Part shown: piece after piece, positions 1 to 64,000 of the stretch
Position numbering within the stretch: the stretch's first letter is position 1
Layout: every line of letters starts with the position of its first letter
NCBI RefSeq assembly: GCF_004765795.1
Contig: NZ_SBIV01000003.1
Location: 124,001 to 188,000, forward strand
From: Halorussus marinus
GTDB taxonomy: Archaea; Halobacteriota; Halobacteria; Halobacteriales; Haladaptataceae
Direction of reading: 5' to 3'
DNA: 64,000 nucleotides
Made by a program: the position numbers and the translations under genes
The notes under the pieces: model-generated
Database searches by the model: none
What the model saw: only the letters and a program-made list of their open reading frames with translations
Told to the model about the DNA's origin: nothing

Positions 1-431
1 GCCGAGACGTTCGCCAGCCACGGAACGCCCCGCTCGGCGAGGTCGGCGCCCACCAGTTCGTCTTCGGTCCCGCTGATGACCCGTCCGGAACTCGTGTTGA
101 GGTAGCTTATGCCGTGTACCTCGTCCGGTAGCGCTTCGAGTTCGGTCTCGAACGTCGACCGAATTCGGTCGGCGTCACCCGAACGGACCGCGACTCCCTC
201 CGAGAGCAACCGCGTCGTTCGCTTTCGCTCGCTCTGCCACTCCTGTAGTTGATCGGCCGACAACTCGGTTATGGTCTTCGCCTCGTTGTGCTTCTCGTCG
301 GTGAGCTGGGCCGACACCTCGCCCTGAATCCAGAATCCCACGCCCGCGACGACCGCGAGCGTGAGGAGCACCACCGCGGCGAACTTTCTGAGATAGCTCT
401 TCCGTACGAAACTGAGCGTCTGTTCATCCAT
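1..431 (-). CDS. Methyl-accepting chemotaxis transducer / membrane sensor, N-terminal part (runs off window)
   Basis: ATG at 431; reads MDEQTLSFVRKSYLRKFAAVVLLTLAVVAGVGFWIQGEVSAQLTDE..., a TM1 plus extracellular domain start typical of haloarchaeal Htr transducers; signalling domain not visible. Confidence 0.6.
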   Translation of the reverse strand, partial: MDEQTLSFVRKSYLRKFAAVVLLTLAVVAGVGFWIQGEVSAQLTDEKHNEAKTITELSADQLQEWQSERKRTTRLLSEGVAVRSGDADRIRSTFETELEALPDEVHGISYLNTSSGRVISGTEDELVGADLAERGVPWLANVS

Positions 432-622
432 CCCCGTGAAAATTACTGATTACTGGTATGTCATAGAACCTTCGTCGCAGTTATCAATACTGATAGCAGA
501 TCAGCCATGTTGAACGAAAATCGTAGACTCTCGATCGAGTCGGGACGGACCGAACGCGACAGGGACCGACGTCTCGCCCGAGCCTCGACACCACGGCACC
601 GAACCCGGTTCGATCGCCCGTC

Positions 623-1684
623 TCAGAACCGCCCCTGTTCGCGAAGCGCGGCGACGACCTCGCGGACGCGCTGGGCGTCGTCTTTCGGGACGACCACCAC
701 TCGGTCGCCGGCGGCCGCGACCACCAGTCCCTCGACGCCGACCGCGCTGACGTGCGCGCCGTCGAGGCCCGCGACCACCGTCTCCTCGGCGTCGATCGTG
801 AGCGCGTCCCCGAGGACCGCGTTGCCGTCGGCGTCGGTCTCGACGACGCGCTCGATCGCGTCCCACGACCCCACGTCGTCCCACTCGAAGTCGGCGGCCA
901 CGACGTAGGCGTCGTCGGTCCGCTCCATCACCGCGTAATCGACGCTGACGGGCTCGACCGCCCGGAACCCTCGCTCGGGATCGCCGTCGTCGAGGGCCTC
1001 GACCAGCGGCGCGAGCGGCGAGTCGCGGGCCGCCCGGAGCAAGGCCTCGGGCGTCCACGCGAACAGCCCGGCGTTCCAGTAACAGCCCGCGGCCACGAGT
1101 CGCTCTGCGGTCTCGGCGTCGGGCTTCTCGCGGAACCGAGCGATCTCGGCGTACTCGCCCCTCGACTCGCCCGGCTCGATGTAGCCGTAGCCGGTCGCTG
1201 GCCGCGTCGGTTCGACGCCGAACGCGACCAACCCCTCCGTTTCGACTGCGGCGCGGGCCGCGGTCCGGGCCGCGCCGGCGAAGCCGTCGCCGACGACGTG
1301 GTCGCTCGGGACACAGAGCACCACGCAGTCGCCGTCCCGATCGGCGGTCGTCTCGCCCTGCTCGCCCGTCTCCGGGGCGGGCCCGTTGCGTTGCTCTCGG
1401 ACCCGGTGGGCGGCGTACGCCAGCGCGGGGCCGGTGTCTTTGGCGTCGGGCTCGACGATGACCCCCGCCCCGGGAACCGCCTCGCGGACGCGGTCTGCGT
1501 GCTCGGCGGTCGTCGAGACGTACACCTCGTCGGCGAAGCCGACGCGCTCGACGGTCCGAGCGAGCAGCGACTCCGACCCGCCGAGCGCGAGGAACTGCTT
1601 CGGCCGATCCGCCCTGCTCGCCGGATAGAGCCGGGTCCCGGTGCCGCCGGCCATCACCACCGCGACGATCGGGCGGGCTACCAC
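623..1684 (-). CDS. manC: Mannose-1-phosphate guanylyltransferase
   Basis: VMAGGTGTRLYPASRADRPKQFL, TGYGYIE, FREKPD, WNAGLF, SVDYAVME, WDDVGSW motifs; GTG start at 1684 overlapping upstream stop. Confidence 0.92.
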   Translation of the reverse strand: MVARPIVAVVMAGGTGTRLYPASRADRPKQFLALGGSESLLARTVERVGFADEVYVSTTAEHADRVREAVPGAGVIVEPDAKDTGPALAYAAHRVREQRNGPAPETGEQGETTADRDGDCVVLCVPSDHVVGDGFAGAARTAARAAVETEGLVAFGVEPTRPATGYGYIEPGESRGEYAEIARFREKPDAETAERLVAAGCYWNAGLFAWTPEALLRAARDSPLAPLVEALDDGDPERGFRAVEPVSVDYAVMERTDDAYVVAADFEWDDVGSWDAIERVVETDADGNAVLGDALTIDAEETVVAGLDGAHVSAVGVEGLVVAAAGDRVVVVPKDDAQRVREVVAALREQGRF

Positions 1685-1956
1685 GTCTCGACCCGTCCGT
1701 CGCGAACGTCCTCGACACACCCCTCGCAGTCGGGGTGGTCGGCGTCGAAGCAGGCGGGGCGGGCCGCCGCGTCGAGCGAGACGGCCCGACGCTCGGCGTA
1801 CCGCCGACAGACGATCTTCGCGCGGCCCTCCTCGTCTTGGGGGAGGTCCGCGAGCGCGGCCTGCCGGCCGTCGCGGTAGGCCCGTTTCGCGTCGGCGACC
1901 TGTCGCCCCGCGGACCTGAGCTTGGCGCGGAGGAAGCTTTCGAGGCGGTCGTCCAT
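1678..1956 (-). CDS. Conserved haloarchaeal small Cys-containing hypothetical protein
   Basis: 92-aa ORF, IVCRRYAERRAV...PACF...HPDCEGC, coupled to manC. Confidence 0.75.
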   Translation of the reverse strand: MDDRLESFLRAKLRSAGRQVADAKRAYRDGRQAALADLPQDEEGRAKIVCRRYAERRAVSLDAAARPACFDADHPDCEGCVEDVRDGRVETW

Positions 1957-2069
1957 GTCGGTTCATGTAGGGCGTGGGCGTAGAAAGGTTTGTTCGTCGA
2001 TCGGCTCGATCGAACGGATTGTGCCAACCCCACGATTTAGGGCGACCCAGACCGACCCTCGAACCAGCG

Positions 2070-2705
2070 ATGCTCCCGTCGATCGACTCGTACTTCGTGT
2101 TCGTCGGCGCGGCGGCGGCGCTGATTCTCACGCCCGGCCCCGACACCGTCTTCGTGCTCACGCAGGGCGTGAGCGCGGGCAAGCGCGGCGGCGTCGCCTC
2201 CGCGCTCGGGGTCAGCACCGGAATACTCGTCCACACCGCGGCCGCCACGCTGGGACTGGCCGCCCTGCTCCGGACCTCGGCGCTGGCGTACGCCGCGGTC
2301 AAGTACGCCGGCGCGGTCTATCTCCTGTATCTCGGTGCGAAGACACTCCGGTCTGGCGGAGAGTTCGACGTGCCGACCGCGACCGACGCCTCGCGGGCCG
2401 ACCCCGACCTCCGTCGGAGCTACCTCCGGGGCGTGACCGTCAACGTCCTGAACCCGAAGGTGGCGCTGTTCTTTCTGGCCTTCCTCCCGCAGTTCGTCGA
2501 CGCCGGGGCCGGCGCGCCGACCGCGATGATCGCGCTCGGTGGGACCTACGCCGCCCTGACCGCGCTGTATCTCGGCGGGGTCGGGGTGGCGTCGGGCGGC
2601 GTGCGGTCCGTTCTCCGGACCCGGCCTCGGTTCGCGGACGGCCTCCGATACCTCTCGGGGTCGGTGCTGGGGGCGCTCGGCGCCGCGCTGGCGCTGGACG
2701 CGTGA
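2070..2705 (+). CDS. LysE/RhtB family translocator
   Basis: LILTPGPD, KYAGAVYLLYLG, NVLNPKVALFFLAFLPQF motifs. Confidence 0.92.
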   Translation: MLPSIDSYFVFVGAAAALILTPGPDTVFVLTQGVSAGKRGGVASALGVSTGILVHTAAATLGLAALLRTSALAYAAVKYAGAVYLLYLGAKTLRSGGEFDVPTATDASRADPDLRRSYLRGVTVNVLNPKVALFFLAFLPQFVDAGAGAPTAMIALGGTYAALTALYLGGVGVASGGVRSVLRTRPRFADGLRYLSGSVLGALGAALALDA

Positions 2706-2735
2706 CCCCTGCGGGACCGGCACAGAGGGCCAGAG

Positions 2736-2756
2736 CGCTTCAGTTTCACTTTCACT
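2736..2756 (+). promoter_or_regulatory. Putative DNA-damage-response element (contains TTTCACTTTCA) upstream of rpa TATA box
   Basis: CGCTTCAGTTTCACTTTCACT about 16 bp before TTTTATAT; exact reverse-complement copy at 52573-52593. Confidence 0.65.
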
Positions 2757-2840
2757 CCGGCCTCACCGAGCTTTTTATATCATGGCGCACTAACCGTTCG
2801 CACGTCTCCCGAAGAAAACGACGCGGAGACAGATACACCC

Positions 2841-3776
2841 ATGAGCGATGTGCGCCAGCACGCCGAAGAGATACGCGAACAGTTCTCCGAGCACCTAGAC
2901 GTCACCGTCGACGAGGTCGAACAGCGCCTCGACAACCTCGTCAACGAGTACCGAGTCCCCCTCGAGGAGGCTCGCCGGAGCGTCGTGAGCCACTACCTCG
3001 ACGAGGCCGGCCTCGACCGCGACGAGATCCGGAGCGGCGGGGGCGGCTCCGAACAGGTCTCCGTCGAGGACGTCGACGAGGACGAGCAGTGGCTCAGCCT
3101 CACCGCGAAGGTCGTCGACCTCTGGGAGCCCCGGAGCGACGCCGTCGGGCAGGTCGGTCTGCTCGGCGACGAGACGGGCACGATCAAGTTCACCAAGTGG
3201 GCCGACTCGGACCTCCCCGAACTCGAGGAGGGCGCGGTCTACCACCTCGGCAACCTCGTCTCCGACGAGTACCAGGGTAACTACTCGGTGAAGCTCAACC
3301 GCACGACCACCGTCGCGGAGGCCGACGAGGACATCGAGGTCGGCGACGACACCGCCGAGGTCGAGGGCGCGCTCGTCGACATCCAGAGCGGGAGCGGCCT
3401 CATCAAGCGCTGTCCCGCCGAGGACTGCACCCGCGTCCTCCAGAACGGTCGGTGCTCCGAGCACGGCGAGGTCGAGGGCGAGTTCGACCTCCGGATCAAG
3501 GGCGTCCTCGACGACGGCCTCGAAGTCCACGAGGTCATCTTCGACAAGGAGGCGACCGAGGAGTTCACCGGTATCGGCCTGCAGGAGGCCCAGGACATGG
3601 CGATGGACGCGCTCGACACGACCGTCGTCGCCGAGGAGATGCGCGAGAAGACCCTCGGGCGGTACTACCGCGTGAGCGGTCCCACGATGGGCCGGTATCT
3701 CCTCGCCGACGAGGTAGAGACCCTCGCCGGGCCGACGGACGCCGAGGACGTTCTCATCAAAGCGAGGTCGATATAA
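2841..3776 (+). CDS. rpa3: Replication protein A (OB-fold ssDNA-binding protein with Zn finger)
   Basis: QVGLLGDETGTIKFTKW OB fold; CPAEDCTRVLQNGRCSEH Zn finger; 311 aa. Confidence 0.9.
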   Translation: MSDVRQHAEEIREQFSEHLDVTVDEVEQRLDNLVNEYRVPLEEARRSVVSHYLDEAGLDRDEIRSGGGGSEQVSVEDVDEDEQWLSLTAKVVDLWEPRSDAVGQVGLLGDETGTIKFTKWADSDLPELEEGAVYHLGNLVSDEYQGNYSVKLNRTTTVAEADEDIEVGDDTAEVEGALVDIQSGSGLIKRCPAEDCTRVLQNGRCSEHGEVEGEFDLRIKGVLDDGLEVHEVIFDKEATEEFTGIGLQEAQDMAMDALDTTVVAEEMREKTLGRYYRVSGPTMGRYLLADEVETLAGPTDAEDVLIKARSI

Positions 3777-4411
3777 TGAGCGGAACCCCGACCAGAGAGG
3801 TCGCGCGCCGCGTCTTCGCCGACGAGTTCAACGACGCGACCCACACGTTCAAAGAGTCCGACGAGGAGCGCGCCCCGGTGTACGTCCTGTTGCCGACCGG
3901 CGAGCGAGCCAACCGCGTGTTCATCGTCGGCACCCTCACCGAGACAGAAGACGTCGGCGAGGACAGCGAGTACTGGCAGGGCCGCGTGGTCGACCCGAAC
4001 GGTGACCCGTTTTTCGTCTACGCGGGCCAGTACCAGCCCGAGGCCGCGAGCATGCTCAGAGAACTGGAGCCGCCGGCGTACGTCGCCATCACGGGCAAGC
4101 CCCGGACGTACGAGACCGACGACGGGAACACCAACGTCTCCGTGCGACCCGAATCGATCACGCTGGTCGACGCCGCGACCCGCGACCGCTGGGTGGTCGA
4201 GACCGCCGAACAGACCCTCGACCGGATTCAGGCCTTCGACGACGAGACCAACGAGTACGCCCGAATGGTCGAAGACGAGTACGACCTGCCGCTCGACCGC
4301 TACCGCGAGACGGCCATCGCCGCGCTCGAAAGCCTCGAAGACCAGCAGTCCGACGCCGACGGGAACGACCCCGACGGCTCGGACGAAACCGAACTCGAGC
4401 CCCAGACGTAG
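3776..4411 (+). CDS. RPA-associated protein (OB fold)
   Basis: TAATG overlap with rpa; TREVARRVFADEF, LLPTGERANRVFIVGTLTE motifs. Confidence 0.88.
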   Translation: MSGTPTREVARRVFADEFNDATHTFKESDEERAPVYVLLPTGERANRVFIVGTLTETEDVGEDSEYWQGRVVDPNGDPFFVYAGQYQPEAASMLRELEPPAYVAITGKPRTYETDDGNTNVSVRPESITLVDAATRDRWVVETAEQTLDRIQAFDDETNEYARMVEDEYDLPLDRYRETAIAALESLEDQQSDADGNDPDGSDETELEPQT

Positions 4412-4575
4412 CCGGGGCCCGATCCGCCGATTCGACAGCCGACCGGCTCTCCGGGGGGTAGGGACGACGTCGCGGCCGGAGCATCGGTGACCGAACAGCC
4501 CAGCGGCCGCGCTCGAAAACGCGCCCGGGTGGTACCAGCACCCGAACGCTGGGCGTGTCAGCTACGAGTAGCCCA

Positions 4576-4848
4576 ATGGCAACCCATACGTCACGATTAC
4601 AAGAAGGTACCGAGACCGTCTCCGGGCCGCACCTCGGCCGCGGCCGTGACGGCGGGCCCGACCACCGCTACTGGCGGTGCGAGCGCTGCGGGCTCGAAAG
4701 CACGGATCCGGACCTCCGCGAGGGGTGTTTCCGGTGTGGAGACGACGAACTGCAACGAGTTTCGACGAGCGAGCACCGCGACCGGCCCGGCGTCTCGGAC
4801 GCGAGCGCCCGCCGACGACGCGGAGGAGACGATGCCCGACGAGCGTGA
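4576..4848 (+). CDS. Small zinc-ribbon protein
   Basis: WRCERCG...CFRCG double CxxC. Confidence 0.5.
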   Translation: MATHTSRLQEGTETVSGPHLGRGRDGGPDHRYWRCERCGLESTDPDLREGCFRCGDDELQRVSTSEHRDRPGVSDASARRRRGGDDARRA

Positions 4849-5065
4849 GTCCCCGAGCGCGGGGTGGCGCGGCGTGTGCCGCGAGATGGCGGTCGACACC
4901 GGGATCGAGGCCGCGACCGCGCGGTGTCCGGACTGCGACCGACCGTGTCCGAACGTCGCGGGCGACGCCTACGACTGTGTGGCCCACGGACTGTTTCGCC
5001 CCGGCGAGGACCGGTCCGAAGACTCCGCCGACCCGAACGACCGAATTCGCGGGACGGCCGATTAG
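4832..5065 (+). CDS. Small CPxC-type zinc-finger protein
   Basis: CPDC...YDCVAHGLF; GGAGG upstream of ATG. Confidence 0.45.
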   Translation: MPDERESPSAGWRGVCREMAVDTGIEAATARCPDCDRPCPNVAGDAYDCVAHGLFRPGEDRSEDSADPNDRIRGTAD

Positions 5066-5466
5066 CCGCTGGCGGTTCCGGCCCCGCAGACGAGGACCGG
5101 GCGGTCGGTCTCCAGCAACACCTGCTGGGTGACGCTCCCGAACAGCGCCTTCCCGGCCGGCGTCCGGCCTCGGGGCGCGAGCGAGACCAGATCGGCGTCG
5201 AGGTCGGCGGCGGCCTCGAGGATCTCCTCGGCGGCGGGGCCGCTCGACTCGGCGTACTCGATCTCGATGCCGGCGTCCTCTAAGTGTTCGGCCGCCCGCC
5301 GGACGGCGGCGACCTGGTGGACCGACGCCCCTTCGGTGTTGTCGGTGAAGTCGTGAAAGAGGGTGACCGCCATCGCCGCGGGGTCCCGGGGCAGATCCGC
5401 GATGGCCCGAGCCTGTTCGATCGCTCGCTCCTCGTCGTCGCCGATCGCCGCGAGCACGCGGTACAT
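5062..5466 (-). CDS. Universal stress protein (UspA family)
   Basis: PAAEEILEAA...GKALFGSVTQQVLL...PVLV. Confidence 0.9.
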   Translation of the reverse strand: MYRVLAAIGDDEERAIEQARAIADLPRDPAAMAVTLFHDFTDNTEGASVHQVAAVRRAAEHLEDAGIEIEYAESSGPAAEEILEAAADLDADLVSLAPRGRTPAGKALFGSVTQQVLLETDRPVLVCGAGTASG

Positions 5467-5606
5467 ACCCGCGAATACGGCCGCTTCCGCCATAAGTGTG
5501 GAACTCGACCGTCGGTCGGCGGCCTCGACCGATTTTCACGAACTGAGATTCGGGTCCCCTATTAAACTGTTTTCCCGAACGAGTATCGCATGTGAGGTGA
5601 CCGCCG

Positions 5607-6137
5607 ATGTCCACTCGTACACTCGAAACCGAACTGCTCGGGCGGCGTACCGACTTCGAATACTCCGAGACGTGGGTCGGGTACGCCCTGCTCGCGCTCC
5701 GCCTCGTGATGGGATGGACGATGTTCTACGCCGGCATCACGAAGGTGCTCGACCCGTCGTGGTCCGCGGAGGGGTTCCTCCTCCACGCGATCCCGGAGGG
5801 CAATCCCTTCACCGGCCTCTGGACGACGCTCGCCAGCGACTGGCTGTGGCTCATCGACCCGCTGAACCAGTGGGGCCTGACCCTCGTCGGGCTGGCGTTG
5901 CTCGTCGGGGCGTTCGTCCGATGGAGCGCCTTCTGGGGCGCGGTCATGATGCTGTTCTACTGGGCGGCCAGCCTCCCGCTGGAGAACGGCATCGTCATCG
6001 ACGACCACATCGTCTACGCGATGTTGCTGTTCGGGCTCGGCGCGTTCGGCGCGGGCCGAATCCTCGGGCTCGACGAGCTCGTCGAGGACGCTGGCATCGT
6101 GCAACGAAACCCGTGGCTCCGATACGTCCTCGGGTGA
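5607..6137 (+). CDS. DoxX/DoxD family membrane protein
   Basis: LRLVMGWTMFYAGITK, GLALLVGAFVR, GAGRILGLD. Confidence 0.85.
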   Translation: MSTRTLETELLGRRTDFEYSETWVGYALLALRLVMGWTMFYAGITKVLDPSWSAEGFLLHAIPEGNPFTGLWTTLASDWLWLIDPLNQWGLTLVGLALLVGAFVRWSAFWGAVMMLFYWAASLPLENGIVIDDHIVYAMLLFGLGAFGAGRILGLDELVEDAGIVQRNPWLRYVLG

Positions 6138-6147
6138 CGACGGGACG

Positions 6148-6447
6148 ATGCCGGGTTTCACCGCGCTCGTCCTCGCGCTCGACGCGGTGCTCATCGCGCT
6201 CGGCGGCGTCCTCGCGTACTTCGCCCAGCAGGCGTTCCGGCGCACCGAGTCGCCGGGACTGCGGGTGGTCGCGATCGGCATCTGCGTAGTCACCGTCGGA
6301 ACCGCGCTGCCCGGCGTGGCCGCGCTGGGCGTCGGGCTCGCGCCCGCGCCGAGCCTGCTCGCGGGCACCGCGGTCGTCACCCTCGGGTTCGTGGTACTCG
6401 CGTACTCGCTGTACGCCGAGTATCCCGGCGACGACGGCCCGAGGTGA
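6148..6447 (+). CDS. Small three-TM membrane protein
   Basis: 99-aa hydrophobic ORF ending LAYSLY, a common haloarchaeal family pattern. Confidence 0.7.
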   Translation: MPGFTALVLALDAVLIALGGVLAYFAQQAFRRTESPGLRVVAIGICVVTVGTALPGVAALGVGLAPAPSLLAGTAVVTLGFVVLAYSLYAEYPGDDGPR

Positions 6448-8034
6448 CTATTCGAGCGGGTCGCCGACGGCGCTCTCGACTCGTTCTTCGAGTAGCCCCG
6501 ACGCCACCAGCGCGTCGGCGCGCTCGATGTCGTCGTGGATCGGTCGGTCCTCGACCAATCGGGGCACCGCGTCTCGGACCGCCTCGTACGCCGCGGCCGT
6601 GCCGGCGCCGTGGGCGAGGTCGTCGGGCAGGAACTCGGCGGCCTGCGCACAACAGAGCAGTTCGATCCCGACCACGGTCGTCGCGTTCTCGACCGCCGCG
6701 CGGGCGTCGAACGCGCTCTGGGCGCTCATGCTGACGTGATCTTCCTGATTGCCGCTGACCGGGGTGTTGTCCATCGAAGGCCGGCCGGTCGCGCGGTTCT
6801 CGTTGACGAGCGCCGCCGCGGTGTACTGGGCGATCATGTACCCCGAGCGCAGGCCGCTCGCTTCGGTCAGGAACGGCGGCAGGTGTGACTCCTGGACGTT
6901 CGGGTTCACCATCCGGTCGACCCGGCGCTCGGAGATGGCCGCCAGTTCGGTGATCGCGTTGGTGAGGTAATCGAGCGGGAGCGCCAGGGGATCGCCGTGG
7001 AAGTTGCCGCCCGACAGCACTGCCGCGCTCTCGGTGCCCGAGGCCCGCGGGTCGGCGTCGGCGGCGTCGAAGATGAGGGGGTTGTCGGTCGCGCTGTTGA
7101 GTTCGACCTCGACCGCCTCCCGGAGGTGGGCGACGGCGTCCCGGACCGCGCCGTGGACCTGGGGCGCACACCGGATCGAGTAGGCGTCCTGCACCCGGTC
7201 GCAGTTGCGGTGGGACTCGACTACCTCGGAGTCGGCGGTCAGGCGCTTGAGGTTGCGGGCGGTCTCGGCGTGGCCCTCGTGCGGGCGGACCCGAGCGATC
7301 GCGTCGTCGGCCGAGGCGGTGGTTCCCATGGTGACCTCCGTCGTCAGCGCGGCCGCGACGTCGCCGGCCCTGATCGCCCGCTCGGCGTCCACGACCGCGA
7401 GCGCGGCCAGACCCACGCTGAGTTGGGTCCCGTTGATGAGCGCGAGCCCCTCCTTTGCCTTGAGGGTCAGGGGGTCGAGGTCGGCGGTCGCGAGCGCCTC
7501 CTCGCCCGGCAGTCGCTCGATGTCCGTTCCGGACTCGACGTCTGCCTCCCCTTCGCCGATCAGCACGAGCGCGAGGTGCGCCAGCGGCGCGAGGTCGCCG
7601 CTCGCCCCGAGGCTCCCCCGAGATTTCACCACGGGGTGGATCCGCTCGTTGAGCGCGGTCGCGAGGTGGTCGACGACGACCTCCCGGACGCCCGAGTGGC
7701 CCTTGACGAGCGCGTTGAGCCGGCCGAGCAAGAGCGCCCGGACCTCCTCGCGGCCGAGTTCGCGGCCCGCGCCCGCGGCGTGGCTCCGGACGAGGTTCAA
7801 CTGGAGCTGTTCGATGTCCTCGTCGGGGATGCGCTCGTCGACCAGCTCGCCGAAGCCGGTGTTGACGCCGTAGACGGCCTCGCCGCTGTCGACGACCGCC
7901 TCGACGCGCTCGCGGGCGACCCGGACCTTTTCGCGGGCCGCGTCCGGGACGACGACCCGGGCGTCCTCGCGGGCGACCCGGGCGACGTCCTCGGGCGTGA
8001 GGCGCTCGCCGTCGACCTCGACCGGATCAGGCAC
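6448..8034 (-). CDS. hutH: Histidine ammonia-lyase
   Basis: VYGVNTGFG, GASGDL (MIO), KEGLALINGT, VQDAYSIRC, NQEDHVSM. Confidence 0.97.
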   Translation of the reverse strand: MPDPVEVDGERLTPEDVARVAREDARVVVPDAAREKVRVARERVEAVVDSGEAVYGVNTGFGELVDERIPDEDIEQLQLNLVRSHAAGAGRELGREEVRALLLGRLNALVKGHSGVREVVVDHLATALNERIHPVVKSRGSLGASGDLAPLAHLALVLIGEGEADVESGTDIERLPGEEALATADLDPLTLKAKEGLALINGTQLSVGLAALAVVDAERAIRAGDVAAALTTEVTMGTTASADDAIARVRPHEGHAETARNLKRLTADSEVVESHRNCDRVQDAYSIRCAPQVHGAVRDAVAHLREAVEVELNSATDNPLIFDAADADPRASGTESAAVLSGGNFHGDPLALPLDYLTNAITELAAISERRVDRMVNPNVQESHLPPFLTEASGLRSGYMIAQYTAAALVNENRATGRPSMDNTPVSGNQEDHVSMSAQSAFDARAAVENATTVVGIELLCCAQAAEFLPDDLAHGAGTAAAYEAVRDAVPRLVEDRPIHDDIERADALVASGLLEERVESAVGDPLE

Positions 8035-9247
8035 GGTGGACCACCTCCCCGTCTTTCAGCACGGTCCCGACCGCGTTCACGCCGAAGTTGTACGGGACGT
8101 GGACGTAGGTCGGGGCGTCGAGCACCGCCAGATCGCCCGGCGATCCCTCCCGGAGGGTGCCGACGCCGTCGTCGAGATCGAGCGCGCTCGCGGCGTTCGC
8201 GGTCGACGCCACCAGCGCCTCGGCGGGGGTCAGCCCCATCTCGACGCACGCCAGCGACGCCGCGAACCCCATGCTCTGGCTGTAGCAGTTGGGGTTGAAG
8301 TCGGTCGCGATCGCCACGTCCGCGCCCGCCTCGACGAAGGCCCGCGCGTCGGCGTACTCGGCGCCGAGCCCGAACGCGGTCCCCGGGAGCAACACCGGCA
8401 CCACGTCGGCCTCGACGAGCGCGTCGATGTCGTCGGCCGTCGAGTGGAGCAGATGGTCGGCGCTCGCGGCCCCGACCTCGGCGGCGAGTCGGGTGCCGCC
8501 GATGTGCGCCAGCTCCTCGGCGTGGACCTTCGGCGTCAGGCCCGCCTCCGCGCCGGCTTCGAGCACGCGTCTGGACTGCTCGACGTCGAAGACGCCCTCC
8601 TCGCAGAACACGTCGCAGAACTCCGCGATGCCCTGGGAGGCGACCGCCGGGAGCTGGTCGTCGACGACATCGTCGACGTACTCGTCGGCGTCCCGGTCGG
8701 CCGGCACCGCGTGGGCGCCCATGAACGTCGCCACGACGTCGACGGGGTGGCGGTCGTCGGCCCGGTCGAGGACTTCCAGCATCCGGAGCTCGGTCTCGGT
8801 GTCGAGGCCGTACCCCGACTTCACCTCGACCGTCGTCGTCCCGTGGGCGAGCATGGTGTCGAGGTGGTCGAGCAGGTTCGACAGGAGTTCGTCGTCGCTG
8901 GCCTCCCGGGTCGCCCGCACCGTCCGGAGGATGCCGCCGCCGTCTTCGAGGATCTCCTGGTAGGTCTTCCCCCTGAGTTTCGCCTCGAACTCGTCGGAGC
9001 GGTCGCCCGCGAACACCGCGTGGGTGTGGGGATCGACGAACCCTGGGATCACGGCCTTCCCCGAGGCGTCGACCGCGTGGGTCGCGTTCTCGGGCGGGAA
9101 CTCGCGGGTCACGGGTCCGGTCGGGCCGACCCGGGCGACCGCGCCGTCCTCGATCGCGATCGCCGCCTCCTCGTAGACGCCGAGGCTCCCGTCCGGTTCG
9201 ACCGTCACGACCTCGCGGGCGTCGTGGACGACCGCGCTCACCGTCAT
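8027..9247 (-). CDS. hutI: Imidazolonepropionase
   Basis: [35 protein letters not shown]. Confidence 0.97.
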
Positions 9248-10181
9248 GGCTCGGCCCCCGACTGGCGCGCGCTCAGGAGGTGGGCGATCGCTCGCGCGCC
9301 GGCGCTCGCGGTCAGAGCCGCCGACCCCTGCTCAAGGGGCGGCGCACACTCCACGACTTCGAAGCCGGCGAGGCGGTCTTCCTCGCCGAGCAGTCGGAGC
9401 ATCCGGAACAGCTCTCTGGTCGTGATACCGCCGGGCGTCGGGGCGCTCACGCCGGGCGCGGCCGCGGCGTCGAGCACGTCGAGGTCGACGCTGACGTAGA
9501 CCCGGTCTACGCTCGCCACCGCGTCGAGCGCGCGGTCGACCGCCCCGATCTCGTCGTCGCCGACCTCCTCGCTGGTGACGACCTCGCCGCCGCGCTCGCG
9601 GACGAACTCGGCGTACGCCGTCGAGGTCTCGAAGTGGCGCGCGCCGACGCAGGCGTAGGCGTCGAGCCCGGCGTCGTAGAGCTGGCGGTAGGGGCTCCCG
9701 CTGGTGGGGTCGTCGCCGACGTCCCGCACGTCGAGGTGGGCGTCGAAGTTGACTACCCCGAGCGACCCCTCCGCCAACAGCGGCGCGGCGTTCGGGTACG
9801 TCATCGAGTTGTCCCCGCCGAGAAAGACCGGGAAGGCGTCGGCGTTGTGGACCCGTTCGGCGATGGTCCGGACCCGGTCCTGAAGCTCCGCGACCGACTC
9901 CGGGGGCGCCTGAAAGGTCACGTCGCCGAGGTCGGCGACCGACCCGACCGGCCCGGCGTCGAAGTGGTGGGTCTTGGTGCCGGCCAGTCGCTGGCGGAGC
10001 GCCGCGGGGCCCTCGGCGGCCCCCTTCCGACCGATGACCGCCCGGTCGAACGGCTCGCCGACCAGCGCGGCGTCGTAGCCGTCGGCGTCGTCGATGCTCG
10101 CGAGTTCGACTACGTGGCCGAACTGTTCGTCGTTGGCGTCGGTTGAGGTGCCCATCCAGTCGAAGGTTCGTGCGAGTTCGG

Positions 10182-10185
<4 letters not shown>
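9244..10185 (-). CDS. hutG: Formimidoylglutamase (arginase family)
   Basis: [26 protein letters not shown]; located within hut operon. Confidence 0.93.
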
Positions 10186-11945
<1,760 letters not shown>

Positions 11946-12033
11946 ACGTTCGTGTTCGGGCGCGACCGGCAAATAGCTGAACCCCGCCCCTCGGAGGGTG
12001 ATTTAAATGAGTCGGGCGCGAATCCCGAGCCGA

Positions 12034-12762
12034 ATGCACGAGGCGCTCCTCGGGATCGACCAGCCCGGCGCGTACGCCGACGCGACCGCCGGAACCGACA
12101 CGACGGTCGAGTTGTGGTGCAACGACCACTGCGACCTCCTCCACGTCAGCGGCGGGGCCGACTCGGACGCCGGGAGCCCCGCCGGCCGCGGGACGCGGAC
12201 CGACGCCAGTGCGACGGGGGCCGATCGCGACGCGGACGCGGGCGCGACGGCGGTCGTCGCCCACGTCGAGGCGACGGTCGGCGTCCGCGAGCGCCTCGTC
12301 GAGGACGGCCAGCGACTCCTCATCACCGACGACTGCCTGAAGTCGTCCGACGACGACCACATCGAATCGGTGCTCGCCGACCACGGCTGTCTGCTGGTCC
12401 CGCCGCTGACCTACGCCGACGGGACGAAGTGGTGTCGCGTGCTCGCGCTCGACCCCGCGAACCTCACCGGGTTCTACCGGGCGGTGGCGGCCGACCACCC
12501 GGTGACCGTCGAGTCCAAGCGCGAGGTCGCGTCGGTCGCGGCCGACCGGCCGCTACTCACCTTCCAGTCGGCGTTACCCGACCTCTCGGCCCGCCAGCGC
12601 GAGGCGCTCGCGACCGCGACGGAGTTTGGCTACTACCGGATCCCGCGCGATACGACCACCGCCGACCTCGCGGCCGAGATGGGCGTCGAGCGCCGCACCT
12701 TCGAGGAGCATCTCCGGCGCGCGGAGAACAAACTGCTCGGCGCGATGGTCGAGTACCTATAA
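12034..12762 (+). CDS. Bat-like HTH_10 transcriptional regulator (probable hut regulator)
   Basis: LSARQREALATATEFGYYRIPR...LAAEMGV...HLRRAENKL; divergent from hutU; TTTAAA about 27 bp upstream. Confidence 0.85.
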   Translation: MHEALLGIDQPGAYADATAGTDTTVELWCNDHCDLLHVSGGADSDAGSPAGRGTRTDASATGADRDADAGATAVVAHVEATVGVRERLVEDGQRLLITDDCLKSSDDDHIESVLADHGCLLVPPLTYADGTKWCRVLALDPANLTGFYRAVAADHPVTVESKREVASVAADRPLLTFQSALPDLSARQREALATATEFGYYRIPRDTTTADLAAEMGVERRTFEEHLRRAENKLLGAMVEYL

Positions 12763-12869
12763 GAGCCCGAGCGCCGCGACCGCGTGGGTCATCCCCGCGA
12801 CGAGCGGGACGAGGTCGCGACACCGGATCGGAACGTCGCTGGACGCGTCCGGCTCACCGGGCGCCGCGT

Positions 12870-13682
12870 TCACTCCGCCGGTAGCTCGATCCCCTCGGCC
12901 GCGAACCGGACGCTCGTTCGGCGGAGGTACTCCGATCGGATCCGCACGAGCGCCTCCCGGGAGGGCCGGTCGATCCAGAACCGGGTCTGGACGCCCGCCC
13001 GGCCGGCGTCGAGGTCGACGACCCGGACCGACGGCGTCGGCCGGTCGAGGATCTCCTCGTGGCGCTCGGCCTCGGCGACCAGCATCTCGGCCACCCGACC
13101 GAGGTCGGCGTCGTCGCCGACGTGGAAGGTGTACGAGACCCGCCGCGGGGACTTGGCGACCGCGTTGACCACTGCGGAGGTCGCGAGCTGGGAGTTGGGA
13201 ACCGTCAGCAGTTCGTTGTCGAACGTCCGGATCCGGGTCACCCGGAAGCTGATGTCCTCGATGACGCCCTCCCTGTCGCGCCACTGGATCCAGTCGCCGA
13301 TGTTGAACTCCGGGTCGGTGACGATGAACACGCCGCTGACGAGGTTCGAGGCGATGTCCCGGCTCGCGAACCCGGCGGCCACTGTCAGCGCGGCGACGAC
13401 GGTCGGCGGGATCGACAGCAGGTAGCCGTAGTCGGCGACGTCGAGCGCGACCCGGAGCGCGACGACGAGGACTCCGACGCGGATTCCCTTCACGAGCGCG
13501 TTCGCCGCGGTCCGGTTGATGCGGGCGTCCAGCGCCCGCTCGACCAGCGGTTCGAGCACCCATCGCCCGACCGCGTAGACCGCCGCGAACGCGACGGCGA
13601 ACTCCCCGACGCTCCACGCGAGTTCGATGTACCTGTCGGTCGGGAGCTCCGACGGCTCGGCTCCGGGTGCGACGCCGCTCAC
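12870..13682 (-). CDS. mscS: Small-conductance mechanosensitive channel
   Basis: GFASRDIASNLVSGVF, FNIGDWI, FRVTRIRTFDN...VPNS; start codon uncertain. Confidence 0.88.
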   Translation of the reverse strand: MSGVAPGAEPSELPTDRYIELAWSVGEFAVAFAAVYAVGRWVLEPLVERALDARINRTAANALVKGIRVGVLVVALRVALDVADYGYLLSIPPTVVAALTVAAGFASRDIASNLVSGVFIVTDPEFNIGDWIQWRDREGVIEDISFRVTRIRTFDNELLTVPNSQLATSAVVNAVAKSPRRVSYTFHVGDDADLGRVAEMLVAEAERHEEILDRPTPSVRVVDLDAGRAGVQTRFWIDRPSREALVRIRSEYLRRTSVRFAAEGIELPAE

Positions 13683-13845
13683 CGACCGACACACGCCCCG
13701 AGCCCCCCTGAACATTCCGGCCGCTCAGTCGGTCTCGCGGACGGCCGTGTCCTTCGGCGCCTCTCGACGGCGCGCTGTCACCCGCGGTCGCCCGCGTCGC
13801 GTCTGACGAACGCTTAAGTGGCGAGCCCTGCGAACTGTCACCAAG

Positions 13846-14256
13846 ATGGGCAACAAGAACAAGACGATCTCCTTCCGGGTCAACGAGGACTCGTTCGAGA
13901 CGCTCCGGGAGATCGCCGAGGAGCGGGACCTCTCGCTGTCGGCGGTGTTCCGCGACTACGTCGACACGCTGGTCGCCCACGACGGTCGGGTGAAGGTCGT
14001 CCCCGAGAGCGAACTCGGCGAGCAGGCCGACGGCGAGGAGTTCCCCCCGAAGGTCGAGGTGTCGAAGAGCTTCGTCCGCGAACACGAACGCCTCGAACTC
14101 GAAGCCGAACACCTCCGCGAACAGCTACAGGAGTACAAGCAGTACGTCACCCGGCTTCAAGAGCAGGCCGAGGGCGACGGCGGCGTCGAGGAGGTCGTCC
14201 AACTGGAGGAACTCGACGACGAACTCGACACCGACGAGACCTATCGGCTGGGTTAG
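13846..14256 (+). CDS. CopG/ribbon-helix-helix regulator with coiled coil
   Basis: KTISFRVNED...LSLSAVFRDYV RHH pattern; heptad-rich C-terminus. Confidence 0.8.
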   Translation: MGNKNKTISFRVNEDSFETLREIAEERDLSLSAVFRDYVDTLVAHDGRVKVVPESELGEQADGEEFPPKVEVSKSFVREHERLELEAEHLREQLQEYKQYVTRLQEQAEGDGGVEEVVQLEELDDELDTDETYRLG

Positions 14257-14708
14257 CCCGACAGCCGGCGCTTCTTCTGGCGGGCCTCCTCGGCGGTCTC
14301 GCGCTCGCCCTCCACCGCCGCGAGCTCTTCGACGGCTTCGAGGGTCCGGACCGAGTTGTCGAGAAACGAGAGCACGTCGCCCGGATAGGCATACACCATG
14401 TAGTCGTCGGTCATCACGTCCACGATGGCTTCGGGGCCCAGCCCCTCCTCGCGGAGTTCGAGCAGGTAGCGCATGAACTTCCGCTCGGGACAGCCACAGT
14501 AGGGGTTGCTCTGACAGTCACAGTCCAGAAAGTCCTCCGCGAAGTCGAGCACCCGCTCTTGGGTGGTGTCGTCGAGTTGCGCGAGGTTCTGGCCCTGAAA
14601 CAGCATGTCGAGGGTCGCGCCCTTGAACGCTCCCTTGGGGATGTTGGTCTCGAGCTGGGAGCCGATCTGGCGGTGGTTTTTGACGTATATTTTGTCCGTA
14701 ATCGCCAC
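14253..14708 (-). CDS. DUF5814-like Cys4 protein
   Basis: FLDCDCQSNPYCGC motif, YAYPGDVLSFLD. Confidence 0.75.
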   Translation of the reverse strand: MAITDKIYVKNHRQIGSQLETNIPKGAFKGATLDMLFQGQNLAQLDDTTQERVLDFAEDFLDCDCQSNPYCGCPERKFMRYLLELREEGLGPEAIVDVMTDDYMVYAYPGDVLSFLDNSVRTLEAVEELAAVEGERETAEEARQKKRRLSG

Positions 14709-14841
14709 TGTTAGCCCCGAATATGGCGCTCGGACCCAAAAGCGTGTCGTCGTCTCGCTCCGGCCCGAACGCGTGAAAGCGTCCCAGTACCGCCGCGAGT
14801 CGTAACGTATTTTAATCCCACGAGGCTAGGTCTGGATGCGT

Positions 14842-14915
14842 GTCCGGGTTGGGGTAGTGGACCATCCTTCAGCCTTGTGGAGGCTGAGACGCGGGTTCGA
14901 TTCTCGCACCTGGAC
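14842..14915 (+). tRNA. tRNA-His(GTG), G-1 genomically encoded
   Basis: Cloverleaf; anticodon arm CAGCC-TTGTGGA-GGCTG; T arm GGTTCGATTC; G-1:C73 pair; T-run downstream. Confidence 0.95.
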
Positions 14916-15019
14916 CTTTTCGACGCGAACCAAACGGCCAGTACTGCGAAACCCGCTTCGAGAGTTCCGAGTATCGCAGAAGAGATCGAACCCTGCGAGT
15001 CGGGTGTCGTCTCTCTCCG

Positions 15020-15400
15020 TCACCGCGCGGCCGACTCCCGCCGATACAGCCCGACGATGACGGCGATGAGACCGACCTGCGCGAGTTTGTCCGCGATTCC
15101 CAGCACCGAGAACGCCGGCGCGTTCACCAGATACCACGCGACGATCTGGACGCCGGTGAACGGGAGCCCGAGGAGGTACACCAGCCGACGGCGGTAGCCG
15201 ACCGCGACCGCGCCACCGCCGGCGAAAAAGCCGACGCCGGCGAGCAGGAAGCTCCAGCCCATCGGAGTTCCGAGAAACGAGACGCCGAGCACGAGATGTA
15301 TCGCCCCGGTGACGGCGGCGAGCGCGATGCCCGCCCACTGGAGCGCGGTCACGTCGCCGAGATCGAGGCCGCCACTCTGATTGGTGGTACCGATACCCAT
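15020..15400 (-). CDS. Small four-TM membrane protein
   Basis: LAAVTGAIHL...LYLLGLPFT-like hydrophobic segments, ADKLAQ. Confidence 0.7.
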   Translation of the reverse strand: MGIGTTNQSGGLDLGDVTALQWAGIALAAVTGAIHLVLGVSFLGTPMGWSFLLAGVGFFAGGGAVAVGYRRRLVYLLGLPFTGVQIVAWYLVNAPAFSVLGIADKLAQVGLIAVIVGLYRRESAAR

Positions 15401-15424
15401 ACAAGGTCGTGTCGCTTCAGTCAC

Positions 15425-16537
15425 TTAAGACGGGAGGGTCTCGGCAACGAGGTCGCGCAGGCGGCGATGGAAGCGCTCGCTCGCGAAGCGGTCCCGCGCC
15501 AGCGAGGGCCTCGCGTCGCTCTCGACGGCCGCCGAGAGCTTCGCCGCCGCGTCCGGGACCGACTCGTAGAGCCGGCGGTCCTCGCCCGCGAGCACGTCGC
15601 GCTGGCCGCCCGAATCCGGCGCGAACGCCACCATCCCGGCGGCGACGTACTCCGCGACCGTCATCCCGAAGTGCTCGTCGGGCTTGGCGTTCAGGCCGTA
15701 CCTGTGGGTCGTCAGCAGAGTTTCGAGTCGGCCCCGGGGCACGTCGGTCTCGACCGTCACATGCGACCGGGCGGCCGCCGCGCGCTCGACGCGCTCGACG
15801 TACGACCGGTAGGCGGGCGCGGCCGACCCGACGACGTGGAGGTGGAGGTCGGGCCCGCGCTCGCGGACGGCGTCGACGATCCGGATCGCGTCGAGGGTCC
15901 GCTTGTCCGGCGCGATCCGGCCGGCGACCACCACCCCGTTCTCCCGGTCGGCCCAGTCGGCGCCGCCCGTGATCGGATCGACCGGCGGGTGGACGACGGC
16001 GGGTCGTCGGTCGTACCGCTCGGCCACGACGTCGGCGGTCCACGAGGAGTTCGCGACGAGCGTCGCGTCTCCGGGGAGTCGACCCCCGCCCACGCCGGCG
16101 AGGCGACTCCAGAGCGCGTCGAGCCGGGGGGCGTCCTCGTCGCCGACCGCCCGACCGTTGAACTGCGGGTAGTGGACGTACTGGACCGACGGGATCGGCG
16201 GCGCGAACTCGTTTGCGGTGCTGACCGCGGCGTCGTACCCGTCGGCGTGTCGCCGGAAGAACCGATCCAGCAGGACGCTCCGGACCGCGAGTAGCGGTCC
16301 CGCCCGGTCGGCCGCCGTCGCGAAAGCCCGGCCGAGGAGGCGGTCGCCGGGCGGCGTCCGGACCGGAACTGCGGCGTCGGTGTCGAACAGCCGATTGAGC
16401 CCGGCCAGCGGCGGGTGCGAGAGCGTGAACAACGTTACGTCGTGTACCTCCTGGAGCGCCTCGCAGACGTGCAGACAGACGGCGTCGGCGCCGCTCCGGA
16501 GATCGAGGGTGTTGTGAACGACCGCCAGCCGTGCCAT
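15425..16537 (-). CDS. Glycosyltransferase family 4 (GT-B)
   Basis: ANSSWTA, VVHPPVD, GRIAPDKR, EHFGMTVAE. Confidence 0.9.
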   Translation of the reverse strand: MARLAVVHNTLDLRSGADAVCLHVCEALQEVHDVTLFTLSHPPLAGLNRLFDTDAAVPVRTPPGDRLLGRAFATAADRAGPLLAVRSVLLDRFFRRHADGYDAAVSTANEFAPPIPSVQYVHYPQFNGRAVGDEDAPRLDALWSRLAGVGGGRLPGDATLVANSSWTADVVAERYDRRPAVVHPPVDPITGGADWADRENGVVVAGRIAPDKRTLDAIRIVDAVRERGPDLHLHVVGSAAPAYRSYVERVERAAAARSHVTVETDVPRGRLETLLTTHRYGLNAKPDEHFGMTVAEYVAAGMVAFAPDSGGQRDVLAGEDRRLYESVPDAAAKLSAAVESDARPSLARDRFASERFHRRLRDLVAETLPS

Positions 16538-16701
16538 ACGAAAACGACGGGCTCGCACGGCAAAACTCCGACGTTCCGGCGCCGGCGTCCGTACCGCTTC
16601 CACAACCGTTTTTATCGATTGGTCCTGCGCTACTGTATGAACGTTGTGACCGAGAGCCACGGTACCGGCGTCCGCGGCCGGTTCGCCGGCGCGATCGCGC
16701 C

Positions 16702-18669
16702 ATGAACTGCCTGTTCGTCGGCGCCGGCGAGGTGGCGCGCGAGTACGCCGCCGGGCTCGCCGACACCGATCTGGGGCTCGCGGCGGTCTGTGACCTCGAC
16801 CGCGAGCGCGCGGAGGGGCTGGCCGACGAGTACGGCGCGACCCCCTACGCGGACCTCTCGGCCGCGATCGCGGCCGAGCAGGCCCCGCTCGTTCTCAACC
16901 TCACCGGCCACGCGGCCCACGCGCCCGTCACCCGGACCGCGCTCGAAGCCGGCCGCCACGTCTTCAGCCAGAAGCCCCTGGCGATGGACGCGACGGTCGC
17001 TCGCGAACTCGTGGCGCTCGCCGACGAGCGGGGGCTCTCGCTCGCCTGCGCGCCGACCAACCCCGCGGGCGGTCCTCAGCGCCGGGCGGCGACCGCGCTC
17101 GCGGACGGTCGACTCGGGACGGTCCGGTTGGCCTACGCCCACGCCCACGTCGGTCGGGTGACCGAGTGGCACGACGATCCGGAGTCGTTCCTCCGCGTGG
17201 GGCCGCTGTACGACGGAGCGGTCTACCCGTTGACCCTGCTGGTCGCGTGGTTCGGCCCGGTCGAGCGCGTCCGCACCGCCGACGCCGCCGACCCGTGGCC
17301 CGACCGGGAAGCCCGTCGGCCGGAGCGTCCGAGCCACGTCGAGTCGACTCTCGGGTTCGCGTCGGGGCCGACGGTCAGGCTGACCGCGAGCCTCTACGCG
17401 CCCCACCGGAGTCGGGAGTTCAACGCCCTCGAACTCCACGGCGACGACGGCTCGGTGTACCTCCGGGACGCCGGCGCGATGACCGACGGCCCCGACCTCG
17501 TCTCGTTCGGCCGACAGGGCCGCGAGTACGTCTCGGTGCCGCCCCAGCGACCAGACGGCGATCGGGCGTTCGTCTCCGGGCCCGCCCGGTTCGCCGCCGA
17601 GATCCAACGCGGTCGCCAGACGCTCCGGACCGCGCGGCGGGCCGCCCACGTCGTCGCGACGTGCAACGCGATCGAGCGCGCCGCCGAGTCCGGATCGCCG
17701 GTCTCGGTCGACGCCGACGCGCCGCCCGCCGCCGCCCCGCACCCGCCCGAGTTCGGAGCCGAGTCGCGGTCGGACGCCGCGATCCGATTGCCGCCGGTCG
17801 GGGTCGGGTGCGCGCGCTACCGCGACGGCGAGTACGTCGACCGCCAGGACTCGATCGCCGCGGCCCTCGACGCGGGCTACCGGCTGCTCGACTCGGCGGA
17901 GCTGTACGGTAACGAGGCACGTATCGGCGATATTCTGGCCGCACCGGGGTCTCCTGATCGGTCGTCGCTCCACCTCACGAGCAAGGTGTGGAACACGAAC
18001 CACGGTCACGTCGCGGAGGCCTGCGAGACGACCCTCGACGCGCTCGGGATCGACCGACTCGACTCGTATCTCGTCCACTGGCCCGACGCGTGGGCGTATC
18101 AGGGGCCGCTCGTCGACCTCGCCTCCCGGCCGGTCGACGAGCAGGAGGCGCTGACGTTCCCCCGCGACGAGGACGGCGAGATCGTCGCGGCCGACGTGTC
18201 GCTGTCCGAGACGTGGCGGGCCATGGAACGACTGGTCGACCGCGGGCTGACCCGAGCCATCGGCGTCTGTAACGTCTCGGCCGATCGCCTCGCCGACCTC
18301 GTCGAGCGCGCCGACGTCGAGCCGTCCGTGGTGGAGGTCGAGACCCACCCGCTCGAACCTCGGCGGGACCTCGTCGCGTTCTGTCACCAGCGAGGGATCC
18401 GGGTGCTGGCCCACACGCCGCTGGCGTCGGGCGAGCTGGTCGGGAACCGGACGGTGGCGTCGGTGGCGGCCGACGCCGGCGTGGGGCCCGCGCAGGCGGC
18501 GCTGGCGTGGAACGTCCACCGCGGGGTCGTCCCGATCCCGTCGAGCACCGACGACGACCACCTCGTCGAGAATCTCGCGGCCGGCGCGGTCCGGCTCGAC
18601 GCCGAGCAGATCGCGCGACTCGACGGGCTGTCGGGCGCCGAACGATCGGCCGCGGGGTCCGACGCGTGA
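16702..18669 (+). CDS. Gfo/Idh/MocA oxidoreductase fused to aldo/keto reductase
   Basis: N-half VGAG...HVFSQKP; C-half GYRLLDSAELYGNE, SKVWN, LVHWP, IGVCN, QAALAW. Confidence 0.88.
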   Translation: MNCLFVGAGEVAREYAAGLADTDLGLAAVCDLDRERAEGLADEYGATPYADLSAAIAAEQAPLVLNLTGHAAHAPVTRTALEAGRHVFSQKPLAMDATVARELVALADERGLSLACAPTNPAGGPQRRAATALADGRLGTVRLAYAHAHVGRVTEWHDDPESFLRVGPLYDGAVYPLTLLVAWFGPVERVRTADAADPWPDREARRPERPSHVESTLGFASGPTVRLTASLYAPHRSREFNALELHGDDGSVYLRDAGAMTDGPDLVSFGRQGREYVSVPPQRPDGDRAFVSGPARFAAEIQRGRQTLRTARRAAHVVATCNAIERAAESGSPVSVDADAPPAAAPHPPEFGAESRSDAAIRLPPVGVGCARYRDGEYVDRQDSIAAALDAGYRLLDSAELYGNEARIGDILAAPGSPDRSSLHLTSKVWNTNHGHVAEACETTLDALGIDRLDSYLVHWPDAWAYQGPLVDLASRPVDEQEALTFPRDEDGEIVAADVSLSETWRAMERLVDRGLTRAIGVCNVSADRLADLVERADVEPSVVEVETHPLEPRRDLVAFCHQRGIRVLAHTPLASGELVGNRTVASVAADAGVGPAQAALAWNVHRGVVPIPSSTDDDHLVENLAAGAVRLDAEQIARLDGLSGAERSAAGSDA

Positions 18670-19442
18670 GCGAAGCGACCCGTTCTCCGCCCGGCGACCG
18701 GGTCCGGATCGAGGTCGCGGTGTCGGCGCTGATCGCGGGCCTCTGGCTGTTCGCCGGACTGCGAGTCACCGCCGGTCACGCCGACCCGCCGACCGCGAGG
18801 CGGTGGTTCGGCGTGGCGGGGGCGGTCGTCGTCGCGGAGCTCGCGTACCTCCGGCTCTCGCTCGACGCGTGTCGGCCCGAGTCGGGCGCCACTCGTCGCC
18901 GATCGCTCGGGCTCGCGAACGTGGTGACGCTGTGTCGGGGCGGGCTGTTCGCGTCGGTCGCGGGGTTCCTCGCGGTCCCGTCCGCCGGCCCGCTGGTGTG
19001 GGGGCCGTCGGTCTGCTACGGCGCGGGCGTCGCCCTCGACCGACTCGACGGCGCCGTCGCCCGGACTATCGGTCGCACGACGGCGCTCGGGGAGCGCCTC
19101 GACCTCGCGTTCGACACGCTCGGGTTCGTGGTCGCGCCGCTGGTCGCGGTCGCGTGGGGCCGGCTCCCGGTGTGGTACCTCTCGCTGTCGGCGGCCCGCT
19201 ACGTGTTCAAGGCCGGGGTCGCGTGGCGTCGACGCCGCGGGCGACCCGTCTGTGACCTCCCGGAGAGCCGGCTCCGGCGACCGCTGGCGGCGCTCCAGAT
19301 GTGCTTTCTCACGGTCGCGCTGGCGCCGGTGGTTCCGGCCGGCTCCCTGCGGGCGGTCGCGGCGGTCGTGCTGGCGCCGTCGCTGACCGTGTTCGCCCGC
19401 GACTACCTCGCGGTCTCGGGTCGGCTCCGGTCGACGCGTTGA
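18666..19442 (+). CDS. CDP-alcohol phosphatidyltransferase family protein
   Basis: ANVVTLCRG, DRLDGAVAR...TALGERLDLAFD signature; GTGA overlap with upstream gene. Confidence 0.9.
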   Translation: MSEATRSPPGDRVRIEVAVSALIAGLWLFAGLRVTAGHADPPTARRWFGVAGAVVVAELAYLRLSLDACRPESGATRRRSLGLANVVTLCRGGLFASVAGFLAVPSAGPLVWGPSVCYGAGVALDRLDGAVARTIGRTTALGERLDLAFDTLGFVVAPLVAVAWGRLPVWYLSLSAARYVFKAGVAWRRRRGRPVCDLPESRLRRPLAALQMCFLTVALAPVVPAGSLRAVAAVVLAPSLTVFARDYLAVSGRLRSTR

Positions 19443-19534
19443 AACGTAATCTTCAACAACAGTCGGCCCAACTAGGTGTGTGTCCTGTACTCGTTTCACG
19501 ACCGGGTCGAGCGGCGTTCGGGGGACCGGCTGAG

Positions 19535-20566
19535 ATGAGCGAGCGCGCACGGTCGCTGTACTTCGAAGCGCCCGGCGAGGTCGCGCTCCGCGAGCGGGCG
19601 GTCCCGGAGCCGGGTCCCGAGGAGGTTCGGGTCGAGACCGCGATCTCGGCGATCAGCGCCGGGACCGAACTGCTGGTCTACCGTGACGAGGTGCCGACCG
19701 AGATGGCTGTCGACCCGACGCTGGAGGCGTTCGACGGCGACTTCTCGTTTCCGGTCAGCTACGGGTACGCCGCCGTGGGGACGGTGACCGCCTGCGGCGA
19801 TCGGGTCGACGACGCGTGGCGCGGCCGGTCGGTGTTCGCGTTCAATCCCCACGAGTCGCAGTTCCTCGCGGCCCCCGACTCGCTGATCCCCGTCCCCGAC
19901 TCGCTGTCGGCGACCGAGGCGGCGCTGTTGCCGACCGCCGAGACCGCGACCAATCTCGTCCTCGACGCCGCGCCGGCGGTCGGCGAGCGGGTCGCGGTCC
20001 ACGGCGCCGGCGTCGTGGGGCTGTTCACGATCGGCCTGCTCGCGGCGTTTCCCCTCTCGTCGCTGGTCGCGGTCGATCCCCTTCCGGGTCGCCGGAACCT
20101 CGCCGCCGAACTCGGCGCCGACGAGACGCTCCACCCCGACCGTAGCGACCGACTCGGCGATCACCGGGACGCCGACGAGCCGCCGGGGCTGGACCTCGCG
20201 GTCGAGATCTCGGGCCGGCCCGCCGCGCTCGACGACGCGGTCGACGCGGTCGGCTACGACGGCCGGATCGTCGTCGGCTCGTGGTACGGCCAGAAGCGCG
20301 CGGACCTCGACCTCGGCGGGGAGTTCCACCGCGCCCGGATCGACATCAGTTCGAGTCAGGTCAGCACCATCGCGCCCGATCGACGCGGCCGGTGGACCAC
20401 CGACCGCCGGCTCGACGCCGCGGTCGACCTGCTCGAACGGGTGCCCGTCGAGGAGATCGTGACCCACCGAATCCCGTTCGACGAGGCCCCGCGGGCCTAC
20501 GACCTCCTCGACGGCGCCGACGCGGGCGAGGGGTCGCCCCTGCAGGTGCTTTTGACCTACGACTGA
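19535..20566 (+). CDS. Zinc-binding alcohol dehydrogenase (MDR) family protein
   Basis: ISAGTELLVY, GYAAVG, GAGVVGL, GSWYG. Confidence 0.88.
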   Translation: MSERARSLYFEAPGEVALRERAVPEPGPEEVRVETAISAISAGTELLVYRDEVPTEMAVDPTLEAFDGDFSFPVSYGYAAVGTVTACGDRVDDAWRGRSVFAFNPHESQFLAAPDSLIPVPDSLSATEAALLPTAETATNLVLDAAPAVGERVAVHGAGVVGLFTIGLLAAFPLSSLVAVDPLPGRRNLAAELGADETLHPDRSDRLGDHRDADEPPGLDLAVEISGRPAALDDAVDAVGYDGRIVVGSWYGQKRADLDLGGEFHRARIDISSSQVSTIAPDRRGRWTTDRRLDAAVDLLERVPVEEIVTHRIPFDEAPRAYDLLDGADAGEGSPLQVLLTYD

Positions 20567-20618
20567 GCGATCCGCGACCACCCGGAGAACTAAGAGCTGA
20601 GCTCCCTAGAACCGGACC

Positions 20619-20996
20619 GTGTACGAACTGTCCGTCTCTCGCGACTTCGTCGCCCAGCACTTCCTGACGGTGCCCGACCCGGGACCGGAGGGCGAGGTTC
20701 ACAGCCACCACTTCGAGGTCGCGGTCCGGTTCGCGGGCCCCGAGCTCGGCGAGTACGGCTACCTCGTGGACATCGACGCGGTCGACGAGGCGCTCGACAC
20801 GCTCGAAGCCCGCTACCGGGACGCGCTGTTGAACGACCTCCCGGAGTTCGCCGACGCGAACCCGAGCGTCGAGCGGTTCGCCCGCGAGTTCGGCGACCGG
20901 CTCCTCGCGGAGCTCGACCCCGAGACGCCCGACCGGCTCGCGGTCCGGATGTGGGAGGACGACGCCGCGTGGGCGAGCCACGAGCGGTCGCTCTGA
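20619..20996 (+). CDS. 6-pyruvoyl-tetrahydropterin synthase-like T-fold protein (COG0720)
   Basis: AQHFL, HSH, LNDLPEF...NPSVE, VRMWE; catalytic Cys absent. Confidence 0.85.
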   Translation: MYELSVSRDFVAQHFLTVPDPGPEGEVHSHHFEVAVRFAGPELGEYGYLVDIDAVDEALDTLEARYRDALLNDLPEFADANPSVERFAREFGDRLLAELDPETPDRLAVRMWEDDAAWASHERSL

Positions 20997-20997
20997 G

Positions 20998-21852
20998 ATG
21001 GTCGACGACCACGCCCGGATCGACTACCTGAACGCCAAGCGCTCGGTCGACGAGCGCGCGTTCGCGCGGTCGGTCCGCGAGCGACTCCTCGCGGCGCTCC
21101 CCGAGCGCCCGACGGTGTTCGAGGCCGGCGCCGGCACCGGCGTGACCGTCCCCCGACTGCTCGAGTGGGGCGTCGAGGCGGGTCGCTACCGGGGGGTCGA
21201 ACGCGCCGAGGCGCTGGTCGAACACGCCCGGACGGCCCGCGCCGCCGAGCTCGAGGCGGCCGGCTACGACCCGGTCGAGACCGACCGCGGGTTCCGGGTC
21301 GAGGAGCTCTCGGTGGCGTTCGAGGCCGGCGACGCGCTGGCGGCCGTCGATGGCGTCGACGCCGGCCTCGACCTGCTCGTCGCGCAGGCGTTCATGGACG
21401 TGGTCGCGGTCGAGCCGGCGGTCGCCGCGTTCGAGCGCGCCCTCTCGCCGGGCGGGCTCGCGTACTTCCCGATCACGTTCGACGCCGGGACCATATTCCA
21501 GCCGAGCCACCCCGCCGACGACGCCGTCGAGCGGGCGTACCACCGCGCTATCGACGCCCGGGAGAGCCGGGACAGCCGCGCGGGCAGACGCCTCCTCGAT
21601 CTGCTCGGGCGGGCCGACGGCGACCTGCTCGCCGTCGGGGCCTCCGACTGGGTGGTCCGGCCCCGCGACGGCTCGTACCCCGCCGACGAGGCGCTGTTTC
21701 TGTCGTGCATCCTCGACTTCGTCGCCGACGCGCTCGCGGGGGGCGAGGTGGCCGAGTTCGACGACTGGATCGAGACCCGCCGCGACCAGCTCGCGGCCGG
21801 GGAGCTGAGCTACGTCGCCCACCAGTACGATCTGCTCTACCGGGCGCCCTGA
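20998..21852 (+). CDS. Class I SAM-dependent methyltransferase-like protein
   Basis: YLNAKRSVD, EAGAGTG motif I, PGGLAYFPITFD. Confidence 0.8.
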   Translation: MVDDHARIDYLNAKRSVDERAFARSVRERLLAALPERPTVFEAGAGTGVTVPRLLEWGVEAGRYRGVERAEALVEHARTARAAELEAAGYDPVETDRGFRVEELSVAFEAGDALAAVDGVDAGLDLLVAQAFMDVVAVEPAVAAFERALSPGGLAYFPITFDAGTIFQPSHPADDAVERAYHRAIDARESRDSRAGRRLLDLLGRADGDLLAVGASDWVVRPRDGSYPADEALFLSCILDFVADALAGGEVAEFDDWIETRRDQLAAGELSYVAHQYDLLYRAP

Positions 21853-22207
21853 CGCCGGTCGGGGGCGGTCCGGGGGGCCGTACGCGGTCGTAGCGTCGGT
21901 CTGTCGCGTCACAGTCGCGTCCTGTGGCGGGGAACTCGCCCCATAACAAAGTCCGAACCCGCCAAAGCAACTGACGCGCCCGGCGGCTCGGGCGCAGTAA
22001 CAGGACGGCGACGTCCGGCGGAGCCGGAGGCGCTGGTGGCGGGCTGGCCTCCCGCCGTCGTGTCACCAACCCTCCCACGAAAGTTCTCGTTCCGGGTCGC
22101 CGTCACTCTCGGTATCTCTCCTTTCGGTTCCGTTCGACGCCGAGCGGTCTCCCCGTTTCGCGGACGGCCGGCGGGGCTTCCGAGCGACCTCGACGGCGGA
22201 CTCCGGC

Positions 22208-22882
22208 CTAGAAGTCGCCGAGCCCGGTCTGGACGTCCTCCTCGGCCGGGACCTCCTCGATCACGTCGGGCGAGTCGTTCGCGGGGTCGTTGACCGCGTC
22301 CGAGACCGGGTAGGCCCGCAACTCCTCGGCGGGGAACGGATCGAGCAGATCGACACCGCCCTCGCGGAGCCAGCGGCCCTCCTCGCCCGGCGACAGCATC
22401 ACCGGCATCCGGTGGTGGATCGGCTCGACGACCGCGTTGGGCTCGGTCGTAAGGACGGTGAACGTCGGGTCGTCGGCGCCGGTCGAGGCGTCCGCGCGGG
22501 CCGGCTCCCACAGCCCCGCGAACGCGAACGGCTCGCGGTCGGCCCGCTCGATCCGGTAGGGCTGTTTGCCGGTCGGGACGGGTTTCCAGTCGTAGAAGCC
22601 GTCGGCGAGGACGAGACACCGCCGCTCGGCGAACGCCTCTCGGAAGCTTGGCTTGTCGGCGACCGTCTCGGATCGGGCGTTGCTGTGGCCCGAGCCGTCG
22701 CCCCACTCGGGGACCAGCCCCCACGTCGGGAACCGAATCTCGTCGGGGGCGTCGTTCAGGACCGCGGGGTGGTCGTCGCCCGGCGCGACGTTGTACCGCG
22801 GTTCGAGCGGTCGGACCGGCTCGGCGTCGAAGCGCTCGCGGACGCGCTCGGCCGAGGCGAAAAGCGAAGTTCTCCCACACAT
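22208..22882 (-). CDS. SOS response-associated peptidase (SRAP/HMCES family)
   Basis: N-terminal MCGR, RYNVAP, NARSET, FAFAGLW, HHRMPV. Confidence 0.93.
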   Translation of the reverse strand: MCGRTSLFASAERVRERFDAEPVRPLEPRYNVAPGDDHPAVLNDAPDEIRFPTWGLVPEWGDGSGHSNARSETVADKPSFREAFAERRCLVLADGFYDWKPVPTGKQPYRIERADREPFAFAGLWEPARADASTGADDPTFTVLTTEPNAVVEPIHHRMPVMLSPGEEGRWLREGGVDLLDPFPAEELRAYPVSDAVNDPANDSPDVIEEVPAEEDVQTGLGDF

Positions 22883-22886
22883 CGTC

Positions 22887-24071
22887 TCAGAAGGGCTGTT
22901 CGGTCTCGCGGGTCGGCTCCTCGGCGGGCGTGACCTCGCTGATCCGGCCGGTCTGCTGGATGACCTCGAACGCGGTCATCAGGTCGGTCCGGGAGATGAG
23001 CCCCGCGAGCTCGCCGTCGTCGTCGACGACGAGGAGCCGGCCGATGCCGTGTTGCTGGATCCGCTCGAACGCGGTCATCGCGTCCTCGTCGGCCCGGATC
23101 GTCTTGAGCTCCCGGGACATCACGTCGGCGACGGTGTAGGCGTCGCGCTCGACCTCGTTGACATCGCGGGCGTCTTCGAGGGTCACCATCCCGACCGGCT
23201 CGCCGCTCTCGATCACGGGGAAGCCGGTGTGGCGCTCGCGAAACATCGCCTCCAGCAGGTCCGAGACCGACGTGTCCGGGGTGACCGCGTCGAGCTCGTC
23301 GACCTCTGTCATGACGTCGCGCACCCGGACGTTGCGAAACGCCGTGCTCATCACGGTCTGTTGGGCCTCGCTGGTCGCGCCGACGTAGATGAAAAACGCG
23401 ATCCCGATGAGAACGATGTTGAACTGGAGCAGTCCGAACAGCCCGAGCAACACCGCAAACAGCTTGCCGACCTCCGCGGCGATCCGGGTCGCGTCGGCGA
23501 ACGGCCGGTTCCGGGCGAGCAGTGCCCGGAGGACCCGCCCGCCGTCCATCGGGAACCCCGGCAGGAGGTTGAACGCCGCGAGCACGAGGTTCATCAGCGC
23601 GAGGTAGCCGAACACGAACCGGACCGTCGGGAGTCCGGTCGGGATCACGAACAGCGCGGCGTACGAGAGCACGCCGAGCGCGATGCTGACCGCGGGGCCC
23701 GCGATGGCGATGGCGAACTCCTCGCGCCACTCCTCGGGCTGGTCGCTGAGTTGCGCGATGCCGCCGAAGATCCAGAGCGTGATCGAGTCGATCGGGAAGC
23801 CGTATCTGATCGCCACCAGCGAGTGGCCGAGTTCGTGAAGCACCACGCCGGCGAACAGCCCGACGGCCGCGACGGCGCCGAGCACCCACTGCGTTCCGTC
23901 GGCGGTGAGCGGGCCGGCGTCCAGATCGAGCGCCCACAGCATGTTCAGGTTCTCGACCCACAGACCCACCTGTGACCCGATGAGCCACGCGAACACCGGG
24001 AGGATGAGGAGAAACGTCAGGTCGAGCTTGATCGGAATGCCGAACGCCCGACCCACTGTGAAACTTCGCAT
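22887..24071 (-). CDS. Site-2 protease (M50) with CBS domains
   Basis: HELGH, AIAGP, FNLLPGFPMDGG; two C-terminal CBS domains. Confidence 0.93.
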   Translation of the reverse strand: MRSFTVGRAFGIPIKLDLTFLLILPVFAWLIGSQVGLWVENLNMLWALDLDAGPLTADGTQWVLGAVAAVGLFAGVVLHELGHSLVAIRYGFPIDSITLWIFGGIAQLSDQPEEWREEFAIAIAGPAVSIALGVLSYAALFVIPTGLPTVRFVFGYLALMNLVLAAFNLLPGFPMDGGRVLRALLARNRPFADATRIAAEVGKLFAVLLGLFGLLQFNIVLIGIAFFIYVGATSEAQQTVMSTAFRNVRVRDVMTEVDELDAVTPDTSVSDLLEAMFRERHTGFPVIESGEPVGMVTLEDARDVNEVERDAYTVADVMSRELKTIRADEDAMTAFERIQQHGIGRLLVVDDDGELAGLISRTDLMTAFEVIQQTGRISEVTPAEEPTRETEQPF

Positions 24072-24252
24072 ACCTGTGGGTTACCGTGGCAGACCCTTAA
24101 CAGTATTTGGTCGCCCGTTCGGGGGCTTCGTGGGACGACAGTCGGCCACCCCGGCGGTCTGTGCCGGCGGTTCGACGGTGGCCCGGGTCGGTCCCGTCCG
24201 GCGACCGTCAACCCAAGTATTCAAGAGGCCCCCGGAGACAGTCACGAACAAC

Positions 24253-25461
24253 GTGGCAGACACCGAGTACTGCAGACGGACGGCGGTCACGGGTCTCTCC
24301 GTGTCTCCGACGGACGCCACACGGCTCCGCGAGCTGGTTTCGGAGTGGAAACGCGGCTGTCAGCTCGCGGTCAACGAGGCGTGGGGTGTCTGTCACACGC
24401 GGAGCGAGGTCCAACAGCTCGCGTACGACGAACTCCGCGAGCACACCGACCTCAGTAGCCAGCACGCGGTGTTGGCGACCCACCGAGCGGCCGAGGCGAT
24501 CAAACGCGCCGGCGAGTCGGGGACCAAACCCGAGTTCACCAGCCCGACCGTCGCGTTCGACACCCGCACGATGACGGTGTTCGAGGACCGCACGGTCAGC
24601 CTCACGACCACCGACGACCGGGTCCGGTGTGACCTCGATCTGCCGGCCGACGGCGGCTACCAGTCCCGATACCTCGACGGCGAGGAGTGGGAGCCCGCAA
24701 AGAGCGCGCTCCGCTACCGCGACGGCGAGTTCGTCTTCCACCTCGGCTTCCGGACGCCCAAGCCCGCCGTCGACCCGCCGACCGAGGGCGCGACCGTGCT
24801 CGGGGTCGATCTGGGCGTCGAGAACCTCGCGGTCACCAGCACCGCCCGGTTTTTCCCCGCGGGCGAACTCTCCCACCGCCGCGAGGAGTTCGAGCGCGTC
24901 CGGGAGTCCCTCGAAGCGACCGGCACCCGGAGCGCGTCCCGGACTCTCCGGCAGGCGGGCTACCGGACCGACCAGTTCGTCACCCATCGGCTCCACGAGA
25001 TCGCCAACGGCATCGTCGAGGAGGCGACGCGCTACGACTGCGAGCTCGTCGCCTTCGGCAAGCTCGCGGAGGTCCACGACCTGCTCCCCGAGGCCGACCC
25101 CTTCCACGAGTGGCTGTTCGAGCGACTCCTCTCGATGGTGGAGTATCGTGCGGCCGCCCGCGACATCGCCGTCGTGGAGGTCAACCCCGAGTACACCAGC
25201 CAGCGGTGCATGGAGTGTGGGTTCACCCACCCGCAGAACCGCGACGTCGAGGCCGGCCACTTCGAGTGTCTCAAATGCGAGGCGTCGGCCAACGACGACT
25301 ACAACGCCGCCAAGAACATCGCGTTCCGGTGCGTGCGACGCGGCCCGCTCTCCTCGCGCGGGCTCGGCGCGGCGGCGTGTGCGCTCCAGTCGGGCGTCGT
25401 GACCCCAGACGACGGGTTCACGCCGTACGCGGAGCTGTCAGACCCGCCGCTGTCGGACTGA
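24253..25461 (+). CDS. tnpB: IS200/IS605-family TnpB homolog, solo, RuvC-II Glu substituted
   Basis: VLGVDLG (RuvC-I), AFGKL in place of xFEDL (RuvC-II), YTSQRCMECG...FECLKC Zn finger, DDYNAAKNI (RuvC-III); no tnpA nearby. Confidence 0.88.
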   Translation: MADTEYCRRTAVTGLSVSPTDATRLRELVSEWKRGCQLAVNEAWGVCHTRSEVQQLAYDELREHTDLSSQHAVLATHRAAEAIKRAGESGTKPEFTSPTVAFDTRTMTVFEDRTVSLTTTDDRVRCDLDLPADGGYQSRYLDGEEWEPAKSALRYRDGEFVFHLGFRTPKPAVDPPTEGATVLGVDLGVENLAVTSTARFFPAGELSHRREEFERVRESLEATGTRSASRTLRQAGYRTDQFVTHRLHEIANGIVEEATRYDCELVAFGKLAEVHDLLPEADPFHEWLFERLLSMVEYRAAARDIAVVEVNPEYTSQRCMECGFTHPQNRDVEAGHFECLKCEASANDDYNAAKNIAFRCVRRGPLSSRGLGAAACALQSGVVTPDDGFTPYAELSDPPLSD

Positions 25462-25515
25462 CGCGCTCGCCGACCGAGCCGACCTTTTAAGCGCTCGCGT
25501 GCGTAGGACATCCGT

Positions 25516-25908
25516 ATGAGCGAGCAAGTCGAGCCGGTGATCCGGCGCGGAGACGACATCGAGTACGAGAACGTCGGCGCGGCCGACGGGATGCGAAAGG
25601 GCGTGCTCGTCGCCGAGGAGCACGGCGCCCCGAACTTCGCGATCCGGCGGTTCGAACTCGACCCCGGCGCGTCGGTCCCCGAGCACACCAACGACGTCGA
25701 ACACGAGCAGTACGTCCTTGCGGGCGAGTACGTCGTGGGGATCAGAGAGCCGTCCGAAGCCGACGGCGAGGAGTACACCGTCAGCGCGGGCGACTCGCTG
25801 CTCATCCCTGCCGGCGCCGTCCACTGGTACAGAAACGAGGGCGACGAGTCCGGGGCCTTCCTCTGTGCAGTTCCGAACGGCGACGACGAGATCGAACTGG
25901 TGGAGTAG
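25516..25908 (+). CDS. Cupin domain protein
   Basis: PEHTNDVEHEQYVLAG...AGDSLLIPAGAVHWY. Confidence 0.9.
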   Translation: MSEQVEPVIRRGDDIEYENVGAADGMRKGVLVAEEHGAPNFAIRRFELDPGASVPEHTNDVEHEQYVLAGEYVVGIREPSEADGEEYTVSAGDSLLIPAGAVHWYRNEGDESGAFLCAVPNGDDEIELVE

Positions 25909-26082
25909 CTACTCGTACTCCGGCAGCGAGACGAGCGCCGAGATGTCCGCCGAGATCCACGCCTCGGAGACGCGTCGGTCCTGCATCCGCACGGTCGGGC
26001 GGCCGTCCGTGGCGTCGTCTATCTGTAACTGGACTTCCTCGTCGAACCGCGCCGGCAACTGCTCGTTTTGGCTCCCCCGCAT
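25909..26082 (-). CDS. Small acidic hypothetical protein (57 aa)
   Basis: MRGSQNEQLPARFDEEVQLQ...EAWISADISALVSLPEYE; AWISAD-type ending common in small haloarchaeal proteins; below ORF-track cutoff. Confidence 0.55.
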   Translation of the reverse strand: MRGSQNEQLPARFDEEVQLQIDDATDGRPTVRMQDRRVSEAWISADISALVSLPEYE

Positions 26083-26313
26083 AGGTCTGGTACGTCCCGC
26101 GGTTGCGACGAAGCGGGCTTTGTTATTTGCCGGTTGCCGAACGGAATTGCGACGATAACGAACCCGTCGGGGGAGTTATCCCGAGCTTACCGACCGGTAT
26201 CGTCGCGTTTCGGTCGGTCGCGACCCGTCCGGTGACGGTCGTCGACGCCGCGCGCTCGGCGGCCGACCGACCGTTCCGAACCGCTCAAATACCGCGAGCC
26301 ACTATCGGGTGGT

Positions 26314-28368
26314 GTGTCGAAGCAGGTCCCGCAGGTGGACACGCTGTTCCTCCACGAGCAGTCCGGCGACTACGTCGCGGTCGTGAACCGCGACGGGTCG
26401 CGCGTGTTCCGCGCGAAGCTCGAACTGAAACAGACCGACGCCGGGCCCCGCCCCGGAAAGCTCCGGGTCCAGCGCGGGTCGAGCGAGGAGCTACGCGACC
26501 CGGACCAGTTCGTGGAGATCGCCCGCAGGGCCGACCGCATCCGGATCTCCGAACAGACCCCGTCGTCGAGTCGAACGGAGCTACGGGAGATGCTCGACGG
26601 CTACCAGCTCGACGCCAAGGTCGTCCGGACCTGTCGGCTGTGTGCGTCGAGCGGGCGCTACTCGCCGATCACGAGCGAGACGGCCATCGACGCCGGCGAG
26701 GAGTACATCTGTCCCGACTGCGCCAAAGAGGAGCTAGAGCGTGAGCTCGCGTTCCACGGCGACCTCACCGGGCAGGCCCACGACCGGCTCGAAGACCTCC
26801 TGCTCGAAGTGCAGGACCTCGAACGCATCACGAACCTCCTGAAGGGACAGCTCGACCCCGACCTCACGAAGTTCGACGAGATCAGCGCCAACGTCGAGGA
26901 CGTCGAGACGGTCCCGGTCGACTCGCTCGGGCTCCACCCCGGCGTCCAGAACCTCCTCGAAGACCGCTTCGAGGAGCTGTTGCCCGTCCAGAGTCTGGCG
27001 GTCCAGAACGGCCTCCTCGACGGCGAGGACCAGCTCGTGGTGAGCGCCACCGCGACCGGCAAGACCCTCGTCGGCGAGATGACCGGCCTCGACCGGGTGC
27101 TCGACGGGGAGGGCAAGATGCTGTTTCTGGTGCCGCTGGTCGCGCTGGCCAACCAGAAACACGAGGACTTCGAGGAGGAGTACGGCGACCTCGTGGACGT
27201 GACCATCCGGGTCGGCGCGAGCCGGGTGCGCGACGACGGACAGGCGTTCGACCCGAGCGCGGACGTCATCGTCGGCACCTACGAGGGCGTCGACCACGCG
27301 CTCCGGACGGGTCGGGATCTGGGCGACATCGGGACGGTCGTCATCGACGAGGTCCACACCCTCAAAGAACAGGAGCGGGGCCACCGCCTCGACGGGCTCA
27401 TCGCCCGGCTGAAACACTACTGCGAGACCCGCGCCGAGCGCCGCGAGGCGTACGACGGGGCGCAGTACGTCTACCTCTCGGCGACGGTCGGCAACCCCTC
27501 CGGGCTCGCCGAGTCGCTCCGGGCGAACCTCGTCGAGTACGAGGAGCGGCCGGTCCCGCTCGAACGCCACGTCACCTTCGCCGACGGCCAGGAGAAAGGC
27601 GACATCGAGAACAAACTGGTCAAACGCGAGTTCGACAGCACGTCCTCGCAGGGGTATCGCGGCCAGACCATCATCTTCACCAACTCCCGGCGGCGGTGTC
27701 ACGAGATCTCCCGGAAGCTGGAGTACAGCTCCGCGCCGTACCACGCGGGCCTCGACTACGGCCGTCGGAAGACCGTCGAGCGCCAGTTCGCCGATCAGGA
27801 CCTCGCGGCGGTCGTGACGACCGCGGCGCTGGCGGCCGGGGTCGACTTCCCGGCCTCGCAGGTCGTGTTCGACACCCTCGCGATGGGGATCGAGTGGCTC
27901 TCGGTCCAGGAGTTCCACCAGATGCTCGGGCGAGCGGGCCGGCCGGACTACCACGACCGCGGGAAGGTGTACGTGCTGGTCGAGCCAGACGCCGCCTACC
28001 ACAACAGCATGGAGATGACCGAAGACGAGGTCGCGTTCAAGCTCCTGAAAGGCGAGATGGAGAACGTCCGGACGCTGTACGACGAGAGCGCCGCCGTCGA
28101 GGAGACGCTCGCGAACATCACCGTCGCCGGCACCGAGACCAAGCGGCTCAACGAGCGGATGATCGGCGAGGTGCCGACCAAGCACGCGCTCGGCAAGCTC
28201 CTCGAATACGGCTTCATCGACGGGCTCGAACCCACCGACCTCGGTCGGGTGGTCACCAGCCACTTCCTCGCGCCCGACGAGGCGTTCAAGATCCTCGACG
28301 GCATCCGGAAAGACACCGACCTCTACGAGATCGCGGCCGAACTCGAACTCCACGGCGACGAGGAGTGA
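26314..28368 (+). CDS. Archaeal Ski2-like DEAD/DEAH helicase (COG1202/ASH-Ski2-like)
   Basis: SATATGKT, DEVH, LSAT, QMLGRAGRP; N-terminal CxxC...CPDC. Confidence 0.9.
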   Translation: MSKQVPQVDTLFLHEQSGDYVAVVNRDGSRVFRAKLELKQTDAGPRPGKLRVQRGSSEELRDPDQFVEIARRADRIRISEQTPSSSRTELREMLDGYQLDAKVVRTCRLCASSGRYSPITSETAIDAGEEYICPDCAKEELERELAFHGDLTGQAHDRLEDLLLEVQDLERITNLLKGQLDPDLTKFDEISANVEDVETVPVDSLGLHPGVQNLLEDRFEELLPVQSLAVQNGLLDGEDQLVVSATATGKTLVGEMTGLDRVLDGEGKMLFLVPLVALANQKHEDFEEEYGDLVDVTIRVGASRVRDDGQAFDPSADVIVGTYEGVDHALRTGRDLGDIGTVVIDEVHTLKEQERGHRLDGLIARLKHYCETRAERREAYDGAQYVYLSATVGNPSGLAESLRANLVEYEERPVPLERHVTFADGQEKGDIENKLVKREFDSTSSQGYRGQTIIFTNSRRRCHEISRKLEYSSAPYHAGLDYGRRKTVERQFADQDLAAVVTTAALAAGVDFPASQVVFDTLAMGIEWLSVQEFHQMLGRAGRPDYHDRGKVYVLVEPDAAYHNSMEMTEDEVAFKLLKGEMENVRTLYDESAAVEETLANITVAGTETKRLNERMIGEVPTKHALGKLLEYGFIDGLEPTDLGRVVTSHFLAPDEAFKILDGIRKDTDLYEIAAELELHGDEE

Positions 28369-28463
28369 GACCGCCCGCGACCGCCGTCTGGGCGCGACGA
28401 CCGGGGAGCGTCTGACGCTCGTCTGCCGGAGTTTCATATGCGGTAGCTGCCAATGCGTTGATA

Positions 28464-28763
28464 ATGGCCACGGCAAACCCCGAGAGCTCCGAACGCGCGG
28501 TCGCGCCCAAACACGAAGCGTACCACGACCCGGACGGCGACGCCGCGCTCAGCACGACGGTGATCAACGCGGTCGCGGCCGCCGAGGGCGTCGACCCGAC
28601 CCACCGGAACCTCCAGTTGTACGACGCGCTCGATCTCGAAGCGCTCGACTCGCTGTTCGAGCGCCGCTCGCGCGGGGACCACTGGCGCTTCGAGTTCGGC
28701 GTCCACGATCTCGTGGTCGTCGTCCACGGCGACGGCTGTATCGCGGTGTACGACGACCGCTGA
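28464..28763 (+). CDS. HalOD1 output domain protein
   Basis: LSTTVINAVAAAEGVDP...LYDALDLEALDSLF...VVVHGDG. Confidence 0.85.
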   Translation: MATANPESSERAVAPKHEAYHDPDGDAALSTTVINAVAAAEGVDPTHRNLQLYDALDLEALDSLFERRSRGDHWRFEFGVHDLVVVVHGDGCIAVYDDR

Positions 28764-28880
28764 CGCTCCCGACGCTCGCCGCCCGGTCGACGACCGACCG
28801 GGCGCTCGACGCTCGCTGAGGGGGATCGCCGTCGCCGCCAGTCCGCACGATTTTTGGTCACCCGTCGAGACGTATCCGCC

Positions 28881-30737
28881 GTGGTACTTCCGGAGCTGAC
28901 GGCGGGTGTCGGCGGCATGCAGGTCGTCTTCCTCGTCATCCTCGTCGCGCTTGTGCTGTTTGCCACCGAGCCGGTTCCGATCGACATCACCGCGATCGGG
29001 ATCATGGTGGCGCTGATGGTGCTCGAGCCGTGGACCCGGGTCTCTCCCGCGGAGGGCGTCTCGGGGTTCGCCAGCACCGCCACCGTGACGGTGCTCGCGA
29101 TGTTCGTGCTGAGCTACGGCGTCCAGCGTACCGGCGCGGTCCAGATTCTCGGCCGGAAGATCGCGGCGTTCACCGGCGACGACGAGGGCCGCCAGCTCGG
29201 CGCGACGATCGGCGTCGTCGGCTCTATCTCCGGGTTCATCAACAACACCGCGGCGGTCGCGATCCTGTTGCCGATGGTGACCGACCTCGCCCACGAGGGC
29301 AAGACCTCCCCGTCGAAACTGCTGTTGCCCCTGTCGTACGCCTCGATGTTCGGCGGGACGCTCACGCTCATCGGCACCTCGACGAACATCCTCGCCAGCG
29401 ACCTCTCGGTCCGGCTCGCGACACAGGACCCCGCGGCGTTCGGCGAACTCCACGCGTTCTCGATGTTCGAGTTCACCGCGCTCGGGCTGATCGTCTCGGG
29501 GGTCGGGACGGTGTACCTGCTCACGGTTGGCCGGTGGCTCACCCCCGCACGCATCCCGCCCCGCGAAGACCTCACCGAGGAGTTCGAGCTCGAAGAGTAC
29601 CTGACCGAGGTCGTCGTCGAGGACGACTCGCCGCTGGTGGGCCGGACCGTCGCCGACGCGCTCGCGGAGACCGACTTCGACGTCGATCTCGTCCAGCTCA
29701 TCCGGGGCGAGACGACGTTCGCCGAACCGCTCGGTCCCAAGGAGATCCAGTCCGGGGACGTGTTCGCGCTCCGGACCGACCGCGGGACGCTCGTCGAGCT
29801 CATCGACGCCGAGGGGCTGGCACTGCTCCCCGAAGTCGACGTGACCGACGCCGAACTCGAGGGCGGCGACGACACCGGCCTCGCGCGAAGCCTCGTCGAG
29901 GTGGTCGTCGCGCCCCGGTCGTCGCTGGTCGGCGAGAGCCTCGCCAGCGCGAGCTTCCGGGACCGGTACGACGCGACGGTGCTCGCGCTCCGGCGGGGGC
30001 CCGAGTACATCCGCGAGCGCATGGACCACGCCGAACTCCGTGTCGGGGACACGCTGTTGGTGCAGGCGACCGCCGACAGCGTCTCGCGGCTGAACGCCAA
30101 CCGCGATTTCATCGTGGCCCAGGAGATCGAGCGCCCCGACTACCGGGAGTCGAAGATCCCGCTCGCGCTCGGGATCGTGGCGGCGGTCGTCACGGTCGCC
30201 GCCCTCGACGTCCTCCCGATCATGGTGTCGGCGCTGGCCGGGGCGCTCGCGATGGTCGTGACCGGCGTGCTCAAGCCCCCGGAGGTGTACGACGCCGTCG
30301 AGTGGGACGTCATCTTCCTGCTCGCGGGGGTCATCCCCCTCGGGATCGCGCTCGAGAAGACCGGCGGCGCGGACCTGCTCGCGGATCTGGTGGTCGCCTC
30401 GGCCGACGTGTTGCCCGCGATCGCGGTCCTCGGGCTGTTCTACGTCGTGACCGCCCTGCTCACCAACGTCATCAGCAACAACGCCAGCGTCGTGTTGATG
30501 ATCCCGGTCGCGGCCGAGGCCGCCGCCCAGCTCGACGCCAACGCCTTTGCGTTCGTCCTGGCGGTCACGTTCGCGGCCTCGACCGCGTTCATGACGCCCG
30601 TCGGCTACCAAACGAACCTCTTCGTCTACGGTCCCGGCGGCTACCGGTTCACCGACTACATCCGGGTCGGCGCGCCGCTTCAGTTGCTGTTCGCGATCGC
30701 CACGACCGCGGGTATCGCGGTGATCTGGGGCGTCTGA
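28881..30737 (+). CDS. SLC13 family permease with TrkA-C domains
   Basis: FINNTA, GGTLTLIGTSTN, two RCK-C repeats, TPVGYQTN; start uncertain. Confidence 0.92.
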   Translation: MVLPELTAGVGGMQVVFLVILVALVLFATEPVPIDITAIGIMVALMVLEPWTRVSPAEGVSGFASTATVTVLAMFVLSYGVQRTGAVQILGRKIAAFTGDDEGRQLGATIGVVGSISGFINNTAAVAILLPMVTDLAHEGKTSPSKLLLPLSYASMFGGTLTLIGTSTNILASDLSVRLATQDPAAFGELHAFSMFEFTALGLIVSGVGTVYLLTVGRWLTPARIPPREDLTEEFELEEYLTEVVVEDDSPLVGRTVADALAETDFDVDLVQLIRGETTFAEPLGPKEIQSGDVFALRTDRGTLVELIDAEGLALLPEVDVTDAELEGGDDTGLARSLVEVVVAPRSSLVGESLASASFRDRYDATVLALRRGPEYIRERMDHAELRVGDTLLVQATADSVSRLNANRDFIVAQEIERPDYRESKIPLALGIVAAVVTVAALDVLPIMVSALAGALAMVVTGVLKPPEVYDAVEWDVIFLLAGVIPLGIALEKTGGADLLADLVVASADVLPAIAVLGLFYVVTALLTNVISNNASVVLMIPVAAEAAAQLDANAFAFVLAVTFAASTAFMTPVGYQTNLFVYGPGGYRFTDYIRVGAPLQLLFAIATTAGIAVIWGV

Positions 30738-30818
30738 GGCGCGCGGGTCGCCGATCGGCGCCGTCGGCCGCGACAAACGAAACCCTTTACAGGTGTTCGC
30801 GCGCTACGTACACGGTAC

Positions 30819-30891
30819 GGGACCGTGGGGTAGCTTGGTATCCTTTCGGCCTTGGGTGCCGATAACCCCGGTTCGAATCCGGGCGGTCCCA
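30819..30891 (+). tRNA. tRNA-Pro(TGG)
   Basis: Acceptor GGGACCG/CGGTCCC-A; anticodon arm TCGGC-CTTGGGT-GCCGA; GGTTCGAATCC. Confidence 0.96.
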
Positions 30892-30893
30892 TA
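30879..30893 (+). repeat. att core (tRNA-proximal)
   Basis: CCGGGCGGTCCCATA, overlaps tRNA-Pro 3' end. Confidence 0.88.
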
Positions 30894-30987
30894 GCCACTT
30901 AAGTAAATCAGCTGATTTTGCCGCTTCTAAACGCCTTAGAATCGGTCTCGTTCTCGCCCTTCTCACTGGCTGGAGGTGCGGTTTCTG

Positions 30988-31254
30988 ATGGCGGTTCAAC
31001 TCCCCGACTCGGACCGCGACCGCCACACCTGCGACTACTGCGACGCCCACGTCACTGCCGAGTTCCGCCGCATCTACGGGACCGAGAGCGGCCGAGCTAA
31101 ACGATGTCCGGGCTACGATTCGTGGCCACGTATCGAACACGGCTCGGCGCGCGGCGACGAAGTCGACCATCCTGATCCGCAAGAGAACCCCGCTCGTAAC
31201 GGCGGGAAGGAACTCCGTCGCAAGTGCGTGGCTGACGGAGGTGAATCGCCGTGA
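30988..31254 (+). CDS. Small zinc-finger protein of haloarchaeal mobile elements
   Basis: CDYCDAHVTAEFRRIYG...RCPGY (second CxxC degenerate); SD-like GGAGGTG upstream. Confidence 0.7.
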   Translation: MAVQLPDSDRDRHTCDYCDAHVTAEFRRIYGTESGRAKRCPGYDSWPRIEHGSARGDEVDHPDPQENPARNGGKELRRKCVADGGESP

Positions 31255-31355
31255 CCGGATTCGTCCGCGCGAGCGAACTCTACGACGTTCGCGAAGGGGA
31301 ACTTCTCGTTCATCCAGCTGAGCGTCCGAGCGAGCTACCTAGCGAGGAGGGCTAA
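31251..31355 (+). CDS. 34-aa hypothetical protein
   Basis: GTGA overlap, GGAGGTGA SD; MTGFVRASELYDVREGELLVHPAERPSELPSEEG. Confidence 0.45.
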   Translation: MTGFVRASELYDVREGELLVHPAERPSELPSEEG

Positions 31356-31357
31356 GG

Positions 31358-31630
31358 ATGGCCGCGCCAGCCCGCTACGAGACCCGTAGCGACGGCTATT
31401 GCCGGTGGCGTGCCTGGGATCGTGTCGACGGTCGCGAGCGCTACGTCTACGTCCACCAGCTAACCGCCATCGCCGACGGTGCGAGCCCGTACTTGGTGTT
31501 CTCGGCCGGCGAGTACCATATCCACCATCGCTCGGGCATCAGGTTCGACAATCGACCGAGCAACCCCCAGCTGCTCAAGGGCGACGACCACGCTCGCGAG
31601 ACCTTCGATCAGGAGGGAGCCGAGTCGTGA
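31358..31630 (+). CDS. Small HNH-motif protein
   Basis: YVYVHQL...HIHHRSGIRFDNRPSN...H. Confidence 0.7.
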   Translation: MAAPARYETRSDGYCRWRAWDRVDGRERYVYVHQLTAIADGASPYLVFSAGEYHIHHRSGIRFDNRPSNPQLLKGDDHARETFDQEGAES

Positions 31631-32118
31631 ACGATCGCGACGCCACGCCTGACTGGCAGCGGCGACTCAAGCGGAAGCTCGGCGAGAATCCCGCGCGGTT
31701 CCTCGACCACGACCTCGTCGAGCGCGGCTCCCGACATACGGATCGGACGCTTCAGCCACTCGTCCGAGCTCGAATCCGAGGTATCGACAAGATCGGCGTG
31801 GTGAACGCCTGGATTGCAGTTGAGCGCAAGCTCGATCGCGGGCCGCGCGATCGGATTATCGAGTTACTCGAAGAACGGAAGGCATACCTCGAAGAGTACG
31901 GCGAGCGTCCGGACCTCGCTACCGCACGTCTCGACGAACGACCGTCGCGCTACCAGCCTCACAGTCGCGATCTTCCTGCAACCGAGGTCACCTACGTCAC
32001 CGCCGACGGCGAACGCGTTCCCGCAGACAAACGGCCCACGAAGCCCACAGTCGGCCGGCGATTCGACTCGGCAACGACACAGACCGAGGTCGTAGCTGAC
32101 GGAGGTGAGGGCCAGTGA
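31627..32118 (+). CDS. Hypothetical protein (mobile-element left arm)
   Basis: GTGA overlap; GENPARFL...RIRGID...AWIAVERKL...ADGG. Confidence 0.65.
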   Translation: MNDRDATPDWQRRLKRKLGENPARFLDHDLVERGSRHTDRTLQPLVRARIRGIDKIGVVNAWIAVERKLDRGPRDRIIELLEERKAYLEEYGERPDLATARLDERPSRYQPHSRDLPATEVTYVTADGERVPADKRPTKPTVGRRFDSATTQTEVVADGGEGQ

Positions 32119-32318
32119 CGCTCGCTCGCCCGGAGTGCGCCGAATGCAGCGAGCGGGTATTCGAGAGGTCCGCGACGATCTACGTCGCGAAGGCCGGCGA
32201 GACCGCGCGGGTACTCTGTCGAGACTGCCAGCACCGGTATCCCGACGAGCGCCAGTACTCGCCGACCGAGTTGCCGAGCGCGAGTCGGCCCGTGATTCGC
32301 GGGGGTGACCAACCGTGA
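32115..32318 (+). CDS. Small zinc-finger protein
   Basis: CAEC...LCRDC; GTGA overlaps on both sides. Confidence 0.6.
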   Translation: MTLARPECAECSERVFERSATIYVAKAGETARVLCRDCQHRYPDERQYSPTELPSASRPVIRGGDQP

Positions 32319-34334
32319 CCCGCGAGGTCCACCACGTCGGCGAAGACCGCGACGCGGTCACGATGGACGACATCCACGCCGAGGACGATCTCGCCGACCA
32401 GATGGAGGGCGCCCTCCTGGAGGGTGACTACGAGGTCGAAGACGGTCCGGGGCCAGCCGACTCCGGTCCGGACACGGTCATCTGTTGTCGGTACTGCGAA
32501 CAAGAGTTCGAACGTATCGTCGACTACGACGACCACGAGTACACCTGCGAGGACCTCCAGCATGCGGTCGCTCGCGAGGAAACTGATAGTGACGACCAAG
32601 AGGACGCGACGGTCGACGACATCAATCGGACGTACTTCATCCGGACCCAGTGGCACGAATTCAAAGCCTACGTGAAGTACGATATCGGCCTCGACGTCTA
32701 CTACGGGTTGAACAGTCTCCAGAAGGAACACGACTTCCGCGACGACGGCGCCCTCACTACCGAATTTGAAGTCCCGGACGAGATCGCCGAGGAGACCGAC
32801 CGCGAACGCTGGGAGTTGGAGTTCTCGTTCTCGGACAGCAAGCTCAAACCGTGGGACGATCAGTCGTTCCGCATTCAGAACGTCCGCGAGTACTCGATCA
32901 AAGTTCATCCCGCAGGTGTCGACGATCACAACGATGCACTTCGGAAAAACGTTCTCGGTGAAACCGCGGTGGCCCGACCTCGAATCAGAAGACGGCTACT
33001 CGAATCCGAGCAACCCCCACGACATCCTCGGCGTCGACGTCACCTTCGACGGGTCGAACCTCGAACCGAATGTGTACCCGAAGCTGTTCTATCACGCACT
33101 GGGTGTGCTCCACGGCCAGCAGGGCAAGAACTGGTCGAACCCGACCTACATCCCCTACGACGATGTCCGACCGGAGAACATCCACCACTCCTCGAACATC
33201 GTCGACGGCGAGCTCTACGTCCGCCTCGACGAGGAGAAGACCGGCCCGCTGTACGCCATTGACGGGCCGATTCATCGCATCTCGATGCTGTTGGCTGACG
33301 AGCGCTCGGGGTACGCGAAGTCGATTCGGGACGATCGCGAGTGTGAGGGCTACTACCACGTCGCGACGATCGGGAGCGATCGCGCGTCCGAGCTGCTCGG
33401 CGGCCACTCGCTCGGCAAGGAATTCAAGCACTATCACGTCAACAACCCTAGCGCTGTCGACGGCGACGGGATGCTCGAACATCCGAAGGTCGGCGTCGCG
33501 CTTCAGAACTCGGTCACCGACCGCACTGTCTACTGGGACGATCTCCGGCGCCTGGAGAAGGAACTCGACGAGGCACTGTTGAACGTCCTTGACTGGGCGG
33601 ACATTCCGCTCCGACCTGACGATCAGTACTACGTCGAGGACGAGGTCTTCGAAGTAACTGGTGAGCGTCGCTTTCGCCAGCTGGCCGTGAACCAGCTCCC
33701 GAGCATCCAGCAGGAGCAGAATGACGACGTGATGCGGGTCGTTCCGAATCTCGCGCCGACCGACGCGGAGGCGCTCGACAAGCTACTGGCCGACGGCGGC
33801 CAGATCTCGCCGGCCGACCTCGCGGCGGATCTCGGACGCCACATCGATACGGTCTACCGGGCGCTGGATCGCCTCGGCGACATCGTCGTCCACGAGTACG
33901 GTGACGTTCGTCTGCGCTCGAAGAACGTCGCACAAGAGATTCTGAAGTACGTCCAGGGCGCGAAGGAGTCGTTCGAAGTCTCGATGTCCGAAGCGGCGGA
34001 CAAGATGGTTCAGGCCGAGCGCGTTGCGGATGGCGACTCTGCGTTCGCACAGTGGCGCCAGACTTACGGCGTCGAGATTGACAGTGACGACGAGGAGGAT
34101 CGCGACACGCTCTCGATGAAGTACACGCCGGAGGACCGGAAAGAGCTCAAGCGAATCCTCCGGTCGGGCGCTCGTCACTGGGCGGAGCTGACCGACAGCG
34201 CGGTGGGACGATTCGCCGTCGAGTTCCGGCCGGATGTTCGACTGGCGGACGGCTCGCGATACAACCCGGTGCTCTGGAAGAATCTGTTTACTCGGACGAA
34301 GGGTCCGAGCCTGTTCAGCCAGACGTTCGGCTGA
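32315..34334 (+). pseudogene. Pleolipovirus-like putative replication protein with C-terminal winged HTH, +1 frameshift at 32945-32949
   Basis: Two overlapping acidic ORFs join at the A5 run (…ALRK|TFSVKPRWPD…); C-terminal LLADGGQISPADLAADLGRHIDTVYRALDRL wHTH. Confidence 0.75.
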
Positions 34335-34478
34335 CGGGCCGACTGGTGAGTGGCAACACTATCTCTCGGTTGACCTTATTCTAACTCTATTTGTTCTATT
34401 TGCCATAGTGGTAAAGTAGACTTGTTTTGAGTGGTATCTCCTGCATCGGGAGCGCCGTGATCAGGACGGTGGCCGAGC

Positions 34479-34510
34479 GCGGAATCCGGGGGGTCCCCCC
34501 GAATTTCCGC
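34479..34510. repeat. Palindromic hairpin downstream of Rep (candidate origin element)
   Basis: GCGGAA-TC-CGGGGGG-T-CCCCCCG-AAT-TTCCGC. Confidence 0.6.
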
Positions 34511-34892
34511 TTAGAGGGTGTGGCTAAAGAGCCACGGGCTCAAAGTACGTCCTTCGCTTCGCTCAGGACACCGGAAACAAAAGACACCACGGTCGGTTGC
34601 TCAGGCCACGCACGACCACTCAGCCTCGTCGCGCACACGGGTCCGAGCGCGAGATCGAGGCCACGCCCACAAGTAGGCGCCGAGTGCGCATGGATCGACT
34701 GCTCCCACGCGAGTGAGCGCTCGTGCTTCGTCCGCAAGCGAACGCATTCCTCCATGGAGTTGTTCTGCTCCACCGCTGATTTAAATATCTACTACGGAGC
34801 GACCGGTGACAAACTGGGAGTCGAATCGAGACGACGCGTGTACCGACAGCCCCGCGATCACGTCAGTGGGGTGGATGCCGACTTCGCGGGTC

Positions 34893-35801
34893 TCACTGTA
34901 CAGCGGAACTCGACGCCCGGTTGAGCAAGTAGATCATGACGCCGCCGAGAACGATATCGAGTGCGAGGAGCACGGCGATCGCCGGGACGAGCGTGTCCCA
35001 GATACCGCCGAAGCGAGTGACCTCGACGACGGTCATGACGTCCTGGTCAAGCATGAGCGCGCGTGCGGCGTCGACACCGTAGGTGATTGGGTTGTACGTC
35101 GCGACGACCTGGATCCAGTCGGGCATCGCGTCCAACGGGAGGAAGGCGGTCGAAACGAACAGCAGGGGGAATTGCAGGAGGTTCGCGCCGATGATCGTCG
35201 ACTCCTGATCGCGGGTGACGATGGCCATGATGTTCGAGAGCGCGATGAACCACAGCGAGAAGAGGATGCCAATGCCGAGAATTCCGACGGCGCCGAGGAC
35301 CCCAGTGGCGACGTTTGCGCCGAGCACCGTGCCCAGCGCGAGGATGATGGCGATCTGGACGACAATCCGGAGGATCTCGGCGGCGGTTTTGCCGAGGAAC
35401 ATCGCCGAGCGACTCATCGGCATCACGAGTGTCTTCTCGAACATCCCCTCCTCCATGTCGTTGACGAGACCGATCCCCGACCCCGCGGCGGCCGCCAGTG
35501 AGACCTGCATCGCGATAGCGGGCAGCAGGAACGTCTCGTAGGTGATTCCCCCTGCCCCGCCACCACTACCGAGCGCGCTCGTCGCGATCTGGCCGAACAC
35601 CTGCGTGAATAGGACGAGGAAGATGATCGGCTGGACGAGCGATCCGACGACGACGAAGGGGTTACGTACCGCCTTCAAGTTCCAGCGGACGAAGTTCACC
35701 CAGAAATCGCTGAAAAAGGAGTTGCTCGACGGCATCGTGCGGACCTGTCCGCCGTCGGGGCGAGACTCGTTGGCGGCCTTGTCTCCCGAGGCTTCGCTCA
35801 T
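34893..35801 (-). CDS. ABC-2 type exporter permease (DrrB-like)
   Basis: SLVQPIIFLVLF, PLLFVSTAFLP, YNPITYGVDAAR. Confidence 0.9.
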   Translation of the reverse strand: MSEASGDKAANESRPDGGQVRTMPSSNSFFSDFWVNFVRWNLKAVRNPFVVVGSLVQPIIFLVLFTQVFGQIATSALGSGGGAGGITYETFLLPAIAMQVSLAAAAGSGIGLVNDMEEGMFEKTLVMPMSRSAMFLGKTAAEILRIVVQIAIILALGTVLGANVATGVLGAVGILGIGILFSLWFIALSNIMAIVTRDQESTIIGANLLQFPLLFVSTAFLPLDAMPDWIQVVATYNPITYGVDAARALMLDQDVMTVVEVTRFGGIWDTLVPAIAVLLALDIVLGGVMIYLLNRASSSAVQ

Positions 35802-36856
35802 TCGGCGCCCACCTCCGGTTCCGTCACGTCAACGGCGTCAGCCGACCGATCCTCGGAGTCGAGTTCCTCGCCGGTGATCGCGAGGAAGACGTCGTCGAGC
35901 GTCGGCGCGCGGATATTGAACCCGGTGACGGTGATCCCGGCGTCGCGTAGAGCGACGAGCAGGTCCGTCCCGTGCTCGCGCGCCCGCTCGGCGGTGACGC
36001 TGATTCCGTCGTCGGTGACGCTCACATCCGCGTCGGCGTCGAAGACATCGCCCTCGCGGGCGATCTCGGCGGCGCGCTCGCGAGCGTCCTTCCCCGCGGG
36101 AACGTCCACGTCGAGAATCTCTCCGCCGACCCGCCGTTTCAGCTCCACGGGCGAGCCCGTGGCGGCAATCTCGCCGTGCATAATGACGGCGATTCGGTCG
36201 CAAAGCTGGTCGGCTTCTTCGAGGTACTGCGTGGTGAGAAACAGCGTCGTCCCGCGCTCGTTGATGCGCTCGAAGTACTCCCAGAGGCGATTGCGTGCCT
36301 TCGGATCCAGCCCGGTCGTCGGTTCGTCGAGGAAGACGAGCGGCGGGTTGTGGACGAGCGCCGTCGCGGCGTCAAGCCGCTTCTTCATCCCGCCGGAGAA
36401 CTCGCCAGCCTGCTTGTCGCCCACGTCCGCCAGGTCCACCAGGTCAAGTAGTTCGTCGATGCGCTCGGCGCGCTCGCTTTTCGGGACGCCGTAGGCCTGG
36501 GCGGCGAAGCGGATGTTCTCGCGGGCGGTGAGTTCTTCGTCGACGCTGGTCTCTTGGGCCATGTAGCCGATTGTCTCGCGGATCCTGCGGGGCTCGTCGC
36601 GCACGTCGAAGCCGTTGACGGTGATCGACCCCGCGGTCGGCGACAGCAGTGTCGAGAACGTCTTGATCGTCGTCGTCTTCCCCGCACCGTTCGCGCCGAG
36701 GAAGCCGAAGAACTCGCCCTCGGGGACCCTCAGATCGATTCCTTTCACCGCCTCCGTCCCGTCGGCGTAGGTGAGTTCCACGCCCTCGGCGTCGATGGCG
36801 GCGCCGCGTCCGTCCGTCCGTAGCGTGTCGTCGGTCACAGGCTTCTTTGTGACCAC
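35798..36856 (-). CDS. ABC exporter ATP-binding protein (DrrA-like)
   Basis: GANGAGKTT, FSGGM, FLDEPTTGLDP, TTQYLEEAD. Confidence 0.93.
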   Translation of the reverse strand: MVTKKPVTDDTLRTDGRGAAIDAEGVELTYADGTEAVKGIDLRVPEGEFFGFLGANGAGKTTTIKTFSTLLSPTAGSITVNGFDVRDEPRRIRETIGYMAQETSVDEELTARENIRFAAQAYGVPKSERAERIDELLDLVDLADVGDKQAGEFSGGMKKRLDAATALVHNPPLVFLDEPTTGLDPKARNRLWEYFERINERGTTLFLTTQYLEEADQLCDRIAVIMHGEIAATGSPVELKRRVGGEILDVDVPAGKDARERAAEIAREGDVFDADADVSVTDDGISVTAERAREHGTDLLVALRDAGITVTGFNIRAPTLDDVFLAITGEELDSEDRSADAVDVTEPEVGAE

Positions 36857-36874
36857 GGACCCGTAGCATCTGCC

Positions 36875-37568
36875 CTAATTTGTTCGGGTTTTTATACCGG
36901 AGATGCGTCGAAACTCCGCGACGAGGTGGTTCTGCGCGCGGCGCAGTCGCTCGGAGAGCGACGCCGAGCTCGTCGGCGACATCGGCCATCGTGGCGGTCC
37001 TCGGCGTGTCGAAATAGCCCATCTCGTGGGCGGTGACGAGCGCCTGCTGTTGGGCGCCGGTCATCTCGCGCGGCCGAAAGCGGTCGCCGGTCCCGAACGG
37101 GCTGGTCTCTCTCTCGTCCGAATCCTCGTCGGCCTCCACGAGGCGATCCAACCGGAACCCGTAGTCGTTGGCTCGGCAGAACGTCCGGAACCGGTCGAAC
37201 TCCTCGCGGTCGGCGAACCAGCGCCGCTCCTCCCAGCCGCTCGGCGTAGCGAGCACACGGTCGGGGATAGACCCGTTGTCCGCGAGCAGTTCCAGATCCG
37301 TCGGCGGGTCGCCGGTCGGGCGACAGCGGTAGCGCCGCGTCGTCCCGTCGGCGACGACCAACGAGTAGTCGGTTACCGAGTCGGCGTCGTCGAACGCCGC
37401 CTCGATCGCGTCAGCGTCGCCGCCCACGATCCGCACGATGAACGTCGGCGCCCCCGACGGGCGCCCCTGGACCGACTCGAACTCGACGGTTGCTTCGGAC
37501 ACGTCTTCCGCCACGTCGACCAGCGGCAGATGCTGGGAGGTCATCCGGAACTCTGCAATCAGTCCCAT
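36875..37568 (-). pseudogene. Bat-like HTH_10 regulator with frameshift inside the HTH
   Basis: Q..ALVTAHEMGYFDTPR..MADVADELGV then shifts; the expected SLSERLRRAQNHLV continues in another frame to TAG at 36875. Confidence 0.75.
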
Positions 37569-37735
37569 GGAGGTCAGAGGACGGACGGACAGTTAGCGCT
37601 GGCGGAGAAGCAAGTTTTCGTAGTGACAGTTGTGGGCCACTTTTTGTTCAGTACGTACTTCGTACTTACCGAATCTCGAGGTCTCAGTTCCACACCCGAT
37701 TCTAAAAGAAAAAGAGGTCACGCTACCGGCGACTG

Positions 37736-37951
37736 TTACGCGTCGCTGAGTTGCTGGATCGACTCGACCATCTGATCGGCGGTGTGGAGCTCGAGGGAGG
37801 TATCGCCTGCTTCGCCGGTGAAGAACACCGAGGAGCCGGGGCCGATACCGAGCGCTTCGACCGCCTCTTTCGGGAGAGTGACGTGGTAGGAGCTATGGCT
37901 GTCTTGGACTTTCCGGGACTCGACGATGGTTTCGGGGAGTTCTGCGGACAT
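37736..37951 (-). CDS. AbrB/MazE/SpoVT-family DNA-binding protein
   Basis: RKVQ...SYHVTLPKEAVEALGIGPGSSV swapped-hairpin pattern. Confidence 0.8.
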   Translation of the reverse strand: MSAELPETIVESRKVQDSHSSYHVTLPKEAVEALGIGPGSSVFFTGEAGDTSLELHTADQMVESIQQLSDA

Positions 37952-38365
37952 CTGTTCACATCGCTACAAACCGGGGGCCTCAAAAAGATTACCCCCAGCG
38001 TACTCAATTGAGCCAACAACCTTCCAAATCTCACTTCACAATGTTGCTGGTGGAGATAACTCTCTTGATTTGGATTGATTTCGAGGTGGAGACACTGACG
38101 GGTTGGCTGGCAGTACAGGCGCGCGCGTAGTTAGGAGAGTAAAGCCAACCCCCCTCCCCTTGATTTACTGTAGCACTGAGATTGAGCCGGTGACTCGTTT
38201 CGAATCAGTATTGCTCAACTGGAAGAACTCATTTTGGGAGAAATCCCTGGGGAGTACGCACCCGCTCGTAGTATCGCAACGGAACTCAACCCCGGGGAGG
38301 GGACTGAATCCGGATTTCACATAGCAGTGGCTTTCCCACGCGAAAGTGGCTCTGTAGCAGACGAA

Positions 38366-38941
38366 TCAGTCTCGGTTGGTGGCGAAGCACTCCTGACACG
38401 GCCGATAGTGACCACCGAGAGCGTCGGGAACGACGTGGCGATACTCGCCGGACTGTCCGCAAAGCGGGCCGTCAGTCGTCGGTGCATGCATGACTTTCGA
38501 GGAACCACCGCGGACCAGCACCTCTTGAGTGAGGACAGCCAGTGACGAGATCGACGGGAGCTCAAGCGGCTCGAACAGTTCCTCGTCGTCTTCGAACTGC
38601 TCGCCAAACTCGCGAGACCGGATGGGCGTCCGCCGCGGCTCGACCGGACTTTCGGGATCGGCTGCGAGGTGCTCGAAGATGGCTTTATAGCACGACTCGC
38701 AGGGAGTAAGCCCGCTTTGGCGGACTGTGGCTGGCGGGACGAGTTGCCAGTCGGAGGCGGAGCCACCGGCCGGGCACGCGGGAGTGGGCTGGTCGGCGCT
38801 GGCGTCGAGTGCGAGCCGGTGGAAGCCGCTGCCGTTCGGCTTCGCGACGACGCGATCCTGAAACACTCCTCGCACGTTCGCGAATCGGTCGAGGAGATCG
38901 TCGGTAGTGCTCGTAGAGGATTGAGTGATGGTTTTACTCAT
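38366..38941 (-). CDS. Hypothetical protein with two H...C...CxxC repeats
   Basis: FH..PAC..PCESC and MH..PLC..PCQEC separated by an acidic linker. Confidence 0.7.
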   Translation of the reverse strand: MSKTITQSSTSTTDDLLDRFANVRGVFQDRVVAKPNGSGFHRLALDASADQPTPACPAGGSASDWQLVPPATVRQSGLTPCESCYKAIFEHLAADPESPVEPRRTPIRSREFGEQFEDDEELFEPLELPSISSLAVLTQEVLVRGGSSKVMHAPTTDGPLCGQSGEYRHVVPDALGGHYRPCQECFATNRD

Positions 38942-39125
38942 TGGTTGTCCCCTGGCCACAGCAGGCTCGATCTGAGGTGCAATCGTTGAATCGGCAGCGA
39001 GCGCAGAAGCTGAGGCCCCCATTATCGTGGGTGCAGGCGGGACACTCACACTCGCGGTTTCGGCCGACTGGTGTGAACGATCGGTAGTGTGCTGAATCGG
39101 TATCTCGGCACTCGGTTTCTGCCAT
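38934..39125 (-). CDS. Small Cys-rich protein (63 aa)
   Basis: CECPAC..FCARC..C..CC; TTTATA about 29 bp upstream; 8-nt overlap with next gene. Confidence 0.55.
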   Translation of the reverse strand: MAETECRDTDSAHYRSFTPVGRNRECECPACTHDNGGLSFCARCRFNDCTSDRACCGQGTTNE

Positions 39126-39500
39126 AGACGGCCATGGGAGAAACCGGTAGTGCTATAAAGATTGGGCCGGAGAATACTTCGAGCAATAAAGATAGAATAT
39201 TAAACAAATCTCTCGTGGGCCTGTCGACATGATCATCACGTCACTGTTAAATTACAGAGGTATGACTGGTTGGACGCAGAGGGGGCGCGCCCCAAGATGG
39301 TCACCGTCAGAAAGAACTTGCAGGCATAGACGAGATCCTACTATCGGACGGGCGGTTCATCTCACTCAAGTGCACGGCGGATGGTGAATATAAACTCGAA
39401 TTAGTAAATTCGGACGTGCTATCAAGTTAAGCCCCAGAATTATTGTAGGATAGTATAAATTCTAATCGAAGGAATAATATTGCGTGTTGAGGAATTGCCT

Positions 39501-39872
39501 ATGATGGAAATCACCAAAACAGCGGAGGACATGTACCGCGAATTGGCGTGCGTCGAAGAAGGTGGGGCCCTCTACACACTTCAGCAAGATACTCGCTACG
39601 AGGTGAAGTATGTCGAACGTGAATCTCGAAACGAGGTTGGTGACCGCGTAGTCGTGTACCTGCGGAGTCCCCCGAGCAGCCACTACCCAAAAGGGAAACC
39701 GTACCGACTGGTCGTCGATTGCGGCGAGGATCGGTATGTGATGGAAGAAAAACGGAATGGGGAAGACTGGCGAACATACTCGGCGAAGTTCGCGGGGTTT
39801 CGCTATCGGTCGCCGTCCCATCCAAAGAATGAGGAATCTTGGGAGTACGAAGAAACGAAATCATCTCTATAG
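39501..39872 (+). CDS. Hypothetical protein (low GC)
   Basis: Open Glu-rich frame after AT-rich promoter-like DNA; no recognisable motif. Confidence 0.55.
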   Translation: MMEITKTAEDMYRELACVEEGGALYTLQQDTRYEVKYVERESRNEVGDRVVVYLRSPPSSHYPKGKPYRLVVDCGEDRYVMEEKRNGEDWRTYSAKFAGFRYRSPSHPKNEESWEYEETKSSL

Positions 39873-39899
39873 GATTCAGCGAGATCCTGTACTGTGACA

Positions 39900-40187
39900 C
39901 TATTTTTTAGCAGAAGTCTCTCCAACTGACCATGTAGTCTCGGCCTCGACGGATAGTTCCTGAGTGTCGAGAACCTCAGCAATCTGTTCGGGTGTGACCG
40001 AACCTTGTTCGGTGGCAAGTCCCATGAGCTCTTGAAAGCGACCGACCGGAACGGCGGTAGTGTCGCCGGCCATTTTGAGGTAGTAATCGGCGGCCGCGTC
40101 GAGGGCAGTCGACTTGTGGCCTTCCCCAGTGGCTTCTTTGAGATTCTCCCACTTGCGTTCGCGAGCGTCAGTGGCTTCGATGCGCAT
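39900..40187 (-). CDS. Small putative DNA-binding regulator of haloarchaeal viruses/plasmids
   Basis: MRIEATDARERKWENLKEATGEGHKSTALDAAADYY RHH-like N-terminus; operator-like repeats directly upstream. Confidence 0.65.
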   Translation of the reverse strand: MRIEATDARERKWENLKEATGEGHKSTALDAAADYYLKMAGDTTAVPVGRFQELMGLATEQGSVTPEQIAEVLDTQELSVEAETTWSVGETSAKK

Positions 40188-40188
40188 A

Positions 40189-40363
40189 CTCGTTGCACAA
40201 CCTCCCCCCGAACCTAGTATTCTGCGGTGATTGAAACGGGATTCGTATATAAAAGGCGAGTGGGGACGGCGCGATTGAGCCGAAGATAGGGATGGTTTGG
40301 GGCGCGTCGTAGTGCTCGTTGCACAACCGAGTTCGCTGGGGTTGTGCAACGAGCGGGATTCGT
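40189..40363. promoter_or_regulatory. Operator-like repeat array
   Basis: CTCGTTGCACAACC at 40189-40202 and 40315-40328; perfect 15-bp inverted repeat 40314-40328/40340-40354; CGGGATTCGT at 40237 and 40354; TATATAAA at about 40246. Confidence 0.65.
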
Positions 40364-40448
40364 TTCTGTCCGCGTGCAACCGCTGGGAGTCGCACTCAAA
40401 ATGTATCGGCTTGCAACATCTACCACGAAAATCGTGAGCCGCGATCCG

Positions 40449-42104
40449 TCAGCGCCGTAGTTCTATCGTCCGACGAGCTAACCCCGCACCGAGCAGTATG
40501 ACGCTTAGTCCGGTAAAAACGATGGGAACACCAGATTCTACGCTACCAGCCGTCGTACCGATGAAATCCATGGGCGTTGCTCCGTTGAGCGGCCCGATGT
40601 ACCACACCAGCAAGTATGACATCTCGAACAGCCATGATGAACGGCTCCACATTCCCATCGCAACCGCGAGTGATGGAGCAAACAACACGCCGCTCGCAAT
40701 ACCAACGAGAGTCCCCGTTTGATTACTGAGCGCGAACAACGTGAGTAGTCCACTGCTCACACCGGCAGCCACTATAACGCCGGCGAACCACTCAGCGACG
40801 AGTTGTTTGACAGGATGGTTCGACGATAACACGAGATCCGCCACTCGATGTTTTGTCACCCGTACACCCAGTTCAGACCAGATGAAGATCGGCCATACGA
40901 ACGCGAGCGGTAGCAGTACCCTTCGCGCGAGCTCGAGTGAGCGTGTCGACGCTCCGGCCCCCACAAGGATACTGACGGGAGCTACGACGAAGGCCGCAGC
41001 GCCGATGTACCACCACCACTGTTGTCCACGAACTGTGAGCCGAGTCTCGGCAGCGACCAGCCGCCAGAAATTCCATGTCTCTCGTTTTTCGACGTTCGTC
41101 AGCGACATGGAATCAACTGGAACTCGATCGGACGTGTCTTCGTTCGTATCGGTACTGTGACCGACTGCGGGTAGTAGTGTCGTGAGACGCGACAGCCATC
41201 TGGAGTCTTCCGAACCGGTATCCGATGGTCTTCGGGTGAACGGTATCGTAGCTACGAGGATAGTTATAACAGCAGGCAGTAGGAGTCCGGCTCGCTGAAT
41301 ATATATCCATAGCGGCCAGGGCCGACCGTCGTAACGGAACATCTGTGTCTCACCACTGAGCGTCCCGAACGACGGGAGTATACCGCTCGCGTCGGGAACG
41401 ACCGCCAGCAGCGCGTCTGCGGTCAAAGTGTAGACGGCGAGGTGTCCCATGATGTCGACCGATTTCACCCAGAACGGCAGTTCACTCGGAAGTCGCCCCT
41501 CGGCCGACTGAAGCCCAGCGAGCGCGAACGTCGCGAGGAAGAAATAGCCGATGTTTCCAAGCGTGCCACTCAGCCGGTCGACGGTCTCGAAAAGAAGTGC
41601 AACGGCCCCGACCAGCGCACTCAACGGCAGCGCGAGGACGAAGACTGGGCCGACTAACGCGAGCGGCTTGGTCGGTCCGACACCGTGGACGGCATGATTG
41701 ATTACCGTCGCGAGTGCGAGCGTAACGAGGACGACGACCCCGAGACCGATGTTGCTCACCCACTTCCCAAGTAGGTACGTCCGATTCGGGACCGCGGTAC
41801 TCGCGACGAGTCTATCGACATCGTGGACTCGGTCTCGGTTGAGTGTCCCTTTCATCAGATAGAATCCCGCGAATAACAACACCATCGAGCCGGTCATACC
41901 CGCTTTCAAGCCGACGAACGCGGCCGTGTTCGTCCCCTGAATATTTTTCAGCGAGTCACCGTCTCCGATTTGGTACGCGAGTTCGATCTGACCCACGTTG
42001 ACGAGATAGCCGAAGAACGCGACGATAGCAAGAACGACAATAAGTCGACGTGACCGGACTCGCTGGAGGAAGTCGGCCCGCGCAACGTGATACGCTCGGC
42101 GCAT
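40449..42104 (-). CDS. ABC transporter permease (duplicated membrane domain)
   Basis: ARADFLQRVR and AAETRLTVR halves, YLLGKW, many TMs; directly after ABC ATPase. Confidence 0.82.
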   Translation of the reverse strand: MRRAYHVARADFLQRVRSRRLIVVLAIVAFFGYLVNVGQIELAYQIGDGDSLKNIQGTNTAAFVGLKAGMTGSMVLLFAGFYLMKGTLNRDRVHDVDRLVASTAVPNRTYLLGKWVSNIGLGVVVLVTLALATVINHAVHGVGPTKPLALVGPVFVLALPLSALVGAVALLFETVDRLSGTLGNIGYFFLATFALAGLQSAEGRLPSELPFWVKSVDIMGHLAVYTLTADALLAVVPDASGILPSFGTLSGETQMFRYDGRPWPLWIYIQRAGLLLPAVITILVATIPFTRRPSDTGSEDSRWLSRLTTLLPAVGHSTDTNEDTSDRVPVDSMSLTNVEKRETWNFWRLVAAETRLTVRGQQWWWYIGAAAFVVAPVSILVGAGASTRSLELARRVLLPLAFVWPIFIWSELGVRVTKHRVADLVLSSNHPVKQLVAEWFAGVIVAAGVSSGLLTLFALSNQTGTLVGIASGVLFAPSLAVAMGMWSRSSWLFEMSYLLVWYIGPLNGATPMDFIGTTAGSVESGVPIVFTGLSVILLGAGLARRTIELRR

Positions 42105-42105
42105 C

Positions 42106-42981
42106 TCACACCTCCGCGGGATGGTCGACCGTGTCGAGGTACGCGTCCTCGAGGGTGGCAGGAACTTGTTCGGCAGTTTCTATCGGGCGTGTTTCCGCGA
42201 TCAGTCGAACTTTGACACCGTCCGAACGCTGGACGGTACTACATACCTGGTATTGCTCCCTGAGTTGAGGGACATCTGACCGAGGAACGAGACACTCGTA
42301 GACCCTCTCAGACACCCGCTGGATGAAATGGTCAACCGTCTCGTGTGTCACTAACTGTCCGTTCTCGAGGACAGCAAGTTTGTTCGCCGTCGCCTCGACG
42401 TCCGGGACGATATGTGTCGAGAGGAGGACTATTCGGTCTGTCGCAGTGTTCGCCAAGGCGCTTCGTAAGCGGACGCGCTCTTCGGGATCTAATCCGACGG
42501 TCGGTTCGTCGACGATGAGCAGGTCCGGGTCATTGAGTAGCGCTTGCGCGATACCGACTCGTTGCCTCATCCCACCCGAGAACGTCTTGATTTTTCGGTC
42601 TCGAACGTCACGGAGATTCGTGAGCGTTATCATTTCCCCGATGCGAGCACTCGCAGTCTCCTTGTCGAGACCGCGCAGGGCGGCGACGTATTCCAAAAAC
42701 TCTTCGAGCGTTAGGTCGGGATAGGCGCCAAATTCCTGTGGAAGGTATCCGAGCACTGACCGAACAACCTCGGGGGACTCGATGATGTCCGTTCCGTTCC
42801 AGTATGCCGTGCCTGTCGTCGGCTTGATTACTGTCGAAAGAATCCCCATCAGGGTTGATTTCCCGGCTCCGTTTGGCCCGAGAAGCCCGTGGATGCCGAC
42901 ATCGAGTTCTAGAGAGATATCCCGAATCCCCCACGTATCTTCCCCGTACTGCTTTCCGAGATCCTCTACGCTCAGTTTCAT
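42106..42981 (-). CDS. ABC transporter ATP-binding protein
   Basis: GPNGAGKST, FSGGMRQR, IVDEPTVGLDP, LSTH. Confidence 0.93.
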   Translation of the reverse strand: MKLSVEDLGKQYGEDTWGIRDISLELDVGIHGLLGPNGAGKSTLMGILSTVIKPTTGTAYWNGTDIIESPEVVRSVLGYLPQEFGAYPDLTLEEFLEYVAALRGLDKETASARIGEMITLTNLRDVRDRKIKTFSGGMRQRVGIAQALLNDPDLLIVDEPTVGLDPEERVRLRSALANTATDRIVLLSTHIVPDVEATANKLAVLENGQLVTHETVDHFIQRVSERVYECLVPRSDVPQLREQYQVCSTVQRSDGVKVRLIAETRPIETAEQVPATLEDAYLDTVDHPAEV

Positions 42982-43188
42982 ACGTTACTCCGTTCAGTCG
43001 GGTCTCTTCTCTCAATCAGTTCGCAGTCCACAGATTTCCCGGAAAGGCGCCGGTATCGAGTCGCGAGTTGGCGTTGGAGGGGTTTCACGAGTTATCAAAA
43101 TAAGAATAGGTCAATAATACTTACGGATGGATCTGCTTGGAAGGATGGCGCAGATCCAAACAAGCCGACGGGAGGCTGACTGAGGGGA

Positions 43189-43671
43189 TCAACCCTCGGA
43201 CATGTCCGTCACTGCCATTCCGATCCCGTATGCCAGTGAGACTAACGCGACACCGAATATGAGAAGCCACAAAATCAGGATGAGATTAAAGGGAACGGCG
43301 CTCACTGCCTCGGGGAGGAACCCGCGCTTTACTGCGATCTTATCTGGAACGATCGGGCGAAAGACCAGCTGTACAACCATCAGAACGAGTCCGGTGGTGG
43401 CACCGAAGACGATCGTCCACCAACTCCCGCCATCGGAGGAGATCTGTCGGAGGATATTGATATAGTCGATCATGAGCGCAACCCCGATGGAGTACAGGAG
43501 ACAGGTGGTGAGAGATACTACAGCATAATCCAGTAACAGAAAATGCGAACTTAGCCCGAGACATATTCCTACAACCCCACCAACGAGTGTTGCTCGCTTC
43601 GTTGGCGGACTTCGAGTTGCCTTCTTCGATGCTGAAGACGGAATGGAGTTGTTTGATCGATCAGGTGTCAT
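43189..43671 (-). CDS. Multi-pass membrane protein
   Basis: About four hydrophobic segments; low GC. Confidence 0.6.
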   Translation of the reverse strand: MTPDRSNNSIPSSASKKATRSPPTKRATLVGGVVGICLGLSSHFLLLDYAVVSLTTCLLYSIGVALMIDYINILRQISSDGGSWWTIVFGATTGLVLMVVQLVFRPIVPDKIAVKRGFLPEAVSAVPFNLILILWLLIFGVALVSLAYGIGMAVTDMSEG

Positions 43672-44344
43672 CTGATACTCACCAGATGTTGACGAGAAAA
43701 TCGGTTCGAGAATACCGTTCGATGGATGCAAATGTAAATCCAATTATGATAAAGGGATCGATCTTCTATAGCGAATTGTTCGTGAGTTTTCGTCGTCTAC
43801 AGATCAGCACGGCGAGCGCCTCGGGTCGTTCGGAAATTGAAGATTACCGTAATGACGAGACGCCTTTGGCGTCTCGACCACTTGACTCCAAGGGTGAAGC
43901 CGACATGAGCGTTTAATTGGTATGATTCGTACAACAGAGTAGAGTCAGAAATCCCAAAGACGGCGCATCAAGCCCTCAATGAACGCACGCCAGTCGGGGA
44001 AACACTAGACGGTGCCGCCAACAGCTTTGTTCGCGAAATAGATTTTCGCCGACGAACCAGTTCATGCCGCCACTCCAATCGGTGCGCCTGACGTGGTGTC
44101 GACGGTGACGACCGCTGGGCGGATTGCTTTGCCGAACCGCAGGATTTCCTGCTCGTCGGCTAGCTTGGATTCGTCGGTGTGCGAGAGAGCGGCGGATTGG
44201 GTGACGTCATCCAGCAATGCTCGCAGTTCGGTGCATCCCGCGAGGCTGGTGGGTGCGCCGACTTGTGCGGACGTATTGGGATTCCGTTTGCCCCGTCAGT
44301 GGAGGGGTTGGTAGATAATGAATTCCGAAGACGCTAAACAGTAG

Positions 44345-45202
44345 CTACCATTCGGCGTAAACGAGATACTCGTTACCGTCGTACTCGACGAGCCACGTCC
44401 CATAGGAATCGTCCACCTCGAATCCCTCGTGCTCCTGGAGTCGGTCAATCACCGAGCGGAAGGCTTCACTATCCTCGAAGTACGTCTCGTCAATCGCCTT
44501 CTCGACGACCGAACGCTCGGCATCCGAAAGGTCCGTGAGCGTGAACAAGTACTGTTCCCGAGTCTGCTCAGCGAACGTTTCGATGTCCGGAGCGACCGCC
44601 GTCACCTCATATCGATACTCCCCTTCGGGCGCCGTTCGGGAGTTGACTGCAACTCGATACCGATTCCCCTCGTAGACAATGATGTCGTACTGGCGCTCCG
44701 GGACAAACACCGATTCGTTTCCCACCTCCTCGGCGGATCCATAGCTGACACCGATATCGTATCCATCTTCGTCGGGTGGGCTTTCGTCCGAAAAGACTGG
44801 CTCGAGGCGTTCACGATCTACCTCCGGCAGCTCGTCGAATTCGATTTCTCCGAGGTCCGATGTCGTATCGTCCGGATCGAAATCGACGAGCACCTCGTAG
44901 ACCGTCACCTCGCTGCTCGCGAGTCGCGTCTCCGAGACCTCGTAGAAGGTCTCGTTCACCCGGACGACACTGGTGCGATCGAACAGTTCGTACCGGCCGC
45001 TCCGTGTGGCCGAACCGTTCTCGCGGGCCGACGTGACGAGTCTGTACTCCTCGGAATCGGGTTCGGGAGCCATCGAAACTTCGTCGGCGATGTCGTCGGT
45101 CGTCGCCTCTTTCATATCGAGAACGACAGACGGGTGGGCGCAGCCGGCGACAGCGACGGAGAGGAGGGTGGTTCCGCTCGCGAGGAACTGGCGGCGTCTC
45201 AT
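44345..45202 (-). CDS. Tat-exported lipoprotein
   Basis: MRRRQFLA...VAVAGC lipobox; acidic body. Confidence 0.85.
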   Translation of the reverse strand: MRRRQFLASGTTLLSVAVAGCAHPSVVLDMKEATTDDIADEVSMAPEPDSEEYRLVTSARENGSATRSGRYELFDRTSVVRVNETFYEVSETRLASSEVTVYEVLVDFDPDDTTSDLGEIEFDELPEVDRERLEPVFSDESPPDEDGYDIGVSYGSAEEVGNESVFVPERQYDIIVYEGNRYRVAVNSRTAPEGEYRYEVTAVAPDIETFAEQTREQYLFTLTDLSDAERSVVEKAIDETYFEDSEAFRSVIDRLQEHEGFEVDDSYGTWLVEYDGNEYLVYAEW

Positions 45203-45375
45203 GCCAACTCAGAGATACAACGCGCGTGAAAGCTTTCTGGTTCACTCGTTGAGTAGAACTGTGATAGTTCTCAGCGATCGTATGGGATGTAGGATCGCTC
45301 GTTCGGATGAGACCTAACGCGGCAGAGAGTACTATCCTCGGAAAAGCACATATGTGTGTGATTTGAACTGAACAT

Positions 45376-45771
45376 ATGCGCTCAAATTGGTCTCGGCGTG
45401 CCCTCCTCGGCGGTTTCAGCTCGATCGGTCTTGTCGGTCTTGCTGGTTGTAACGCCAGTCCCGGGAGTAGTCGGGGTGCAACTGACGTTTTTGTCCACAA
45501 TGAAGGGAATTTAGCACGGACAGTCGAGCTGACTGTTACACAACGCAGTAGTGAGTCATCCAAAATCGACACTCGCTTCGAAGTACGACCGAACGAACAG
45601 GAGAAGATCAACAACAAGGTGATGATGGAGAGTGATTACGAGGTAGAAGTATCGTTCACTGACACAGCGAGAGACTCGTCCTACTCAGAGACCCAAGAGT
45701 GGAACGAGGCCGGTCAGCCTCTTCATATCATACTGAACGACCAGATCGTGTTCGCAGTCCAAATTGGATAG
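45376..45771 (+). CDS. Tat-exported small lipoprotein
   Basis: SRRALL...GLAGC lipobox; beta-rich body. Confidence 0.8.
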   Translation: MRSNWSRRALLGGFSSIGLVGLAGCNASPGSSRGATDVFVHNEGNLARTVELTVTQRSSESSKIDTRFEVRPNEQEKINNKVMMESDYEVEVSFTDTARDSSYSETQEWNEAGQPLHIILNDQIVFAVQIG

Positions 45772-45989
45772 CTCAGCAACGGGCTATTCGTTCGGGGCGG
45801 TAACTCTGTTTGCTGCACACAGCGAGCCATTCTCTTCAGAGAGCAGGCTATTCCGAAGTCCAGTCGTCGAAGTCGGTGCGGAACGTGATGTCGTGATACG
45901 GCCGGGAGCAGTGGTCGGTCAAGTCGACGATCTCTGACTCGAAGGAGTCGCCGCCGAGCGTCCAGCAGGTTGTAGTTCTTACCACACAG

Positions 45990-46178
45990 CTACTCATCGT
46001 CCGTGTCCAGTTTGTTCTTCAAGTCATTCAGTTCTAACTCGATCCGTTCGATAGCTTGCGATTGCTCTTGCAGTGCTTCGAGAAATTCCGTCTGCTGTTC
46101 GAGAACATCCTGCATCTGGTCCTGATCCGATTTCACACTCTTACGAACCCGATGCCGATCAGGATCCGCTTCAGCCAC
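45990..46178 (-). CDS. Small acidic coiled-coil protein (possibly the 3' part of a split gene)
   Basis: Heptad pattern LEQQTEFLEALQEQSQAIERIELELNDLKNKL. Confidence 0.45.
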   Translation of the reverse strand: MAEADPDRHRVRKSVKSDQDQMQDVLEQQTEFLEALQEQSQAIERIELELNDLKNKLDTDDE

Positions 46179-46402
46179 AGAAACTCACGATGCTGAAGTT
46201 CCGATCTCTTATCGAATAGTGCGTCTATATTCGTAACCACGACCTCCCGTTCTACCTCCGATTCAGGCTCGTCTTTATCCAACTCTTCGACCAGTTCGTG
46301 GATGTGACCGTCGAGATCGTTCTTGGGGATGCCGAAGATTGCTTCTTCGAGTTTCGCAAATACCGAATTCTGGTCCTGTGGCGCGAGTTCGTCTCTACTC
46401 AC
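46133..46402 (-). CDS. Small acidic hypothetical protein
   Basis: 89-aa ORF, acidic helical with hydrophobic end. Confidence 0.45.
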   Translation of the reverse strand: MSRDELAPQDQNSVFAKLEEAIFGIPKNDLDGHIHELVEELDKDEPESEVEREVVVTNIDALFDKRSELQHREFLWLKRILIGIGFVRV

Positions 46403-46462
46403 CCTCTACTTTCACTCTCCTTTGCTCGATTTTATTTAGGCCGCGTTTGTGACTGTGAGTAA

Positions 46463-47149
46463 ATGATCACGGACGCCCGAGCACTCCGCCAGAAGCACGT
46501 CCCTCAGGAACTCCATCACCGCGAAGGCGAAATCGAGCATCTGTCGAGTTGCCTCAAGCCCATCCAACAGGGCCTCTCCGGGCAAAGCGCGCTCATCACC
46601 GGCCCCTCGGGAGCGGGCAAGACCACCCTCGCGCAGTACACGGTCGGCCAGCTCGAACGCGCCACCCTCGACGTCCGAAATGGCTACGTCAATTGCATCT
46701 CGGACTCCTCGCTCACCGGCGCGTTCCACGCGCTCCTCTGAGACGCCGGCATCGGATTCGACATCCCACTCGAATCGGCTTCGACCACCCAGTACCTCGA
46801 TCAACTCCGGCAGCTCGACGAGCGGATCGTCGTGATCCTCGACGAGGTCGACGTGCTCGCGGACCCGTCGGTGATCGTCTCGCTCTGGGAGGAGCCCCAC
46901 GTCACCCTACTCATGGTCTGCGTCGACGAAGACGACTTCCTCGCGGATGCGGACGACCGGGTGCAATCGCGAGTCCGAGGCGCCGAGAAGATTCGGCTCG
47001 ACAAGTACCACGGTCACGAACTGGTCGACATCATTCAGGCGCGCGTCGACGCCGGGCTCCGCCACGGCGCGGCCGACCACTCGACGATCGCCCGCATCGC
47101 CGAGCTTGCCGCCGGGGACGCTCGGCTCGCAATCGCGTATCTCCGGCGG
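46463..47149 (+). pseudogene. Orc1/Cdc6-like AAA ATPase, premature stop and 3' truncation
   Basis: PQELHHREGE, GPSGAGKTT, YVNC, in-frame TGA at 46739-46741, ILDEVD, AAGDARLAI; C-terminal wHTH missing. Confidence 0.85.
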
Positions 47150-48162
47150 ATCTCTCGCCTCGCGAGGCGTGGCGCCGCTACATCGACCGCCGAAAGACCG
47201 GCCTCGCAGAGGGCTCGGTGTCGAGCTACCACTACCGGCTGAAGCTGTGGGTCGAGTGGTGCGAGCGACAGGGCATCGAGACCGTCGGAGAGCTGTCCGG
47301 CTGGACGTTCGACCAGTACGAGGCCGAGCGTTCCGGCGACGACCTCGCCCCGTCGACGCTCCACAACAACATGGAGACGCTGCAGGACCACATCGAGTAC
47401 CTGGAGCGCATCGAAGCCGTCGAGGAGGGACTCAGCGAGAAGGTCAACGTTCCGGAGGTGCCCGACGAGGACCGGTCGCGGGAGACGAAGCTCGACCCCG
47501 ACGACGCGGTCGCGCTGGTCCGCCACTACCGGGACAGCGAGAACGACTACGGGACCAACCTCCACGCGTTCCTCGAATTGGCGTGGCACACCGGCGCCCG
47601 GCTTGGCGCGCTCCGTGGGCTCGATATCCGTGACTACGACTCGGGCGAGCAGTACGTGGAGTTCGTCCACCGCCCGCAGACGGACACGCCGCTGAAGAAC
47701 CAGACTCACGGCGAGCGCACCGTCAGCCTCCGCCCGGAGGTGTGCGACGCGGTCGATTCGTACGTCCGCGACGAACGAAAAGACGCCCACGACGAGTACG
47801 GCCGCCAGCCCCTGTTCGGCACGCTTCAGGGCAACCGACCGGGGAAGAACACGCTCCGCGTCTGGTCGTATCAGGCGACGATGCCGTGCGTCGCCGGCGG
47901 CTGTCCGCACGGCTACGACCCCGATTCCTGTGATTTCCGGAGTCACACCCACGCGAGCAAGTGCCCGTCCTCGCGATCTCCCCACCACATCCGGACGGGC
48001 TCGATTGCATGGCACCGCGACCGGGGCTTCCCGCGGGAAGTGACGACAGAGCGAGTCAACGGCTCGCAGGACGTGATTGACAAGTTCTACGACAAGGCGA
48101 CGAAGCTGGAGCGGATGCAGCTGCGGCGTCGTCTCCACCTCGACAAACTGGCGATCGAGTGA
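47143..48162 (+). pseudogene. SNJ2-like tyrosine integrase lacking its own start codon
   Basis: DLSPREAW N-terminus; TGARLG (R), TPLKN (K), PHHIRTG (HxxR), DVIDKFY (Y); ends about 70 bp before attR. Confidence 0.85.
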
Positions 48163-48233
48163 TTACCATGACACGCAACTCTCCCATCGAGACGTTCGTC
48201 GAAAAGGCACGCTCAGTTCCGGCCTGTTGGCAA

Positions 48234-48248
48234 CCGGGCGGTCCCATA
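48234..48248 (+). repeat. att core (integrase-proximal)
   Basis: CCGGGCGGTCCCATA identical to 30879-30893. Confidence 0.88.
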
Positions 48249-48330
48249 CCGTATAACAGCACAGAACTCACTTTTTGTCGGTTCTCCCCGTCTGAGATCG
48301 ATTTCGTTGTTACCGCTCTCGGAGACTTGC

Positions 48331-48367
48331 GGTGCGGTTTCTGATGGCGGTCCAACTCCTCGACTCG
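48331..48367 (+). repeat. Diverged copy of element left-end sequence 30975-31011
   Basis: 35/37 identity, at the same offset (82-83 bp) from the att core. Confidence 0.8.
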
Positions 48368-48441
48368 TCGAGTACGACCACGTCGAGCGAGTCGGGAGTC
48401 CGGGAGGTGAGCCAATCGAAGGGGAAGACCGAGAAGCGACG

Positions 48442-48753
48442 CTACGACTCGTGTTCTCCCTCGGACACCGGTTCCATCCGGAGTTGTTTCACGAGATTCA
48501 GGTGGAGGAGGTGGAGATGCATCCCGATCCCGAACAGCAACAGGCCCATCCCGACGAAGATCAGCGGCAGGAGGATCGCGTCGACGGCGCTGGGTATCGA
48601 ATCCAGATTGTAGGGCAGTCGTCCGACGACCGAGAGCCCGAACGCCGCGAGTATGACGCCGAGTCCGGTTTTGACGACTCGAGAGTAGCGACCTACTCGC
48701 TGGATTCGCGTCTCTATCTCCTCGGTGTCCGGCGCGAGGCGGTCTCGTGTCAT
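48442..48753 (-). CDS. Small two-TM membrane protein
   Basis: Two hydrophobic segments in a 103-aa ORF. Confidence 0.6.
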   Translation of the reverse strand: MTRDRLAPDTEEIETRIQRVGRYSRVVKTGLGVILAAFGLSVVGRLPYNLDSIPSAVDAILLPLIFVGMGLLLFGIGMHLHLLHLNLVKQLRMEPVSEGEHES

Positions 48754-49050
48754 CGAGTGACAGGATACGACCTCCCAACATATGTGTCACGGCAGTAAAA
48801 CTCCTCCCGGGGCGCCTTCTCGGCGGTGACGTGACAGCCACGAGTAGCCGGAGTACATGGGTCAAACACGACTGACAGCGGCGAACCGACCCGAGTCGGG
48901 GCGGGACACGCCTCGGGAGGATGGTCGCCGTCCCCGAGGCGGTAGTCTCTTCGCCGGTCGTCTCGGTCGACGATCTACACACCGGAGCCCGCCGATTTCA
49001 CCGATTAGCCAACGAAACGATTTATACCGCTCCTCTTTCTGGTGACACGT

Positions 49051-52000
49051 ATGGGCATCGTATCGTCCCGGAAAATCGCCGTCTTCTGTCTCGTCGCCGT
49101 CGTTCTCGCGCCGACCGTGATCGCGACGAGCAGTACGGCTACTATAACGTATATCGAGGACGATATAACCGGCGAGACGACGTGGTCCGCCGAGGAGGGA
49201 CCGTATCGGATCGCCGAGGACATCACGATCGAACGGGGGGCGACGCTCGAAATCGAACCGGGAACGACCGTCCAACCCGCCGAAGATATCACGATCACCG
49301 TCCGTGGGAATCTCACGGCGAACGGAACGGCGGCGGCTCCGGTCGGATTCGAGACGGCTCCGCAGGCGCCCGCGGACATTCACTGGGGGACGATTCGGTA
49401 CAACGGCTCGTCGAACTCGCGGCTCTCGCTGTCTCACACGACGCTCGAAACCGCCCGGAGCGCCGTTACGGTGACGAGTAGCGAAGGCACGGTCGACCTT
49501 TCGTCAGTCGCGGTCCGGTCGACCGCGCGGAGCGGAATCGAGGTCACGGACGTCTCGGTCCCGCCGCGGCTCTCAATCGCGGACTCCTCGTTCGCCAATA
49601 TCAGCGGCCGCGGGGTCGCGATCGCGCCCGCTTCGGGCGCCGTAGCGGGCTCGGAGATCCGGCCGAACTTCACCGAACTCGACGCGCGAGCGACCCACCG
49701 TATCGCGCTGTCGACCCGAACCGACGTCACCGGTGACACGCTGGCGGTCGACTATCGGGGCCACGGTGACGTCGACCGAGTCACCGCGTCGTCGATCGAG
49801 CGGTTCGGCATCGACACGAACGGGGACGGAGAGATCGACCGGTCGCTCGCGTCGCACGTCGAGGCCGTCGGCCACCGATCCAACGCCTTCGCGATCGAAC
49901 TGAACCGCTCGGTCCGGCTTCGAGCCGACGAGTCGCTTCTCGTGCGATACGATAACGTGACCAATCCCAAAACGTACGGAACCTACCCGGTTTCGATACG
50001 GATCCGCGACCGCGGGGTCGAACAGCTCGCGGACACGACGCTCCCGCTCAATATTCGAACGACCGAGCGGGCCCGAGCTCTGGGAGAATCCGACGGGAGT
50101 CGCGCCTCGCGGTTCCGGATCGTCGACTCGACGTTCGAGGCGATCGACGATCAGGCGGTGTTCGTCGCCGCAGAGACGGCCCGGAACTTCGAGGTTCGGG
50201 GCAATCTAATCCGGGGTATCGGCGGGAGCGGACTCGCGGTTCGGAGCGAGCGCACCGCGGACTTTCAGGTGTCCCGGAACCGGATTTCCGAGACCGAGAC
50301 CGGCATTCGGATCTACACGCGCAACGACGCGCTCGGTCGCTTCGAGATCACGTCGAACACGATCACGCAGAGCACGACCGGCCTCTCGGTCCGACACACT
50401 CATATGGGCCGATCGACCGTCGACAGGCTCTCGATGCGGGTCGCGGACAACCGGATCGCACAGAACAGCCGCCACGGGATCTCGGTCGTCGCGCACCGGG
50501 CACGACTCACCGGCCTCGACGTCCAGCACAACGAGATCACAGACAACGGTCGCGCCGGCCTCTATCTCGGCGGCGGCCACGTCGTCCACTCGACGCTCGC
50601 GAACAACACTATCGCGGAAAATTCGAACGTCGGCGTCGCGATCGAGAGCGAGCAGGCCCGCCATCTCCGAGTCGCGGACAACGAGATCGGGCGAAACGGC
50701 GATCACGGATTGTCGCTTCGGACCGAGCTCCTCGTTGACAACGTCTCGGTCGATTCGAACACCGTCTTCGACAACGCGGCGATCGGGCTCGATCTCGACA
50801 ATCAGCTGACCCACGCAGGGACGCTCAACGTAACGCGAAACACCGTGACGGCGAACGCGTACGGCGTCCGCATCGCGGGATCGGTCGATGCCAGCGTCCG
50901 GAACAACTCGATCGTCCACAACACGTACGGGTTCGACACGCCCGCTCGACTCGCCGGCTACGCGCCCGGAACCGGGATGATCGTCGAAGAAGGCGCAGCC
51001 GGGGCCATCTTCCGGGCCGGAGACGTCTCCGAACAGCTCACCGAACTCTTGGACGATCCGGACGTCCGTGCCAAGTTTGGCCCCGGCTCCAGCGACGACT
51101 CGATGGTCGTGCTTCGACCGGACGGTCCGAACACGCTGTGGAAACCCGATCGGTCGGCTCTCACCGTCCGAACCCTCACGAGGGAGCTCCCGACCGGGAT
51201 CGTCCTCTCGAAGGACGACGACCGGCGGGCACGAGTCCGCGTGCGCGACAACGACGTGTACGGCCACCGACGCGGCATGGTCGTGAACGTGAGCACGCTC
51301 GTCGACGCGAACACGACGACGCGACTGCTGCTCAACGCGACACAGACCGTCGTCGCCGAACGCAACTACTGGGGCGCACCGGACGGCCCGACTCACTCCT
51401 CGATCCACCCCGAGGGCACCGGCGACCGGATCGTGACTCGCAACGGCTGGGTCGATTTCCTCCCGAGCACCGCCTCGCACGTCCACGCCCCGAAGCATCG
51501 TCCGCAGGCCAACCTCACCGTCTCGACGACGACCCCGAGGGTCGGCGAGGAACTCAGAATCTCGGCCGCCGGCTCGTCCGATCCCGACGGCGCGGTCGAG
51601 ACCTATCGGTTCAGGACCGACGGATCCGAGCGGACCGCGACCGACCCGGTGTTCGCGGTCACGTTCGAGCGCCCGGGCGAACGCACGGTGGCGATCTCGG
51701 TCGAAGACGAACTGGGCGTCGAAAGCGCCGATCCAGCGACGGTGACGCTCACGGTTCGGGACCGACAGAACGCGACCGACGAGCCGAACACCACGACACC
51801 GACCACGACCGGATCGGCCGAGCGGGCAACCACGACCGTCGCCGAGACTACGACACAGAGCGCGGACGTGTCGCTCTCGGGAGCGCCGTTTTTCAGCTCG
51901 ATCGGGGGATTTCTCGGGTTCGTCTTCTACGGAATCGGGCTAGTTCTGGGCTCGTACGGGGCCCTCCAGACCGTTCGCTCGACGCCCGTGACCGTGAGCG

Positions 52001-52158
52001 GGCTCACGATCAACGGGTTCGCGGCCGGCGGCGTTCTGATCTGGATCGGGTTCGGGCTCTTGGGCACCGACGGCTTGCTCAGGATCGGTGTCGGCGCCGG
52101 CGTACTGTGGCTCGCGCTCGTTCTCGCCCTCTGGGCGCTGTCCGTCGTCCTCGACTGA
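49051..52158 (+). CDS. Surface protein with right-handed parallel beta-helix repeats and PKD domain
   Basis: Signal peptide; repeated xxNxIxxNxxxGI units; NYWGAPDGP; SSDPDG PKD motif; Thr-rich linker; C-terminal TMs. Confidence 0.85.
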   Translation: MGIVSSRKIAVFCLVAVVLAPTVIATSSTATITYIEDDITGETTWSAEEGPYRIAEDITIERGATLEIEPGTTVQPAEDITITVRGNLTANGTAAAPVGFETAPQAPADIHWGTIRYNGSSNSRLSLSHTTLETARSAVTVTSSEGTVDLSSVAVRSTARSGIEVTDVSVPPRLSIADSSFANISGRGVAIAPASGAVAGSEIRPNFTELDARATHRIALSTRTDVTGDTLAVDYRGHGDVDRVTASSIERFGIDTNGDGEIDRSLASHVEAVGHRSNAFAIELNRSVRLRADESLLVRYDNVTNPKTYGTYPVSIRIRDRGVEQLADTTLPLNIRTTERARALGESDGSRASRFRIVDSTFEAIDDQAVFVAAETARNFEVRGNLIRGIGGSGLAVRSERTADFQVSRNRISETETGIRIYTRNDALGRFEITSNTITQSTTGLSVRHTHMGRSTVDRLSMRVADNRIAQNSRHGISVVAHRARLTGLDVQHNEITDNGRAGLYLGGGHVVHSTLANNTIAENSNVGVAIESEQARHLRVADNEIGRNGDHGLSLRTELLVDNVSVDSNTVFDNAAIGLDLDNQLTHAGTLNVTRNTVTANAYGVRIAGSVDASVRNNSIVHNTYGFDTPARLAGYAPGTGMIVEEGAAGAIFRAGDVSEQLTELLDDPDVRAKFGPGSSDDSMVVLRPDGPNTLWKPDRSALTVRTLTRELPTGIVLSKDDDRRARVRVRDNDVYGHRRGMVVNVSTLVDANTTTRLLLNATQTVVAERNYWGAPDGPTHSSIHPEGTGDRIVTRNGWVDFLPSTASHVHAPKHRPQANLTVSTTTPRVGEELRISAAGSSDPDGAVETYRFRTDGSERTATDPVFAVTFERPGERTVAISVEDELGVESADPATVTLTVRDRQNATDEPNTTTPTTTGSAERATTTVAETTTQSADVSLSGAPFFSSIGGFLGFVFYGIGLVLGSYGALQTVRSTPVTVSGLTINGFAAGGVLIWIGFGLLGTDGLLRIGVGAGVLWLALVLALWALSVVLD

Positions 52159-52523
52159 CACGACCCCGACACGCGGCCGATTTCTCGCCGTCCTCGCCGA
52201 CCGTCGCGCGGTCCGAGTCCGGTCGCCGACGCGCGAACGTCGAACAGTTCGGTCGCGCGGTCGGTCCCCGAGTGGATCGCGGTGTCGACGAACCGGAGCC
52301 ACTCGGCCGGGGTTTCGAACTCCTCGGAGTCGACCGTCGTGAGACAGCCGCCGTCCGGGCCGAAAATCCGCCACTGCTCGCCGCGGGTCCGGTCGCTCGG
52401 CGCCCTCGCGATCCGGTGGTCCCGGTAGGTGAGTTCGGCGTCCCGCGGCTGGCGTTCGGTGTACGCTCGCCGGAGGCGACCGCGTTCGGTCGGGAGTTCG
52501 TGGCGTTTTCGACTCGAACTCAT
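51927..52523 (-). CDS. Hypothetical protein downstream of TTTCACTTTCA motif (3' end uncertain)
   Basis: TTTAT about 28 bp upstream of ATG; first about 95 aa protein-like, tail overlaps neighbour antisense. Confidence 0.4.
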   Translation of the reverse strand: MSSSRKRHELPTERGRLRRAYTERQPRDAELTYRDHRIARAPSDRTRGEQWRIFGPDGGCLTTVDSEEFETPAEWLRFVDTAIHSGTDRATELFDVRASATGLGPRDGRRGRREIGRVSGSCQSRTTDSAQRARTSASHSTPAPTPILSKPSVPKSPNPIQIRTPPAANPLIVSPLTVTGVERTVWRAPYEPRTSPIP

Positions 52524-52572
52524 CACGAGCGGGGAGACGCGCTCCGAGCCGATAAACGTCGGCCGTGTGCGA

Positions 52573-52593
52573 AGTGAAAGTGAAACTGAAGCG
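52573..52593 (-). promoter_or_regulatory. Putative DNA-damage-response element
   Basis: Exact 21-bp match to the rpa upstream motif, similar spacing to TATA. Confidence 0.6.
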
Positions 52594-52655
52594 ACGCGAA
52601 CGCTCCCGGTCGATCGCAGTCGTCTCGACTTCCGACCGACCCACGCCCCGATTCG

Positions 52656-53729
52656 TCACTCGCCGTCGCGTTCGACGACGACGTCGTCTTCGTCGCGGAC
52701 CGCGAGGTAACACAGCGCATCGTTTTCGTACACCGCGACGCCCTCGGTCCGACCGACGACGTAGCCGTCGCGTTCGGACTCGACGGTCGCCTTGTGCTCG
52801 CCGTGGGGCGTGACGATGTCGGCCACGGGGTCGCCCGCCGCCACGACGTCGCCCGGTTCGACGCGGTGGCGGACGATCCCCGGCGTGTCGGTCCGCGGGT
52901 GCTGGGCGCGCCGGACCGAGTAGTCGACGGGCTTTTCGAACCCGGGGTCGGCGGCGGCGACCTCCTCCGGGACCGATTCGAGCATCCCGAGCGCGACCAT
53001 CACCCGATAGCACCCCGCGACGCCCGCCGCCGTGATATCGTCGTCGACGACGCTGTGGCCGCCGAGTTCGGGCGTCATCGCGGGGATGCCGGCCACGTCG
53101 AGCGCCGCGCCGGTGGTCGAGCGCTGGAGCCCCCGGTCGGTGTACTCCGGCTCGGGGTACTGATTGAGCACCGGCAGTCCGAACGCTTCCACGAGTCGGC
53201 CCTGCGTCTCGGCGAGCGTTCGGGCGGCCGATTCGGTCCGGCGGTCCCCGTAGAACACCCGGTGGCGGATGGTGAACGGCACCGAATCGACGACCGACGT
53301 GTGGAGGTTGACGAGCGCGTCCGCCGAGTCGGCGAACGCCTCGTAGACGCGCCGGTCGATCAGCTCTTGGACCTTCGGCGGCCGAGTGGTCTCGGCGTCG
53401 GGGTCGGGGAAGTAGCGGTTCGGGTCGTCGTCGTGGTAGTAGGAGGTGCGCTCGTTGCGGCGCAGTCCCGCGGGGTTCAGGTTCGGGATGCAGACGACGG
53501 TGCCGGCGAGGCCGGTCGGCAACGTCTCGTCCATCGTGTCCTGAGCGACCGCGAGCCCGGTCGCCTCGTCGCCGTGAAGCGTCCCCGTGATCCAGAGCTC
53601 GGGGCCGTCCGCGTCGCCCTCGGCGACGACGACGGGCAGGCGTTCGGCCCCGCCCGCCGGCAGGTCGGTGACGTCGAGGTAGCCGGTCGCCAGCTCGCCC
53701 GGGTCCGCGTCCGCGGTACCGAGTTCCAT
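52656..53729 (-). CDS. Succinylglutamate desuccinylase/aspartoacylase family protein
   Basis: GTLHGDE, DPNRYFP, VNLHT, TPELGG. Confidence 0.9.
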   Translation of the reverse strand: MELGTADADPGELATGYLDVTDLPAGGAERLPVVVAEGDADGPELWITGTLHGDEATGLAVAQDTMDETLPTGLAGTVVCIPNLNPAGLRRNERTSYYHDDDPNRYFPDPDAETTRPPKVQELIDRRVYEAFADSADALVNLHTSVVDSVPFTIRHRVFYGDRRTESAARTLAETQGRLVEAFGLPVLNQYPEPEYTDRGLQRSTTGAALDVAGIPAMTPELGGHSVVDDDITAAGVAGCYRVMVALGMLESVPEEVAAADPGFEKPVDYSVRRAQHPRTDTPGIVRHRVEPGDVVAAGDPVADIVTPHGEHKATVESERDGYVVGRTEGVAVYENDALCYLAVRDEDDVVVERDGE

Positions 53730-53903
53730 GTGTCACTCCTCCGGGTGCGGGTACAAAAGTCCGGACAATCCAGCAAAGGGGTTCGCCCACTCGGTCACAG
53801 TGCCCACCGCGACCCGACCGCAAGCGGGGCGCGCCGACGCCACGTTCACTTTCGGCCCGCTTTACGAAAGTTCTTACCGGAGGAGGAACTACGAGACGAC
53901 CGA

Positions 53904-56000
53904 ATGGCTCGCGCGGAGAACACCGAACTAGTCGACGATTTCGAGCAGTTCTATCGGCGGTACTACAGCGACGAGATCGGGGCGCTCGCCGCGAAGTACC
54001 CCGGCGAGCAGCGATCGCTGTACGTCGACTGGAACGACCTCTACCGGTACGATGCGGACCTCGCGGACGACTATCTCTCTCAGCCCGAACAGCACCAGGA
54101 GTACGCCGAGGAGGCGCTTCGACTCTACGACCTCCCGGTCGACGTGAGCCTCGGGCAGGCCCACGTCCGGGTTCAGAACCTCCCCGAGACCACCGACATC
54201 CGCGCGATCCGCGCCCGCCACGTCAACACCATGGTCGACGTCCAGGGCATCGTCCGGAAGGCGACCGACGTCCGGCCGAAGATTCAGGAGGCCGCCTTCG
54301 AGTGCCAGCGGTGTGGCACGCTCACCTACATCCCCCAGAGCGGCGGCGACTTCCAAGAGCCCCACGAGTGTCAGGGCTGTGAACGTCAGGGCCCCTTCCA
54401 GATCAACTTCGACCAGTCGGAGTTCATCGACTCCCAGAAGATCCGGGTCCAGGAGAGCCCCGAGGGACTGCGCGGCGGCGAGACGCCCCAGAGCATCGAC
54501 GTCCACATCGAAGACGACATCACCGGCGAAGTGACGCCCGGCGACCACGTCCGGGTCACCGGCATCCTCCACCTCGAACAGCAGGGTAGCGGACAGGACA
54601 AGTCCGCGGTGTTCGACGTGTACATGGACGGCGTCGCGGTCACCATCGAGGACGAGCAGTTCGAGGACATGGACATCACCGACGAGGACAAAAAAGAGAT
54701 CGTCGAGCTCTCGAACGCCGACGACATCTACGAGCAGATGGTCGGCTCGATGGCTCCGGCCATCTACGGCTACGAGGAAGAGAAGCTCGCGATGATCCTC
54801 CAGCTGTTTTCGGGCGTGACCAAACACCTCCCCGACGAGTCCCGGATCCGCGGGGACCTTCACATGCTGTTGATCGGGGACCCCGGAACGGGAAAATCCC
54901 AAATGATTTCGTACGTCCAGAACATCGCCCCGCGCTCGGTGTACACCTCCGGGAAGGGGTCGTCGAGCGCGGGGCTTACCGCCGCCGCGGTACGCGACGA
55001 CTTCGGCGACGGCCAGCAGTGGACCCTCGAAGCCGGCGCGCTCGTGCTGGCCGACCAGGGCATCGCGGCGGTCGACGAACTCGACAAGATGGCGCCCGAC
55101 GACCGGTCGGCGATGCACGAGGGGCTCGAACAGCAGAAGATCTCGGTCTCGAAGGCCGGCATCAACGCGACGCTCAAGTCCCGGTGTTCGCTACTCGGTG
55201 CCGCGAACCCCAAGTACGGCCGGTTCGACCAGTACGAGCCCATCGGCGAGCAGATCGACCTCGAACCCGCGCTCATCTCGCGGTTCGACCTCATCTTCAC
55301 GGTCACCGACCAGCCCGACGAGGAACACGACAAGCGCCTCGCCCAGCACATCATCCAGACGAACTACGCGGGCCAGCTCAACACCCAGCGCACCGAGATG
55401 AGCGCCCCGAACATCACCCAAGAGGAGGTCGAGAGCCAGACCGAGGAGGTCGCGCCGGCGATCGACCCCGACCTCCTGCGCAAGTACATCGCGTACGCGA
55501 AGCGCAACTGCTTCCCCACGATGACCGAGGAGGCAAAGCGGACCATCGAGGACTTCTACGTCGACCTCCGGACGAAAGGCGCCGACGAGGACGCGCCGGT
55601 CCCGGTCACCGCCCGGAAGTTAGAGGCGCTGGTCCGGCTCTCGGAGGCCAGCGCGCGGGTTCGACTCTCCGACGAAGTCGAGGTCGAGGACGCCGAGCGC
55701 GCGGTCGAGATCACCCGATCGTGCCTCCAGGACATCGGCGTCGACCCCGAGACCGGCCAGTTCGACGCCGACGTGGTCGAGACCGGCACCTCGAAGACCC
55801 AGCGCGACCGCATCAAAAACATCAAACAGCTCATCGCCGATATCGAGGAGGAGTACGACGACGGCGCCCCGGTCGACGTCGTGCTCGAACGCGCCGAGGA
55901 CATCGGGATGGATCACTCGAAGGCCGAACACGAGATCGACAAGCTAAAACAGAAAGGCGAGGTGTACGAGCCCTCGACCGACCACCTGCGGACGACGTAG
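53904..56000 (+). CDS. mcm: MCM replicative helicase (no intein)
   Basis: CQRCG..CQGC Zn finger, GDPGTGKSQ, GLTAA, VDELDKM, SRFDL. Confidence 0.97.
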   Translation: MARAENTELVDDFEQFYRRYYSDEIGALAAKYPGEQRSLYVDWNDLYRYDADLADDYLSQPEQHQEYAEEALRLYDLPVDVSLGQAHVRVQNLPETTDIRAIRARHVNTMVDVQGIVRKATDVRPKIQEAAFECQRCGTLTYIPQSGGDFQEPHECQGCERQGPFQINFDQSEFIDSQKIRVQESPEGLRGGETPQSIDVHIEDDITGEVTPGDHVRVTGILHLEQQGSGQDKSAVFDVYMDGVAVTIEDEQFEDMDITDEDKKEIVELSNADDIYEQMVGSMAPAIYGYEEEKLAMILQLFSGVTKHLPDESRIRGDLHMLLIGDPGTGKSQMISYVQNIAPRSVYTSGKGSSSAGLTAAAVRDDFGDGQQWTLEAGALVLADQGIAAVDELDKMAPDDRSAMHEGLEQQKISVSKAGINATLKSRCSLLGAANPKYGRFDQYEPIGEQIDLEPALISRFDLIFTVTDQPDEEHDKRLAQHIIQTNYAGQLNTQRTEMSAPNITQEEVESQTEEVAPAIDPDLLRKYIAYAKRNCFPTMTEEAKRTIEDFYVDLRTKGADEDAPVPVTARKLEALVRLSEASARVRLSDEVEVEDAERAVEITRSCLQDIGVDPETGQFDADVVETGTSKTQRDRIKNIKQLIADIEEEYDDGAPVDVVLERAEDIGMDHSKAEHEIDKLKQKGEVYEPSTDHLRTT

Positions 56001-56312
56001 ATGGACCGCATCTCCGCGCTCCGTAACGTCGAGGACGCGCTGGCGGACTTCGAGGCCGGCGAGGCGGACCTCGAAGCGACCGAGCGTCGGGTCCTGACGG
56101 TGTTGCGGACCTACGCGACCGAGTTCGAGGAGGAGACGCTCTCGGCGTACCGGGCGTCGGGAGCGCCGTCGGTCGAGGGCCTCGTCGTCGTCGCCGAGTC
56201 ACCCGCACAGGCGCGTCGGCGCGTTCGGGAGCTGACGGCGACCGAGCCAGAGGCCGACTCGGACGACGAAGACGGCGACTGGGGGGCGTTTGAGGTCGAC
56301 CCGGTCGAGTGA
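56001..56312 (+). CDS. Conserved hypothetical protein
   Basis: Directly abuts mcm stop; acidic 103-aa ORF. Confidence 0.75.
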   Translation: MDRISALRNVEDALADFEAGEADLEATERRVLTVLRTYATEFEEETLSAYRASGAPSVEGLVVVAESPAQARRRVRELTATEPEADSDDEDGDWGAFEVDPVE

Positions 56313-56428
56313 CGCCGCGATGGTTCCCGTCAAGAGGGGAAAATAAATAAACTAGGTCCTCTAAGAAGAAAGCAACGCTCACGTCTGTCGAGCGGTCGAG
56401 CGTGCGAGTCCGAACGTACGATCTACCG

Positions 56429-57055
56429 ATGCAAACGAAGCGAAACAACGAACCAGGGCCGCCGTGGGACGCCGTCGGACCGGGTACCTGTACGCTGGTC
56501 CTGGCGCCGTCGCTGCACGACGCGACCGACGAGGCGTGCCTCAACCTCCTCTCGCTCGACGACCCCGCCGACCAGAACGTCATGTGGGTCACTTACACCC
56601 GCTCGCCGGACGCCTGCATCCAGGATTGGCTGGCCCACGCCGGCGAGCGTCCCCGAAACATGCGGTTTGTCAGCGTCGGCGAGACCACGCGCTCGACCTC
56701 CGCGGTGTCGAACGCGGCCAACGGGCGAAGCGAGGTGGTCGAGACCCTCTCGAACCCCAGCGACCTGACGGGACTCGGGATCAAACTCAGCGAGATTCTC
56801 AAAGAGTGGACCCGCAACGACTACCCGACCACCGCCTGTTTCGACTCGCTGACCGCGCTGCTCCAGTACGCCGACCTCCAGACGGTGTATAAGTTCCTCC
56901 ACGTCCTGACCGGCCGGTTCGACGCGGCCGGCGTGACCGCCCACTTCCACCTCGACCCCGACACCTGCGACGACCAGACCGTCAGTACGCTCACGTCGCT
57001 GTTCGACACGGTCGTCGAGTTCGACGACGGCGAGTGGAACGTCCGGTCCAGATGA
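56429..57055 (+). CDS. KaiC/RecA-like inactive ATPase-fold protein (DUF7504-like)
   Basis: PSDLTGLGIKLS, CFDSLTALLQY, FLHVLTGR, LFDTVVE. Confidence 0.8.
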   Translation: MQTKRNNEPGPPWDAVGPGTCTLVLAPSLHDATDEACLNLLSLDDPADQNVMWVTYTRSPDACIQDWLAHAGERPRNMRFVSVGETTRSTSAVSNAANGRSEVVETLSNPSDLTGLGIKLSEILKEWTRNDYPTTACFDSLTALLQYADLQTVYKFLHVLTGRFDAAGVTAHFHLDPDTCDDQTVSTLTSLFDTVVEFDDGEWNVRSR

Positions 57056-57091
57056 CGTAATTTTAAGTTCGAAACGGCCGAATTTTTCGGC

Positions 57092-57430
57092 GTGCTCCTA
57101 GTTGTAACGTACTCCAAGGCGGCCCGCCAGACGCTTCGAAACGTCTGTAACGGCCACGACGAGGCGGTCGTCCAGCGACTCGGCCGCGCCGCGCTCCTCG
57201 AACCGACCCGGCTCGGAGCGTTCCTCGCGCTCCGACTCCGGGCGAAACACGCGGGCGACGTGCAGATCGAGCGGACCGACCCGTTCAACGAGTTTCGCGA
57301 CGCCCCCGAGGCGGTTCGGCGCGCCGCCGCCGCGTACGAGGACCGAGCGCACCCGAGCACGCCCTACCGAGCGTTCGCGGCCGGCACCGACCACCCGGAT
57401 CCGAGCGCGATGGCCGGGACGGAGCTGTGA
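57092..57430 (+). CDS. Conserved hypothetical protein
   Basis: MLLVVTYSKAARQTLRNVC; TTTTAAG promoter upstream. Confidence 0.75.
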   Translation: MLLVVTYSKAARQTLRNVCNGHDEAVVQRLGRAALLEPTRLGAFLALRLRAKHAGDVQIERTDPFNEFRDAPEAVRRAAAAYEDRAHPSTPYRAFAAGTDHPDPSAMAGTEL

Positions 57431-58233
57431 GGGTTCGGCGGTCGACCGAGACGCGGACGGGCCGGGCGATCGACCTCTCGGACTGGAACGTCTCGGCCGA
57501 CGTCGTCGGCGACGCGGTTCGCGGCGACGACTCCGACGGCCTCGCGATCGCGTGCCCGCCGCCCGGCCCGGTCCACGAGCACGTCGGCGTGATTCGGCCC
57601 CGGATCGAGTTCTCCCGGCGAGCGGCGCTGGCGGCGGCCGCTCGCTCCCGGGGACGGACCGCGCCCCAGGACGGCGAACTGGCTCGGATCCGCGAGCGTC
57701 TCGACGCGCTGGATCCGGCGCCGGTCGGCCTCGCGGACGCGCGCCGACGCGTCGCCGACGCCGAGGGGTCGGAGGCGGCGGTCCGCGAGCGCGTCGCCAC
57801 GCTGCAGGGCCGCGTGCAGGCGCTCCGGGAGACCGACGGGGATCCGAGCGACGCCGAGGCCGAACTCGCGGACGCGACCCGCCGGCTCGCCGACCTCGAA
57901 ACCGAGCGGATCGCGGCCGAACAGACGCTCGCTCGCGCCCGCGAACGAGCCAGAGAGACCCGGGACGCCCGGCGCGAACGCCTTCGGCTCCGGGATCGGG
58001 CGGACAACCTCCGACGGCGCGCACGCGAGCACCTCGCGGACGCGCTCGGGCCGGCGTTCGAGCGCGTTCGCGGGGCGGTTCCGGGCGAGACGCCCCCGTC
58101 GGTCACCGCGGCGCTCGCGGTCGCTCGCCTCGCTGACCTGACCGCGCCGATCGTCATCGACGCCGAGGCCGCCGGATTCGAGGCGCCGAGCGCCGCCGCG
58201 ACGTGGCTCGACGCGCCCGTAATCTACGTGTAG
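57427..58233 (+). CDS. Coiled-coil hypothetical protein
   Basis: GTGA overlap; long heptad region flanked by globular ends. Confidence 0.7.
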   Translation: MRVRRSTETRTGRAIDLSDWNVSADVVGDAVRGDDSDGLAIACPPPGPVHEHVGVIRPRIEFSRRAALAAAARSRGRTAPQDGELARIRERLDALDPAPVGLADARRRVADAEGSEAAVRERVATLQGRVQALRETDGDPSDAEAELADATRRLADLETERIAAEQTLARARERARETRDARRERLRLRDRADNLRRRAREHLADALGPAFERVRGAVPGETPPSVTAALAVARLADLTAPIVIDAEAAGFEAPSAAATWLDAPVIYV

Positions 58234-58265
58234 GTTTAACACCGAAGCCGCGCCGAACCCGCCCT

Positions 58266-58820
58266 ATGGTGGATCTCGACTGGCGCGTCGAGGCGCAGGC
58301 GGGGGTCTCGCTCGTGGAACTGACGGTGCACAATCCCGGCCGAACCGCTCGACGGGTCCGGGTCGCGAATCGGCTCGACGGCGCGGTATGGCCGCCCAGA
58401 CGCGAGGGCGTGGCCGCGGCCGGCTGGGACGACGGCGGCTTCGAGGGGGTCGTCGCGGCCGGCGGTCGTCGAGCGCTCGGCTACGCGAGCCCCGCGGCCC
58501 CGACCGAGCCCCCGGCGGAGGTCGTCTGGACCGAGCGCGCCGGCGTCGCCGAGCCCGCCGATCGGTCGGCCCTCCGCGCGACGCCCGACGGAGTGGTGCG
58601 CACGCTCGGTGCGGCTCGTCCGCCGGCGGACGCCGTCCCGCGGCCGACCGAGCCCGACCCGGTTCCGGACGCCGTCGAGTCGTGGCTCGGCGCGCTCGAC
58701 GACCGATCGACCGCGCCGACGGCCGCCGAGCGCGAGGCCCTCGAAGTGGTGGCGCGCCGCGCCGGAGCGCTCGCCGACCGCTCGGCCGACGAGCGACCGT
58801 CTCCGGGGGACTCGCGGTGA
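58266..58820 (+). CDS. Conserved hypothetical protein
   Basis: VRVANRLDGAVWPPRREGV...LGYA; coupled to MinD gene. Confidence 0.7.
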   Translation: MVDLDWRVEAQAGVSLVELTVHNPGRTARRVRVANRLDGAVWPPRREGVAAAGWDDGGFEGVVAAGGRRALGYASPAAPTEPPAEVVWTERAGVAEPADRSALRATPDGVVRTLGAARPPADAVPRPTEPDPVPDAVESWLGALDDRSTAPTAAEREALEVVARRAGALADRSADERPSPGDSR

Positions 58821-59485
58821 TCCTCGCGATCGCGGGCGGGAAAGGCGGGGTGGGAAAGTCGACGGTGTCGCTGAACCTCGGCGCGGAACTCGACGCGGTC
58901 GTGGTCGACGCCGACCTCTCGATGGCCGACCTACCGACTGCGCGCGGTCCTGATCTCCACGACGTGCTGGCCGGCCGCGCCGACCCGGTCGAGGCGGTTC
59001 GGGAGGACGGTCCGGTCGACCTGCTCCCGTGCGGTCGCACGCTCGCCGGCGCCCGGGCGGGCGAGGTGGCGGCGCTCGCCTCGGCGCTCGACGCCGTCGA
59101 GTCGATCTACGATCGCGTGGTCGTCGACTGTCCCGCGGGGATGGCCGCCGACGTGGGCGTGCCGCTGTTGGCGGCCGACGCCGCGGTGCTCGTCACCTCT
59201 TCCCGCGAGTTTGCGCTCGCCGACGCGGTCCGGACTCGGGCGCTCGCCCGGGAGCTCGACGCCGGGCTGGCGGCGGTCGCGCTCAACCGGACCGGTCGGG
59301 AGCCGCCGACCGAGACGCTCCGTCGCGCGCTCGGCGCGCGGGTCGTGGCGGTCCCGGACGACGGGCGCGTCCGGCGGGCTCAGCGGCAGGGTCGTCCGGT
59401 CGCGTCGCTCGCGCCCGACAGCCGACCGGCGGCCCGATTCGTCGCGCTCGCAGAAACAGTCCGGACCGGAACGCTCACTCGGTGA
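58817..59485 (+). CDS. minD: MinD/ParA family ATPase
   Basis: GGKGGVGKST deviant Walker A, VDADL, VDCPAG. Confidence 0.88.
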   Translation: MILAIAGGKGGVGKSTVSLNLGAELDAVVVDADLSMADLPTARGPDLHDVLAGRADPVEAVREDGPVDLLPCGRTLAGARAGEVAALASALDAVESIYDRVVVDCPAGMAADVGVPLLAADAAVLVTSSREFALADAVRTRALARELDAGLAAVALNRTGREPPTETLRRALGARVVAVPDDGRVRRAQRQGRPVASLAPDSRPAARFVALAETVRTGTLTR

Positions 59486-60347
59486 GATCCTCGTAGGTCG
59501 ACCGGAGCGTGACCGGCGTCACGTCGGCGACGTCGGCGGCGTCCGCCTGGGTCAGCCGCGGCCCTCGCTCGCGGGCCGCGGTGTAGAGACACGCCGCGGC
59601 GACCCCGCTGGGATCCCGACCGCTGAGGAGGTTCCGCTCGCGCGCTCGCTCGACCAGCTCGGCCGCCCGGGTCTCGACGGCCTGCGGGAGGTCGAGCCGG
59701 CTGGCGAACCGCGGCAGGTACTCGCGCGGGTCGATGGGGCCGGTCGGTAGCCCCAGCTCGCGGTTGAGCGCGTCGTAGGCGGCCTTGAGCTCGTTTCGGC
59801 TCGCGCGGGCGACTTCGAGGATCTCGTCGAGCGTGCGCGAGACCGCGGCGGTCCGACAGGTCGCGTACACCGCGGCCGACGCGAACCCCTCCAGCGACCG
59901 GCCTCGCAGGAGGTCCTCGGACTGGGCGGACTCGAACAGGACGCAGGCCCGATCGCGGACGTCGTCCGAGAGTTGGAGCGCGCTGACGAGCCGCCGGATC
60001 TCGGTGAACGCGTACACCTGATTGCGCTCGGACTTCGAGGAGATGCGGGCCCGGCCGTGTTCGCGGCGCATCCGGGCGACCTGTCGGCGCTTTCGCCCCG
60101 TCAGCCGGAGGTCGCTCCCGTGACCGATCTCGGTCGTCAGCCCGCGGTCGTGGCGCGACCGGGTGAGGGGCGCGCCGGTCCGCTCTTTCTCGGTGTCGTC
60201 GTCCGCGAACGAGCGCCACTCGGGCCCTCGGTCGATGCGGTCCTCGGCGACCACGAGCCCGCAGTCGGCACAGACGGTCTCGTCGCCGTCGGGGGTCAGT
60301 CGGCCGTCGCACTCGGGACACGTCGTCGAAGCGTGTGCTTTGCTCAT
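59475..60347 (-). CDS. tfb: Transcription initiation factor IIB
   Basis: CPEC..CADCG Zn ribbon, IDRGPEWRSF, two cyclin repeats. Confidence 0.95.
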   Translation of the reverse strand: MSKAHASTTCPECDGRLTPDGDETVCADCGLVVAEDRIDRGPEWRSFADDDTEKERTGAPLTRSRHDRGLTTEIGHGSDLRLTGRKRRQVARMRREHGRARISSKSERNQVYAFTEIRRLVSALQLSDDVRDRACVLFESAQSEDLLRGRSLEGFASAAVYATCRTAAVSRTLDEILEVARASRNELKAAYDALNRELGLPTGPIDPREYLPRFASRLDLPQAVETRAAELVERARERNLLSGRDPSGVAAACLYTAARERGPRLTQADAADVADVTPVTLRSTYEDLTE

Positions 60348-60518
60348 CACACTCCAAACTTCGGCCCGATCCGTATTTAAACGAAGGAGCGAACGCCACC
60401 GAAAGACGCGTCGCGGCGCGACGAACGTACCGATTACCGGTAGCTTCCTCCCCGACGCAGATAATAATTACAAAATTATAAAAGAAATTTTAAGTGGATG
60501 TGACGGGCAGTTTCGGAC

Positions 60519-61013
60519 GTGACGCTCTCGGAGATCGCAGACGGACTCGAAGTGACCGCCCAACAGCGCGACCGCGGGGTCGCGACGGTCGACGCCACCG
60601 GCGACCTCCAGGAGAGACTCGAGGCGTTCGCCAACGAGTTGCCCTGCGACGCCGCGTCGGCCGCGACCGTCGTCGAGGGGCATCTCGCCGGCCGGTCGGT
60701 CGGCGAGAGCGCGCGATCGGCGGGTATCGCCCCGGTGACCGCGGCCAAGGCCCTCCACCTGCTCGGCTGTGAGGGCGTCTCGCCGCTGACGCCGCGCGCA
60801 CACGACGTCGTCGCGGACTGGCTGTCGGCGGAGCTCTCGCGCGCCGACGCGAAGGCGCTGACCGGCGCCTCCGAGACGGAGTTCGCGCTGGCGGCGTTCG
60901 TCGAGACCCACGAGTCGCTCGACGGGGCCCGGGCGGTCGTCGAGGGCGCGCGTCGGACGGCCGACGGCGACGCGCTCGAAGAGGCCCGGAGCGAACTGGC
61001 CGATCTGGTCTGA
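60519..61013 (+). CDS. Conserved hypothetical protein with HTH-like segment
   Basis: SVGESARSAGIAPVTAAKALHLLG; TTTTAAG upstream. Confidence 0.7.
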   Translation: MTLSEIADGLEVTAQQRDRGVATVDATGDLQERLEAFANELPCDAASAATVVEGHLAGRSVGESARSAGIAPVTAAKALHLLGCEGVSPLTPRAHDVVADWLSAELSRADAKALTGASETEFALAAFVETHESLDGARAVVEGARRTADGDALEEARSELADLV

Positions 61014-61030
61014 CCGGCGGGCCGGCGCTT

Positions 61031-61807
61031 TTACCGATCCGACACGGAGTCGGGCAACAGCGACCCCGCATCGACGTCGAGCAGACCGCTCTCTGCGAAT
61101 TCGAGATCGAGAGTCGTCTCGAATACCGCCTGCGCGGCGTCGGCGACCGCCGGAGCGAACCCGGCTTCGGGATCGGGCGCGCTGGCGGGGACCGCCTCGA
61201 CGCCCGTCGCATCGCTCTCGGGGACCGCGGCGTCGGCGCTCCGGAGCGGGTGGTCGGAATTCGCGCGGTTCGCGACGACGGCGTCGACGCTCGCGCCGAC
61301 GTCCGCGACTCGGCCCCGGGCGCGCTGGACCGCGTCGACGCCCCGTTCGCTGGCGGGCGCGACGATGGCGACCCGATCGGCGGCGGTCACCGCCGCGACG
61401 CTCTGGTTGCCCGCGACCGGCGGGGCATCCACGAGGACGTGATCGAACCTCTCGGCGGCGTCGGCGATCCGCTCCTCGAAGCGGCGGGCCGCCTCGACGG
61501 TCTTGGCCCGCGCCGCCCGCTCGAAGGGCGCTCTCGCCGGACAGAGCTCGAGCCGTCCGGGAAGGTCGGCGCTCGCGCCGTGGTCGGTCAATCCGTCGGC
61601 GAGCGGTCGGTCGTCGGTCACCACCGCCGTCGCGTCCGGCTCGACGCGGCCGGGGACGTGGCGAGCGAGCCCTTCGGTGGCGAACGCGGCGTCGAGGACC
61701 GCGACCTCGCGACCGTCGCGTGCGAGCGTCGCGCCGAGTTCGATCGCGAGCCGAGTCGTCCCCGCCCCGCCGGTCGCGCCGACGAGCGTGCAGGTGCTTG
61801 AACTCAT
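61031..61807 (-). CDS. ParA-like protein with degenerate Walker A
   Basis: GATGGAGTT (no Lys), VLDAAF, VLVDAPP, VVANR. Confidence 0.8.
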   Translation of the reverse strand: MSSSTCTLVGATGGAGTTRLAIELGATLARDGREVAVLDAAFATEGLARHVPGRVEPDATAVVTDDRPLADGLTDHGASADLPGRLELCPARAPFERAARAKTVEAARRFEERIADAAERFDHVLVDAPPVAGNQSVAAVTAADRVAIVAPASERGVDAVQRARGRVADVGASVDAVVANRANSDHPLRSADAAVPESDATGVEAVPASAPDPEAGFAPAVADAAQAVFETTLDLEFAESGLLDVDAGSLLPDSVSDR

Positions 61808-62130
61808 TAATTTATACTCTGTCCTAATAGCATAAAACACTCCCTTTCCGGATCGGCGATCGACAGCGATAGCCCGTTCGTCTCGCTGATTTAGCAGGAG
61901 TCGGTCGGAGACGACTTCGTCGCGTCCCGCCACTCGGCGGTCCGAGACGTGTCCTGCGTGGAACTGCGCCCCTGACTCCGGCGAGAACGTATTTACTCGG
62001 CGACGGTGTACAAGCGGCCATGACAGCCCGTCCCGCCGCCGCGACCGCTCTCCGGCGGCCGTCCGTACGGTCTCGCGATCGCCCCTGCCGAGCGACCCCA
62101 CCGGTCCGATCGGGGACGTACTGCTGACCG

Positions 62131-63597
62131 ATGGCGGACTCGAAACGCGGGGTTCGGATCGCCTTCCTCGCGCTCCTCGCGCTCTCGGTCGCGGCCGTCG
62201 GGTACGGCGTGGCGACGTCGTGGACGGAGACGACCTTCGAGTCGCACCTCTCGGACGACAGCGAGGTGAACCGAACCGCCGCGGTCGCCCCCGAGGCCGA
62301 CGCCATTACAGTCATCGCCACCGACTCGAACTCCTGGCGGGGGCAGGCCAGCGACGGCCCGCGAGCGCGGGCCGAACTCGTCGCCCTGAACCCCGACGGG
62401 ACGGTTCGATACTACGACGACAGCCACACCCGCTACTGGGACGTCGATCCGGTCCGGGGGACCGAGACGACCGTCGAGTACTCGTACGCCGACCACCGCG
62501 ACGCCGAGTCGTGTCCCGCGGCCGACGAGTGGACGCCGAGCGACTACGCCGTCGACGAGCAGACGTGGGACGACTTCTTCGAGGTCCACGGCGAGGTCGG
62601 CGCCTGCACGTACAACGGCGTCGAACGCGTCAACCTCACGACCGGCGAGGTCGAGGACGTCTGGGGGCAACTCACCCCCGGCAAGGAGGCCTCGCGGTAC
62701 CACGACGTCGACCGGCTCAACGACACCCACCTCGTGATCGCGGACATCTACCTCGACGGGGTGTTCGCCGTGAACGTCTCCTCGGGCGAGATCGCGTGGC
62801 GCTGGAACGCCTCGGACGCGTTCGATCCCGAGACCACCGGCGGGCCGTTCCCCGACGACTGGTCGCACATCAACGACGTCGAGGTCCTCGACGACGGCCG
62901 GATCATGGTAAGCGGTCGCAACTTCGACCGCGTGGTGTTTCTGACCGCCGACGACCACACTCTCGACGCCGACTGGACGCTCGGAAGCGAGGACGACTAC
63001 GAGGTCATCTACGAGCAACACAACCCCGACTTCATCAACGGCTCGAACGGCGGGCCCGCGATCGTCGTCGCCGACAGCGAGAACAACCGCGCGATCGAGT
63101 ACCGGCGGGCGGGAAATGACTGGACCCGATCGTGGGTGTGGCGCGACGCCCGGATGCAGTGGGTTCGGGACGCCGATCGCCTCCCGAACGGGCACACGCT
63201 CCTCTCGGACTCGAACGGCAACCGCGTGTTCGAGGTCGACGAGACCGGCGAGATCGTCTGGAGCCTCAACGTCGGATTCCCCTACGAGGCCGAGCGACTC
63301 GGCACCGGCGACGAGTCGACCGGCGGGCCGAGCGCTCGCTCGGCCGACGTCGACTCGCGGGCCGGGACGCTCGTCGATCGGTTCTGGATCGCCGCGAAAA
63401 GCGTGATCCCGGGCAAGTACCTGAACGGGCTGATGTACGTCACGCCGGTCTGGATGGGCGTCCCGGAGGTGTTCGCGACCGCGTTCGGCGTCGTCGTCGG
63501 CCTCGTCTGGCTCGGGGTCGAGGCGCGGTGGTTCGTCGGCCGGCGGCGGTCGGCGGCCGCCGGCGGCGCCGGCGACGGCGCGATCGACCACGAGTAG
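62131..63597 (+). CDS. Arylsulfotransferase (ASST) family protein, membrane anchored
   Basis: DWSHINDV, EQHNPD, RDADRLPNGHTL; TMs at both ends. Confidence 0.85.
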   Translation: MADSKRGVRIAFLALLALSVAAVGYGVATSWTETTFESHLSDDSEVNRTAAVAPEADAITVIATDSNSWRGQASDGPRARAELVALNPDGTVRYYDDSHTRYWDVDPVRGTETTVEYSYADHRDAESCPAADEWTPSDYAVDEQTWDDFFEVHGEVGACTYNGVERVNLTTGEVEDVWGQLTPGKEASRYHDVDRLNDTHLVIADIYLDGVFAVNVSSGEIAWRWNASDAFDPETTGGPFPDDWSHINDVEVLDDGRIMVSGRNFDRVVFLTADDHTLDADWTLGSEDDYEVIYEQHNPDFINGSNGGPAIVVADSENNRAIEYRRAGNDWTRSWVWRDARMQWVRDADRLPNGHTLLSDSNGNRVFEVDETGEIVWSLNVGFPYEAERLGTGDESTGGPSARSADVDSRAGTLVDRFWIAAKSVIPGKYLNGLMYVTPVWMGVPEVFATAFGVVVGLVWLGVEARWFVGRRRSAAAGGAGDGAIDHE

Positions 63598-63697
63598 TCC
63601 CCTCGGTCGGTCGACCGTCGTGTGAGGCCGACCCGATCGGCGAACGCCCGACCCGGGGCAAATCCTATCGGGCGGCCGTCCGAACGTCCGACCGACA

Positions 63698-64000
63698 ATG
63701 GCGACGGACGACGAGGCGATCGGCGTCGGCGACCAGTTCCGGCGGTTCCTCGCGCTCGAGTCCGACGTGTTGATCCTGTCGGTGGCGATGTTCGCGTTCA
63801 GCCTCGGCTTTCAGATGACCGGCCGCTACCTCCCCGAGTACATGGCGGTTCTCGGCGCGACGCCGTTCGTGATCGGGCTCTACGGGACGTTCGGCAACGT
63901 CATCAGCGCCGTCTACCCGTACCCGGGCGGCGCCTTCTCGGATCGGGTCGGCTCGCGGTACGCGCTGGCGCTGTTCGGCCTCCTCTCGACGCTCGGGTTC
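63698..64000 (+). CDS. MFS transporter, N-terminal part (runs off window)
   Basis: Hydrophobic helices, GGAFSDRVGSR MFS motif A. Confidence 0.85.
   Translation, partial: MATDDEAIGVGDQFRRFLALESDVLILSVAMFAFSLGFQMTGRYLPEYMAVLGATPFVIGLYGTFGNVISAVYPYPGGAFSDRVGSRYALALFGLLSTLGF

Follow-up and report, generated by a model that had tools for sequence, protein, structure and literature searches.

A TnpB-like gene retained across a haloarchaeal family and a candidate guide RNA encoded in trans

When a tnpB gene stands alone between two host genes with its RuvC-II catalytic Glu replaced, is it the relic of a transposon or an RNA-guided protein put to use by its host, and, in the latter case, where does its guide come from? 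This question is raised by a locus of Halorussus marinus, a member of a family that we take to be the Haladaptataceae. The locus lies in a window of 64,000 nucleotides, which is the whole stretch of DNA that was analysed. The first-pass annotation of the window had proposed an archaeal equivalent of the TldRs, the nuclease-dead repressors associated with fliC, csrA or oppF (PMC10705468, PMC13622181).

The tnpB gene and its genomic setting

The locus is made up of the following features:
22887..24071, minus strand: M50 peptidase-CBS gene (Pfam), the divergent host flank
24215..24225, plus strand: BRE/TATA-like promoter word AAGTATTCAAG, 38 nt (Halorussus-type genomes) or 35 nt before the start codon
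24253..25461, plus strand: tnpB, GTG start, 402 aa
25516..25908, plus strand: cupin gene (Pfam), the host flank 3' of tnpB
26314-28368: DEAD/DEAH helicase gene, downstream of the cupin gene

Both Pfam PF07282 and PF01385 match the 402-aa protein, and NCBIfam NF040570 does so at 115.7 bits (cut-off 100). The protein comprises the REC/WED, RuvC and zinc finger parts of the TnpB fold, and its AlphaFold2 model (mean pLDDT 75.4, pTM 0.60) has Cas12f and TnpB as best structural matches. The first-pass annotation had rightly read an intact frame with the RuvC-I Asp, zinc finger and RuvC-III Asp (D186, C319/C322/C339/C342 and D349). It had placed the feature at 24253..25515, of which the start holds; tnpB itself ends at 25461, and the remainder is a 54-bp spacer (25462-25515) before the cupin ATG at 25516. 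Its remarks on host-like composition (gene GC 65-71% vs contig 68%) and on the absence of tnpA also stand, the latter both beside the gene and in a PF01797 search of the whole host genome (G000). Nine TnpB-like matches, two of them broken, were found in G000, which also encodes catalytically intact relatives of the 402-aa protein. The clade gene does not show the set of features of a mobile IS1341 element, namely both ends, a cis omegaRNA, an intact D-E-D triad and varied insertion sites.

The distribution of the gene was surveyed in family genomes at least 70% complete, with the best four candidates per genome scored against a clade profile built from 46 proteins (full-length clade members at or above 668 bits, other relatives at or below 566). 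A single tnpB copy without internal stops is present in 34 of 34 family genomes from three genera, and the clade protein is found in none of 367 other genomes of the same order; one family genome that is 62% complete lacks it. No clade protein was found in phages. Identities to the H. marinus protein are 80-89% in Halorussus and 62-70% in Halomicrococcus and Haladaptatus. In quick trees the clade is monophyletic (SH-aLRT 100), nested among active IS1341-type TnpBs, and joins the group that holds L100-L103 (support 96). The tRNA-adjacent pair L128/P0081, which shares C360 and C376 with the clade, had been considered as its sister group, a placement not supported by the quick tree.

By Pfam, the flanking genes code for the M50-CBS peptidase, an SRAP protein, the cupin and the DEAD/DEAH helicase. 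Context counts cover 33 of the 34 family genomes: the M50 gene lies upstream of tnpB in 31 and the cupin gene at most 1.5 kb downstream in 29. A deeper metagenomic clade member with N186, G269 and G349 sits at the same M50/cupin locus. In outgroups, the M50 and cupin genes directly adjoin without tnpB in six of the eight genomes with a cupin match (10 searched). The median pairwise dN/dS of tnpB is 0.152 among 19 Halorussus-type genomes and 0.143 among 13 others, compared with 0.242 for the M50 gene, 0.143 for the cupin gene and 0.116 for 17 active elements. Loss of the transposon context, a fixed host locus and purifying selection, the contextual marks of TldR-type genes, are thus all found in the clade. 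The promoter word AAGTATTCAAG is kept in 33 of 33 family genomes and occurs once in G000, and from its position we infer a leaderless tnpB mRNA. Neither absence or pseudogenization in family relatives nor a neutral dN/dS, both of which would speak against domestication, was seen. Based on these comparisons, the gene is almost certainly a domesticated host gene rather than a decaying relic.

The tnpB-cupin spacer is not conserved. It ranges from 31 to >1300 bp in Halorussus-type genomes, often gaining insertions. In the other two genera it is no longer than a few tens of bases, and tnpB and cupin may be co-transcribed there. In H. marinus, the spacer at 25462..25515 is predicted to hold the cupin promoter.

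Several observations concern other elements of these genomes. Catalytically intact TnpB relatives at L101, L102, L103, L104, L120, L124, L127 and L128 (also L134, L153 and L154) adjoin a whole tRNA gene (Ser, Leu, Ile or Thr). They are scattered over the tree and mostly devoid of the usual left end, and the 15 bases past their right end agree at 11-14 positions with the stretch that follows the T-loop GTTC[AG]A in that tRNA's 3' end; their appearance is that of elements which target or restore tRNAs. An array of seven or more tRNA genes surrounds a tnpB at L004:217-3054, on contig C7 of G000 (57.6% GC), where five TnpB matches and two SRAP-like ones are found. At G000:C5:158928-158984 (minus strand) there is an isolated IS605-type right end with a TTCAC terminus, similar to that of the C11 element; it is probably a PATE. 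Within the window, GC content drops to 57-65% between 30700 and 35000, a segment with small ORFs and a 522-aa ORF (32766-34334), which is possibly an integrated element; two stretches ahead of these ORFs have translations that presumably represent reverse-read tRNA-Pro sequence.

Catalytic site, nucleic-acid-binding regions and C-terminal tail

The protein-coding features, all on the plus strand, are as follows:
24268..24756: REC/WED half (aa 6-168), the nucleic-acid-binding part, largely kept
24808..24810: RuvC-I D186, in GVDLG, present in the H. marinus protein
25057..25059: RuvC-II G269, codon GGC, replacing the catalytic Glu
25060..25128: lid region that follows RuvC-II, more degenerate than any other part
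25186..25191: P312-E313, with P312 at the published shifted-Glu position and E313 one residue off
25207..25278: C4 zinc finger (C319, C322, C339, C342), intact and invariant in the alignment
25297..25299: RuvC-III D349, present in the H. marinus protein, replaced by H/A/G in part of the clade
25330..25461: remnant of the tail that once overlapped the omegaRNA, conserved as protein only, with right end and guide deleted

The RuvC-II motif had been read as AFGKL. Its Gly is genuine, but the Lys is private to the H. marinus genome: residue 270 is Glu in 30 of 33 genomes and Lys, Asp and Gln in one each, and the clade motif is AFGEL. The argument that more than one base change separates the Gly codon from Glu is correct in that GAR to GGC needs two; nevertheless it is weak, since only one of the two is non-synonymous. 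Real evidence for loss of the Glu is the clade-wide fixation of Gly or Ala at position 269 (56 of 56 clade proteins), where 64 of 64 close relatives have Glu. E270 was considered as a shifted catalytic residue and ruled out, as it is an ordinary post-site residue (D/E/N in active relatives, K in H. marinus). D186 is retained in 27/27 Halorussus-like proteins vs 2/29 other clade proteins, most of which have S/A/T/N; the corresponding counts for D349 are 27/27 and 22/29. Counted by genome (n=33), the triad is D/G/D in 21, has lost two residues in eight and all three in four. The clade thus shows stepwise decay, with one and then two catalytic residues lost. The TldR screen required at least two mutated RuvC D-E-D residues (PMC10705468), a loss found in 12 of 33 genomes; H. 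marinus and 20 others have lost one only.

The replacement of Glu by Gly is not in itself proof of inactivity, because Fanzors and some TnpBs use an alternative Glu ~45 residues beyond the Gly (PMC10530073; PMC10691335). The clade protein could accordingly be imagined as a rearranged active nuclease in which E313, 44 residues after G269, substitutes for the lost Glu in the manner of Fanzor and TnpB2; this would apply at least to genera where D186 and D349 are still present. E313 is indeed characteristic of the clade (55/56 proteins vs 3/64 relatives), and D186, D349 and E313 are retained together in H. marinus and in 21 of 33 genomes. However, the published rearranged pattern is ExxxxxxCxxC (10.1101/2023.08.09.552727), and its Glu position is occupied by P312 in 56 of 56 clade proteins, so that no Glu was found at the alternative position. 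E313 is also present in all 29 non-Halorussus-like clade proteins, 27 of which lack D186; in those proteins, at least, it is not there for catalysis. Furthermore, the lid is degenerate: only 4 of 13 invariant residues of the RuvC-II/lid region (aa 263-292) are kept, and pN in Halorussus peaks there. By analogy with an active TnpB that binds without cutting when given a 10-nt guide (PMC13507860), the guide described below would also be too short to support cutting. A rearranged nuclease appears highly improbable on this evidence, and the clade protein has very probably lost DNA cutting. The nuclease-dead-type, domesticated gene proposed for the M50/cupin locus is thus supported on each of its points.

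The regions expected to contact nucleic acids have fared differently from the lid. The REC/WED half retains 57 of the 82 residues that do not vary among active relatives, and of 30 conserved basic positions, 20 carry a basic residue in 85% or more of the clade. S69, Q70, H71, D103 and R105, which are among the REC residues that we take to read the TAM, are invariant both in active relatives and in the clade. Fixed changes in this half include K50R and E150K, and K84 and K150 are new clade-invariant residues. Others arose in the zinc finger and tail (H326, P327, C360, P365, L366 and C376). C360 and C376 (window 25330-25380) are missing from most active relatives, although L128 and P0081 carry both; together with H326, the two cysteines might make up an additional metal or disulfide site, in a part of the AlphaFold2 model that is unreliable (pLDDT <50).

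Active relatives have a left end preceded by a (T)TCAA word. The RNA that overlaps the 3' end of their tnpB has stems that covary, a loop reading GTCAR and, at its end, TTGAC. At the clade loci, an IS right end of the GACAAG type was found at 0 of 24 and of the TTGAY type at 1 of 24, in line with the missing right end noted in the first-pass annotation. The tail stems are 60-68% paired in the clade vs 99% in active elements, and the loop is gone. The synonymous divergence pS of the tail reaches 0.48-0.50 in the clade, whereas in active elements the tail has the lowest value along the gene (0.20); the clade pN is 0.04. Since pS is raised, the stems are broken and the amino acids are conserved, the tail has been kept as protein, not as RNA. 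The model built from the orphan RNA described below has no match at the 3' end of tnpB, and Rfam finds nothing relevant at the gene, having likewise missed the RNAs of active elements. A cis omegaRNA over the 3' end, which the annotation had suggested looking for, is ruled out by the absent right end, the broken stems and the lack of synonymous constraint; the likely guide is a separate gene on contig C8.

A conserved omegaRNA homologue on another contig

G000:C8:168648-168836 (= L294:4649-4837), minus strand, outside the window: omegaRNA-like gene, 189 nt

Scanning the 34 family genomes with a covariance model of active elements' RNAs gave one weak intergenic match away from any tnpB, and its orthologue in G000 is the C8 RNA. 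The gene has NIF3/DUF34 on one side and an MCP gene followed by deoxyhypusine synthase on the other. It is present as a single copy in 34 of 34 family genomes (32 by BLAST, two with a closer query), and also in the 62%-complete genome that lacked tnpB. A model of 35 copies, run with stricter filters on the best 17 candidates per genome, scored 180-221 bits in 21/21 family genomes and 27-66 bits in 7/129 others. Four of these outside matches were inspected; they correspond to three omegaRNA-only mini-elements and one active-element RNA. The RNA was found at none of five outgroup nif3 loci, in two of which nif3 directly adjoins deoxyhypusine synthase. Searches of plasmids gave no C8 RNA, those of viral contigs 11 pattern matches of which none is convincing, and Rfam no family match (best E 3.8). 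Recurring 89-nt weak matches of the RNA model R1 were set aside as ends of another IS605 subfamily.

The C8 RNA has a scaffold homologous to omegaRNAs, a pseudoknot between a loop and the 3' end, and a sharp border between scaffold and guide. The active-element model, built without the C8 RNA, matches 13 of 13 loci, weakly (14-30 bits), and runs in register from stem 1 to the terminal GUAGUUG.C; in the reverse direction, the model of the orphan RNA detects 6 of 7 active-element loci at E <0.01. In the alignment from which the structure was itself derived, 99.1% of 1750 cells in 50 pairs are compatible with pairing, and 14 pairs have two-sided changes, many of which follow one genus split. None of 500 shuffles was as good, and slid controls reached 32-41%. 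The pseudoknot reads GCCAA/TTGGC in 20 copies and GCCGA/TCGGC in 15, one pair being A-U in the former and G-C in the latter; active elements have GTCAA/TTGAC. By itself, the G000 copy does not fold better than shuffled versions (z -0.51).

A TATA-like box, TATTAAAA in 33 copies and TACTAAAA in two, lies 202-210 nt before the scaffold end in 35 of 35 copies. The scaffold is followed by the guide and a T-rich tract, with unrelated sequence beyond, and both stay when the downstream genes change. Altogether, the comparative evidence shows a conserved, structured omegaRNA homologue with predicted promoter and terminator signals, and we infer that it is transcribed. Between the TATA box and the RNA (L294:4838-4860), most Halorussus-type copies have TTCAACTTGAA, which is absent from G000 and the other genera and resembles the TAM and left-end start of the parent element. 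Loci L216 (1410-1810), L218 and L219 (match at 1501-1666, minus strand) are omegaRNA-only mini-elements, consisting of a left end, a promoter-like stretch, an omegaRNA and a right end without tnpB. L216 is the best outside match of the C8 RNA, and its ends are like those of the close active relatives of tnpB; sharing insertions with the family RNA, it may resemble its ancestor.

The guide region is short, with the 7-base consensus ANYACMG in 35 copies: AACACAG in 12, AACACCG in six including G000, and eight other forms. Positions A4, C5, G7 and T9 are invariant in all 35, and positions 2, 3 and 6 vary (10 different 7-mers). The variable positions would fall inside the expected seed. Their variation could mean that the guide has several tolerant targets, that its target moves, or that it has ceased to read DNA. 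Short guides are known from related proteins, as the Efa1 TldR has a 9-nt guide (PMC13622181).

Target searches assumed the ancestral TAM or covered part of the sites. Own-guide matches near tnpB or the RNA locus revealed no conserved target, guide matches with guessed TAMs across G000 gave no convincing site, and the YTCRA or TTCAA plus guide pattern was in no excess over controls family-wide. In promoter windows of G000, AACACCG ranked 129th of 140 permutations, which is high but not outstanding. Among genomes with the same guide, no conserved or guide-covarying sites were detected in the 51 of 60 and 30 of 72 shared sites examined, and no pairing partner of the guide was found inside the RNA. 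Given the fixed REC/WED changes, the TAM may have changed since the ancestral element.

Function, alternatives and relation to known systems

Comparison of the loci indicates that the family ancestor acquired an IS1341-type tnpB in the gap between the M50 and cupin genes; this tnpB lost its IS ends, overlapping omegaRNA and RuvC-II Glu, and has persisted as a host gene. A protein-less omegaRNA, likewise a remnant of that element family, became fixed between nif3 and deoxyhypusine synthase, with promoter and terminator signals of its own. The TnpB-like protein would then load the ~185-nt RNA in trans, and the complex would bind DNA without cutting, through a 7-12-nt guide and a TAM, as suggested by the REC/WED and basic residues that have been retained, the lid that has been lost and the shortness of the guide. 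By analogy with TldRs, it would most likely block transcription at one or several promoters. That the protein binds the C8 RNA is probable. An archaeal TldR-like DNA binder guided in trans is a reading that we favour slightly, and for the protein as a DNA-binding regulator, argued from the TldRs, we likewise see somewhat better than an even chance. In the fullest version, a single transposon family would have supplied both the protein and the guide of an archaeal RNA-guided transcription factor. The two would have been domesticated as unlinked genes, would be core to the host family, and would find targets with a ~7-nt guide that some lineages have re-tuned. This version falls just short of even and is put forward tentatively.

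A neutral transposon relic with a chance mutation has little in its favour beyond the nine TnpB-like matches of G000, two of which are broken; an intact gene in 34/34 genomes of three genera, a dN/dS of ~0.15 and a promoter kept in 33/33 have already refuted it, and its probability is negligible. A more serious, albeit unlikely, alternative is that the protein and RNA do form a complex that is not a promoter-specific repressor, and instead binds many sites with low specificity, binds RNA or incoming mobile DNA, or has a scaffold role with a vestigial guide. Only four guide-region positions are invariant and seed positions vary, the searches found no conserved guide target, and the tail is conserved as protein, both it and the zinc finger having gained invariant residues in the clade, all of which would suit such a complex. 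Nevertheless, REC residues invariant in active relatives stay so in the clade, the target searches were restricted as to TAM or sites, and the guide is devoid of a covarying partner inside the RNA. Somewhat less likely again are two separate domestications, in which the protein either works RNA-free or is a dominant-negative sponge for the omegaRNAs of resident IS1341 elements, and the RNA serves mobile TnpBs or a purpose of its own. The distances of protein and RNA correlate (rho 0.85), which is what shared descent gives, and their co-occurrence traces to one clade and a single event, so it is no independent proof of joint function. As its nearest outside matches are the mini-elements L216, L218 and L219, the RNA need not derive from tnpB's own element, and catalytically intact relatives are present in G000. 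Close active relatives occur, however, in only 2 of 21 family genomes, yet both genes are always retained; 11 of 34 family genomes have no match to the active-element RNA model, a count that shows only a lack of strong matches since this model missed most orphan RNA copies. L216 moreover carries ends of the type found in tnpB's close active relatives, and basic residues are kept in the protein and the pseudoknot in the RNA.

The preferred reading, a DNA-binding protein guided in trans, shares with TldRs (PMC10705468, PMC13622181) direct descent from a transposon TnpB, stepwise RuvC decay, loss of IS ends, a fixed host locus, a short guide and a degenerate lid, which is also poorly conserved in the Efa1 TldR (PMC13622181). 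TldR guides are encoded adjacently (PMC10705468, PMC13565253), whereas the candidate guide of the clade is a separately promoted gene on another contig. The clade also differs in being archaeal and core to a whole family, with an intact zinc finger and C-terminus; no target was found near either gene, and its repressor role is proposed by analogy. As the adjacent guide is missing and two other TldR features are unproven, we do not file the clade as a TldR member.

The parent system is the haloarchaeal IS1341-type TnpB with its sotRNA or omegaRNA (PMC4615843), at 52-56% identity and with the same leaderless start and tail sequence; its RNA has stem 1, stem 2, the pseudoknot and the 3' end in common with the C8 RNA. 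The active elements differ in keeping D-E-D, both ends and the cis RNA, in their patchy, often multi-copy distribution and in their unrelated guides. PATE-derived RNAs, described with the sotRNAs in PMC4615843, resemble the family RNA in being omegaRNA-like sequences without a protein gene, and L216, L218 and L219 are its closest outside matches; unlike them, the family RNA shows neither an IS-type left end nor a right-end hairpin, occupies one fixed locus in single copy, and carries a guide and T tract that are conserved. TnpB2 and Fanzors share the RuvC-II Glu-to-Gly change and a conserved Glu near the zinc finger (PMC10530073, 10.1101/2023.08.09.552727), but the clade Glu misses the pattern by one residue, a DPG motif is absent, and much of the clade has lost the RuvC-I Asp. 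Lastly, dCas12f-sigmaE and other exapted dead TnpB or Cas12f proteins are immobile and inactivated, with a regulatory role shown or proposed (PMC10691335, PMC13472631); these are bacterial, arose via CRISPR Cas12f and are encoded beside their RNA and a partner gene, in contrast with the direct descent of the clade from an IS element.

Full-text searching, whose scope fell short of most subscription papers, found no earlier description of the clade, of its RNA, or of an archaeal case in which a dead TnpB and such an RNA are fixed together throughout a family. Halorussus, Haladaptatus and Halomicrococcus are not among the listed supplementary entries of PMC10705468, and the eight 'halo' rows of its TldR table are, by eye, other TnpB types, several of which look truncated. 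Part 1 of section 11 and Table S5 of PMC10691335 present non-mobile haloarchaeal TnpBs as active or rearranged and name no inactive one.

Standalone omegaRNAs can serve IscB in trans, so a guide acting in trans is not new in itself. The TldR clades characterized in the cited papers are bacterial and have their guide beside the gene. If the proposed pairing is correct, screens that look only beside dead tnpB genes, or that demand two mutated residues, would miss systems with relocated guides. The pairing makes a concrete prediction, with one protein, one 189-nt RNA and one defined guide, in halophiles that are harmless and can be cultured. RNA-guided transcription control would extend to archaea, acting there against TBP/TFB and a different polymerase, and the family would possess a multi-site regulator like ordinary ones, with its specificity stored in RNA.
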